Part shown: in pieces, positions 1-43,524 of the stretch
Layout of the letters: every line of letters starts with the position of its first letter
Position numbering within the stretch: the first letter of the stretch is position 1
Assembly (NCBI GenBank): GCA_016840095.1
Contig: JAEOSZ010000047.1
Location: 1-43,524 of the forward strand
Length of the DNA stretch: 43,524 bases
DNA from: Candidatus Heimdallarchaeota archaeon
GTDB lineage: Archaea; Asgardarchaeota; Heimdallarchaeia; Heimdallarchaeales; Heimdallarchaeaceae
Direction of reading: 5' to 3'
Position numbers and translations under genes: made by a program
The notes under the pieces: model-generated
The model's database searches: none
What the model was told of the DNA's origin: nothing
The model's input: the letters and a program-made list of their open reading frames with translations, nothing else

Positions 1-1
1 A

Positions 2-430
2 GTACCTTTCATTAGTAAAGGCAGAGTTGTTTATTCCTATAGTTTTGTTGAAGATGTTATTGAAACTTTGATAAAAATGGAAGAAAGCGACAAATCAAAT
101 GGGGAAATTTTCAATCATAATAGTTATCTGATTGAAAGAAGAGAACTGTTTGAAACAGCTGCAAAAATATGTAAAGTAGAACTAAAGACTTTCAATCTCA
201 ATTATAGTATAGCAATGATAATTGGTTTCTTTGGAGAATTACAATGGAAACTTCTCAAGAAAAGACCTTTGTTAGATAGATATCGAGTAAAACAAATGGG
301 TAAGCCAAGAATGTTAAGCAATAAGAAAATAGAAGAATTATTAGAAATTACTCCAAAAAAATCGTTCGAAGAAGCATTAAGAGAGACCTATTCCTGGTAT
401 TTGAAAAACAAAAGAGAACAAGAAAGATGA
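2..430 (+). CDS. NAD-dependent epimerase/dehydratase (extended SDR), C-terminal part; 5'-truncated by window edge
   Basis: Frame is open from base 2 (VPFISKGRVVYSYSFVEDVIETL...GEIFN...LSNKKIEELL..TPKKSFEEALRETYSWY), matching the typical C-terminal pattern of extended SDRs. Confidence 0.75.
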   Translation, partial: VPFISKGRVVYSYSFVEDVIETLIKMEESDKSNGEIFNHNSYLIERRELFETAAKICKVELKTFNLNYSIAMIIGFFGELQWKLLKKRPLLDRYRVKQMGKPRMLSNKKIEELLEITPKKSFEEALRETYSWYLKNKREQER

Positions 431-444
431 TTTCTTGTTCGAGA

Positions 445-1221
445 TTAATTAATTTTAAATTTAGTTGTTTCAAAATAATTCAGATGTACTAATTCACATC
501 CACAATTTTCTACTGCTGTTCCAAAATCATTAATGAAAGTAATATCTGCTCCTTCAGCATAATGAATAGGTACGAAATAAGATGGATTGATTATATCAAT
601 TGCATTGACAACATCAATTCCAGTCATAGTTTGACATCCTGGTCCTAATGGCAAAAGGGCAACATCTACTATTCCATCTAATTGTGAATACTCAGGTATA
701 TTGCCTGAATCTCCAGCATGGAAGAAAGTAAATCCATCGATGTCAATGAGATAACTTGTATAGTTACTTTCTGGAGGGTGACTGGGATCATATCCTTCAG
801 GTGCGAAGGTATACATGTAAAAACATTCAACTGAGATAGGTCCTATATTGAAAGTATCACCCGGCTTAACTCCTGTTCCGTTGAACCAAGAGATGTAGGA
901 GGTTATTATTTCAGGAAAGAAGAATTGTGTATCTTCTTTCGCTATAAGATTTAAAGCTACAGAAGAGCAATGATCCCCATGATCGTGAGTGATAAGAACA
1001 GCATCTGCTGGATAATCACTTTGATTACTAGGTAATTGATAAGGATCTATGTAAATTCTCAAACCTTTAGCTTCTATCATGACTCCCGCATTGTACAGAA
1101 GTGTGAATTTGATGGTATTATTCTGGTTCACTACAATAGTTGTTGGAACAACCACAGCTGTTGCAGTTACAACTGAACTAGCAACAATAATCAAAATTAT
1201 TGCATTCTTAGAAAGTGCCAT
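445..1221 (-). CDS. MBL-fold metallo-hydrolase (UlaG-like) with N-terminal signal/membrane anchor
   Basis: IYIDPY, THDHGDH (HxHxDH), FFHAGDS and VPIHY motifs; hydrophobic N-terminus. Confidence 0.88.
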   Translation of the reverse strand: MALSKNAIILIIVASSVVTATAVVVPTTIVVNQNNTIKFTLLYNAGVMIEAKGLRIYIDPYQLPSNQSDYPADAVLITHDHGDHCSSVALNLIAKEDTQFFFPEIITSYISWFNGTGVKPGDTFNIGPISVECFYMYTFAPEGYDPSHPPESNYTSYLIDIDGFTFFHAGDSGNIPEYSQLDGIVDVALLPLGPGCQTMTGIDVVNAIDIINPSYFVPIHYAEGADITFINDFGTAVENCGCELVHLNYFETTKFKIN

Positions 1222-1314
1222 AATATCTAGTCGGTGGTTGAGACACTTATATCTCTTACATCAAAAAATTAACATGAAAAATCTTGGGGTTTTTATATTG
1301 AACTTTTAGACTCT

Positions 1315-1770
1315 TTGTCGAAAGTAATCATGCTTAATCTCGAGAAACAAGAAACAAAACAGCCAAAATTTCTTTCATTATTTGATTTTGAATATCAGGA
1401 GTTAGTAAATGTAGGGTTAGATCTAATTCAAGAAGGAGAAATAGATTCAGCAATACTGTTTTTTCAAGAGCTTTCACTCTCTTCACCACATTCTTCTCTC
1501 TCCTATTTCTATCTTGGAAATTTACATTCAATAAAAGATGATCTTGACATTGCAGTGGGGTATTATTCTCTTGCATATGAAGTCAATGACAATCCACTTC
1601 TAACAGCCAAATTGCCTTGTAAAGTTCTTTCAACATTGGTTTCCATGAATACTATGGATAAAGAATTGCTCTCTCTATGGTTGGAAAGAACAAGTGAATT
1701 TCATGATATATATTCCTGTGATGAGCTTCTCATTTGTGATTATGCTCAAAGAATAATTTCATTAAAATAA
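1315..1770 (+). CDS. Tetratricopeptide-repeat protein
   Basis: TPR-like helices (GLDLIQEGEIDSAILFF; SYFYLGNLHSIKDDLDIAVGYYSLA). True start may be the ATG at 1330. Confidence 0.6.
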   Translation: MSKVIMLNLEKQETKQPKFLSLFDFEYQELVNVGLDLIQEGEIDSAILFFQELSLSSPHSSLSYFYLGNLHSIKDDLDIAVGYYSLAYEVNDNPLLTAKLPCKVLSTLVSMNTMDKELLSLWLERTSEFHDIYSCDELLICDYAQRIISLK

Positions 1771-1818
1771 TGTATGAAAAAAACAGCTTATTCGTATTTT
1801 ACTCTATAGTTAATACTA

Positions 1819-3066
1819 TCATGTTTTTGCTTCTTCTTCTGTTTCGTATGTTATCTCACAAATTCTGTGTTTGCTTTTTAGAAGCGAAACTGGAACTTTA
1901 CTTGAATCTCTTATCCATTTTTCACAGGAATTGCAAATTACATCATTTGGATATCTCCAGTAATTGCAGACAACTAGAAATTTTACTTCTTCTTCAGTTT
2001 CTTGAATAAAATGATCTGAAATGAATGGAGCCTTATTGAAAAGCTGAATCAACCTTATCATGGGATCGAAATCATAGTAGAATTGTTCGCCAATATCATC
2101 TTTGATGAAATCCATAGTTTTTTGTCTATCCTCAATTGCCATTTCTCTAATAGTTTGATCCTCTCTATACGACGTAATTTCTCTATTTGAACCTCCCGGA
2201 GCTATTTGGAAGATGCAATCCTTTACGTAACTATATTCTGAAGCGCATCTCATCTCATCACAGATAATAGGTTCATCTAGAATCTTACTGAAAACTGCTT
2301 CCAACATTCCTTCAACAAAAGCGCAAGTCTTTGTAGCAATTACACCCAATGATTCTGTCCAAATTGAGCTATCTAGAGAAACTGTTGCTACTTTTTCTTC
2401 AGGGTCAAAATGAAGAATATTGATGTTTCCCCATCTGGAAATGATTGGAGATTTAACCAAGGCATCCAAATAGGTTCTTAGATTCTCAAATTCCCCTTCA
2501 TAGATTTGAGTCATAACTTGTCTTCCAGCTTCATAACCTATCTTTCCAAGAATTTGAGAAGTGGCATCCTTTGCACCCTCGAATTGTCCATAAAATAATT
2601 CTTGAAAGATATTTATTGCGTTCTCTCTTAAAGAGTTTAAACATGTTTCGACTTCAGGAAAATCATCTAGAACTGGATTAGAATAAGTTATTATAATGAA
2701 CATCTCAGAAAGCATCAACAGCTTACTAATTGTTTTCGACATCTCCTCCTCAAGAGATGAGATAGTAAGATATTCTGTTATAGTGGGATCAAAAATAACA
2801 AATGAAATCATAAATTGTTCAACCCCTCCTCGTGCCATAGGATTTGGAATAGAGAAAAACATACTAGAATATACAACATTTGCCATTGCATTGACTATTG
2901 CTTTCATTTCTTGAAGGAAATTGAAATCCATTAATCTAGTCAATGAGGCTGTAATTCTTGGATCTTGTATCTCAGCTACATTGAATAGTAGTCTGGGACC
3001 CAACCTCTGATCAAAATGAAATAACATCACATTGATCCTGTTTCTCAAATCTACTCTTTCAGTCAT
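1819..3066 (-). CDS. uDENN/longin (folliculin/SMCR8-like) - V4R domain fusion protein with Cys-rich C-terminal domain
   Basis: N-terminal MLFHFDQRLGP and FSIPNPMARGGVEQFMISF motifs. Central V4R pattern LGKIGYEAG...WG...C(AFVEG)...E.RC...C.F. Confidence 0.7.
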   Translation of the reverse strand: MTERVDLRNRINVMLFHFDQRLGPRLLFNVAEIQDPRITASLTRLMDFNFLQEMKAIVNAMANVVYSSMFFSIPNPMARGGVEQFMISFVIFDPTITEYLTISSLEEEMSKTISKLLMLSEMFIIITYSNPVLDDFPEVETCLNSLRENAINIFQELFYGQFEGAKDATSQILGKIGYEAGRQVMTQIYEGEFENLRTYLDALVKSPIISRWGNINILHFDPEEKVATVSLDSSIWTESLGVIATKTCAFVEGMLEAVFSKILDEPIICDEMRCASEYSYVKDCIFQIAPGGSNREITSYREDQTIREMAIEDRQKTMDFIKDDIGEQFYYDFDPMIRLIQLFNKAPFISDHFIQETEEEVKFLVVCNYWRYPNDVICNSCEKWIRDSSKVPVSLLKSKHRICEITYETEEEAKT

Positions 3067-4123
3067 CTGTTATCATCTTTTTTGAGGCATAAATATATGC
3101 TAAACTAAACGAGGGATTTATTTCAGCAGTTTTGATTATATCTGATGCTTTACTTATATCCTTGTATTCATTCTTCTCCATAAGATATTGGTAAAGTATG
3201 TTGGATCCAATACCTGTGATTATTATTTTATCTAGTTGATATTCTTCCATTTTTTTCTTTATGAGTCTGTTTATCTTTTCTAGCATTCTTACTTTAAGTA
3301 AATATGCTATTTTGATTAAATCTTGCTCATGAAAACAATCATCAACAATACAGAACATGCTTTTTATCCTGTTTAAAGCATCTTCTTTGAATTTAGCCTT
3401 TTTATCAGGAGTATTAGTAATATAGTCTGATGGTTGAATATCTTCAGTTACAAGAAAAACATCAGCTGTAATAGCATGGGTTTCAAATGGAAGATTATAT
3501 GTCTCTCCGTTGTATTCAAAGTTAGGTTGAATGAAAGCTGCATTTGTTTCCATTAATCCGTAGAAAATTAGCTCATCATTCTTCATCCTTTCATGATCTG
3601 ATTTTGAATTTGAGAGAATCTCTCCCTCTCGAATAGGAATAAAACTAGTAGTTCTTGTTGAAAAATCAACTACTAAACCTTCATGTTTTGTCATTTTCCA
3701 TAAGCCTTTACCCAATGCTTTCCAACCTACAGAAACAACTTGTGATGGGTTTTCTAATGCTTGTTTAATTGTAACAAATTCACCATCATGTGTATAGAGA
3801 ACTATATTTGCAGGATGTATGAAATTTGTAACAGAGTTGATGATAAATTCTATTGTTTCTTTTGCAGATGCAAAGAGAGGACTGGTTGTAGTCAAAATAA
3901 ATTTGCGAATATTGTAATCAGCATAAGATCGTAAAATAGTCTTTAGTTCTCCTTCAAGTTCTTGTCTTCTAGTTCTTAAGGGTAGGTAAATCCTTTGAGA
4001 ATGAAACGGTTCTTCTGGATGAGAAGGATCAACTATAACTATCTTAAGAGATGTAACTCCAAAATCCAGTACTGCGATATTTTTTTTGTTTACATTAAAG
4101 CTAGTTGTTTGGTTAGTTGCCAT
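3059..4123 (-). CDS. Hydantoinase/oxoprolinase-family ASKHA protein (MfnF / H4MPT-linked C1-pathway-like), motif-degenerate
   Basis: Ordered motifs DFGVTSLK, YLPL, VVDFSTRTTSFIPI, D.ERM...EL.F.G, E..AITADV, TPD, ITGIGS. Overlaps the next gene by 8 bp (ATGACTGA). Confidence 0.75.
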   Translation of the reverse strand: MATNQTTSFNVNKKNIAVLDFGVTSLKIVIVDPSHPEEPFHSQRIYLPLRTRRQELEGELKTILRSYADYNIRKFILTTTSPLFASAKETIEFIINSVTNFIHPANIVLYTHDGEFVTIKQALENPSQVVSVGWKALGKGLWKMTKHEGLVVDFSTRTTSFIPIREGEILSNSKSDHERMKNDELIFYGLMETNAAFIQPNFEYNGETYNLPFETHAITADVFLVTEDIQPSDYITNTPDKKAKFKEDALNRIKSMFCIVDDCFHEQDLIKIAYLLKVRMLEKINRLIKKKMEEYQLDKIIITGIGSNILYQYLMEKNEYKDISKASDIIKTAEINPSFSLAYIYASKKMITDD

Positions 4124-4170
4124 CTATTTACAATCTATGATTTTCATTAATAAAAGCTAGGTTATTCTTC

Positions 4171-4827
4171 TCAACGTCTTTTCCTAAATCCAGCCCCTTC
4201 TGGCTCTTCATCAAAATCCTCTAACTTCTTGAGTTTCTTTGATTTAGCTAGTTCCTTTTCTTTCTTAGCTAACTCTGGAAATTCTTCCATTATGTTGGTA
4301 GTAAATTTTGCTTTTGGATGCATATGTCTTATATAAAGACAAATTTCTGATAAATCTTCATTAGAAATAAATTCACCGAAGAAGAACTCTTTTCCATCCC
4401 TGAGCTGGACTACTAGCATAGCTTTATTTTTGTACTTTTTCCACATATCTAAAGATAATTTTCTTGGAATTCTAGAGAGTCCATATCTTCTTAGTTCTTT
4501 GATTCGTATGGTCCCTTTCTTCGTTGCATATCCTGTCATCAGAAGAGGTGTTGAGCGATAGTGGATTTCAGTACCTTCAATCTTGATGAAATCCTTTGTA
4601 TAGGTTAATTCTCTATATGTTCTATTGCCAAAAATCAGAACAGGAAGTAAAGTTACTGCTGCAACTATCAAAGTTGTAGTTAAATCTATATCTTCATCTG
4701 GAGAGAGGAACACAAAAACTACAAAACTAGTTATCATAACCATACTGAAAAGAAGATTAAGAATAAAGTCCTTCCAACCAAATCTGGTTGCATTCTTAAC
4801 TAGAGTTACATCGTTTTCTTCACTCAT
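4171..4827 (-). CDS. Membrane protein, 2 TM helices plus PH-like beta domain and charged tail
   Basis: Two hydrophobic segments followed by beta-rich region (FIKIEGTEIHYR...IRIKEL...MLVVQLRDGKEFFF) and a terminal helix, as in bacterial-type PH domains. Confidence 0.55.
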   Translation of the reverse strand: MSEENDVTLVKNATRFGWKDFILNLLFSMVMITSFVVFVFLSPDEDIDLTTTLIVAAVTLLPVLIFGNRTYRELTYTKDFIKIEGTEIHYRSTPLLMTGYATKKGTIRIKELRRYGLSRIPRKLSLDMWKKYKNKAMLVVQLRDGKEFFFGEFISNEDLSEICLYIRHMHPKAKFTTNIMEEFPELAKKEKELAKSKKLKKLEDFDEEPEGAGFRKRR

Positions 4828-4833
4828 AATCTT

Positions 4834-5829
4834 CTACCTTTTTCTATATTTCTTAATGGTCTGGGATATAACTTCAATATTTTCATCAGATGCAGTTATT
4901 GGAATTACACATCCTGGTGCAATAACTAATCTATTGTTGTTCTCTTCTGATTTTCTTAGCGATTCAAGAATATTCTTCCTGATATCATCAGGTTTTCCAT
5001 CAACTAATGTTTGTGTTTCATCAATACCGGCAAGCAATCCCTTAGGAAAAATACTTGCAGCTTCATCGATTTCAGGCCATGTTAATTGATCATGCCAATT
5101 CAAAGCATCAACGTCCATTAACTCTGCTGCTTCTTTAAAACGGATATCTTGACCATGAACATGCATTACAATGAATTCAGTTTTTCCTTTAATTTTTGAA
5201 ATAAGTTTCTTAAGAAATGGGATTTCAAATTTGAGAACCTCTTCCCAAGGTAATTCAGTTTTTCTGAAATGCTGGGATGCAAGAAAAAGACCATCAGCAC
5301 CTGCATCTATAGATGATTTTGCAAATTCAATGATATCATTTGTAATAGTAAAAAGAGATTCTCTGATTAACTCTGGCTTTTTACTTATATTAGAAACTAA
5401 ATTGGTATCCATTTTTGAAGCTACCATGAGAGGGGAAAACAAAGTCATCATTTTTGGTAGGCTTTCAAGTTCTTTACTAATTCGTTCAATAGCTTTCAGC
5501 TGCTTTCCTAATTCTCCTTCTCCAGAATCCACTGATTCAACAGTTTCCCAGTCATCTACTGAGGTTATACAACACTTATCACATCTTGTGCTTCCAGTAA
5601 TCGGGTCATAGTCACTTGCTACGATACATCCATAGTCAACAACAGGAAATCTACCATGAGGAGAAATTTTCATTAAATCGAATTCATGTTTTTTGTAGAA
5701 GTCTACGTGAATTTCAGCTAATGCATAAGGATCTCTGTCTATATCTGGGAAATGCTTCCATAAACTGAAAAGAGGTCTTTCTTCATTTTGACCCTTAAAC
5801 GTTTGGAGAAGGAGTTCAAGCTTGTCCAT
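4834..5829 (-). CDS. Uroporphyrinogen decarboxylase (URO-D/MtaA-like) family protein
   Basis: LWKHFP, FDLMKI, TLFSP, AGADGLFLA, MHVHG, LNW, GGID-like (AGID) and IAPGC motifs. Lacks the HemE RQAGR motif. Confidence 0.85.
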   Translation of the reverse strand: MDKLELLLQTFKGQNEERPLFSLWKHFPDIDRDPYALAEIHVDFYKKHEFDLMKISPHGRFPVVDYGCIVASDYDPITGSTRCDKCCITSVDDWETVESVDSGEGELGKQLKAIERISKELESLPKMMTLFSPLMVASKMDTNLVSNISKKPELIRESLFTITNDIIEFAKSSIDAGADGLFLASQHFRKTELPWEEVLKFEIPFLKKLISKIKGKTEFIVMHVHGQDIRFKEAAELMDVDALNWHDQLTWPEIDEAASIFPKGLLAGIDETQTLVDGKPDDIRKNILESLRKSEENNNRLVIAPGCVIPITASDENIEVISQTIKKYRKR

Positions 5830-5933
5830 AAAGGAACTTATATGAGATTATTATCAATATTGTGGTTTTTGATAACAAAAACCTTTCAATCGAATAACTT
5901 AAAAGTCAACACATAATCGCAAAAACGAGAGAA

Positions 5934-6236
5934 ATGTCTACACGTGAAAGGAAAGTAGTCAGAAAGAAGAAAAAGTTTGGTCTCGTAGTGGAATTTATTC
6001 CAACAGTACGTGATTTAAACCCTGATGAAGACACTAAGAAGAAAATTGATGCTGAGATTAAGAGAGCTAGGGGAATCACACCTGCTTACCTTGCTGATAA
6101 ATTCAATATCAGAGTAAGTACAGCAAAGAAATTTTTGCGTGAAGCTGAGGAAAATAAAATTGTTGAACAAGTTGTTTCTTCAAGAAGAACAAAGGTTTAT
6201 TCAGCAACCGCAGCTAAAGCTGCAGAAAGTAGTTAA
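5934..6236 (+). CDS. rps25e: Small-subunit ribosomal protein eS25
   Basis: Basic N-terminus plus winged helix ITPAYLADKFNIRVSTAKKFLRE...VY. Confidence 0.88.
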   Translation: MSTRERKVVRKKKKFGLVVEFIPTVRDLNPDEDTKKKIDAEIKRARGITPAYLADKFNIRVSTAKKFLREAEENKIVEQVVSSRRTKVYSATAAKAAESS

Positions 6237-6301
6237 AATCCCCCTTCTATTTTAGATCTCTTTTAATTGTCTGTTGCTCTTTTATCAATTCTATGGATAA
6301 A

Positions 6302-7249
6302 TCACGTGTAAAAATCGGATGAAAATGGTGCATCTGTAAGACCACTTTCAGTTACATAGAACAAAGCTTCTCTTTCAGGCATTCTAGAACTATCAAACAA
6401 TCTTGCTATTCGTGAACTTCCTCTTGATTTTCTCACGAAAATTCTTTGTTGAGGTCTGTGTGCCCATGCGAAACCTAGTGCTGGTTCTTCAGGACTTCCA
6501 AAAAGAAACTCTTCTACGTTTGCTATAATTTGGTTTGTTACAAGAACGGCTAGGTCATATTTAACCGCTAAAGCAACTAGTTCTTCAGCAATCTGCATAA
6601 TTTTTTGTTGTCTTTCAACTAACCGTTCCTTACCAATATATTCAGATCTGAAGTGAGATGCGAAGGAATCTACTATAAGTAATTTTACGTTTTTCTCTTG
6701 AATGGTTTCTGCTAAAGAATCTACTATACTAAAGAGATGATGTGTGTTCACAGCTGAACTTATGTATATATTCTCTAATATGCTTTCAACATCTAATCCT
6801 CTAGAGGTTGCCATTTCAATAATTCTCTTAGGAGAAAAGGTTCTTTCTGTATCAATGAAAAAGGCAGTGCCATCTAATCCTCCTTCATCGAAAGGAAGTT
6901 GAACATTGATGCATAATTGAAAACATAGTTGTGTTTTTCCTGAACCAAATCCACCAGCAACTTCTGTAAGTTCCTGTGTCCATATACCTCCTCCCAAAAT
7001 TCCGTCAAACTCTGTAGAGGAGGTTGTAATCTTTCCTCGCTTTCGTTCAGATTCTAGAAACTGCAAAGCTGTAACTGGTTGGATACCTAACTCATTCTGT
7101 GCAGCAGAAAGAAGTTTCTTTGCATCTTTCTCGCTTATCTTAATCATGTCAATTAATTCGGTAACTGTTGATACAGCGATATTTTCTAAAGTTAACTCTG
7201 ATTCCTCTATTTTTTGAAGAATTTCTTTATCAATCCCTTTGAGTTCCAT
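6302..7249 (-). CDS. radA: RadA/Rad51-family recombinase (probably a RadA paralog)
   Basis: N-terminal HhH-like domain, Walker A GGFGSGKT, IDTE, Walker B LLIVDS, HFRSEY, TNQ, RIARLFDS. Confidence 0.85.
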   Translation of the reverse strand: MELKGIDKEILQKIEESELTLENIAVSTVTELIDMIKISEKDAKKLLSAAQNELGIQPVTALQFLESERKRGKITTSSTEFDGILGGGIWTQELTEVAGGFGSGKTQLCFQLCINVQLPFDEGGLDGTAFFIDTERTFSPKRIIEMATSRGLDVESILENIYISSAVNTHHLFSIVDSLAETIQEKNVKLLIVDSFASHFRSEYIGKERLVERQQKIMQIAEELVALAVKYDLAVLVTNQIIANVEEFLFGSPEEPALGFAWAHRPQQRIFVRKSRGSSRIARLFDSSRMPEREALFYVTESGLTDAPFSSDFYT

Positions 7250-7427
7250 TTTCTACAAAGATACTATTTTGTTAAAGTTGTTAAGAATTTTGGTCAGAAG
7301 AACATTATTGAAATGTTTGAAAAAACCTAAGCTTTTTAAGCAAAGCTCAAGAGTTTCTAGTAGTTGATTCTGAGGAAAACCTCTCAATCAAGACATTATG
7401 TGTAAAAACCAGGAATGTTGATTAAAA

Positions 7428-8606
7428 ATGAAAGAAGTAGTACCTGAAGTATATTATGTTGGAGTAAATGATCATCTAACAAAGCTTTTTGAAGGACTCT
7501 GGCCTATCCCTGAAGGAGTTAGCTATAACAGTTATGTCGTTAAAAGTGAAAAGACTGCTTTGATTGATACAGTGAAGATTCCATTTGTAGATGAGTTTTT
7601 GAAGAAAGTGGAAGAAGTTACATCCTTTGAAATTGACTACATTATCTTAAATCACATTGAACCAGATCATAGTAGTTCTTTGTTGCGTCTATTAGAAAAG
7701 GTTCCAAATGCCACAATCATGTGCTCGAAAAAAGCTGAAGGGATGATTGAAAGTCTTTATGGAATTACAGAGAATATTCACGTAGTTGAAGAAGGAGAGA
7801 AACTAGATTTAGGTGGAAGAGAATTAACTTTTTACATGGATCCATTGGTTCACTGGCCTGAAACAATGGTTACCTATGATAACAAAGATGGAATTTTGTT
7901 CTCTTGTGATGCTTTTGGTTCTTACAAAGCTCTGGATTTTGGTTTGTTTGATGATGAATGTGATCCAGATATTTTCTACGAAGAAACAATCAGGTACTTC
8001 AGTAATATTGTTGCTAAATATGTTAAATATGTAAAGAAAGCGATGGAAAAACTTGGTGGGTTGGATATCAAAATTATTGCTCCAGCTCATGGTCTTATTT
8101 GGAGAGAAAATCCTCAAAGAATAATTGAATTATACATCCAACTTTCAGATAGAATGGCACTACCTGGTGTAACAATCATCTGGGGTTCAATGTATGGAAA
8201 TACAGCTAAAGTTGTTAACCAAGTGGTAGAAGGAGTCAAAGAAGCAGGTCTTCCTGCAAAAGTGCTAAACTTCTCAAATGATCATCTTAGTTATTTGATT
8301 AAAGAAACTTGGAAATACAAAGGTGTTATTTTAGGTTTTCCAACTTATGATGGTGGACCATTCCTGAATACTTCTTATTATTTACACTTGATAAAGAGAA
8401 AAGATCTCAAAGAACGAATAGTTGGCTTCTTTGGGTCATCTATGTGGAGTGGAAGAGCATTAAAACAGGCAGCTGACATAGTTCAAGAATTAGATTGGGA
8501 CGTCGTAGAGCCGTTATTAGAATGGAAAGGTTCTCCAACAGATGAAATTCTAGAACAAGCAAAGCAGCTAGGAAAAGCTGTTGCTGAAAGAGTAAAATCT
8601 TCATAG
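7428..8606 (+). CDS. fprA: Flavodiiron protein (FprA family A-type flavoprotein; O2/NO reductase)
   Basis: GVSYNSY, HIEPDH, HWPE, SCDAFG, PAHG di-iron motifs; flavodoxin domain SMYGNT. Confidence 0.95.
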   Translation: MKEVVPEVYYVGVNDHLTKLFEGLWPIPEGVSYNSYVVKSEKTALIDTVKIPFVDEFLKKVEEVTSFEIDYIILNHIEPDHSSSLLRLLEKVPNATIMCSKKAEGMIESLYGITENIHVVEEGEKLDLGGRELTFYMDPLVHWPETMVTYDNKDGILFSCDAFGSYKALDFGLFDDECDPDIFYEETIRYFSNIVAKYVKYVKKAMEKLGGLDIKIIAPAHGLIWRENPQRIIELYIQLSDRMALPGVTIIWGSMYGNTAKVVNQVVEGVKEAGLPAKVLNFSNDHLSYLIKETWKYKGVILGFPTYDGGPFLNTSYYLHLIKRKDLKERIVGFFGSSMWSGRALKQAADIVQELDWDVVEPLLEWKGSPTDEILEQAKQLGKAVAERVKSS

Positions 8607-8613
8607 TTATACC

Positions 8614-8636
8614 TCTTTCCTTTTTTCTTATTTTTG
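8614..8636 (+). terminator. Putative oligo-T archaeal terminator of fprA
   Basis: Pyrimidine/T-tract (ctttccttttttcttatttttg) directly after the stop codon. Confidence 0.45.
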
Positions 8637-8743
8637 CATTACAGTAAATTCTCTAATTCTGTCCTTAAAACTGGTTTTAGCTGAAAATTAGTGTTTAGGA
8701 AAAACATTTTTAAAGAATTTAAGAAAAATACTATTGGGGGCAA

Positions 8744-8956
8744 ATGTCGTATACTCCACTTAAAAGAAAGAATGAAGGTGTGCCACTCACAACTGAAGTA
8801 GTTGACATCATAGTTGATGGTATGAATGACAAAAACAAAGAAGTGAGAGAAGCAGCTTATTCCACTTGGGTAGCTATCGTAGAGCTAGAATCTGATAAAG
8901 TAACTGATGATATGCTACAAAGAATTACCAGTGCTCTAAAAACTTATAGAGTATAG
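8744..8956 (+). CDS. Small HEAT-repeat-like protein (possible fragment)
   Basis: IVDGMNDKNKEVREAA fits the HEAT consensus (L.D....VR.AA). Confidence 0.5.
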   Translation: MSYTPLKRKNEGVPLTTEVVDIIVDGMNDKNKEVREAAYSTWVAIVELESDKVTDDMLQRITSALKTYRV

Positions 8957-8979
8957 TTTGAAGTCTTCTTTTCTATATG

Positions 8980-10056
8980 TTATTTTTCTAAAAGTTCCAA
9001 ACTATTTGCGTCTTCCAAAGTTGGAAAAGAATTTTCTAATCCCATCATAACAATAGAGATATGAGCTCCACCTTTCCACCAGGATACAACTCTGTAAAGA
9101 TTCATGAAAAGACTAAATCGATAATCCTGCCAACAATCTTCCCAACTATAGTTTTTCACACCAAAGTGTAATAGTGTTTCGTGATACTTTTTTATAAGTT
9201 CCTTTTCCATCAATTTCCTTCTTTCTGATGACCAGTAGAATCCTATCATATAAGCTAAGTCCATGGTACCAATACCTACCGTCCAATCTTCCCAATCTAT
9301 TAATTTTGTCTTGTACTTCTTACTATCAATATTTTTTGGATACATAAAATTGCAAAAATGCGCATCGTCATGTATAATTGTCATGTTTCCATTTTCCTTT
9401 CTTTCTTTAGCTAATTCAGGAAATTTAGAAAAGACTGTTTCGAATTTCTCTCTTCTAGCATCACTTATTCTGTCACCTAAGAAATCTAACATTAGTTCTA
9501 ACTCCTGATTTTTGTTAATTAACCAACCTAAAAATGATTTATTTGGGATTTCTTCGATTTTTTTATGATCCCATAAGGAAGCATGAAATTCTGATAAACA
9601 AGCTACAGCACTTTCACAATATTTCTTTAAAGGAGGTACTGGCCACCATTTAGAAAAACTATATTCATTATGAGTTTCAGATAAATCTTCAAGAATTATA
9701 TGTGATTGGTTTGTTTTATTGTTAAAGGCAGCATCAAAGCAAATTGGAACTGTTTCGTTTTTTATTGATTTAGCAATTAGATTGTAAAAGTCTACTTCAT
9801 TTTTTGCACTTGATTCTTTATTCATATTTTGTTGTGGGGTTTTTACGATTATACTTGAAACAATTTTATCTTCTTGAACATCTTCAGAAAAAGTAAGACT
9901 TACAAGGTGTAGATGAAATCCAGTTGATAGTAATGATTTCTCACATGTAATTTTAACAATCGTTCCTTTGGTTAAATATCCGTTGTTTACGAAAATTTTA
10001 GTCAAATATTCAGGTGTTAGTACATTTACATCTGTAATTATCCTATCTTCTTCCAT
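8980..10056 (-). CDS. APH/ecdysteroid-kinase-like phosphotransferase
   Basis: IIVK, NEVDFY, IILEDL, FHA, IHDDAHFCN (Brenner-like), LIDW and DLAY motifs. Confidence 0.88.
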   Translation of the reverse strand: MEEDRIITDVNVLTPEYLTKIFVNNGYLTKGTIVKITCEKSLLSTGFHLHLVSLTFSEDVQEDKIVSSIIVKTPQQNMNKESSAKNEVDFYNLIAKSIKNETVPICFDAAFNNKTNQSHIILEDLSETHNEYSFSKWWPVPPLKKYCESAVACLSEFHASLWDHKKIEEIPNKSFLGWLINKNQELELMLDFLGDRISDARREKFETVFSKFPELAKERKENGNMTIIHDDAHFCNFMYPKNIDSKKYKTKLIDWEDWTVGIGTMDLAYMIGFYWSSERRKLMEKELIKKYHETLLHFGVKNYSWEDCWQDYRFSLFMNLYRVVSWWKGGAHISIVMMGLENSFPTLEDANSLELLEK

Positions 10057-10159
10057 TTGAATATCAAATGATTCGTTAAGAAGGACAATTAATAATCATT
10101 TCTCTATTTTAAAATAAAATACTTAAAAATTAGAAAGAAATAAAAAAAGGGAAGTAGGA

Positions 10160-11785
10160 TTAATAATCCTCGTCCATTCCGCCAGGACCACCTGGAGGCA
10201 TACCTGGACCACCAGATAATTCTTTAGCAGCGATAACATCATCAATTCTAAGAATCATTTCTGCAGCTTCAGCAGCACTGCTAATAGCTTGTTTCTTTAC
10301 AGAAATTGGCTCAAAGACATTGAGTTTAGCCATATCATCTACTTTTGCTTTGAATGGATTAACACCATAAACATATCCATCTTTTGAATGTTGAACATGT
10401 AGTTCAGATAGAACATCAATTGGGTCTAACCCTGCATTTTCTGCCAATGTTCTTGGAATGATTTCCATTGCTTTTGCAAACTTTTCAATTGCTAACTGAA
10501 CTTTGCTGGTATGACCCATTGCAAACTCACCAAGCTTTTGACTAATCCTTAATTCTGGAGCTCCTCCGCCTGGAACTACTTTTTTGTCATGAATTACTTG
10601 ACGAACAACACATAAGGCATCATGAATTGCTCTGTCTGCTTCATCAACTATCATTTCTGTTCCACCTCGAATTATCATAGAGACAGCTTTAGGATTATCA
10701 CATCCAGTAACGAATATCATATTATCGTCACCAATAGATTTCTCTTCAGCTACTTGGGCTTTGCCAATGTAACTCTCAAGATCATCTAAACTAGTTGAGA
10801 TTTTTGCACCAGTGGCTTTGGCTAGTTTTTCCATATCGCTTTTCTTGATTCTTCTAACAGCACCAATACCTTGCTTAGCAAGATAGTGTTGAATGATGTC
10901 ATCAATTCCTTTCTGACAAAGAACAACATTAGCACCTGAAGCGATGATTTTATCAGCCATTTCTTTAAGCATGTCATGTTCATTATCAAGAAATGCTTGA
11001 ATTTGGTCTGGACTTGTAATGTTAATCTTAGCATCAATTTCGGTTTTACTTAATTCTAAACCTTTGTCTAACAAAAGAATCTTTGCATTCTCAATTTTCT
11101 TAGGCATATCTGCATGAACAAATTCTTTGTCTAGAATGATACCATCAATTAATTCAGTATCAACTAAGCTTCCACCTTTTTTCTTCTGAATTTGAATATT
11201 GTCAATATCAGCGAACATTTCTCCATCTTTTTCCTCTGCAACAGATTTAACTGCTTTAACTATGAGTTTGGATAGAGCACCTTTTTCTCCACTAACTATT
11301 TTAGAAGACATAGAAGTTTCTGCAACTGCTTCAAGGATCTTATCGTCCTCAAATGAAACATCTTGAGCCATCTCTTCTAAGATTTTATCAGCTTGAAATC
11401 GGGCTAATTTGTAACCTTCAACTATTGAACTAGGATGAATATCCATATCTAATAATTCCTCAGCTTGTTTGAGTAACTCACCAGCAATAACTACAACGCT
11501 GGTAGTACCATCTCCTGTTTCTTGATCTTGAGTCTTAGCAAGATCAATAACAAATTTGGCAGCAGGGTGGCTTACTTCAATTTCCTTTAGGATAGTAGCT
11601 CCATCGTTGGTAACAGTGGTGTCACCAAAATTGTCAATGAGCATTTTATCCATACCTTTAGGACCTAGTGCTGAACGGATGGCTTCAGAAACAGCTCTAG
11701 CAGCTGTGATATTATTTCTCTGAGCATCTTTTCCTCTAGTTCTTTCGGTTCCTTCCTTTAAGATATAAACAGGTTGGCCGTACAT
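10160..11785 (-). CDS. ths: Thermosome subunit (group II chaperonin)
   Basis: LGPKGMDKM, TNDGATIL, GDGTTS, GGGAPE motifs; Gly/Pro/Met-rich tail; Shine-Dalgarno-like GAGGT at 11793-11797. Confidence 0.98.
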   Translation of the reverse strand: MYGQPVYILKEGTERTRGKDAQRNNITAARAVSEAIRSALGPKGMDKMLIDNFGDTTVTNDGATILKEIEVSHPAAKFVIDLAKTQDQETGDGTTSVVVIAGELLKQAEELLDMDIHPSSIVEGYKLARFQADKILEEMAQDVSFEDDKILEAVAETSMSSKIVSGEKGALSKLIVKAVKSVAEEKDGEMFADIDNIQIQKKKGGSLVDTELIDGIILDKEFVHADMPKKIENAKILLLDKGLELSKTEIDAKINITSPDQIQAFLDNEHDMLKEMADKIIASGANVVLCQKGIDDIIQHYLAKQGIGAVRRIKKSDMEKLAKATGAKISTSLDDLESYIGKAQVAEEKSIGDDNMIFVTGCDNPKAVSMIIRGGTEMIVDEADRAIHDALCVVRQVIHDKKVVPGGGAPELRISQKLGEFAMGHTSKVQLAIEKFAKAMEIIPRTLAENAGLDPIDVLSELHVQHSKDGYVYGVNPFKAKVDDMAKLNVFEPISVKKQAISSAAEAAEMILRIDDVIAAKELSGGPGMPPGGPGGMDEDY

Positions 11786-11843
11786 TTTATTAACCTCTTG
11801 TAAAGTTTAATAAGTATTAAATCAAGACATGTGTCTATTCATT

Positions 11844-11860
11844 GATATATAATCTTTACG
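11844..11860 (-). promoter_or_regulatory. Putative BRE/TATA promoter of the thermosome gene
   Basis: Minus strand reads cgtaaagaTTATATAT about 60 nt upstream of the ATG. Confidence 0.5.
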
Positions 11861-12148
11861 CTTTTGTAAAAATCTAGAAATCTTCCAAAAATAACTTTTG
11901 ATAATATAAAACAGCTGACTACTCATATTCATAATTTGATGTGTAGTCAGCAAATAAATTGTGAGAAAACCTTTACAAAAAACCCTCTAATCTCAATTGC
12001 GGATTATTTTACTAGATATTGACAAAAATCTCCTAGCTTCATTCTTTACCTATCAGCAAATATTTTTAAGAGTCGAAGTGAATCTTATTTTGAAGGGGTT
12101 TTCTGACGATTCGCTATTGGCTATGAATCAGAGCAGACGTGAGCAACA

Positions 12149-13129
12149 TTGTTGGGGTCAAAAGAAAGTAATGAATGGGTATCATCAAGCAGAGATTTAT
12201 CTGTCTCAATTGCAGGTTTAGATGGAGTCGGAAAAACTGCTATTGTTAACAAGCTTTTGAGTGATGAAATTACAGAAACCTATTCAACATATGGTATAAA
12301 TCAAGAGATTGTTAAAATCAATGGATTGAATCTTGGTTTAACTGATCTAGGTGGGAAAGAACCCTTTAGAAATTCTTTATGGGAAAGTTATATTTCTCGT
12401 TCAGATGCTTTGATTTATGTTGTTGATGCAACTAAAGAAGACAAGCTAGATGAGTCACAACAATGGTTTGTTCGTGCTCTTAAGTGGATTAAGGACGAAT
12501 CCCCCGTTTTAGTTTTAATCAACACATGGGATCAACCTGTTAATGAAGAAGTAATCAAGTCCATTAATAGTATTTTCCAGAGTCCAAAAAATGGACATCC
12601 TATTGAATTTATCTCTATCTCCCCTTTATCTGGTAAAAACATCCATAAAACAGTAGACTGGTTAGCAAATACAATCATTACTAATCTGATAAGTGCAGGA
12701 ATTACTGTTGATTACTTTGTTGCTTATATTAAAACAGAACAAGGCTTGGTAGAAGCTCGAATAAGAACAGCTGATGACAAAGTTCTAGATAAAGGATTGT
12801 TTCCTGTAATTAGATATAAGTTCGCTTCCAGCACTGAATCTATTCTCGAATACATGAGGATTGGAGGAAGACAAATTGTTACAGCTGCAGATAGTCAAAC
12901 CTCATGCTGGTTAGTTACAACCAAAAATGATGAGTTCAAAGGAACTAATCTATTGATGAAATTATTAACTGAATTCATCAAGGAGATCCATGGATTAAGG
13001 GCTCAGAAAGGAACTGACTTATCAGAATCAGATTTAACCAGCTATCTTGTAAAATATATGATTGACAATCAGACATTCTGGTCAGAAACCCAACAACCTA
13101 TGTTTGAAATATCCTTCATTAACGAGTGA
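12149..13129 (+). CDS. Arf/Sar-family small GTPase fused to a C-terminal longin-like domain
   Basis: G1 GLDGVGKT, G2 STYGIN, G3 DLGGK followed by FR..W..Y, IYVVDA, variant G4 NTWD, G5 SPLSG. C-terminal ~140 aa has a beta-beta-alpha-beta-beta-beta-alpha-alpha hydrophobic pattern. TTG start. Confidence 0.85.
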   Translation: MLGSKESNEWVSSSRDLSVSIAGLDGVGKTAIVNKLLSDEITETYSTYGINQEIVKINGLNLGLTDLGGKEPFRNSLWESYISRSDALIYVVDATKEDKLDESQQWFVRALKWIKDESPVLVLINTWDQPVNEEVIKSINSIFQSPKNGHPIEFISISPLSGKNIHKTVDWLANTIITNLISAGITVDYFVAYIKTEQGLVEARIRTADDKVLDKGLFPVIRYKFASSTESILEYMRIGGRQIVTAADSQTSCWLVTTKNDEFKGTNLLMKLLTEFIKEIHGLRAQKGTDLSESDLTSYLVKYMIDNQTFWSETQQPMFEISFINE

Positions 13130-13177
13130 AGTGCTATTTCTCTTGAACCAAAGTGTTAAATATTTTTTATTTCAACT

Positions 13178-14689
13178 ATGTTTGATTATATTATGGATTC
13201 TGAACTCAAAGAGATACTAAAAGGCATTAAAGGAAATAGAGATTTCTATCCAGAAGATTATGCAGAATACAAAGTTATATTCGATGCTATGCACAATGTA
13301 TCCAGACAATTTGGATATGAGTTATATGAAGGTCCAATTTTAGAATATGCAATGCTTATTGAATATAAATCAGGTCAATCACTAGCAACTGAAACTTATA
13401 GATTAATAGACAGAGAAGATCGTAAGTTAGTTCTTCGTCCTGAAATGACTCCTTCACTAGCTCGATTGATAGTTAATCAACATCAGAGGTATCCAAAACC
13501 AATTCGGTGGTATTGCCTTCCTAGAGTTTTCAGAGATGAAACGCCTCAAAGAGGAAGAGTTAAAGAACACTTTCAGTTCAATGCTGATATTATTGGGATT
13601 GATCATCCAGCAGCAGATGCCGAAATAATTGCATTAGCTACAAAGGTTATCAAGACAGCAGGATTGAACGATGGAGAGTTTGTTTGTGTAATAAATAGCA
13701 GAGAACTGCTTCAAGGATATTTGGAGTTTCTTGAAATAAATAACAAAGAAGAAGTAATCAGAATAATAGATGCTAAAGGTAAATTTGTTCAGAATGCTAT
13801 TGAATCAGATTTAAAAAAGAAAGGTTTCAAGGATTCAGAATCCAAAGTTCTTGCTCAGAAATTTAGAACAATTTGGCAACAAGATCCTAAGAAGGAAAAG
13901 AGCTATCCTGATATAGAGAACAATGAAGACTTAGCACAATATCTTGATGAACTAATGATAATTGAAGAAAAAGAAGTAAAAGTAGCATTAGAAGAGGTAG
14001 GTCTAAGTGAGGATCAAATATCTAAGGTGTATGATTTTACTTTAATCAAAGGAATACCCCAAGATGTTATAACAGCTGTTAAATCACTGGAAATTGGTGT
14101 AAAAGTTAAAAATGCTGTTGAAAATATGGAACAATTGATAGCATATTTAGAATCTCATGATGTTATCAAAAACTGTGAATTTGATATGTCAATCGCTCGT
14201 GGTTTAGATTACTATACTGGTATTGTTTATGAGTTTCTAGACAAGACAGGTTCAGTTGCAAGAGCAATAGCTGGCGGTGGACGTTACGATCAACTTGTCG
14301 AAAGCTTTGGTGGTGGTAAGATTCCAGCCACAGGTATAGGCATGGGTGAAACAGTTCTTCACTCTGTACTAAAAGCACTAAATAGATTCCCAACTTATGA
14401 ACATCCTGCTAAGATATATGTTGCAGCAATTTCAGAAGATGTTGTACAAACTGCTGCAGAAATCGCTCAAAAATTGAGAAATGATGTATCTGTAATCTTC
14501 AATCCTTTTGGTTGGAAACTATCAAGGCAGCTTGAAGATGCAGGAAATAGAAATGTTCCATTTATGATAATAGTTGGAAAACGAGATTTGGAAGAAAATA
14601 AAGTTACACTCAGAAACATGAAAACAGGAGATCAAACTCCAATTCTTATTTCAGAAATAAAAACCAAAATAATCGCGAAATTGGGATGA
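13178..14689 (+). CDS. hisS: Histidine--tRNA ligase
   Basis: KGNRDF, LRPEMT, FRDETPQRGRVKEHFQ, RGLDYYTG, GGGRYD motifs; C-terminal anticodon-binding domain. Confidence 0.97.
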   Translation: MFDYIMDSELKEILKGIKGNRDFYPEDYAEYKVIFDAMHNVSRQFGYELYEGPILEYAMLIEYKSGQSLATETYRLIDREDRKLVLRPEMTPSLARLIVNQHQRYPKPIRWYCLPRVFRDETPQRGRVKEHFQFNADIIGIDHPAADAEIIALATKVIKTAGLNDGEFVCVINSRELLQGYLEFLEINNKEEVIRIIDAKGKFVQNAIESDLKKKGFKDSESKVLAQKFRTIWQQDPKKEKSYPDIENNEDLAQYLDELMIIEEKEVKVALEEVGLSEDQISKVYDFTLIKGIPQDVITAVKSLEIGVKVKNAVENMEQLIAYLESHDVIKNCEFDMSIARGLDYYTGIVYEFLDKTGSVARAIAGGGRYDQLVESFGGGKIPATGIGMGETVLHSVLKALNRFPTYEHPAKIYVAAISEDVVQTAAEIAQKLRNDVSVIFNPFGWKLSRQLEDAGNRNVPFMIIVGKRDLEENKVTLRNMKTGDQTPILISEIKTKIIAKLG

Positions 14690-14756
14690 CTTTCCATTTA
14701 TTATTTTTCTGCCTTCAAACAAAACAGATTTATTTATTTTGATGAAATGACCCACA

Positions 14757-16349
14757 ATGAAAGTTGCTCTACATAATTACTTGAAAGGTATAAAGATTGG
14801 TGAATTCGTATCAAAAGTAAAGGACCGAAGTAGTTTTGAAGAAATTCTAAATCATATTGGAATAGATCAAAATACATCAATAGAGCGATTTGTTGACCTT
14901 TTGCTTTATGAAAGTAAAACGCTTCTAAATGAAGAAAAACGAAAAGAAGCAACTATAATTTTGAAAGCAACAAAACCTCTACTTAGTTTAGTTCCAAAGT
15001 ATTTGAGTGCGTTTTTTTATCTGACTCTAACAGATTCCTTTCTATTGGCTAATGATTATGAAGGAGCAAATAAATCAGTAAGACGAGCAGATTCAATTGC
15101 AAAAGAATTGAATGATCCAAGACTCGAAGTTAGAGTTTTGAATATGATGTTTGTCATAAATAGAACAGTTGGGAAGGATAAAGCTGCAGAATATCTATTG
15201 AAATCAAGAGAGATTTCTGAGAAGAATGAATTCTTCGAAAACTTAGTTTTTTGTGAAGTTAATCTTGGATTATTACACTTCTTCAAGAAAGAGTACAATA
15301 AAGCTGCAGAATATTGTGAATCAGTTATGGATATTGTTAGTTCTAAGAAATATCCAAAAAATAAGATGATTATGCCAACTGATTATTTCCTTCAAATCTT
15401 CTCTGAAAGTCCTGAACTTGTAGCTAATAGAAAACATCACGAAATGATAAAGAAAGGTGTAAAAATAGTTCTTCAGACCATAAAACAATTTAAATCCGAT
15501 TATGAAGCCACTCGTAGGATAGCAATCCTTGTAGCCTTTTTGAAGATTTCTGAGGATCTCATGGATTCATCTTTGAAGGAAATAGACTCTTTTGTTGAGA
15601 AACTTCCATATGACAAAAGATCTCTGTATTATTATTCTATAGCTAATGGAGCTGCAAACTATAAGGATTTCAAAGTATCTCTCATTTACTTTGAAAAAGC
15701 AATGGGCTATATGAAGAACCTGAATGATGATGAGATAAGAAGAATAAAGAAAAATTATGCTTATACTCTTTCCATAATAATTGGTGCTTCAATGATCTAT
15801 GATTTGGATTCTTCTCAGCAGACTTCTCAACGTCTTAAAGGATTGAAAATAAAAACAATTGAAGATAATCTTGCAGGGAAAAAGGAAAAACAAATCAACT
15901 TCAGAAACTCAGTAAGTGATTCAGATGCTGTTTTTGCTGTGAAAAGAGAGTTTCTGGAGAAAAAACTTCTTCCAAGTATTAAGGACATGTATTCAAAAAG
16001 AAATATAGTTACTGGATTTTCTTATCAGAATAGTAGAGCAGATATTTTGAACCATCTTGAAATGTTTGCGATAAATGCTTTGAATCAGAATGATGAACTA
16101 CTATCTCTCCTCCTTGTAGGTACAACCATTAGTGAAAAAGATGCAAAGAAGAAGAAACGTACTTTCTCTGGGTATCAAATCCTAGGGCACAGAGTACCAA
16201 AATCGATTATAGATACTAAACACTTTGAAGAATTTGATATCAGATTTCTTTACGATCTAATTAATACTCCTCAGAAATTTAAGAAAATTGAAATCATAGC
16301 TCCCCATGAATCATTAGAAACAGACTACAAGATAATCTTTAGTAAATAA
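14757..16349 (+). CDS. Large TPR-like alpha-solenoid protein with uncharacterised C-terminal domain
   Basis: Repeated helical hairpins (e.g. CEVNLGLLHFFKKEYNKAAEYC; YYYSIANGAANYKDFKVSLIYFEKA). Confidence 0.6.
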   Translation: MKVALHNYLKGIKIGEFVSKVKDRSSFEEILNHIGIDQNTSIERFVDLLLYESKTLLNEEKRKEATIILKATKPLLSLVPKYLSAFFYLTLTDSFLLANDYEGANKSVRRADSIAKELNDPRLEVRVLNMMFVINRTVGKDKAAEYLLKSREISEKNEFFENLVFCEVNLGLLHFFKKEYNKAAEYCESVMDIVSSKKYPKNKMIMPTDYFLQIFSESPELVANRKHHEMIKKGVKIVLQTIKQFKSDYEATRRIAILVAFLKISEDLMDSSLKEIDSFVEKLPYDKRSLYYYSIANGAANYKDFKVSLIYFEKAMGYMKNLNDDEIRRIKKNYAYTLSIIIGASMIYDLDSSQQTSQRLKGLKIKTIEDNLAGKKEKQINFRNSVSDSDAVFAVKREFLEKKLLPSIKDMYSKRNIVTGFSYQNSRADILNHLEMFAINALNQNDELLSLLLVGTTISEKDAKKKKRTFSGYQILGHRVPKSIIDTKHFEEFDIRFLYDLINTPQKFKKIEIIAPHESLETDYKIIFSK

Positions 16350-16352
16350 AAC

Positions 16353-17150
16353 TCAGTTAAACATTGTTATAATGGTTTGTTTAAGCTGATTTATTTTTTC
16401 TGTTGAATATTGAAACCTTTTCATTTCATCTATAGCTTTGAACATATAATCCTTTGCTTTTCCTTTCTTATCTAACTCATAAAATACTCTTCCAATTAGA
16501 ATAGATAATGTTATTATCTGCTCTTTATCATTTTGCTTCTTATAATAATCAAGTGCATCCCGAAAAACTGTTAGAGACTCTTCAAATTTTGATTGTGAAA
16601 TTAAGAGATGTCCAAAATCATGTTCGACTTCAGCTTTTCTATCAAAAGCTTTGAGTTTCTTGTAAATTGCAATAGCTTTTCTATAAGCATTCAAAGCTCT
16701 TGCAGGATAGGCAGAATATTCAATTAAATCAGTTTGGTAGGTAAGAGCAAGTTCTTTCCATGTATCAGCAAGTTTTTCCAAATTATTCAGTGTAGTAAAG
16801 ATATCTATGGCTTGGGCTAAGTATTGCTTTCCTCTTTTGAAGTCTCCTTCTTCACGATAGATCTCTCCTAGAAGTAAAGCACATTCCCCTACTTTGGGTG
16901 AATGATTAAGTTCTTGGAATCTGTTAAAAGCTAATGAATAGAATTGTCTAGCTTGGGAAAACTGGTTAATTTTGTAGTAGGCTGAACCTAATAGTAATAA
17001 TGTCTCGGCGGATTGCTCTTTGTTACCAATTGAGGAAAAAATTTCTTGGGCATAGATGAGGTCCCTTATACAGTTTTGAAAATTCCCTTCTTGGAATTCC
17101 TGTCGTCCTCTCACAAAATAGTGTTTTGCGTTGTTTTCTTGTTCCTTCAA
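16353..17150 (-). CDS. Tetratricopeptide-repeat protein (SNAP-like long TPRs)
   Basis: About six 40-aa TPR units (A..LLLLG..Y....F..A..FY..A). Confidence 0.8.
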   Translation of the reverse strand: MKEQENNAKHYFVRGRQEFQEGNFQNCIRDLIYAQEIFSSIGNKEQSAETLLLLGSAYYKINQFSQARQFYSLAFNRFQELNHSPKVGECALLLGEIYREEGDFKRGKQYLAQAIDIFTTLNNLEKLADTWKELALTYQTDLIEYSAYPARALNAYRKAIAIYKKLKAFDRKAEVEHDFGHLLISQSKFEESLTVFRDALDYYKKQNDKEQIITLSILIGRVFYELDKKGKAKDYMFKAIDEMKRFQYSTEKINQLKQTIITMFN

Positions 17151-17275
17151 CCATGGGCCCCCTAGCCATTAGTAAGAAATTTCCTAAAATATTATGTGCT
17201 TCTTTTAATATATACTTTCTAATAGTTTTATCCGCAAATTGAAATATAAAGTAGTAGAAAAAAAAATGACAGAAT

Positions 17276-19066
17276 TTACCCAATAAAAAATAGGGTACTT
17301 TCTTCAAAACTAGTATTAACATTATCCCAGTCAATTTCCCTTGCTAATGTTCTTTTTCCTGAATCAATCAAGCTGTTTACTCTTCTGGCATGCAAAATTT
17401 CATTTGCTTTTCTAATCAGAGAACGTCTTTGATATTCTGGTTCTGGTCTTGCAATAGTCATCGCTGTTCTTGCTTGTTTTTCTGCTAATATGCCAATTAG
17501 AACCTTTTCCCCTCTAACAAATTCAACTAAACGATAGACATCTGGATTCAATTTACTTTCAAAGAATGCTTCTTCAGGAGTAATAGAAAGAATTTTTTCT
17601 TTGTAGCTCACAGATATGAACTTTTTAGTAACCTCTAAAATACCTATTACTGGATCTAAAAATTCGGTTGGGAATTTTATTGGTGATTCTGAATAGAATA
17701 CTGTTGGAGGTGTGGCTTCTTCAGTATAGAATGATGATGACTTATCTAGAATTTGTTGCGATTCAATCACTCCACTAATAACGAAATTATCTTCTCGATA
17801 CGAGTCATAAACCTCTTCTCCAACACCTATACCTGAGACACTTGTTAAAATTAATTCATCGAGAATCAATCTAGACCAAGCATCAATTGGAATTGTTTTC
17901 TTCACTGTTGATTTCTTAACTGTGGGTTCTTTTTTCTTCTTGAATGCTGCAAAGAGCTTTCCAAAGAATCCTTTAGGCTTTGGTGCTTCTTCAATTTCAA
18001 TCTTTTCTTCAGTAATCTCTCTTTCCTCTTTACCTCGTTTAAGAATATCCATTTGAGGTAGAATCTTACTATATTTTTCAATTGAGCCGATATCCTCCAA
18101 TTTCAGTTGTAATAAAGCTTCAACTTCTTTAAGATTAATATCATCAAGAGGACTTAACAATCCAATCCAACCTTCAGCAGTAGCTGTTTTTGCATGTACA
18201 ACAAAGAAATTGATTTCACTTGTTATTGTGTTAAGTTTGTTAGTAAATCTAATATATTTGAGCAGATGAGGATATTCTCCACTGAGAAGTTTTGTAGTGT
18301 TCTTGAACTCTTTTGAAACTTGTGAAGTCTTGAGTATTGGTATCAATGATTCAAATTTCTCACCTTTAGATTCTTCATCTTGCCATTTGAAATAATAAAA
18401 CATAGTTGATTCCTTGAAATAAGGAATAGGTACTGCTGGATTTGGTTCTCCTTCTGCAGTTTTTATGAAATGATTAGCAATAATTTGTGCAACTATACCA
18501 GATTTTTTTGACACTATGACATCATGAAGACCTTTCCAGTTTTCTTTGGATTTAGAAAAAATAGACTGACACAAAGCTGTTTCCATAAGAATTGAAATCC
18601 AACCAGTCTTAAGAGATGGCATCTTCTCTCTAACAAAACTCAATAGATGTCTGGTATAGTAATCAGCAACTAATGCAGCTGCAATATGTTTAGCTACACC
18701 TCTATCTAATAAATAATAATATCTCTTTCTTAGAATTGAGGAAACCTTGTAAGTGAAAGCTACAAGATGTGTTAACTCATACCAAGATTCCTCTCCAGGT
18801 ATCGACACTTTCTTCCAAAAGTCAATTATTTCTTGTCTTCTTACAGAATCATCTAACTCGAATTTTACTTCAGAAGACATAATAATGTAATCAGCAGTAT
18901 AGAGCGCAGAAACAACAAGATTGTTCGATATATCAAAATCAGCTTGGTATTCACCTATCAAGTCCTTACTCATAGTTTTATACCGATCAAAAAGGGTTTG
19001 AAGCTGATGAACTCTCTTAGCTTCTTGATATTCTTTCTCTAAAAATTGATAGATAATATCCTTCAT
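17276..19066 (-). CDS. Hypothetical protein; helical N-terminus, internal amphipathic/basic linker, possible C-terminal longin-like domain
   Basis: 596-aa open frame with genome-typical composition; no recognisable enzyme motif. Confidence 0.6.
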   Translation of the reverse strand: MKDIIYQFLEKEYQEAKRVHQLQTLFDRYKTMSKDLIGEYQADFDISNNLVVSALYTADYIIMSSEVKFELDDSVRRQEIIDFWKKVSIPGEESWYELTHLVAFTYKVSSILRKRYYYLLDRGVAKHIAAALVADYYTRHLLSFVREKMPSLKTGWISILMETALCQSIFSKSKENWKGLHDVIVSKKSGIVAQIIANHFIKTAEGEPNPAVPIPYFKESTMFYYFKWQDEESKGEKFESLIPILKTSQVSKEFKNTTKLLSGEYPHLLKYIRFTNKLNTITSEINFFVVHAKTATAEGWIGLLSPLDDINLKEVEALLQLKLEDIGSIEKYSKILPQMDILKRGKEEREITEEKIEIEEAPKPKGFFGKLFAAFKKKKEPTVKKSTVKKTIPIDAWSRLILDELILTSVSGIGVGEEVYDSYREDNFVISGVIESQQILDKSSSFYTEEATPPTVFYSESPIKFPTEFLDPVIGILEVTKKFISVSYKEKILSITPEEAFFESKLNPDVYRLVEFVRGEKVLIGILAEKQARTAMTIARPEPEYQRRSLIRKANEILHARRVNSLIDSGKRTLAREIDWDNVNTSFEESTLFFIG

Positions 19067-19151
19067 TACAAATAAGTTTACTATAGATAAATTAAATCTA
19101 TCGTAACTATCGTAAGAGAAAGTTTATTTTTAGAGACAAGAATATAGTTTT

Positions 19152-19223
19152 GCGCAGATAGTGATGTTGGTTTTACCGTTGGAGCTCGATGCAATGAAAA
19201 TAACGGCACCTCTGAATCTGCGC
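19152..19223 (+). ncRNA. Box C/D guide sRNA (target unknown)
   Basis: Perfect 8-bp terminal stem GCGCAGAT/ATCTGCGC; C box GTGATGT (19161-19167); D box CTGA (19212-19215); degenerate D' TCGA (19186-19189) and C' ATGAAAA (19194-19200); GC-rich relative to flanks; TATA-like element at 19123-19130. Confidence 0.75.
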
Positions 19224-19228
19224 CTTAC

Positions 19229-20623
19229 TTATACATCTAGTTTAGCCTTTCTATTTTGCTTGTTCCAATAATTACGGTAAATTAATCCAGTTTTTACTTT
19301 TACAGGCATCTTCTCAATTTTCTTGATCCATTCACTGACTTTTTTTATGCTCTGATCAAAAGCCTCATTGGAGATTTGCGCCATTTTTTCAATTGTTTCT
19401 TCTGTTATCCTTTTATTTGCTGTTTTGATTATCTCTTCTGTTTTTTTCAAAAATTCTTCTTCCAGTGCATCTCGTTCTTCCTTGAAAGAAGACATTCTAT
19501 TTCTATAATCTAGATTTACTAATCTCTGGAACTTCTCATTAATCCACCAGAAACCTTCTGAGTTGTAAGTTCCATCTGATGGCTTTAGTTTAGTCTGTAA
19601 ACCAGGTTTAGGCAGATAGATTGGTTTGTATGTGCTTATACATGGAATAGAAGATCCAGTTACCCAATGAACCTGCATATCCTTCATTATATGTGATACT
19701 GAAGAACCTGCTGTTTGATCTGGAAGAGCGATATTAGTTGCATGATGACATGGACTTTTTGCTTTAGCTCTTGATGATGACCATTTCTTTTCTTCTTCAG
19801 CTGTGATGTTGTGGTTTCTGAGTACATCCATTACATCTTTTGGGGTAATTTTACCTTTTTTGCTTAGCATTAATTTAGTTGTACACTCTAGTCTTTTGCT
19901 TCCTTTGGTGAATTTATGAGATCTTGGGCTATTTTCAGATAATGCATGATATACTCTAAATTTAGGAATAAAATCTCTAGCAAAACTAAACTCCTTAGTT
20001 GACTTGCTATATCCTTTCTCAACTGCATGCTTTATCAAATCAGGGTGTATAAAATCATATTCTTTTTCAATTGTCAGAGTGTTTGAGATTGATCGGATAT
20101 CCTTTACTTTTTCAGCAATCCAATATTTGTCTGCTGTTTCAAGAACCCAAGCTTCTTCCTTATCCGCTATTATGAAGGAGTTATGGTAATTTCTTTTAGT
20201 CATGTTGTAAGAACAGGGACCTCCCTGCCCATACTTCTCTAAAAGTGTTGTAATAGTCTCTAGTGCTTTTTTTGCGGTAGATTCTCTTTCTAAAGCCAGT
20301 CTCATAAGATCCATTCCTAGTAAACCGGTATCACGAATTGGTTCCTTACTATAAACTGCTTCATTTCCAATAGTTACTCCATGCTCATTTGCTCCCATTT
20401 CACAACCAAACATCCAGAAAGGTTTCAAAAGAAGAACATCAAAAGTCTGTTCTACTTGCGGTACAGAGATGTAGGTACAATCGACTTTGGAATTAGCTTT
20501 GTGCTTCTTACCTTTAATATATTCTATATTATGAGCTTCATTTGGGAGTCTATTCGAATTCTTGCCTAGAATTACACTTCCATCTTTAGTTGCTTTTCCA
20601 ACAGCTACAACAGTATCACACAT
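19229..20623 (-). CDS. C69 family dipeptidase / secernin-like Ntn-hydrolase
   Basis: N-terminal M-C-D-T nucleophile; GKNS, GCEMGANEHGV.IGNEA, LLGMDLMRLALER, YHNSF, AWVLET motifs. Confidence 0.93.
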   Translation of the reverse strand: MCDTVVAVGKATKDGSVILGKNSNRLPNEAHNIEYIKGKKHKANSKVDCTYISVPQVEQTFDVLLLKPFWMFGCEMGANEHGVTIGNEAVYSKEPIRDTGLLGMDLMRLALERESTAKKALETITTLLEKYGQGGPCSYNMTKRNYHNSFIIADKEEAWVLETADKYWIAEKVKDIRSISNTLTIEKEYDFIHPDLIKHAVEKGYSKSTKEFSFARDFIPKFRVYHALSENSPRSHKFTKGSKRLECTTKLMLSKKGKITPKDVMDVLRNHNITAEEEKKWSSSRAKAKSPCHHATNIALPDQTAGSSVSHIMKDMQVHWVTGSSIPCISTYKPIYLPKPGLQTKLKPSDGTYNSEGFWWINEKFQRLVNLDYRNRMSSFKEERDALEEEFLKKTEEIIKTANKRITEETIEKMAQISNEAFDQSIKKVSEWIKKIEKMPVKVKTGLIYRNYWNKQNRKAKLDV

Positions 20624-20672
20624 GGTAATGGGTGATGAAACTAGTAATAAAAAAAAGTTTGCACCGATTCTG

Positions 20673-22019
20673 TTAGAAACGGTGAATTAGATTAGCAATG
20701 ATCTTCATGCCAATTACAAAATCATCAATAAAGATATTCTCATTTGGGGCATGAGTATTTGAGTTTGAATGACCACAACCTATTGACACACAAGGAACTC
20801 CCTCAAATAGGTACATGGGACCTGATCCTCCCACTAAAGGCCATATATCTGGTTCTTTGTTTTCTACATCTTTTATAGATTCAATAACTTTCTGAGCAAA
20901 TGTATTATTAATAGAAGTTTTAGCTGCTGGGTAACCATCCCATTCTGTTATTTCAATATGCTCAAAGTTATTCTCATCCCAAAATTTCCTAATTTTCTGA
21001 AGTAAATCTACAGGTTCTTGACCAGGTACTAATCTAAAATCAATTTTTGCAAAAGCTTCCTTTGGAGTTACTGTTTTGCTACCTGGACCTTGATATCCAC
21101 TCCATAAACCACAAATATTACAAGTTGGTTCTAGAAAATATTTCGTTTTCATCTCTAGTCCTTCTAGGTTCAAACGAAACTTATCAATACCGAAGTTCTG
21201 TTTGAATAAGTCTTCCTTAAGATTAAAATTTTCAATATTCTTCATATCTTCTAGTGATGGTTCAGGGATATTATCATAGAAACCAGGAACAAGAATTTTG
21301 TCTTTTCTATTCTTCAAAGCTGATAATGCCCAACTCATCTCATAAGCTGCATTGTCAACAAATTGAGTAGAACCACTATGAGTATCTCTACCAATTGTTT
21401 CAGTCCTTAAGTGTAAGTAGAGGATACCTTTGACTCCTAAGTAAACACTTTGAATTCCTTCAACATCTCTACTACCAGATTCCCAGATACAAAGATCAGC
21501 ATCTGTTATGAACTCCTTATTCTTATCAATAAATTCCTTCAAATTTATGGAACCGATTTCTTCTTCTCCTTCAATCACAAATTTGATATTGACTGGAGGT
21601 TTTCCAAAGACCTTATTATATGCCTTTATTGCCTCAAGTCTGCATATTATATCCCCCTTGTTATCAGATACTCCTCTTGCGAATATCTTTTCATCTCTAA
21701 TTGTAGGTTTGAAAGGAGGTGAATCCCACAATTCAACAGGTTCTTCTGGTTGAACATCATAATGATCATAAAACAATAATGTTTTTTCTGCTCCAACATC
21801 CATTTCTGCACAGAAAACTGGATTACCAGCTGTTTCTCCAATAAAACAGGAAAAACCTGCTTCTTCAAAGGATTTACTTAGAAACTCTATAGCTTCTGTA
21901 CTACCCATTCCCTTGGCTGCTACACTAGGAATCTTGAGAAATTCTGAAAGAAGTTTTATTGAATAATCTTTTCTTTGTTCAATTAAATGATAAACATCGT
22001 CCAATGTCATTTGTATCAT
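20673..22019 (-). CDS. M20 family metallopeptidase (dipeptidase-like), tandem copy 2
   Basis: YDHYDVQP, RGVSDNKG, EGEEE, WE, HSG and HAPNE motifs. Confidence 0.93.
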   Translation of the reverse strand: MIQMTLDDVYHLIEQRKDYSIKLLSEFLKIPSVAAKGMGSTEAIEFLSKSFEEAGFSCFIGETAGNPVFCAEMDVGAEKTLLFYDHYDVQPEEPVELWDSPPFKPTIRDEKIFARGVSDNKGDIICRLEAIKAYNKVFGKPPVNIKFVIEGEEEIGSINLKEFIDKNKEFITDADLCIWESGSRDVEGIQSVYLGVKGILYLHLRTETIGRDTHSGSTQFVDNAAYEMSWALSALKNRKDKILVPGFYDNIPEPSLEDMKNIENFNLKEDLFKQNFGIDKFRLNLEGLEMKTKYFLEPTCNICGLWSGYQGPGSKTVTPKEAFAKIDFRLVPGQEPVDLLQKIRKFWDENNFEHIEITEWDGYPAAKTSINNTFAQKVIESIKDVENKEPDIWPLVGGSGPMYLFEGVPCVSIGCGHSNSNTHAPNENIFIDDFVIGMKIIANLIHRF

Positions 22020-22063
22020 CTAATAGAGGAAAGACCTTTATTAATAATTTCTTAATTATCGGT

Positions 22064-23431
22064 TTATCCAAACCGATGAATTAAATTTGCTATAGTTTTC
22101 ATTCCAATTACAAAATCATCAATGAAGATATTTTCATTTGGAGCATGAGCATTTGCATTAGCATGACCACAACCAATTGAAATACAAGGAACACCTTCAA
22201 ACAAATACATGGGACCTGATCCTCCAACCATGGGCCAAATAACAGGATCATGACCTTCAACTTCCTTTATAGTTTCTATTACTTTCAAGGCAAAAGAATC
22301 ATTGATTGATGTTTGTGCAGCTTCATACCCATCCCAACTTGAGATTTCTATGTGATTGAAACCAATGTCATCCCAATATTTTCGTATTTTTGCAGCTAAA
22401 TCCTTTGCATCTTGTCCAGGAACAAGTCGAAAGTCAACTTTGGCAAAAGCTTCATTTGGTGTAACTGTTTTTCCACCAGGTCCTTGGTATCCACTCCATA
22501 AACCACAGATGTTACAGGTAGGTTCTAAGAAATATTTCTTCTTCATATCCAAACCAGACATACCTAATCTGAAACTATCTACACCAAAATTCTCTTTGAA
22601 TAATTCCTCTTTTAGATTGAAATCCTCAAGAATTTTCATATCTTCAGGAGAAGGTTCAGGAATGTTATCATAGAATCCAGGAACAAGAATCTTGTCATTT
22701 CTATCTTTCAAGGCAGATAAAGCCCAGCTCATTTCATAGGCAGCATTGTTAACGAATTGAGTGTAACCACTATGGACATCTCTTCCTATGGTATTTGTTT
22801 TCAAATGAAGATAGAGAATACCTTTAACACCTAAATAGACTTCCTGAATACCGTCTCCATCTCTTCCTCCAAATTCCCAAATACATCCATCGGCATCTGC
22901 TATGAATTCTTTATTGTCTTTCACAAATTCATCTAGATTTGGTGAGCCAACTTCTTCTTCTCCTTCAATTACGAATTTGATGTTAACTGGAGGTTTTCCA
23001 AATATTTCATTATATGCTTTTATTGCTTGAAGTCTGCAAATTATCTCTCCTTTATTGTCAGAAACACCTCTAGCAAATATCTTTCCATCTCGAATTGTAG
23101 GTTCAAAAGGTGGAGAATCCCATAAATCTATTGGATCTTCAGGTTGAACGTCATAATGATCATAGAACAATAAAGTCTTGTCAGCTCCAACATTCATTTC
23201 AGCACAAAAAACAGGATTACCTGAAGTTTCTGCAAGAAAATATGTAAATCCTGCTTCTTCAAAATGTTTAGAAAGAAACTCTATAGCTTCTGGACCTCCT
23301 GTGTTCTTTGCAGCAATACTAGGTATCTTGAGCAACTCACAAAGTAAATCAACTGAAGCATCTTTGTTTTGTTCAATTATATTATATACATCTTCTAATG
23401 TCATAACTCTCATTTTAGCATAAAAACTCAA
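22064..23431 (-). CDS. M20 family metallopeptidase (dipeptidase-like), tandem copy 1
   Basis: Same motif set as 20673-22019. True start is probably a downstream ATG (MRV or MTLEDV). Confidence 0.93.
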   Translation of the reverse strand: MSFYAKMRVMTLEDVYNIIEQNKDASVDLLCELLKIPSIAAKNTGGPEAIEFLSKHFEEAGFTYFLAETSGNPVFCAEMNVGADKTLLFYDHYDVQPEDPIDLWDSPPFEPTIRDGKIFARGVSDNKGEIICRLQAIKAYNEIFGKPPVNIKFVIEGEEEVGSPNLDEFVKDNKEFIADADGCIWEFGGRDGDGIQEVYLGVKGILYLHLKTNTIGRDVHSGYTQFVNNAAYEMSWALSALKDRNDKILVPGFYDNIPEPSPEDMKILEDFNLKEELFKENFGVDSFRLGMSGLDMKKKYFLEPTCNICGLWSGYQGPGGKTVTPNEAFAKVDFRLVPGQDAKDLAAKIRKYWDDIGFNHIEISSWDGYEAAQTSINDSFALKVIETIKEVEGHDPVIWPMVGGSGPMYLFEGVPCISIGCGHANANAHAPNENIFIDDFVIGMKTIANLIHRFG

Positions 23432-23468
23432 TCTTTAAGATTTTCTCAATAACTAGAAAAAGAAGAAG

Positions 23469-24317
23469 TTACTTAAGATTAAGTAGTTCCTCATAGAATC
23501 CTTTCACTAATTCTAAAATGATTTCTAAATCCATTGACTTAGTGAAGCTGAATTCAATACTTTTTTTCTCAATTTTCAAGTAGTTTAATGATTCGAATAT
23601 TTTTTTGAAATCATCATCTAAATCCAAAGTTTTCTTGAAATAATTCCAATCAGTAGATGCAGTATTTTCAAAATTGAAATCCTCTTCTAGATTAAGTGAT
23701 AGTAAGAAAGGTTGACTTTTCAAAAAAATACCATTGAAAATGAGATTATTTACTTCATCAATTTGTATAATACTTCCGATTACAAAATTAAGTTTAGATT
23801 TATCTGGAAAATTAAATGAAAAATTAGGTCCTGATTCATCGAAATAAAACTTTAAGTTTTCTACTTCAAGATGTAAAAGATTTTTTCTTAACTTCTCCAT
23901 GATAATTAAATCATCCTCTTCAAGAATCTCACTCATTCTAACCATCTTATCTTCAGAACCTCCAATGATTGATTCTTTCATCTCATAATTCCACATCTCT
24001 TTGTCATCTAGAATACTAAATGAAAAATCATCTCCAGTGCTAATATTACCAAAGAACACCCCCTTTTCTACACGTTTTTGATGAAGCCATTCTTGGTGTG
24101 TTACAACTCTTGGTTTTCCAGGTACTCTGTCAACTAAACCCTTTCTAGAAAGCTTAGAATCTGAAGTTTCTGGTATATCCTTTCTGAAAGAAGCTGTCTC
24201 TTCAATAACTTTTTTCTTTTTTTTCCTGTCCTTCATTATCTTCTTAATCCCTGTTTTTTTGTGTGCTAGTATGATTCTTTTAGTTGATCTAACCATCTGG
24301 TTTGCACTTCTTGGCAA
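23469..24317 (-). CDS. Hypothetical protein; C-terminal domain paralogous to the middle domain of the upstream RING protein
   Basis: Aligns by eye with 24266-25531 (F.FP...K..F..G....I.....I..GI..K.QPF.L.L). True start is probably the ATG of MKDRKKKKK near 24236. Confidence 0.6.
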   Translation of the reverse strand: MPRSANQMVRSTKRIILAHKKTGIKKIMKDRKKKKKVIEETASFRKDIPETSDSKLSRKGLVDRVPGKPRVVTHQEWLHQKRVEKGVFFGNISTGDDFSFSILDDKEMWNYEMKESIIGGSEDKMVRMSEILEEDDLIIMEKLRKNLLHLEVENLKFYFDESGPNFSFNFPDKSKLNFVIGSIIQIDEVNNLIFNGIFLKSQPFLLSLNLEEDFNFENTASTDWNYFKKTLDLDDDFKKIFESLNYLKIEKKSIEFSFTKSMDLEIILELVKGFYEELLNLK

Positions 24318-25531
24318 TTAGGACATTTTTGATGATTATCTAACCACATTATCATGTGTAATTTGTGAGCATAAACTCCGCAGCATGGTGTTTGAACTAT
24401 ATCTTCTTTTTCTGAAGCATGAAGTGCCAACCTACAAATCATACAATATGGTCTAGGATTTCCACATGATGTACATTCAGTATCTTCAAAGCTTAATTTT
24501 TCACCACAACTAAGACACTTTAATTCTTCAACATCTAAAATCCCTATATCAATTCTTAATAGCTCAGAAGAGAGTTTCTTAACTAAATTTAGGTAGTTTT
24601 CTAAATTATCAATATCTGTTATATTTCCAGTTATATATTTCTTGTCAATCATTAAATGATCAATGAACTCATAATTCTCTTCTAATATCTGCTTAAATTC
24701 TTCTTTTGCTAGAATTCCTTCTTTGACAATTGAGAAACTGCTAATAACAGCAAATTTGTTCTCTTTTTCAAGTTCACTTTTGTGAAGAGTTAAGGAAAAT
24801 GGTTGGTATTTATTGAGAATTCCCTCTACAATAATCTTTTTATCAGATACTATGTTTAGAACTACTCCTGTAATAAAAGCAAACTTTCCTTCTTTTGGGA
24901 ATTCAAAAATGAGATTTATTTTTGCTTCGTCATAGGTAAGTTGGATATTCTTACCACCTAATTCAATTATTTTTTGTCTAGTATTCCCAAGAAATTGAAG
25001 AGTTTTCTTATCAAAAACTTGTTCTAGACTAGGATTATATCCAGAAGTTCTTACTTCTGCTGCACTTGATAAGAAATCTGCAAATCTACTAATTGCTGGG
25101 AAATCATTAAACGCTCCTCCAATTTTTCCATAATATTTCCTCTTTCTTACATCATCATCATGCATAATTTCAGCTGTACTAATCAGAACACTTACAGGCT
25201 GTCCATGGTCAGCTACAGGTCCTATATCTACAAATCCAGGGCTTGTATATCTAGATTGATCTTTATGAATAGAACGTGGAACTTGATGACTATCTCCTAC
25301 TCTTAAAAGTTTGTCGACTTCTTCTTTGGCACTTTTATTAGCAGATCTCCTTGATATAATAATTAAAGCAGGTAAAGATACGACTATTATCACTTCAACT
25401 ACTATAGCATAATATAGGTCAGGTATAGCTAAAAATATTATTACTGTTAAAACAATTAATAACACTGTTGCACTAATTTCCAATAGTCTTGATGTAAAGA
25501 ATTCTTTTATTCTATTAGCCCCATTCTTCAT
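24266..25531 (-). CDS. Membrane-anchored zinc-ribbon + RING-finger protein (putative E3 ubiquitin ligase)
   Basis: Two N-terminal TM helices; CLSC-x10-CTSC ribbon; CMIC...PCC....H..H...WL.....CPNC. Confidence 0.75.
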   Translation of the reverse strand: MKNGANRIKEFFTSRLLEISATVLLIVLTVIIFLAIPDLYYAIVVEVIIVVSLPALIIISRRSANKSAKEEVDKLLRVGDSHQVPRSIHKDQSRYTSPGFVDIGPVADHGQPVSVLISTAEIMHDDDVRKRKYYGKIGGAFNDFPAISRFADFLSSAAEVRTSGYNPSLEQVFDKKTLQFLGNTRQKIIELGGKNIQLTYDEAKINLIFEFPKEGKFAFITGVVLNIVSDKKIIVEGILNKYQPFSLTLHKSELEKENKFAVISSFSIVKEGILAKEEFKQILEENYEFIDHLMIDKKYITGNITDIDNLENYLNLVKKLSSELLRIDIGILDVEELKCLSCGEKLSFEDTECTSCGNPRPYCMICRLALHASEKEDIVQTPCCGVYAHKLHMIMWLDNHQKCPNCQEVQTRWLDQLKESY

Positions 25532-25571
25532 TCTTGAGCTATATTAGGAATAATCTTCTATATATAAGCTC

Positions 25572-26387
25572 TCATTCAAAGGAACCTTGAGTAACATGCT
25601 GTTGACTCAGATATTCTACAGCAAGCTCATATTGATGAGGTTTATCAACATCCATAGCTACTTCTGCAAATGGAACAGTTAGACTCTTCCCTTTCAAACC
25701 CAAAGCTCTAGCAAAGATTTTTTCAGCTTGTTTCAAGGAGAGTTTTCCCCTCATAGCTTGAATTGATCTGAAAGGGGAGAGAAAGAAAGCTATCAAGAAG
25801 AAGTTCTTGCGTTTCTCTTGTATTTTTTGTAATTTTTTCTTCCATTTAGAAAATTTATGAGCTCTAAATAAATATAAATCTCCGGCACATATTCTGTTCT
25901 TCTTAAAATTGTAAAAGGATCTACCTGAACCTGGGAAAGTTTCATCCATCACTTCTTTGGTTACAATAGACTGTACAAAATCTGCATCAAGTTTAAGTGC
26001 ATTTTCTATGAAATGATCTACTGCAGTCGGTTTGATTGTTGGAATATCTCCACTTGCTACCGCAACATATTCAGGAGGTCCTCCTTCATTGCTAATAAAC
26101 CATTGATTCCAAGCTTCAAGCTTTTCTGTAATTTTACTTTCTGGTGGAAATGGGATATATATCACATCATCATCTGGAAATTGCTCTTTTTTCATTCCCA
26201 CAACGAATATTCTTCTAACAAATTTGCTCTTTTTTAATGCGCCAATTACCCATTCTAGCATAGGTTTACCACAAATTGGCAAAAGAGCTTTCAGAGGGAT
26301 TCTTTTCTTCTTACTCAGTTTGAAAAGATCAATATCATGTTTAGATCTGCCAACAAGTACAAGTGTATCGGTAGCCTTGCCCCCCAT
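25572..26387 (-). CDS. MobA-like nucleotidyltransferase (NTP_transf_3 family)
   Basis: VLVG, KALLPICGKPM, SGDIP and MDVDKP motifs. Confidence 0.85.
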   Translation of the reverse strand: MGGKATDTLVLVGRSKHDIDLFKLSKKKRIPLKALLPICGKPMLEWVIGALKKSKFVRRIFVVGMKKEQFPDDDVIYIPFPPESKITEKLEAWNQWFISNEGGPPEYVAVASGDIPTIKPTAVDHFIENALKLDADFVQSIVTKEVMDETFPGSGRSFYNFKKNRICAGDLYLFRAHKFSKWKKKLQKIQEKRKNFFLIAFFLSPFRSIQAMRGKLSLKQAEKIFARALGLKGKSLTVPFAEVAMDVDKPHQYELAVEYLSQQHVTQGSFE

Positions 26388-26467
26388 AGGTCGCTTAATT
26401 TTGAAGATGTTAATAAATACTCAGTCGCAACGAAAGATGAAAAGTTTAAAAATTACATTTATCTCAT

Positions 26468-27670
26468 TTGATTATGGCAAAAAAGCAGAAAAGAGATTTC
26501 AATTTTGACACTCTTTGTGTTCATGCTGGACATGATGTATTAGAAACCAATACTATAACTCCCCCAATTTACCAAAGCGTTGCATATCCATTTGAAAGTG
26601 CGGAATATGCAGCTAAATTATTCCGTTATGAGATTGAAGGTTTCATGTATGGGAGAATGGATAATCCAACAAATAAGATGTTTGAAGATAGGTTAGCAGC
26701 TGTTGAACATACAGAGAAAGCCCTTGCAACATCTTCAGGAATGTCAGCAATATTTATTGCTTGTCTACAATTACTCAAAAAGGGTGACGGATTTCTTACT
26801 GCAGGTAAAATATATGGAGGAACAAGCAAACTCTTTTCAGAAACTCTTCCGAAAATGGGTTTTGAACCAATCTTTGTGATGGATCCATCAAACATGGATA
26901 ATTGGTCAGAAGCGATAAGTGAAAAAACTAAATTCTTGTATGTTGAATCTCCTTCCAATCCTAATTTATTTGTAGCTGATATCCCTGCGCTAGCAAAATT
27001 AGCTCATGAAAATAACCTTCCTTTGTTAGTAGATAATACTGTTGCATCTCCCGCTCTTCAACAGCCTGTTAAATTAGGCGCTGACATCATTATTCATTCA
27101 GCAACAAAATATCTGAGTGGTAATTCTTCTTGCATATCAGGAGTTATAGCTGGTTCTGCTGATTATATTGATGAGATAAGAGAAAAGGATTATCGTAATA
27201 TTGGTCCTTCAATAAGTCCATTCAATAGTTGGTTACTATTACTTGGAATGGAAACTTTAAGTCTAAGAATGAAAAAACATAGTGAAAATGCATTAGCATT
27301 TGCTGAATATTTAGAAGACCATCCTAAAGTAGAATCAGTACATTATCCTGGTCTTAAGAGTCATCCTCAACATGAACTAGCGAAAAAACAACTTAGTGGA
27401 TTCAGTTCCTTGCTTTCTTTTGTAACAAAAGGAGAGTTAGAAGATGCGAAGAATGTAATTGATGCATTTGATCTAATAATTCACACAGGACATCTAGGAA
27501 CAACTAAGACATTAGCTACTCATCCTGCTTTCACAACTCATCAACAGCTTACTCAAGAAGAAAGATTAGCTCTAGGAATCCCAGATACAATGATAAGAAT
27601 GTCCATAGGTTTAGAGGATATCAATGATTTAATTGAAGATGTTGATGAAGCTCTCTCCAAAATACGATGA
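26468..27670 (+). CDS. PLP-dependent trans-sulfuration enzyme (methionine gamma-lyase / acylhomoserine sulfhydrylase family)
   Basis: PPIYQS, YGRMDNPT, SSGMSA, ESPSNP, VDNT, HSATKY (PLP lysine), RMSIGLE. Likely start is the ATG at 26474. Confidence 0.93.
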   Translation: MIMAKKQKRDFNFDTLCVHAGHDVLETNTITPPIYQSVAYPFESAEYAAKLFRYEIEGFMYGRMDNPTNKMFEDRLAAVEHTEKALATSSGMSAIFIACLQLLKKGDGFLTAGKIYGGTSKLFSETLPKMGFEPIFVMDPSNMDNWSEAISEKTKFLYVESPSNPNLFVADIPALAKLAHENNLPLLVDNTVASPALQQPVKLGADIIIHSATKYLSGNSSCISGVIAGSADYIDEIREKDYRNIGPSISPFNSWLLLLGMETLSLRMKKHSENALAFAEYLEDHPKVESVHYPGLKSHPQHELAKKQLSGFSSLLSFVTKGELEDAKNVIDAFDLIIHTGHLGTTKTLATHPAFTTHQQLTQEERLALGIPDTMIRMSIGLEDINDLIEDVDEALSKIR

Positions 27671-27685
27671 AGAGAATGGTGAAAA

Positions 27686-28789
27686 TTATGTCTCACCATT
27701 CCATGAAGTAATGAACTCTTTTAGTACTTTGTAGAGATTTTCAAACACCTCTAAAGATGCAATTTCATATCCATGACTATTTTTCCTTACATGACCAAAT
27801 GTTGCTAGTTGATCTGCAAAACCTGTTAATCCAACTGAACTTGCATCACTAGCAGCTCCGCTGAAAATTGCCCTTTGAAGTTCTATTCCTATAGAACTAG
27901 CAGTTGCTGAGAGAGCATCTATTAACCCTTCACTATAAAATTGTCTTCTATCTCTTAACCAAATACCAGGACGTTCATCTAATTCTAATGGTGAGTGTGA
28001 AGCTAAAGGACTACCATCCACTGCAATGAAGTAGGTTGGCTTAATTTTCTGTGCAAGGGTTCTAGCTCCAAAACAGCTTGTTTCTTCCTGAACAGTAAAA
28101 GCTATGATTAAGTCTAACTTTGGTTTTATTCCTTCTTCCTTAATGGCTTTGAGTAATCTTAGAAGAGCAACAGCCCCCATTCTATCATCAAAAGTCCAAG
28201 CAGCTATAAGCGGATTTGTATCATCTCCTAAGATATGAGGACCACACTCTCCACGCAATGGAAGAATTCTTGTTCCAATTATGATTCCAAATTCATCTAA
28301 CTTTTCAGGAGAAAAACCCGTAACAATGTCAACTTCTTCCCATTTTAATTGGGATTCCGACTTCTTGCCGTGACCAGATCCCATAGAAATAATTCCTGTA
28401 ATGCTTTTATTTTTACCAAATATTTCCACTGGTCGTTCTCCATACTTCCATGGAAGGCTACCTCCCACACGTTCAACTTTAAGGGATCCGTCTGAATTAA
28501 TTTTTGAAACCATCAATCCTATCTCATCTATATGAGCTGCTAAACAGCATGAAATATCTGACCGTTCTCCTTGAATTTTTACGAACAGATTACCAGTATG
28601 ATCTTTCTCAGGTGCAAATCCCATTGATTGTATTTTTTGAGAAATGAAATCAGCAATTTTTTCTTCCTTACCAGAAGGAGCAGGAATTATTAACAATTCC
28701 GAGAATAGTGAAATTATTTCTTCTTGATAGTCTTGCATATTTCGAGATGAAACTAGATTTATTAAAATATTTAGGAAAAGAATAAACAA
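27686..28789 (-). CDS. M42 family metallopeptidase (TET/glutamyl aminopeptidase-like)
   Basis: PSGKE, AHIDEIG, DDRMG, VQEE, AVDG and NSHG metal motifs. Likely start is the ATG at 28738. Confidence 0.88.
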   Translation of the reverse strand: MFILFLNILINLVSSRNMQDYQEEIISLFSELLIIPAPSGKEEKIADFISQKIQSMGFAPEKDHTGNLFVKIQGERSDISCCLAAHIDEIGLMVSKINSDGSLKVERVGGSLPWKYGERPVEIFGKNKSITGIISMGSGHGKKSESQLKWEEVDIVTGFSPEKLDEFGIIIGTRILPLRGECGPHILGDDTNPLIAAWTFDDRMGAVALLRLLKAIKEEGIKPKLDLIIAFTVQEETSCFGARTLAQKIKPTYFIAVDGSPLASHSPLELDERPGIWLRDRRQFYSEGLIDALSATASSIGIELQRAIFSGAASDASSVGLTGFADQLATFGHVRKNSHGYEIASLEVFENLYKVLKEFITSWNGET

Positions 28790-28809
28790 TAAAAAAAGAG
28801 GGGAGAAAA

Positions 28810-29391
28810 TTAGAAATCAAAAGCGTTGATTTCATCTAATGTGTTGTAAGTGTTTTCAACAGCTTGTCGAACTTGTTCCTCGGTTTTAGCTCCAGTACAA
28901 ACAAGGTTACCGGATTGGAACAATAGAAGCACAGTTTTAGGTTCAGCAAGCCTGTAAATTAAACCTGGAAATTGCTCTGGTTCATACATAGAATGTTCTA
29001 ACCATAATGCAGCTAATTCAAGATTTATTGTTCTATGATTGAAATGACCAGATGCTACAATGTTTTGAACAATTATTTCTGGTTCTTCAGTTATCTTTGT
29101 TCCTACAGTTCTAAGGATCTTAATCATTTGCTGAACTCCCTCATGAACCATCTGAGTTGATTTAGCACCAGTTAAAACTAGCTTTCCAGAGCTGAAAACA
29201 AGACTTGAAATCTTAGGTTTCTTTATTTTCAATATAAGTCCTGGGAAGGTTTCTGGATTATAACTGACAAATAAATCGTCATCATCGATGAGTGTTTGAT
29301 AAGCTGTAACTAAATCAATTGTGGTAAAAAGATTGATACTTGCTACAACGTTTTGGATCACAATACCATAATCTATTCCTTTTGGTGTCAT
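28810..29391 (-). CDS. tbp: TATA-box-binding protein
   Basis: Two repeats: NVVAS..YNPETFPGL..FSSGKLVLTGAKS and NIVAS..YEPEQFPGL..FQSGNLVCTGAKT. Confidence 0.98.
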   Translation of the reverse strand: MTPKGIDYGIVIQNVVASINLFTTIDLVTAYQTLIDDDDLFVSYNPETFPGLILKIKKPKISSLVFSSGKLVLTGAKSTQMVHEGVQQMIKILRTVGTKITEEPEIIVQNIVASGHFNHRTINLELAALWLEHSMYEPEQFPGLIYRLAEPKTVLLLFQSGNLVCTGAKTEEQVRQAVENTYNTLDEINAFDF

Positions 29392-29554
29392 TTTATCCTA
29401 ACAATCCTTTATATATTGAGGCAACTAATTAACATCTATTTAAAAAGCTTTTTATCATAAGTTTTCTGGAAACCATTTCTGTAGCATCTAGGTGGCTTTT
29501 GCAAGGCTTTTAGAGAAAAACCTTGTTTATAGAGTATTTAAAGGGTTTTTTAAA

Positions 29555-30346
29555 CTACCCCTTGCAATCACATTTAATATCCAATTCAGTTTGAGTTACA
29601 ATATTTTTCATGATTTCTTTGATCGTATCTGTTTTTTCTTTGAAAAGTTCTACGACTTCTTCGTGAGTGATTTTTTCTTGTATCCCTGCACCATAATTTG
29701 TAATAAGACATAGAGTTGAATAACACATTTTCAACTCTCTTGCTAGAATTGCTTCAGGAACAGTAGTCATTCCTACAACTGTTCCACCCATTTTTTGGAA
29801 CATAGTTATTTCTGCTGGTGTTTCAAACCTTGGACCATCTGTACAGACATGCACACCCTTTGTATGCACCATTTCCCCAATATCTTCAACTGCTTTTATG
29901 TACTGTGCCCTCAATTTAGGACAATAGGGATTTGTATAATCTAGATGTACAACACCTTGTCTAGAAGATCCATCTGCAAAATTGATTTTTGTAGTTCCAT
30001 CGAAGAAAGTTAAAGGTCGATGCTTAGTCATATCAATTATTTGGTCAGGAATAACAAAATCTCCTGGATTAAGGCTAGTATCTATTGAACCTACAGCATT
30101 TGTAGCAAAAATTCTGGAAACCCCTACTTCGTGAAGTGCGTAAATGTTTGCTCTATAATTGATTAGATGTGGAGGAACAGAATGTTTAGGTCCATGTCTG
30201 GGTAAGAAATAGATGTCGTATGTTTTATGTTTGGCTTTAGTTAAATTGTCTACTTTCCCATATGGCGTTTTTATTGAAACTTTCTGTGATTTCTTAAATA
30301 ATCCATAAACTCCTGATCCACCTATAATAGCTATTTTGCTTTGCAT
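29555..30346 (-). CDS. mtnP: S-methyl-5'-thioadenosine/inosine phosphorylase
   Basis: IIGGSG, TPYG, PRHG..H..PPH.INYRANI, GPRFETPAE, GMT..PE..LARE motifs. The TNY variant suggests a 6-oxopurine (MTI) preference. Confidence 0.93.
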   Translation of the reverse strand: MQSKIAIIGGSGVYGLFKKSQKVSIKTPYGKVDNLTKAKHKTYDIYFLPRHGPKHSVPPHLINYRANIYALHEVGVSRIFATNAVGSIDTSLNPGDFVIPDQIIDMTKHRPLTFFDGTTKINFADGSSRQGVVHLDYTNPYCPKLRAQYIKAVEDIGEMVHTKGVHVCTDGPRFETPAEITMFQKMGGTVVGMTTVPEAILARELKMCYSTLCLITNYGAGIQEKITHEEVVELFKEKTDTIKEIMKNIVTQTELDIKCDCKG

Positions 30347-30406
30347 TGACTATAAATGCATCATTAGTTAAAAGAGTTTTTCGGCTGAGATGGGCCCAAA
30401 AAGAAA

Positions 30407-32131
30407 CTAATTAAGAGAAACTTCTACTTTATCAATAGATTTCCACTTAACTTCGCAACCTATATGCTGACATATTGCTATTAATGCTTCTTTGAAGTCA
30501 GGAAATTGGACTTTTAAGTCTAATAATGAAGAAGTTTTAACTTCCTGCATATGTTCTTGAACCCTTTCAAAAACTATTGAATGAACTAAACCATAACTAG
30601 CTAAGAAAATTAAATCAAATTCCTGTAGAATCGCTATAACTTCCGTGGAAGCGAGAATTTTATTTGTTTCTTCTGTTGAATATGCATTGAATCTATTATT
30701 TAATTCATTTAGAGTTATACTTGTTCTATTCTCATTAATTTCTCTCCCAATTTCAGTTACTATTGCTTTGAAAACAGGTAGTCTCTCCTCAAAGTCTGAA
30801 TAATGCTGTTCTAATAATCTACTAAGTTCACTATTTGGTATAGTTGTTCCTGTATAGAAAATGTGATTGATTTTTCTCTTTTCTTGAAAATGGGGTTTTA
30901 GATTTTCATCAATCAAGTAGATAATTGGTATATTTACTCTATCTAATTCTTCCATCTGTTTCTTTTTCTTCAGTATATACTTATCAGTATAGAAACCAAC
31001 AATTTCCAAATAGATTGTATTGCTTCCTCTTTGAAGTAGAAAATCAGGAACATACATTTTCTTTCCAATAATTATCGCTTCAGGTTCAGGGATTGCCTTC
31101 CAACCATGATAGTTTCTCCAGGATTTAAGAAATTGATTCTCTACTTTTGAATCTACTTCTGGTCTGTATTTTACAACTTCTTCTTCTTCATCTGTTTTGA
31201 AAGTAGGAAGTAAAGGTAATCTTGAAGAATCAAGTGAAAATAACGCTTTTCTATTTCTTGGTTTAACTACTGCATTAATCTGAAATGAAATTTCTTCTCT
31301 CAAAAGAACTCGCAAAATATAAGTAGCAACATTTGAAATATTCTTACCCCATTTTCCTTGTTCTGTGTAAAGCTCTAATGGTGGATGAATAGTAATTCTG
31401 TAACCATCTTCTTCCAGATTGATATCAGTAAAAACATAATTCTTTTTCGAGAGATAGACAAGTTTCTTGGCTAAATATCCAGGTAATTTTTTTATTGTCA
31501 TCTGAAAATCTATTGAAAAACACAAAATGGTTTCAACAGTGTCATAGTTATAGAATCTGATTAATTCAATTGGGTCTGCAGTCTCATTTTTAAGAAGTAC
31601 TCTCTCAGAATCTATGTCTGCGTATATGAGTTCATCCAAGGAAGCTTCAGGTATTCCCAAATCATCTTCGAATTTTTTAACAACTTCATCTCTTATCTCT
31701 GAAGTAACAAAACCTCCAAGTTTTTTGTTAACCATTCCATATAATTTGGAACGAAACTGAGCTGGTATCATGTTTGCGAATTCACTAGTACTAGATACAC
31801 TTTCAGAAATAAAGGATGAAATATCACTAAAAGTCTTTTTAGGTTCATCTGATTTTGTGATTCCAAGAATATCATCTACAGATTTGGATGAGAAAGAATA
31901 GTATCTTGATGAAGATACATTGAGCGACTTGATTATTTTGAAAGATGGAAAGAAATCTTCTACAATTTCAAAGAGCACATCAGATTTCTTCTTACCTAAG
32001 TTATTTTCAAGGAATTGAATATATGCAAGTGTTTTATTTTTGTCCTCAGTTTGTAGGAAGAATGGAACAAATACTGCATTGTTGCCTGATCCCTTGATTT
32101 CAAACTCAATATCTGACAATGCTATTCTCAT
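30407..32131 (-). CDS. bax1: DUF790 family endonuclease Bax1 (XPB partner)
   Basis: IYAD, YN, DSKVE..F, PEP, VPDF and LEIVGFYT..Y..KK nuclease motifs; overlaps xpb by 1 nt (TAATG). Confidence 0.85.
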   Translation of the reverse strand: MRIALSDIEFEIKGSGNNAVFVPFFLQTEDKNKTLAYIQFLENNLGKKKSDVLFEIVEDFFPSFKIIKSLNVSSSRYYSFSSKSVDDILGITKSDEPKKTFSDISSFISESVSSTSEFANMIPAQFRSKLYGMVNKKLGGFVTSEIRDEVVKKFEDDLGIPEASLDELIYADIDSERVLLKNETADPIELIRFYNYDTVETILCFSIDFQMTIKKLPGYLAKKLVYLSKKNYVFTDINLEEDGYRITIHPPLELYTEQGKWGKNISNVATYILRVLLREEISFQINAVVKPRNRKALFSLDSSRLPLLPTFKTDEEEEVVKYRPEVDSKVENQFLKSWRNYHGWKAIPEPEAIIIGKKMYVPDFLLQRGSNTIYLEIVGFYTDKYILKKKKQMEELDRVNIPIIYLIDENLKPHFQEKRKINHIFYTGTTIPNSELSRLLEQHYSDFEERLPVFKAIVTEIGREINENRTSITLNELNNRFNAYSTEETNKILASTEVIAILQEFDLIFLASYGLVHSIVFERVQEHMQEVKTSSLLDLKVQFPDFKEALIAICQHIGCEVKWKSIDKVEVSLN

Positions 32132-33534
32132 TAAATCACATCACTTTCTTTTCTTCTTCTAACTGTTCCGATTTCCAGACTTTCTGGAGTAACTAGCTCA
32201 TATAGGGTCGCTTTTCCTTCCTTAGGTCTGAGAATTCTACCTAATCGTTGAATAAACTGTCTTGCTTGACTAGTACCGCTGACAATTATACCTACATTTA
32301 CGTTACCACAATCCCAACCCTCATCCAAGACTTTCCCTGTAACTATTTTGGAATAAACACCTCGGCTGAATTTCTGAAGTATATCGCTCCGTTCTGAGCT
32401 TTTGGTTTCATGAGTAATTGCAGGAATTAGGTGTCTTCTACTAATATCGTAAACCATGTCATTAAATTCAGAGAAAATTATTATCTGATCTTCTAAATGA
32501 TCAACCAAAATCTCTTCTATCTTATGTAGTTTTGCTTTTGATGAGAAGACAAGATTTCTAGCATTTCGATGAGCATCTAATGCTTCTTTTGCTTCATGGT
32601 CTTGGTTTACTCTAAAAATGAGATATCTTTCATAATCTTCCGGTGTTCGGATTTGGATGTTTCTTTTTCTCAAATACTCTCTATAAGTTGACATAAGTTT
32701 GTTATATACTTCTCTTTCATCTTCGTCTAATGGAACTTTAATGGTCTTTTGTTCGTACTCTGCAACATAGCCTTTTTCAGATAAATCAGTTACACTAGCA
32801 ACCTTAATTGGTTTTCCTATGAGTTTGTATAATCTCTCCTCACCTTTATCTGAACGATCAGGAGTAGCTGTTAATCCAAGTCGGTAAGCTGAAGGAAGAC
32901 CTTCTAGTACCTTTATTGTTTCTTTTGCTCCTGCATGGTGAGCTTCATCAAGAATTACAAAGTTGAAATTCTTTCTAAGCTGATTTAGATTTAATCTAGC
33001 GCTATCATAAGTTGTTACAGTGATTTCTTTGATTTCCTTTATTTGATCTCCAAGTTGGCCAATTGAATCTCTAGAAAGAGAAGTATATTTTGCTAAATAT
33101 TCAATCCATTGATAAAGTAAATTCTTTGTAGGAACTATGATTATTGTCTTCTGTTTGAGTTTTTCAATTGCTTTTAACGCAATTACAGTTTTACCTGCAG
33201 CCGTTGGAAGAACAATTATCCCTTTTCCTTCATTATCCAAAAATTCAGTTAAAGCTCTTTCTTGATAATCTCTTAGAGATAATTTTACTTTGAATTTATC
33301 AAGATAAACTTGAGAAAGACTGCTGTCTTGCATAATTGAAGATTCAATCACAAACCCTTTCTCTTCTAGCTTGTGCATTATTTTAAAGTAATTTCTTGGA
33401 ACTGCCCTGTACTCATTTTCTTTCTTTGGATTTGCCTTAAGATAAGTTAACAATTCTTTGTCCTCAATCTTCTGACCTACCTCGAGGATTAAATCAAAAG
33501 CTACTCTAAAGAATATCTTAACATTGTTGGGCAT
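32131..33534 (-). CDS. xpb: XPB/Rad25-family superfamily 2 helicase
   Basis: LRDYQ, PTAAGKT, TYDS, DEAH, LGLTATPDRSD, LDEG and QRLGRILR motifs. Confidence 0.93.
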   Translation of the reverse strand: MPNNVKIFFRVAFDLILEVGQKIEDKELLTYLKANPKKENEYRAVPRNYFKIMHKLEEKGFVIESSIMQDSSLSQVYLDKFKVKLSLRDYQERALTEFLDNEGKGIIVLPTAAGKTVIALKAIEKLKQKTIIIVPTKNLLYQWIEYLAKYTSLSRDSIGQLGDQIKEIKEITVTTYDSARLNLNQLRKNFNFVILDEAHHAGAKETIKVLEGLPSAYRLGLTATPDRSDKGEERLYKLIGKPIKVASVTDLSEKGYVAEYEQKTIKVPLDEDEREVYNKLMSTYREYLRKRNIQIRTPEDYERYLIFRVNQDHEAKEALDAHRNARNLVFSSKAKLHKIEEILVDHLEDQIIIFSEFNDMVYDISRRHLIPAITHETKSSERSDILQKFSRGVYSKIVTGKVLDEGWDCGNVNVGIIVSGTSQARQFIQRLGRILRPKEGKATLYELVTPESLEIGTVRRRKESDVI

Positions 33535-33626
33535 AATTCTTCCTCCGTTTTATATACTTGATTTAAATATAAAAATACTATCAATTTAAGGAATTTGAAG
33601 TTTTAAAAAAGAAAAATTGAAAGAAG

Positions 33627-34658
33627 CTAAATTGAAAGCTTCCTAGGGTTGAGATAGAGATTTGATTCACTATCATCAAGTTTTACTTCTGAGTCAGAAA
33701 TTCTCAATTCTTTGAGTGCTTTCTTTATGTTTTTCTTTACTTCTTTAAAGAATCTAAGAGTTGAACTGAATAGAATTAGCATATTGTAGAAAGTTTTATC
33801 TTTAGCTAGTTTTTCTTCAAAAACATCGATTTTGTATTTTCCTCCAATATTCATAAATTGTCCATTTATTCTTGCTACAACTTTGTTATGAATATTTTTT
33901 ACTACCCAATCAGATCCGAATCTAATTCTTTTATCATCAATAACAAATGATTGGAAAATATCATGTTCATCTAAGTAACTAAAACCAAAGACTTGGCCTT
34001 GAAAACGTGGAAAATGAGCTAACTTGCGTATTCTATATAAATTACGAGTATGCTTGAATATACAGACATAAGCTGGACATGGTTCTCCAGTGGCATGAGA
34101 AATGGCAAAACTTTCACCTTGTAGTCTTTCAATACTCCCTCGCCAATAACCACTTGGTGAGAAGAGTTTCATTACAAATCTTCTCTCAAGGTGATCTTCT
34201 TGTTTCCAGAGATTCTCTCTGATTGCGAGCAGACCGTAATCTTCTCCACCAACTTTAACATCTCCAATAGTATCCATATCTCGAGTCCATTGTCTATCTT
34301 TTTGAGCTCTCTGAGCATCTAGTCTGATACCCCACTCCTCCTTGTGCATCTTTGTTCGCCATAAATCAACTTCAATGTTAAGATAGGATATCCGTTTTTC
34401 TTTTTTCTTCTCATCTACAGGTGGAACAGCTGTTACAGGAGTTACGGGTGCTTCTTTAACTACTTCTGGTTCCGGCTCTGGTTCTGGCTTGACTATTTCT
34501 TTTTCTTGTTCTGTAATTTTCTCTTGTTGTTCTTCAATTTCCTCTTGTTGTTCTTCAATTTTCTCTTTTTGTTCTTCAATTTCCTTTTGTAATTCACTCA
34601 TATATTCAGCTTTTTCTTGCTTCTCTTCTTCAATTTGCTTATTTTCTTCAAAAGACAT
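33627..34658 (-). CDS. Hypothetical protein: acidic coiled coil + Pro-Glu linker + Tubby/LURP-one/scramblase-like beta barrel
   Basis: Heptad E/Q/K repeats; PEPEPEPE; IDDKRIRFGSDWVV...VVARINGQFMNIGGKYKIDV followed by a hydrophobic helix. Confidence 0.55.
   Translation of the reverse strand: MSFEENKQIEEEKQEKAEYMSELQKEIEEQKEKIEEQQEEIEEQQEKITEQEKEIVKPEPEPEPEVVKEAPVTPVTAVPPVDEKKKEKRISYLNIEVDLWRTKMHKEEWGIRLDAQRAQKDRQWTRDMDTIGDVKVGGEDYGLLAIRENLWKQEDHLERRFVMKLFSPSGYWRGSIERLQGESFAISHATGEPCPAYVCIFKHTRNLYRIRKLAHFPRFQGQVFGFSYLDEHDIFQSFVIDDKRIRFGSDWVVKNIHNKVVARINGQFMNIGGKYKIDVFEEKLAKDKTFYNMLILFSSTLRFFKEVKKNIKKALKELRISDSEVKLDDSESNLYLNPRKLSI
34494..34587. repeat. Imperfect 21-bp coding tandem repeat (about 4.5 units)
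   Basis: Unit ctcttgttgttcttcaatttt/c; encodes KEIEEQK-EKIEEQQ-EEIEEQQ-EKITEQE. Confidence 0.8.
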
Positions 34659-34750
34659 CTTAATCTACCTTATAACAGTAAATTATCGATTTCAATACTT
34701 TAAACTTTCTGTCTGGTTAAATTAAAAATAATGTTAAATAAAATAAAACA

Positions 34751-35566
34751 CTATTGATTTTCACTCTTTAAAGCTTCAACTAACCAAGGTAGTGTTTCAA
34801 CGACATCTCCTTTGACTCTATAATGGATTAAATGGTCATAGTAAGTTGGAGTCAAATTAAAGATGGCTTTTTTTGTAGAAGGAGGTGGCGCTAATACTAT
34901 ATCTGCCGCAGGAAAAACTCCTAAACTTGTTCCGATCCCAATCGCTATATCACTTTTTACAGCCAGTCTCATAGCTTTACTCATTATAGATGGATCTAAA
35001 AGTTCTTCAAAAAGAACTACTTTAGGTTTAAGTGGTTTTCCACATTTTGGACATTTAGGATATGGGCGAATTTTCAAGTGTTTATCTTCGTTAAGTCCCT
35101 CTTCAAAACCACACTTAATACAGTGCATATACTCTGCATTTCCATGAACTTCGTAGACATCTTTTGAACCTGATTTTATATGTAAACCATCGATATTTTG
35201 TGTTACAATATGAATTTTATCAACACCAAACATTTCTTGAATTTGAGTAACAGAATAATGTGCAACATTAGGTTTAGTATCACCAAAGTTTTCATATAAC
35301 TCTCTGAAAAATTCCCAAACTTTGTCAGGTTTTTTCTTGAATGCTCGGAGAGAAGAAATTTCAAAAGGGTCATACTTGTCCCATAAACCACCAGGAGAAC
35401 GGAAATCTGGTACTCCACTAGGAACACTAATACCTGCTCCACTGAAAATAACTACATTCTCTGCTTCTTTGATGTGTTGAGCAACAGTATTGATGATTTC
35501 AGTTATCGATGTCAAAGGATTCACTTCTACTAATATATTATTGAATAGCTTGTTTATATTTTTCAC
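34751..35566 (-). CDS. cobB: NAD-dependent protein deacylase (Sir2/CobB family)
   Basis: GAGISVPSGVPDFR, TQNIDGLH, HG, two CxxC pairs, VVLFEE and GTSL.V.PAA motifs. Confidence 0.95.
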   Translation of the reverse strand: MKNINKLFNNILVEVNPLTSITEIINTVAQHIKEAENVVIFSGAGISVPSGVPDFRSPGGLWDKYDPFEISSLRAFKKKPDKVWEFFRELYENFGDTKPNVAHYSVTQIQEMFGVDKIHIVTQNIDGLHIKSGSKDVYEVHGNAEYMHCIKCGFEEGLNEDKHLKIRPYPKCPKCGKPLKPKVVLFEELLDPSIMSKAMRLAVKSDIAIGIGTSLGVFPAADIVLAPPPSTKKAIFNLTPTYYDHLIHYRVKGDVVETLPWLVEALKSENQ

Positions 35567-35628
35567 TAGGTTATGAAAGCGTTAAGTCCCCTTCGAAAAG
35601 TTAAATAGGATTATTCTGGAGGGGGCTT

Positions 35629-36225
35629 ATGGAACATCATTTGAGTACACCTATCCCCCCTGAAGAACTTAAGAAGATCAAAATTGGGGATATTGTATAT
35701 GTTACTGGAACTGTTGTAACAGCCCGTGATGAAGCTCATCTCAAAGCTTTAGAATTGCATAAAGAGGGAAAACAACCTCCAGTAGATTTTCAAGGTATAG
35801 GTCTTTTTCATTGTGGTCCAGTAATGAAAAAGAATGAGCAAGGAGAGTGGACTGTCGTAGCAGCAGGTCCAACTACATCAGCTAGAATGGAAATTTTCCA
35901 AGATGAGTTTATTAAAACATTCCATCCAGGGATTATAATTGGTAAAGGGGGAATGGGAGAAAGAACAACCAAAGCATGTCAAGAAGAAACATGTATCTAC
36001 GGATACTTCACTGGTGGAGCAGCATTACTAGCCGCTGATAGAATAACGAAAGTAAAGGATGTTTTTTGGTTTGAAGAATTAGGAATGCCAGAGTGTCTGT
36101 GGGTTTATGAAGTAGAAGACTTTGGACCACTAACAGTTACTATTGATACACATGGTGGAAATCTTACTGATGAATCGAAGAAGAATATAGAAGCAAATAA
36201 AGAAAGGATACTACAGGAGTTGTAA
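35629..36225 (+). CDS. Fe-S hydro-lyase, fumarate hydratase/tartrate dehydratase beta subunit
   Basis: TARDEAH, HCGP, GPTTSARM, IGKGG, GGAA and LGMPE motifs. Confidence 0.95.
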   Translation: MEHHLSTPIPPEELKKIKIGDIVYVTGTVVTARDEAHLKALELHKEGKQPPVDFQGIGLFHCGPVMKKNEQGEWTVVAAGPTTSARMEIFQDEFIKTFHPGIIIGKGGMGERTTKACQEETCIYGYFTGGAALLAADRITKVKDVFWFEELGMPECLWVYEVEDFGPLTVTIDTHGGNLTDESKKNIEANKERILQEL

Positions 36226-36228
36226 AAA

Positions 36229-37107
36229 ATGAAGGATATAGCACAAGTAGTAGAAGATACAGCTGCAAAATTACTTAAAATTGCAGCAACAAAACTTCCA
36301 AGTGAAGTTAAGGAAGCATTGATTGCTGGTGAAAAAGATACAGAAGGAAGTCTAGGTAAATCACAATTGAGTGCAATCAATGAAAATGTTGGTTTAGCAG
36401 AAACTTTCAGTAAACCAATGTGTCAAGATACTGGACTAGTTTCCTTTTTTGTAAAAATAGGTGATAAGTTTCCAATTAGATCTGAAGTGAAAACAGCTCT
36501 GATTAAAGCTACTAAGAAAGCAACAGAGAATGTTCCTCTTAGACCAAATGCTGTTGATATGTTCAAAGGTAACACAAAGAACAACGTAGGTTTGAGAGGT
36601 TTTGTACCTTGGTTCTATTTTGATCTTGTTGAAGGGGACAAATGTGAGATAATAGCTATGCCTAAAGGCGGAGGTAGTTCCAATGTTGGAAAAATGAAGA
36701 TGATACCACCTGGCAAAGGCATTAAAGGAGTAAAAGAGTTTGTAGTAGAAGCTTTAGCTGCAGCAGGACCTCTTGCATGCCCACCATATACTGTAGGTGT
36801 TGGTGTAGGTGGTGGAGAGGATATGTGCATGAATCTTGCTAAGAAAGCTCTTCTAAGACCATTGTATAAGTATCACAAAGATGAGAAAATAGCTGATCTT
36901 GAAAAGGAGCTCCTTGCAACTCTGAACAAACTTGAAATTGGTGCAATGGGACTTGGTGAAGGACCATCAGTATTAGATGTTCATATGGAGTTTGCCGCAA
37001 GACATCCAGCAAGTTTACCAGTTGGAGTTGTTATTTCATGTTGGGCATTAAGACATGCTGGAGCTACAATTGATAAAGAAGGAAATGTTGAATGGCATCC
37101 TCATTAA
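36229..37107 (+). CDS. Fe-S hydro-lyase, fumarate hydratase/tartrate dehydratase alpha subunit
   Basis: PMCQDTG, PLRPN, PKGGGS, ACPP and ISCWA.R (three Fe-S cysteines). Confidence 0.95.
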   Translation: MKDIAQVVEDTAAKLLKIAATKLPSEVKEALIAGEKDTEGSLGKSQLSAINENVGLAETFSKPMCQDTGLVSFFVKIGDKFPIRSEVKTALIKATKKATENVPLRPNAVDMFKGNTKNNVGLRGFVPWFYFDLVEGDKCEIIAMPKGGGSSNVGKMKMIPPGKGIKGVKEFVVEALAAAGPLACPPYTVGVGVGGGEDMCMNLAKKALLRPLYKYHKDEKIADLEKELLATLNKLEIGAMGLGEGPSVLDVHMEFAARHPASLPVGVVISCWALRHAGATIDKEGNVEWHPH

Positions 37108-37657
37108 ATCTTTTTTAATGAATAAAATATTCCATTTCTTAGTTTTTCTCCATCGAAATATTTTCTCTTTTCCTTCTTTTCAAGAATAAAAATGTCTCTA
37201 ATTAGAGGTAGTGCTGTCTCAATTCGATTGAGCATCGTTTTTCCCTCTTTAATGCCAATTAGTAGTACTCCATCTTTCTTAGTTGCTCTATGAAGCTCTT
37301 TAACTAACTCTTGAAATTTCGGGTAGTTGTTCTGTCCTATTATACAACAAGTTACATTGTAGAGCATCACAATGTCTATTGTTTTATTTGCTAAAGGAAT
37401 TTCATTTTGATCTTCTAATTTTATTATCTCTATAATCTCTCCAAAATTGAATTTAATAACCTTAGAAGATAGCTGTTCAAGTTCTTCTTGATCTTCATCA
37501 ATAGCTATAACTTTTCCTTTTGGACATACAATTTTTGCAACTGGTAATGTATAATTCCATTTCCACAATCGAAATCTAAAATTGACATTCCTTTTTTAAC
37601 ACCCAATTCGATTAGATGTTGAGCTAAAAACTCTTGTACTTCTTCATTTACTGACAT
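37104..37657 (-). pseudogene. Class I SAM-dependent methyltransferase, frameshifted
   Basis: ATG at 37657 gives MSVNEE...LGVKKGMSILDFDCGNG. The continuation (N)YTLPVAKIV..KGKVIAID is in another frame; one base is missing near 37555. Confidence 0.8.
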
Positions 37658-37715
37658 TAGTAAGTTTTGTAAACTACACATTTATTAGTGCTTTTACGTA
37701 TTTCTTATTGATACA

Positions 37716-38372
37716 ATGATGTTTTGCTGTAGAAGAGTAAGAACAAATTTGGTTGTAGTTTCACTAATCTTAGTTGTATTATTATCAGTAAAAACATCTA
37801 ATGCTAATTCAGAATTAGACGGTGTCTTGAAATTAACTATTAGTTCAATAACATGGGAATTTGACTCGAAGACTGAGAACTATGCTTCGTTTGATATGTA
37901 TATTAACATAACTATAGACAATATTTCAGATAAAGCAATTGAAACTTACTTCCCTGATAGCTGTAAGTTTGATTCTTATATTAATTATCAACTAAATGAT
38001 TCTTCACTCACGCTTACCACACATGGAAATGATGTGTGTTTATTTGTAATTTTAGGTCTAATATGTCCTCCAGGAGCAACATTAGTACTTGACTATGAGA
38101 GAGTAAACATAAATGATTCTTCACTTACAACACTACCTAATGGATATTATGAATTAGTAGTTGGAGAACAGTTTACAGATTCAAATTCTTATTTTGAAAG
38201 CGAAGCCAGAACTACTTTTCAAATTTACGATAATTCGAGTTTCATAACTTTACCAGAAAGACCAACTTATCAATTGACTGAAGATACATATACAGTTCTA
38301 ACCTCTCTAATATTATTACCAATATTGTTTCGATTTTTCAGAAGAAAAAGAAACAATTCTAGGTTTCTATGA
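37716..38372 (+). CDS. Secreted/cell-surface protein, beta-sandwich-like, with C-terminal TM anchor and basic tail
   Basis: N-terminal signal peptide; S/T/N/D-rich beta region; VLTSLILLPILFRFF followed by RRKR. Confidence 0.65.
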   Translation: MMFCCRRVRTNLVVVSLILVVLLSVKTSNANSELDGVLKLTISSITWEFDSKTENYASFDMYINITIDNISDKAIETYFPDSCKFDSYINYQLNDSSLTLTTHGNDVCLFVILGLICPPGATLVLDYERVNINDSSLTTLPNGYYELVVGEQFTDSNSYFESEARTTFQIYDNSSFITLPERPTYQLTEDTYTVLTSLILLPILFRFFRRKRNNSRFL

Positions 38373-38397
38373 TAAATCTCCTAAGTTTTATTAATGT

Positions 38398-38607
38398 TTG
38401 ATTTTTCTTACAAACATGAATTTGGATTCAGAAATAAACAAAATCAAAGAGTTAGTGATGGAATACACAGAATACAATGAAACTTCTAACTGGGAAAGGT
38501 TTTCAGAACTTTGGCATCCTGAAGCTAGAAGATTAAACGTAGGAAATAAGAATGAACTACTAATTACTCCTACAGAAGATATTGAGAAATTCTTATTATC
38601 TCCTTAA
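38398..38607 (+). pseudogene. Truncated NTF2/SnoaL-like (lumazine-binding-like) protein
   Basis: I..LV..Y.......W..F..LWHPEAR matches the N-terminal half of NTF2-fold proteins, but the frame stops after about 60 aa. Confidence 0.5.
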
Positions 38608-38621
38608 ATTATGATTAAATC

Positions 38622-40667
38622 ATGAGTAAGAAAATTCAACCTCCTGTTGCTAAAAAAGAATTGAAAAAGCTTGAAATTCATGAAGTAGAAAGAGAAGATA
38701 ACTACTTCTGGCTTAGATTCAAAGAAAATCAAGAAGTAATTGATTACTTAACAGCTGAAAATGATTACACTAAGGAGAAAACTAAACATCTAGATTCTTT
38801 TACTGATGAATTATTCACTGAGATGAAGAACAGAATAAAAGAAGATGACGAAAGTGTTCCCTACAAATACAAAGACTACTTCTATTATGATAAAGATGTA
38901 AAAGATAAGGAATACAAAGTTTATTGTCGTAAGTATCTTTCTTTAGATGCTGAAGAGGAAGTGCTCCTTGATTTAAACGAACTAGCTAAGGATTTTGAAT
39001 ATTACAAACTGCGAACTTTTAAGATAAGTCCCAATCAGAAGTTACTGGCATATTCAATAGATACAACAGGCTATGAAAAGTTCGTTATTAATATCAAAGA
39101 TTTAGAAACAGGTGAAACCTATGCTCCAGGAATTGAAAACATAGGTTGGAACTTTGAATGGGGGGATGATAGCACTATCTTCTACAATGTAAGAGATGAA
39201 GCTCAAAGACCCTACATGCTAAGAAGACATGTTATAGGGATTCCATCAGAAAGAGACGCAATTATTTTTGAAGAAAAGGACATTGAGAGAAGAGTATCTG
39301 TAAGAAGAAGTAAAGATCAGAAATTTCTCTTCATGGACTCTGTATCAACATTAAGTTCTGAAACACACTTCTTAGATCTGAATCAACCTATGGGCGAATT
39401 CAAACTCTTCTATCCAAGAGAGGAGGAACATGAATATGTGCTCTCTCATAAAGATGACTACTTCTATGTTATTACGAATTCAGAGAATTCTACTAATTTC
39501 AGATTAATTAGAACTCCATTAGAAAAAACTGACAAAGAAAATTGGGAGGAGATTCTCCCTCATAATGAAGATGTAAGGCTTAGTTATGCTGAATCTTTCA
39601 AAGATTTCATGGTAATCCATAAACGTGAAGAAGGATTGCCCAAAGTTGATATCTTCTATGAAATGGATGATGAGAGAAATCATACTATTGAATTTCCTGA
39701 ATCTGTATATACCCTTTGGAGGGGAGATAATCTCGAGTACACAAGTGAAATATATAGAGTAGAGTATACATCTTTAATTACTCCAAAATCAACCTATGAT
39801 TATCATGTTTCATCTAATGAATTGGAATTAAAGAAACAAGATGAAATTAAGAATTATGACAAGGATGATTTTGTAACTGAAAGAAAGCTTATTGAAGCAC
39901 GAGATGGCACTCAAGTTCCAATCACAATTGTTCATAGAAAAGATATTAATTTTCCAGCACCAACATACCTCTATGGCTATGGCTCCTACGGAGTTAACAT
40001 GGACCCAGAATTCTCATCATCAATACTCAGCTTAACTGAAAGAGGGATTATATATGTTATATCTCATGTAAGAGGAGGTGGAGAATTAGGAAGACCTTGG
40101 TATGAAGATGGAAAAATGCTGAAGAAGAAAAACTCCTTCTATGATTTCATCGATACCGCAGAACATCTATTAAAAGAAAATGTAACAACAAAAGAACAAC
40201 TAGTTATTGCAGGTGGAAGTGCAGGAGGTTTACTAGTTGGAGCATGTGTTACAATGAGACCAGATCTATTTCACTTTGTTATACCTAGAGTTCCATTCGT
40301 TGATGTCGTGACAACTATGTTGGATGATAGTATCCCTCTAACAGCCCAAGAATGGAAAGAGTGGGGAAATCCAAATGATAAAGAGCAATTCGATTATATG
40401 TTATCTTATTCTCCCTATGATCAAATTAGAGCAATTGATTATCCTCATATGCTAGTTACTACTGGTTTAAATGATCCAAGAGTAGCTTTTTGGGAGCCAG
40501 CTAAATTTGTAGCCAAACTTAGGGCACTAAAAACAGATAATAATGATTTGGTACTTAAAACAAACATGGGAGCAGGACATCATGGTGCTTCTGGTAGATA
40601 TCAGTATCTAAAGGAAACAGCTTTTATTTATGCTAACATTCTCGACAAGGTTAACTTAGCAAAGTGA
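38622..40667 (+). CDS. ptrB: Oligopeptidase B (S9A family)
   Basis: PPVAKK, DNYFWLR, YGYGSYG, HVRGGGE, GGSAGG (Ser), NDPRV (Asp) and AGH (His) motifs. Confidence 0.96.
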   Translation: MSKKIQPPVAKKELKKLEIHEVEREDNYFWLRFKENQEVIDYLTAENDYTKEKTKHLDSFTDELFTEMKNRIKEDDESVPYKYKDYFYYDKDVKDKEYKVYCRKYLSLDAEEEVLLDLNELAKDFEYYKLRTFKISPNQKLLAYSIDTTGYEKFVINIKDLETGETYAPGIENIGWNFEWGDDSTIFYNVRDEAQRPYMLRRHVIGIPSERDAIIFEEKDIERRVSVRRSKDQKFLFMDSVSTLSSETHFLDLNQPMGEFKLFYPREEEHEYVLSHKDDYFYVITNSENSTNFRLIRTPLEKTDKENWEEILPHNEDVRLSYAESFKDFMVIHKREEGLPKVDIFYEMDDERNHTIEFPESVYTLWRGDNLEYTSEIYRVEYTSLITPKSTYDYHVSSNELELKKQDEIKNYDKDDFVTERKLIEARDGTQVPITIVHRKDINFPAPTYLYGYGSYGVNMDPEFSSSILSLTERGIIYVISHVRGGGELGRPWYEDGKMLKKKNSFYDFIDTAEHLLKENVTTKEQLVIAGGSAGGLLVGACVTMRPDLFHFVIPRVPFVDVVTTMLDDSIPLTAQEWKEWGNPNDKEQFDYMLSYSPYDQIRAIDYPHMLVTTGLNDPRVAFWEPAKFVAKLRALKTDNNDLVLKTNMGAGHHGASGRYQYLKETAFIYANILDKVNLAK

Positions 40668-40739
40668 ATCAGTTCCTCTCTTTTTCTTCATTATTTATTC
40701 TTGAAGATAAAATTAAATACTTCTTTCAATTACATCTAA

Positions 40740-41348
40740 GTGAGTACTATGAATCTCACTGAACTAGCTAAGAAAAGACGTTCATATAGGAAACTAGAAC
40801 AAATTTCAATAACACCTGAAATTATAAAAGAATTGGTGGAAATAGTAGAATTTTCTCCATCTTGTGATAACAAACAGCCCTGGAGATTTATTTTTGTCTA
40901 TGATAAGGATAAATTAACAGAACTAAATGAGGTTTTTCATGAGAAAAATAGTTGGGTGAAGAATGCTTCATTACTTGTAGCTGTTTTTTCAAATCAAGAT
41001 TCTGGTTGTAATATCTCGGATAGAGACTATTACTTGTTTGACACTGGAATTGCTGTTTCATATCTAATACTAAGAGCAACAGAAATGGGTTTGGTAGCTC
41101 ATCCTACCTCATATTATGACGAAAAGAAAGCAAAACACATTCTAAATTTACCAGAAGAAATGGTTTTGATTACAATTTTAGCTATTGGCAAGCACTCTGA
41201 CTCTTCAGAAGTTATCCTTTCACCTGACCAAGAGAAAGATGAACGACAAAGACCAAGAAGACTCAGTTTACAGTATCTAAGCTATCTTGATAGGTATGTT
41301 GAAGATTATGAAGAAGATAAAAAAAGAATTGAGAAAATTTTCAAATAA
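40740..41348 (+). CDS. Nitroreductase family protein
   Basis: RRSYR, SPS..NKQPW.F, DTGIA and GL..HP motifs. Confidence 0.92.
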   Translation: MSTMNLTELAKKRRSYRKLEQISITPEIIKELVEIVEFSPSCDNKQPWRFIFVYDKDKLTELNEVFHEKNSWVKNASLLVAVFSNQDSGCNISDRDYYLFDTGIAVSYLILRATEMGLVAHPTSYYDEKKAKHILNLPEEMVLITILAIGKHSDSSEVILSPDQEKDERQRPRRLSLQYLSYLDRYVEDYEEDKKRIEKIFK

Positions 41349-41354
41349 AATGCA

Positions 41355-42005
41355 TTAGTTCGAAGTTTGTATATTCTTTTCTTTTTCTCCTCTTTGTTTC
41401 TTTCTCTTAACTGATTTGTATCTTTTAAACACAAAAGAAGCTGTTACAAGTACTAACAAGGTAACATATAATGTTTTTAGGAAAATTGTTGCAGGTAGGT
41501 TTGGAGCGAGATCTGTTCCTATTAACATCCCATGGACAACACCAAATAGAAGTGCAATGTAATTCAATCCATGAATATACCTCCACCATTTCTTGATTCT
41601 TGGTTGGAGTATGCCTGCGATAACTGCTAATATAACTAAGTATAAAGCTGGTCTTCCAGCTAAGAACCAAAATGTTCTCCAATCATCAAATCGAGGAACA
41701 AAAACATCAGCTGAACCTGTTAAAATGGAAAGAAATACTGGATGTAAGATTATTAGAACTAATCCAGTATATGCAAATATATGATGGACTTTTTTGTATG
41801 GTTTTCCAAATATTTGATAAACTTCTTTAGTGAATGCTGCCATAATGCTTGAGATAAATAAAGTTAAGAGACCAAACAGAGCAAAAATTCTAAGGAAGTC
41901 ATATAGAACAACTGTCATTGGTCCAAGAATAAAAACTAGAAATACAGCTAGGTACAAACTAAGAATTACAGTTATAATTATGATTTGCTTGGTTCTTTTA
42001 TTCAT
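41355..42005 (-). CDS. Ferric reductase-like transmembrane (heme b, MsrQ-like) protein
   Basis: About six TM helices with paired histidines (KVHH...ILHP; WRYIH...VVHG). Confidence 0.8.
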   Translation of the reverse strand: MNKRTKQIIIITVILSLYLAVFLVFILGPMTVVLYDFLRIFALFGLLTLFISSIMAAFTKEVYQIFGKPYKKVHHIFAYTGLVLIILHPVFLSILTGSADVFVPRFDDWRTFWFLAGRPALYLVILAVIAGILQPRIKKWWRYIHGLNYIALLFGVVHGMLIGTDLAPNLPATIFLKTLYVTLLVLVTASFVFKRYKSVKRKKQRGEKEKNIQTSN

Positions 42006-42049
42006 GTTATATAATTATCTTAACTTTAAATAAATATTTTTCAAAAAAA

Positions 42050-42310
42050 TTATAAAATTATTGGGAATTCATGTATCTTTGCTTCTGCTTTTAGTTGATT
42101 GGTATCAATGGTTTCTATTCCGATTAATTGAAGAAATTTTGTTAGATCTTTGATGATTTCTTCTCTATTTTTTTCAGATGCAAGACAATTCAATGCTTTA
42201 AATCTAATTATTTCTAAATCTGTGGGTATAAGGTTATCTCGTATGCAGATTTCTATTGAATTTTCAGTAAAATAAGGAATAACTATTTTGACAAATTGCT
42301 CATTTGTCAT
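42050..42310 (-). CDS. Hypothetical protein
   Basis: 86-aa ORF filling the intergenic gap, co-oriented with its neighbours. Confidence 0.45.
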   Translation of the reverse strand: MTNEQFVKIVIPYFTENSIEICIRDNLIPTDLEIIRFKALNCLASEKNREEIIKDLTKFLQLIGIETIDTNQLKAEAKIHEFPIIL

Positions 42311-42381
42311 GTTTACATTGAATGAAAATTGTATTTAACCTTTTTCTAGAAACACTAGTTAAAATTTCGAACTTTGAGCTA

Positions 42382-43341
42382 CTAATCACTTAAAGTGTAC
42401 TCAGTTGTAGTATATGACTCTCGAATACTCACTCTACCATTAGTATATTGTGTAGCAAATTGGCCACAATTTGTACCAATATCATTTTCCTCCCATTCTC
42501 CAATACTTATTGCAGCGCCAAAACCAAGTTTTCTAAATTCTTTTACTAATGGGAAGATATCTAGGTTTTCCTCAGTTATTCCACTTTGAAGTTTGTTGTC
42601 TTTTGCTTTGTTAGTGGGATTAACTGGAGTGAGTTTAATCCAATATTTTTCTGGGTCAAAAATGTGAGATACAATTTCTGGATTAATTGTAGAATCTGCA
42701 GCAACTGCAAAATTGAGAGTAATTTTTCTGTCTCCTTTCTTATACCATCTCTCACCATACTCTGCAATTTTAGCCAAATCCCAGATGTTGTTGGTCATCC
42801 ATTTTTCTCTTTCAGTTTGATCTGTAGAATGGATGGAAAACTGTAATTGAAAATTACCACTTGAATAATATCTATCTTTTATTTCAATCAGCTCTTCGAG
42901 AAATTCATCACCGTTCTTAGGAGCAATTGTACTTATACATGGCATTAATCCTGGAGCATCATATCTCTCAGGAAGTAACCTCAAAACCTCTAATACATTC
43001 TTGTTGAGTGTTGGTTCTCCCATTCGAGCGAATTGGATTTTAAACTTAGGAACTGGGATTTTGCCTTCTGGAAAGCGTTTCTTAATCATATAATCAATTG
43101 CTTCAAACATACCTTCAGTAGAAATTTTACCGTGATAATATTCTCCTGCATCACACATCAAGCATCCAACAGGACAGCCATACATAGTTGAAATAATCAA
43201 AACCCATTTCTCTTCTCTAGGAATTGGAGGTTGTAAGCTTTCGACAAATTCTACTATTTTGTCTTCTTGTTTAGCTATGTAAAGAATAGCTAAATCCTCC
43301 TTACCAAATCTCCCGAGAAGCTCCATGATAACTTTCTTCAA
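42382..43341 (-). CDS. Radical SAM protein, RlmN/Cfr-like (short form)
   Basis: CPVGCLMC, RMGEP..N, IST, SIHS, PVN and NCGQ motifs. Likely start is the ATG at 43326. Confidence 0.88.
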   Translation of the reverse strand: MKKVIMELLGRFGKEDLAILYIAKQEDKIVEFVESLQPPIPREEKWVLIISTMYGCPVGCLMCDAGEYYHGKISTEGMFEAIDYMIKKRFPEGKIPVPKFKIQFARMGEPTLNKNVLEVLRLLPERYDAPGLMPCISTIAPKNGDEFLEELIEIKDRYYSSGNFQLQFSIHSTDQTEREKWMTNNIWDLAKIAEYGERWYKKGDRKITLNFAVAADSTINPEIVSHIFDPEKYWIKLTPVNPTNKAKDNKLQSGITEENLDIFPLVKEFRKLGFGAAISIGEWEENDIGTNCGQFATQYTNGRVSIRESYTTTEYTLSD

Positions 43342-43524
43342 TAGTTACCTCTTTAACTATTTCCATAGCAGCTTTCATACCATCGCCCATAGCAATAGAA
43401 ACTTGACGATAGTTGTCTCTTTTCACATCTCCAACAAAATAGAGAAATCTATTTTCTGATTTTCCTTCATAAACAGAAAGTAGTTTATCCGAAACAATAT
43501 CTAGATTAGGTTCTCTCCCTATAG
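43301..43524 (-). CDS. Thioredoxin reductase-like NAD(P)/FAD oxidoreductase, C-terminal part; truncated by window edge
   Basis: Manual translation IGREPN...LYFVGDVKRDNYRQVSIAMGDGMKAA...EIW* (stop at 43301-43303). Not in the ORF track. Confidence 0.85.
   Translation of the reverse strand, partial: IGREPNLDIVSDKLLSVYEGKSENRFLYFVGDVKRDNYRQVSIAMGDGMKAAMEIVKEVTIEESYHGASREIW

Follow-up and report, generated by a model that had tools for sequence, protein, structure and literature searches.

A longin-V4R fusion protein of Heimdallarchaeaceae with a candidate arginine finger for a small GTPase

Archaea of the family Heimdallarchaeaceae encode, as a core gene with a conserved neighbourhood, a protein in which an N-terminal longin domain is followed by a V4R domain and by a C-terminal module with four invariant cysteines. 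By analogy with eukaryotic longin proteins, this longin-V4R protein is probably a signal-controlled GTPase regulator. The gene studied here lies in a 43,524-nucleotide stretch of DNA from a Candidatus Heimdallarchaeota archaeon (GenBank assembly GCA_016840095.1, contig JAEOSZ010000047.1; ~33% G+C), called the window below.

The question that this protein touches on, namely whether the arginine-finger longin GAPs (folliculin, GATOR1 and C9orf72-SMCR8) predate eukaryotes, is already in print. To our knowledge, no action of an Asgard longin on a GTPase has yet been shown, and the longin-V4R protein, being small, soluble, conserved and equipped with a putative sensor of its own, is convenient for a direct test. 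On the level of sequence, little is added to what has been published; the protein is of value mainly as an object for experimental tests.

Results

A core gene of Heimdallarchaeaceae

The original prediction, made from the letters of the window, had described an open reading frame with folliculin-like motifs near its N-terminus and an arginine-finger motif with its Arg79 codon, and all of these were confirmed in the sequence of the 415-residue product (Table 1). The segment MLFHFDQRLGPRLLF begins at residue 14 of the translation, which also contains the stretch FFSIPNPMARGGVEQFMISF. As residues 1-13 are kept in homologues, M1 can be taken as the true start.

A word-indexed search returned 26 full-length homologues with 57-93% identity. 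Every one of the closest relatives carries the label Heimdallarchaeota or Heimdallarchaeaceae, and one of them comes from Heimdall AB_125. A longin is mentioned in none of the names given to the protein in databases, which are "hypothetical", "V4R domain-containing", "predicted hydrocarbon binding protein" and "4-vinyl reductase". In UniProt, the orthologue of H. endolithica is an "Uncharacterized protein". An exhaustive phmmer search of 1.8 billion representatives added a sole diverged full-length relative (P0028; 428 aa, 26-27% identity, alike in its three parts), together with further proteins that match the N-terminal 100-150 residues only.

The architecture was then surveyed across the Asgard phylum, as had been suggested with the original prediction. 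The survey covered 400 genomes. All 30 that belong to the family of the window encode the three-part protein in full, mostly as a single intact copy, with several copies cut at contig ends. Outside the family there was one diverged occurrence, in a genome of a sister family (G010), and the remaining genomes gave matches to the N-terminal domain only. Inside Heimdallarchaeaceae, the N-terminal 100 residues are nearly invariant. Given the 26 full-length homologues and the presence in 30/30 family genomes, an open reading frame arising by chance is implausible.

Table 1 Features of the longin-V4R gene and of the co-directional genes upstream of it, in window coordinates.
Feature	Position	Strand	Basis
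Longin-V4R-C4 gene (P0001), 415 aa	1819..3066	minus	Open reading frame list and translation
N-terminal longin domain, aa 1-160	2587..3066	minus	Predicted structure
GP motif (G23-P24), start of strand b2	2995..3000	minus	Model and alignment
Arg79 codon CGA, b4-b5 loop NPMARGG, candidate arginine finger	2830..2832	minus	Sequence and model
V4R sensor-type domain, aa 166-293	2188..2571	minus	Profile match and fold
Putative V4R zinc site, C248, (C269), E271, C274, C284	2215..2325	minus	Invariance and DmpR pattern
C-terminal alpha/beta module, aa 296-415, four invariant Cys	1822..2181	minus	Alignment and model
MfnF/TIGR03123 (Hydantoinase_A-type, actin-fold) paralogue	3059..4123	minus	Pfam and NCBIfam, both below cut-off
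218-aa protein with hydrophobic segment, without family match	4171..4827	minus	Conserved co-directional cluster
URO-D/MtaA-CmuA-family protein, first gene of the cluster	4834..5829	minus	Pfam URO-D 1.3e-29; NCBIfam MtaA/CmuA below cut-off

The N-terminal domain has a longin fold, a GP motif and a loop arginine

A model of residues 1-165, built from 23 sequences including distant relatives, was obtained with a pLDDT of 83 and a pTM of 0.81. Its elements follow the order beta-beta-alpha-beta-beta-beta-alpha-alpha with a five-stranded sheet, which is the longin fold (b1 11-19, b2 23-29, a1 36-47, b3 56-59, b4 64-74, b5 82-92, a2 96-117 and a3 137-159). When this model was compared with the PDB by Foldseek, the leading matches were the longin of a Lokiarchaeal roadblock-longin protein, NPRL2 (GATOR1), FLCN (active GAP complex), FNIP2, Lst4 and Npr2; DENND10 and SMCR8/C9orf72 ranked next. 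E-values of the matches listed range from 1.6e-4 to ~1e-2. The sequence searches gave no Pfam family other than V4R in the whole protein at E<=10, neither Folliculin nor NPR2. HMMER profiles of the N-domain (A3, from 4 sequences; A5, from 23), run against all PDB sequences, gave only chance hits, with no chain of FLCN, NPRL2 or SMCR8 at E<=10. The folliculin-type longin of the original prediction is supported by the way the domain models and by the presence of FLCN, FNIP/Lst4 and NPRL2 among the top structural matches. The domain is best explained as a probable member of the folliculin/NPRL2/SMCR8 class of longins, with a putative catalytic role.

The N-domains found in 20 other Asgard genomes were aligned with the domain of the window and two stand-alone proteins. 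In this alignment of 23 sequences, with 18-27% identity to the window's domain, F18, G23, P24 and R79 were the sole invariant positions, and A78 and G80 were near-invariant. The arginine-finger motif that had been read as intact therefore holds up across the 23 domains, with Arg79 in the beta4-beta5 loop as is Arg78 in NPRL2. Residues 7-159 of the model aligned to residues 5/6-160/161 of four NPRL2 chains and, judged by topology and numbering offset only, Arg79 falls within one or two residues of Arg78, which is reported to be the arginine finger of NPRL2. The fingers of SMCR8 (R147, on ARF1) and FLCN (R164, on RagC) are confirmed structurally.

A GP motif combined with a loop arginine has been described as a signature that sets FLCN, NPRL2, SMCR8 and C9orf72, which are catalytic longins, apart from adaptins, TRAPP, DENND and other non-GAP longins, which lack it (PMC12290439). 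Both elements are found here, the GP where strand 2 begins and the arginine in the loop where FLCN R164, NPRL2 R78 and SMCR8 R147 sit, which by analogy makes Arg79 a candidate GAP arginine finger. The longin could instead be a GTPase-binding platform, an exchange factor or an effector, similar to those of TRAPP, Mon1-Ccz1, DENN or SRX-SRbeta, with the arginine serving binding or structure. We consider this unlikely, as that signature is missing from such non-GAP longins and as GP and Arg79 are the sole invariant polar or turn positions in the relatives of the longin-V4R protein.

Related longins are fused to GTPases and to sensor domains

Elsewhere in Asgard archaea, related longins are fused to an Arf-family GTPase (strong cases P0032, P0034, L063, L049 and L054; weaker or degenerate ones P0037, P0040, L048, L050, L052, L055 and L065), to PAS-GAF-PAS arrays (L057, L062 and L056) or to a GNAT acetyltransferase (P0041-P0043), or occur as stand-alone proteins of 189-223 aa. 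The Arf and PAS/GAF fusions are the best contextual evidence that this longin works on or with Arf-like GTPases, commonly under the control of a small-molecule sensor.

In one protein of 844 aa (L058:314-2845 (+), genome G169), an intact Arf-family GTPase lies between two copies of a GP/Arg longin and three PAS domains come after them, so that a putative sensor, a regulator and a GTPase are united in one chain. Many of the longin-Arf fusions of ~325-335 aa (P0037, P0040; L046, L047) have degenerate P-loops, for example MFDFSKGDKSQ and MFDFFADGESQ, some are without any Pfam GTPase match, and two such genes stand in tandem on G201:C114. Their sequences suggest pseudo-GTPase partners.

A search of the window's own genome with the longin profile for a second, partner longin gave, beyond the longin-V4R protein itself, only the tails of ~1600-aa open reading frames and a weak 366-aa candidate. 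Four of these long frames, a tandem trio on C160 and a single one on C74, match the profile weakly (G000:C160:10414-15270 (+), which is L066; C160 5062-5253 and 10031-10183; C74 2319-2471). The extreme C-terminus of L066 bears a GP/ARGG longin signature, IFDQRKGP ... NKMARGGFENLSLIV, and its Pfam matches are limited to a weak Big_13. The 366-aa protein (L067; G000:C29:34883-35980, +) has a weak N-terminal longin match (E 0.014) and no Pfam family; GV replaces its GP, KSKRS occupies the arginine position, and a role as a partner longin without catalytic activity is conceivable.

The middle domain resembles sensor-type V4R domains

Pfam V4R (PF02830) matched residues 229-276 with an E-value of 1.6e-6 and 28.5 bits, slightly under the 31-bit cut-off, and the same stretch reached 32.1 bits, above the cut-off, in the genome-wide search. 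The profile match and the V4R/Bet3-type fold together place the middle domain in the V4R family. A phmmer search of the PDB with this part gave no useful match.

Twenty homologues (57-93% identity) all share C248, C269, E271, C274 and C284. The diverged P0028 keeps E271, C274 and C284 at equal spacing, lacks C269 and has its first cysteine moved by 2. The zinc ligands of DmpR are Cys151, Glu172, Cys177 and Cys185, and this pattern together with the invariance makes it reasonable to read C248, E271, C274 and C284 as Cys/Glu/Cys/Cys zinc ligands, as first proposed, with C269 as a family-specific extra. The domain would then carry the sensor-type zinc-site pattern, with putative metal binding.

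The original prediction had also seen a possible longin-plus-Bet3 Rosetta-stone protein for TRAPP, and this idea proved weak. Judged by the TRAPP_Bet3 profile and by whether its nearest structural neighbours are Bet3, Trs31 and Trs33, the middle domain is not a member of the TRAPP Bet3 family; the domain is nearer to bacterial sensor V4R domains than to Bet3, and the longin appears nearer to the GAP type than to the TRAPP type. A one-chain forerunner of the TRAPP core, combining longin and Bet3 subunit as a Rab exchange factor, appears extremely improbable. Several structural alignments of the model with the Bet3 family start at about residue 95, suggesting that the C-terminal helices of the longin pack on the V4R core. 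These two helices, as modelled, would offer a plausible route of coupling between the two domains.

The tail is a module with four invariant cysteines

The further Cys-rich module that had been noticed after the V4R domain is real: C367, C378, C381 and C403 are invariant in the 20 homologues (57-93% identity), and P0028 keeps all four, but not H400. Modelled as helices followed by beta-beta-alpha-beta-beta, the module gave only noise-level scores (0.79-0.82) in a structural search of the ESM Atlas, had no paralogue in its own genome when searched with HMMs, and was met in shorter proteins of the word-indexed search only as fragments of the longin-V4R family. It showed no sequence similarity to the V4R part (hhalign probability 0.15%). 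The module is most likely a putative structural zinc site.

The cysteines could also be the sensing element themselves. If the protein were a sensor of thiols, redox state or metals, its nine invariant cysteines would take the place of a small-molecule pocket, much as in MsvR, a regulator of methanogens that has a V4R domain. Five Cys/Glu in the V4R part and four Cys in the tail are invariant, and the best NCBIfam match of the protein is indeed the V4R part of MsvR (profile positions 129-236). However, this match has 33.7 bits against a cut-off of 220 for the equivalog, no DNA-binding domain such as the N-terminal winged helix of MsvR was detected by the Pfam and NCBIfam searches, so that the protein is not an MsvR, and the Cys/Glu/Cys/Cys set is a structural zinc site in DmpR. 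We therefore regard this alternative as quite improbable; redox sensing would in any case be compatible with a GTPase regulator, as the nature of its input.

The gene neighbourhood is conserved and contains no adjoining GTPase

The longin-V4R gene is the last of four co-directional, closely packed genes, and the stop of the MfnF-like gene overlaps its start (ATGACTGA). The MfnF-like protein scores far below the family cut-offs (177 vs 244 bits; 162 vs 520 bits), and may be a repurposed or pseudo-enzyme. Its gene lies directly upstream of longin-V4R in four genera, in which the order of all four genes is kept with 40-68% identity. A zf-AN1 protein of ~330 aa follows directly downstream on the same strand in two other genera (L022:7574-8581 (-), L024:7071-8051 (-)), and a formate-tetrahydrofolate ligase is encoded nearby in at least two other genera (L022:5841-7532 (+), L023:9926-11626 (-)). 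No GTPase gene adjoins longin-V4R in the four genera, nor P0028. A scan for sigma-70 promoters and terminators found no sites above shuffled sequence, the sigma-70 model being inapplicable to an archaeon.

Such a neighbourhood might mean that the protein serves its own cluster, the V4R domain sensing or carrying a metabolite of the C1 pathway or a cofactor-like one and the longin only dimerising or docking neighbours, without any GTPase. The tight co-directional order in four genera with its stop-start overlap, the formate-tetrahydrofolate ligase and the database name "predicted hydrocarbon binding protein" all speak for this possibility. Yet P0028 lacks the cluster and has Tsr3-like, AIR-synthase-like and EAP30 genes beside it; in two of the four genera synteny extends further (S25e, RadA), so that the shared order may partly reflect little rearrangement; and the invariance of GP and Arg79 across GTPase-fused longins would be left unexplained. 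A role confined to the gene cluster seems to us distinctly unlikely.

Candidate GTPases of the genome

The original prediction had pointed to the GTPase encoded at 12149-13129 (+) of the window as a possible partner. This is a 326-aa Arf-family protein with a C-terminal extension of ~150 aa, a G3 motif DLGGK (with Lys in place of the catalytic Gln of Arf) and a G4 motif NTWD, and its full-length orthologues are confined to the same archaeal family. As its gene lies ~9 kb from longin-V4R in two genera and is unlinked in others, no specific link to longin-V4R emerged and it was set aside as a linked partner; it stays a candidate substrate.

The genome has 38 small-GTPase matches, of which seven are "GTPase plus extension" forms of 313-344 aa, one tandem pair included. 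At G000:C165:10737-11225 and 11682-12179 (+), within L068, two Arf-like GTPases (340 and 331 aa), each extended at its C-terminus, stand in tandem in a layout reminiscent of a Rag-type heterodimer pair. Besides longin-V4R, the sole other V4R protein detected in the genome is encoded by a 539-aa open reading frame whose two V4R domains score 50 and 47 bits (G000:C93:16905-17750 (-)).

Discussion

A possible mechanism

The best available mechanism, which we hold with middling confidence and by analogy, is that the longin-V4R protein is a soluble three-domain sensor and GTPase regulator of Heimdallarchaeaceae. As in folliculin, NPRL2 and SMCR8, its longin would dock where an Arf- or Rag-like small GTPase holds its nucleotide, and Arg79, carried by the beta4-beta5 loop beside the GP motif, would be inserted to accelerate GTP hydrolysis (GAP activity). 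The V4R domain, with a putative zinc site of structural type and, as in the bacterial phenol sensors, an enclosed pocket, would most likely bind a small molecule, or else sense redox state through its cysteines. Its state could be passed to the two C-terminal helices of the longin, which appear packed on V4R in the model, and thereby alter the availability of the longin face. The four-Cys module would most likely contribute another structural zinc site, serving assembly or the binding of a partner, and the protein would probably act as a dimer.

A narrower version would make the protein a ligand-gated longin GAP in one chain, with the V4R domain as a metabolite sensor controlling an arginine-finger longin on a Rag/Arf-like GTPase; this fixed core gene of one Heimdall family would then be a simple archaeal counterpart, possibly a forerunner, of nutrient sensing by FLCN and GATOR1. 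In that full form, we find the proposal doubtful.

Comparison with known systems

Neither the type of domain nor its fusion is new, since the motif, fusions to sensors and a Heimdall longin-TRAPPC3 fusion have already been published. The present analysis contributes the GAP-type signature on a fusion of the longin-TRAPPC3 type, the sensor-type V4R, the third module with four cysteines and the status of a core gene with a conserved neighbourhood.

Heimdallarchaeia have been reported to possess longins with GP motif and arginine finger, proposed as GAPs for Asgard ArfR or Rag-like GTPases (Traffic 2025, PMC12290439). These Folliculin/SMCR8-type Asgard longins and the longin-V4R protein are alike in the longin fold, the GP at or before strand 2 and the loop arginine; the words "V4R" and "fused" have 0 occurrences in the text of that paper. 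An N-terminal longin joined to a domain of the TRAPPC3/V4R fold was described for Heimdall MBD3190748.1 and read as a functional link of longin, TRAPPC3 and GTPases (Tran et al. 2024, PMC10933270, Supplementary Fig. 10g). We did not find MBD3190748.1 among the listed members of the longin-V4R cluster, nor in the supplement of that paper that was examined. That description has neither an arginine finger nor a third four-Cys module, whereas the longin-V4R protein has a candidate for the former and has the latter, and, unlike what was described for MBD3190748.1, its middle domain fits a sensor V4R better than TRAPPC3.

Asgard longins resembling NPRL2 and fused to prokaryotic signal-transduction domains, as well as FLCN-like proteins of Heimdall archaea, were also reported (Liu et al., bioRxiv 10.1101/2020.10.19.343400). 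Those fusions and the longin-V4R protein both use a GATOR1/FLCN-like longin as a module of a multidomain sensor protein; here, by contrast, the partner is a V4R domain plus C4 module, limited to Heimdallarchaeaceae and one sister-family genome. PoxR, DmpR and MopR, which are activators responsive to phenol, have sensory V4R domains with 12-17% identity to the V4R part, and their output is an AAA+ sigma-54 activator, whereas the output here is a longin.

In eukaryotes, longin GAPs are FLCN-FNIP2 for RagC/D, the NPRL2-NPRL3 pair of GATOR1 for RagA/B and SMCR8-C9orf72 for Arf. Compared with these, the longin-V4R protein has no detectable sequence similarity, no known heterodimer partner and neither the DENN domain nor the NPRL2-specific C-terminal domain that follows the longin in FLCN, SMCR8 or NPRL2; instead, V4R and the C4 module follow its longin, which places a sensor domain in the same chain.

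Follow-up and report, generated by a model that had tools for sequence, protein, structure and literature searches.

The protein P0001, encoded in a 43,524-nucleotide stretch of DNA from a Candidatus Heimdallarchaeota archaeon (referred to here as the window), is derived from MfnF/TIGR03123, and the altered motifs that set it apart from this family are genuine: they recur across its clade and are no accident of a single sequence. What is an MfnF-like protein doing in the Heimdallarchaeaceae, a family that has lost the methanofuran/H4MPT pathway? The explanation that we favour, with a probability of about 0.5, is that P0001 is a small-molecule-binding subunit which has lost the MfnF reaction and is made together with, and partners, the longin-V4R protein P0002. 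Its ancestor was the methanofuran enzyme MfnF, which stayed in the genome after the pathway had gone; as the rewired copy is kept beside a longin/V4R gene, the enzyme fold appears to have been given a new, putative job. The features on which this reading is built are collected in Table 1.

Table 1. Genes, motifs and intergenic elements of the block around P0001 (canonical motif in brackets).
Feature	Residues	Position in window	Strand	Basis or remark
P0002, longin (FLCN/Lst4-like) + V4R (PoxR/MopR-like) + Cys-rich C-terminal protein, 415 aa		1819..3066	minus	
ATGACTGA, MfnF-like stop overlapping longin-V4R start		3059..3066	minus	sequence
P0001, MfnF-like ASKHA (Hydantoinase_A) protein, 354 aa		3059..4123	minus	divergent Heimdallarchaeaceae-specific subfamily
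ITGIGSNIL, adenosine-type G-x-G motif, retained		3194..3220	minus	G304 and G306 in 22/22 clade members
TPDK (T-[PA]-D-G)	238-241		minus	motif check
GLMET (G-x-x-R-T)	189-193	3545..3559	minus	R192 to Glu in 22/22 clade members
DFSTRTTS, phosphate-2 hairpin (D-x-G-S-T-T-T-D)	153-160	3644..3667	minus	model strands 149-154 and 159-165
SVGW ([AS]-x-N-W)	131-134	3722..3733	minus	site comparison
TTTSPLF (T-[AG]-E-x-D)	78-84	3872..3892	minus	acidic pair E80/D82 missing in 22/22 clade members
DFGVTSLK, phosphate-1 hairpin (D-[IV]-G-G-A-N-x-K)	20-27	4043..4066	minus	between model strands 15-21 and 25-31
Spacer of 47 nt with conserved TATA-like CTTTTATTAAT, ~25 nt upstream of the MfnF-like start		4124..4170	minus	sequence conservation
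P0003, 2-TM protein, 218 aa		4171..4827	minus	conserved position in block
P0004, URO-D/MtaA-like protein, 331 aa		4834..5829	minus	

The reading frame of P0001 is uninterrupted and its stop overlaps the start of the next gene, as the earlier note had described. The protein matches Pfam Hydantoinase_A (PF01968) with an E-value of 4.8e-11 and 42.9 bits, above the gathering cut-off of 22.9, and reaches 177.1 bits with TIGR03123 (one_C_unchar_1; Orf9/MfnF-type) and 161.6 bits with the NCBIfam equivalog for MfnF, NF040623 (161.3 bits in the whole-genome search), in both cases under the curated cut-offs of 244.1 and 520. Against TIGR03123 the canonical copies from Heimdallarchaeia reach 319.5 and 330.3 bits. 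The three-dimensional fold of the family is found in the AF2 model (pLDDT 92.1, pTM 0.90), whose best Foldseek match in the PDB is 3cet_B (E 1.2e-24, TM 0.77/0.82); against 3cet/3c0b the TM values are 0.77-0.86 over the full length, with a sequence-level E-value of 2.6e-32. The next matches are other ASKHA kinases (5f7q, 1z05 and 4wq5, E ~1e-8). The ASKHA two-domain fold is complete, with the phosphate-1, phosphate-2 and adenosine elements in the expected order (hairpins at residues 15-31 and 149-165, G-x-G at 304-306).

How much of the MfnF active site is left? The roles given here to MfnF residues are those general to ASKHA proteins. At 42 family-invariant positions, those conserved in at least 85% of 123 canonical proteins, we set the residues of 22 clade members against the canonical ones. 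In the clade 21 positions are kept (including R179, E184, E214, D221, D240 and R252) and 21 are changed: some 13 now vary at background level and eight are re-fixed (N133G, G155S, S156T, T157R, D160S, Y187F, R192E and F216H). Sites at background entropy include the phosphate-1 loop, E80, D82, G90, W50, R255 and D260. The DFGVTSLK hairpin retains D20 and G22 with G23, A24 and N25 substituted, and positions 23, 24 and 27 vary inside the clade, G23 being replaced by V, I or L. The phosphate-2 hairpin carries four of the re-fixed residues (G155S, S156T, T157R and D160S), and in SVGW N133 is Gly in 21/22 members while W134 is retained. N133, G155 and R192, each present in 123/123 canonical proteins, have all been replaced in the clade, and D160 is lost in 22/22 members, like E80 and D82. 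The glycine-rich DxGG/DxGxT loops and the acidic metal ligands of active ASKHA phosphotransferases are missing. Among the new residues E192 is found in 22/22 members, R157 in 20/22 and H216 in ~82%; as a guess, R157 and E192 could contact each other in P0001.

These results support the earlier proposal of an MfnF/TIGR03123 origin with loss of family-invariant phosphate-loop and acidic residues. The six motifs that it quoted are all in place, and the usual forms that it gave essentially agree with the 123 canonical members, except that TMTxELxD is slightly off (T-M-T-[AG]-E-x-D was found). It had named the occurrence of the same substitutions in active family members as evidence against its reading; none of the main residue switches is present in the 123 canonical members compared, so the reading stands on this point. 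Its word "degenerate" is only half right, as it describes the lost and relaxed sites but not the eight altered sites, including R157, E192 and H216, at which a different residue has become conserved. Because these sites are re-fixed, the pattern is as compatible with a new ligand or catalytic site as with a dead one.

The subfamily is sharply delimited. In a search of 1.84 billion representatives the scores fall from 285-499 bits to at most 138 bits, a gap which marks the clade, and among 400 Asgard genomes clade-level matches are confined to the Heimdallarchaeaceae. The gene is single-copy and present in 30 of the 31 genomes of the family, the single miss being a contig break; the longin-V4R protein is present in all 31. 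Purifying selection acts on the MfnF-like gene (dN/dS 0.02-0.27), and on P0001 it is comparable with that on the neighbour genes. The clade is monophyletic; its stem measures 1.31 substitutions per site (median branch 0.34), and since the midpoint root falls on this stem, the FastTree tree does not fix its attachment point. An AU test does not reject grouping with the canonical copies of a sister Heimdallarchaeia family (p-AU 0.86), a result compatible with vertical descent from a Heimdallarchaeial copy without proving it.

That sister family has a canonical MfnD-MfnF-MfnE operon, and Ftr in 12/12 genomes, as against 0/31 in the Heimdallarchaeaceae. MfnB, Mch and MfnE are present in the sister family and absent from the four Heimdallarchaeaceae genomes checked (the window's own, which is 89% complete, two closed ones and one more). 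The earlier note had suggested looking for a canonical mfnF elsewhere: a search across the window's own genome found no second, canonical copy, and the partner genes MfnB/MfnD/MfnE and the methanofuran-using enzyme Ftr are missing as well. P0001 has preserved the ASKHA/MfnF fold in full, with half of the residues that are invariant in the family. What it has lost would be the donor-side apparatus (both glycine-rich phosphate loops, the Glu/Asp pair, N133 and R192). With this apparatus gone, we propose that it no longer condenses F1-diphosphate with gamma-glutamyltyramine; judged from the residues, the ancestral chemistry is very probably lost. Part of the cleft would then have been rebuilt with the conserved Arg157, Glu192, His216 and Gly133.

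Why would P0001 work with the longin-V4R protein? The order URO-D-like, 2TM, MfnF-like, longin-V4R is kept in every locus spanning the genes, in five genera, and the MfnF-like gene always lies just upstream of the longin-V4R gene, so the adjacency on which the earlier note relied is conserved. The two genes overlap (-8, -1 or -14 nt) in 24/27 orthologous loci. The spacer upstream of the pair is possibly its promoter, to judge by its TATA-like element. The reading of the neighbour is supported: its N-terminal longin domain matches FLCN, Lst4 and NPRL2 (Z 9.8-10.5), with FLCN and Lst4 among the best hits, and is followed by a PoxR/MopR-type V4R domain, whose nearest relatives are phenol-binding sensor domains. 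The longin domain has both the GP motif and the arginine known from FLCN/SMCR8-type longins of Heimdall archaea, and this arginine has been considered as a potential GAP finger in Heimdallarchaeia (PMC12290439). An Arf-like GTPase-longin protein is encoded nearby (12149-13129). We infer loss of catalysis, binding of a ligand and a physical or functional partnership. P0001 would now be a small-molecule-binding subunit produced together with the protein encoded directly downstream, acting as its ligand-sensing or scaffolding partner or handling the ligand of its V4R domain. The pseudoenzyme sensor of a GTPase regulator put forward in the earlier note is plausible, but the chance that P0001 has a new enzyme activity is almost as high.

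In the latter case P0001 would be a neofunctionalised enzyme with another donor or acceptor and no Mg-diphosphate leaving group, forming a small metabolic module with the URO-D/MtaA-like protein whose product or substrate is the V4R ligand. We regard this as somewhat less likely than the favoured reading. Three of the eight re-fixed sites are polar or charged (R157, E192 and H216), and the retained invariant residues and the strength of purifying selection suit an enzyme. At the positions of the MtaA motif H-x-C ... C, P0004 has an invariant H223-x-H225 ... C307. This motif aligns with the Zn site of MtaA, and the metal site of P0004 is apparently intact. The likeness of the V4R domain to phenol-binding sensors also fits, the canonical MfnF acceptor being a phenol (PMC8141765). 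However, a cleft that was still a tuned active site throughout would not be expected to show background-level variation at the relaxed sites. We can put forward neither a candidate substrate nor a pathway, and the block has no other biosynthetic genes.

It is unlikely that P0001 plays an unrelated structural or enzymatic role and that the genes are neighbours by inheritance alone, their order being kept in a young family in which synteny has not decayed. All linkage and synteny evidence does come from one taxonomic family, the S25e-RadA side of the neighbourhood is syntenic as well in the genera that we number 2 and 4, and genera 4 and 5 have spacers of 147 nt and 35 nt instead of an overlap. 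Moreover, the one sister-family genome with a longin-V4R homologue has it among ESCRT genes, with no MfnF-like gene. However, in the closed genus-5 genome both flanks have changed and the four-gene block alone survives, and the downstream flank is not kept in the other three genera that we looked at. Identity between the proteins is down to 39-47%, yet order, orientation and mostly the overlap are retained, and the MfnF-like and longin-V4R genes share the same narrow distribution. Last, P0001 as a still-working MfnF (a methanofuran or methylofuran core synthase of unusual sequence) is rejected and close to refuted: the full-length match to 3c0b/3cet and the half of the invariant residues kept would allow it, but the 162 bits against a cut-off of 520, the replacement of N133, G155 and R192 and the absence of the pathway (Ftr in 0/31 genomes; MfnB, Mch and MfnE in 0/4 checked, two of them closed) speak strongly against it.

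The favoured reading of P0001 as a binding subunit can be set beside known systems. The closest is MfnF itself (M. jannaschii MJ0840), with bacterial Orf9, TIGR03123 ("probable H4MPT-linked C1 transfer pathway protein") and the structures 3C0B/3CET (M. maripaludis Q6M145). P0001 shares with it the full-length fold, the motif order and 21/42 family-invariant residues, but lacks the glycine loops, E80/D82, N133, D160 and R192; its genomes lack MfnB/D/E, Ftr and Mch, and its operon partners are the URO-D-like, 2TM and longin-V4R genes instead of MfnD/MfnE. The ROK repressors Mlc/NagC/Lmo0178 and TsaB/YeaZ are non-catalytic and use an ASKHA kinase-type fold to sense ligands or to serve as partner subunits; such proteins are the next structural neighbours of P0001 after MfnF. 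Unlike these, P0001 has no DNA-binding domain, its putative partner is a longin-V4R protein and the sequence kinship is at superfamily level only. SAMTOR, CASTOR1 and Sestrin2, enzyme-fold metabolite sensors acting upstream of the eukaryotic longin GAP complexes (GATOR1; FLCN-FNIP), offer an analogy only, that of an enzyme-derived fold beside a longin protein: P0001 is not homologous to them, and the eukaryotic sensors act on multi-subunit complexes.

In a bolder version, sensing a metabolite (perhaps a phenolic or tyramine-like one) would be the dedicated task of P0001. By binding to the longin-V4R protein, it would control a folliculin-type GAP activity whose target is an Asgard Arf- or Rag-like GTPase. 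We give it little chance, but if true, the sensor-GAP pair would represent an archaeal precursor to the enzyme-derived sensors that control longin GAP complexes in eukaryotes. Several observations weigh against the favoured reading of P0001 as a binding subunit: R157, E192, H216 and the retained invariant residues would suit a new catalytic site equally; P0004, with its apparently intact metal site, hints at a metabolic module; the sole sister-family longin-V4R homologue does without an MfnF-like gene; and the synteny comes from one family, with a wider neighbourhood that is partly syntenic in genera 2 and 4.

P0001 is a clear-cut natural example of an enzyme that outlived its pathway and was kept under selection, its active site part dismantled and part rebuilt. 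What makes it more than a curiosity is its neighbour P0002, in which a longin domain of folliculin type and a ligand-binding V4R domain are combined. Should P0001 and P0002 cooperate, they would form a tractable two-protein system for studying how small-molecule signals came to act, before eukaryotes, on GTPase regulators of the longin type; otherwise P0001 is still a well-defined new subfamily. The annotations "hydantoinase/oxoprolinase family" and "H4MPT-linked C1 transfer pathway protein" mislead metabolic reconstructions of Heimdallarchaeaceae. In a literature search on Heimdallarchaeia with hydantoinase we found no paper that brings the two together, and none on the rewired MfnF-like protein. 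As for the two upstream genes, P0004 as a single sequence has no match in the PDB, and a 4-sequence profile finds MtaA weakly (E 0.007); the cytoplasmic domain of P0003 is possibly bacterial-PH-like, from a weak structure-atlas match.

All the motifs that the earlier note had quoted for P0001, the MfnF-like ASKHA protein, are found at their coordinates on translation of the window, and the consensus motifs it gave proved essentially correct against the canonical alignment. P0001 falls into the Pfam family Hydantoinase_A (E 4.8e-11), with NCBIfam scores of 177 bits for TIGR03123 and 162 bits for the MfnF model, under the respective cut-offs of 244 and 520. Its sole solved sequence relative is M. 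maripaludis Q6M145 (3c0b/3cet; E 2.6e-32). Confidence is high (pLDDT 92.1, pTM 0.90) for the AlphaFold2 model, which was built from an alignment of 52 sequences and agrees along its whole length with 3cet/3c0b (TM 0.77-0.86, E 1e-24); the next matches, at E about 1e-8, are other ASKHA proteins, including ROK kinases and repressors and TsaD/YeaZ. The quoted motifs sit at the expected ASKHA element positions in the model, and the fold is MfnF-derived.

Coordinates of the four-gene block, of sequence and structural elements of P0001 and of related longin ORFs
Feature	Position	Strand	Remark
URO-D/MtaA-like gene (P0004)	4834-5829	minus	
2-TM protein gene	4171-4827	minus	
Spacer, 2-TM to MfnF-like	4124-4170	minus	orthologous spacers in loci L004-L026
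MfnF-like ORF (P0001)	3059-4123	minus	intact frame, 354 aa
Longin-V4R gene (P0002)	1819-3066	minus	
Motifs in P0001	DFGVTSLK 20-27; TTTSPLF 78-84; SVGW 131-134; DFSTRTTS 153-160; GLMET 189-193; TPDK 238-241		residue positions
Phosphate-1 hairpin, P0001	strands 15-21 and 25-31		AlphaFold2 model
Phosphate-2 hairpin, P0001	strands 149-154 and 159-165		AlphaFold2 model
G-x-G, P0001	ahead of helix 307-317		AlphaFold2 model
f4 longin-only ORFs	G042:C208:2419-2709; G043:C108:20708-21004		also in G044, G046

How much of the MfnF active site is left? P0001 belongs to a divergent clade, of which 22 members were aligned with 116 family representatives and seven canonical copies from other Heimdallarchaeia; 42 positions are at least 85% conserved in the canonical family. 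The clade keeps 21 of the 42, among them D20, G22, T78, W134, R179, E184, G189, T193, E214, D221, T238, D240, R252, G304 and G306. Eight are re-fixed as other conserved residues (N133G in 21/22 members, T157R in 20/22, R192E in 22/22, and G155S, S156T, D160S, Y187F and F216H), and about 13 are relaxed: G23, A24, K27, W50, E80, D82, G90, T158, D176, L180, R255 and D260, with D153, where D and E alternate in the clade, counted here as well. N133, G155 and R192 are present in 123/123 canonical sequences, none of which has the clade's Gly133 or Glu192. Mean entropy, computed on 13 non-redundant clade members, is 0.48 bits at kept sites and 1.21 bits at changed sites vs a background of 1.46 (p about 0.06), so the changed sites are of mixed kind. 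Variation in the phosphate-1 loop and the Glu/Asp pair is now that of any drifting position, and new constraint has come in at the phosphate-2 loop and at positions 133, 187, 192 and 216. The description 'motif-degenerate' thus holds for the former part of the site, which has decayed, and fails for the latter, which has been rebuilt. T157R and R192E could pair in an internal salt bridge filling the old diphosphate site. The glycine loops and acidic residues of ASKHA proteins hold phosphate and metal. The positions lost from P0001 belong to these elements and include invariant residues of every canonical member. Because these phosphate- and metal-holding positions are lost and the donor substrate of MfnF is a diphosphate (PMC8141765), the ancestral ether-forming reaction is very probably gone.

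Where is the clade found, and how did it arise? In 1.84 billion representatives, searched exhaustively with HMMER, there are 1089 relatives, with a sharp gap between five full-length clade representatives (285-499 bits) and all others (at most 138 bits); named clade members are exclusively Heimdallarchaeaceae or Heimdallarchaeota MAGs. Among 400 Asgard genomes, clade-level matches (E at most 1e-74, at least 39% identity) are confined to Heimdallarchaeaceae, the remaining matches being canonical-level (E 1e-34 or weaker, 22-30% identity). Apart from two, the genomes compared are all incomplete MAGs. A single copy of the gene is present in each of 30 of the 31 Heimdallarchaeaceae genomes, covering all five genera; in the other, the longin-V4R gene begins 29 nt from a contig end, so the missing gene reflects a break in the assembly. 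The clade forms a monophyletic group, whose stem measures 1.31 substitutions per site vs a median branch of 0.34. Close orthologues have dN/dS of 0.02-0.27, similar to the three neighbouring genes, and the gene is retained under purifying selection. The methanofuran pathway is absent from its carriers. A search of the window's genome for a canonical mfnF, or any second MfnF/TIGR03123 gene, found none. Ftr, the enzyme using formyl-methanofuran, is found in 0/31 Heimdallarchaeaceae genomes, two closed single-contig genomes among these, and in 12/12 genomes of f7, a Heimdallarchaeia family with canonical MfnF. MfnB, Mch and MfnE, found in f7, are missing from four Heimdallarchaeaceae genomes: the window's own (89% complete), the two closed ones and one further genome. 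The f7 homologue scores 319.5 bits, over the TIGR03123 cut-off, and is flanked by MfnD-like ATP-grasp and MfnE-like kinase genes; pterin-biosynthesis genes (PTPS, MptE-like) adjoin its operon. Grouping the clade with the f7 copies was not rejected (AU test, p-AU 0.86), and the constrained tree beat a quick free search by 25 log-likelihood units. The simplest history, favoured though not proven, is vertical: the pathway was lost in the Heimdallarchaeaceae stem and this gene was kept and rapidly remodelled. One genome of the sister family f3, in which Ftr was not found, encodes a TIGR03123 protein of canonical type (330 bits; L037, G033:C287, 2171-3142) on a 3.4-kb contig, adjoining AAA-ATPase and MBL-fold genes; it may be a further orphan copy or a contaminant (estimated contamination 6%).

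What, then, does P0001 do? We favour, at a probability of roughly one half, a ligand-binding or scaffolding subunit that would not catalyse the MfnF reaction and would work as partner of the longin-V4R protein. The order URO-D/MtaA-like, 2-TM, MfnF-like, longin-V4R is constant at every locus spanning the genes in five genera, and the MfnF-like/longin-V4R adjacency that the earlier note had proposed as a coupling is stable within one family. The stop/start overlap (ATGACTGA at 3059-3066) was confirmed; overlaps of 8, 1 or 14 nt occur at 24 of 27 loci (genera 1 and 2), and spacers of 147 and 35 nt in genera 4 and 5. The spacer ahead of the MfnF-like gene holds its length (45-48 nt) throughout genus 1, with the remainder of its sequence diverging; since a TATA-like CTTTTATTAAT is conserved in it, some 25 nt before the start, the two genes may form their own transcription unit in this AT-rich genome, with an internal promoter and a short-leader transcript. 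A weaker but serious possibility is that P0001 has a new enzyme activity and forms a small metabolic module together with the URO-D-like protein. P0004 aligns weakly to MtaA (4ay7) and has an invariant H223-x-H225...C307, conserved in four genera, opposite the MtaA zinc motif H-x-C...C; the site looks like a His-for-Cys variant and, given this alignment, P0004 may still be a metal-dependent enzyme. That P0001 and the longin-V4R gene are only an inherited neighbourhood is rather unlikely. The S25e-RadA side is also kept in genera 2 and 4; the downstream flank is kept in none of three other genera examined, and in the closed genus-5 genome the four genes alone are syntenic, both flanks being unlike the window's. 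A still functional MfnF, given the lost phosphate and metal positions, is hardly credible. The cytoplasmic domain of the 2-TM protein has bacterial PH-like domains (PH_40, bPH_7; score 0.92-0.93) as nearest named language-model neighbours, a weak lead.

A search of the Heimdallarchaeia-hydantoinase literature found no published work on this MfnF-like protein. The clade is a new, well-defined variant within a known family rather than a system of a new kind, and how far its interest reaches depends wholly on the putative partnership with the longin-V4R protein. P0002 is encoded in 31/31 Heimdallarchaeaceae genomes and, in the large protein database, shares with P0001 its restriction to this family. 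In its model (mean pLDDT 72), residues 160-295 resemble the phenol-sensing V4R domains of PoxR, MopR and DmpR (Z 12.4-13.3), and residues 10-160 longin domains, namely a Lokiarchaeal longin (Z 10.7), FLCN (Z 10.4-10.5), Lst4 (Z 10.3) and NPRL2 (Z 9.8). Its invariant G23-P24 and R79-G80-G81 are the counterparts of a GP motif and an arginine described in Heimdallarchaeial FLCN/SMCR8-type longins (PMC12290439); a longin-TRAPPC3/V4R fusion in Heimdall is already in print (PMC10933270). One genome of the sister family f2 (85% complete) has a 27%-identical homologue of the same architecture (L041, G031:C167, 5971-7257) among ESCRT-like genes (Vps28-like, UEV/E2-like and EAP30/Vps36-like; 1552-8969). 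A weak ATC_hydrolase-like gene precedes it in place of the MfnF-like gene, which was found neither nearby nor elsewhere in that genome. Stand-alone ORFs of 175-213 aa in f4 match P0002 only over its N-terminal longin residues 7-107 (E 1e-6 to 6e-9). The window also encodes, some 6 kb from the block (12149-13129, plus strand), an Arf-like GTPase that carries a C-terminal extension; in genus 2 it again lies near the block, at about 4 kb (L044 1738-2667), with thermosome, RadA and S25e between. By proximity only, it is a candidate client of the longin-V4R protein.
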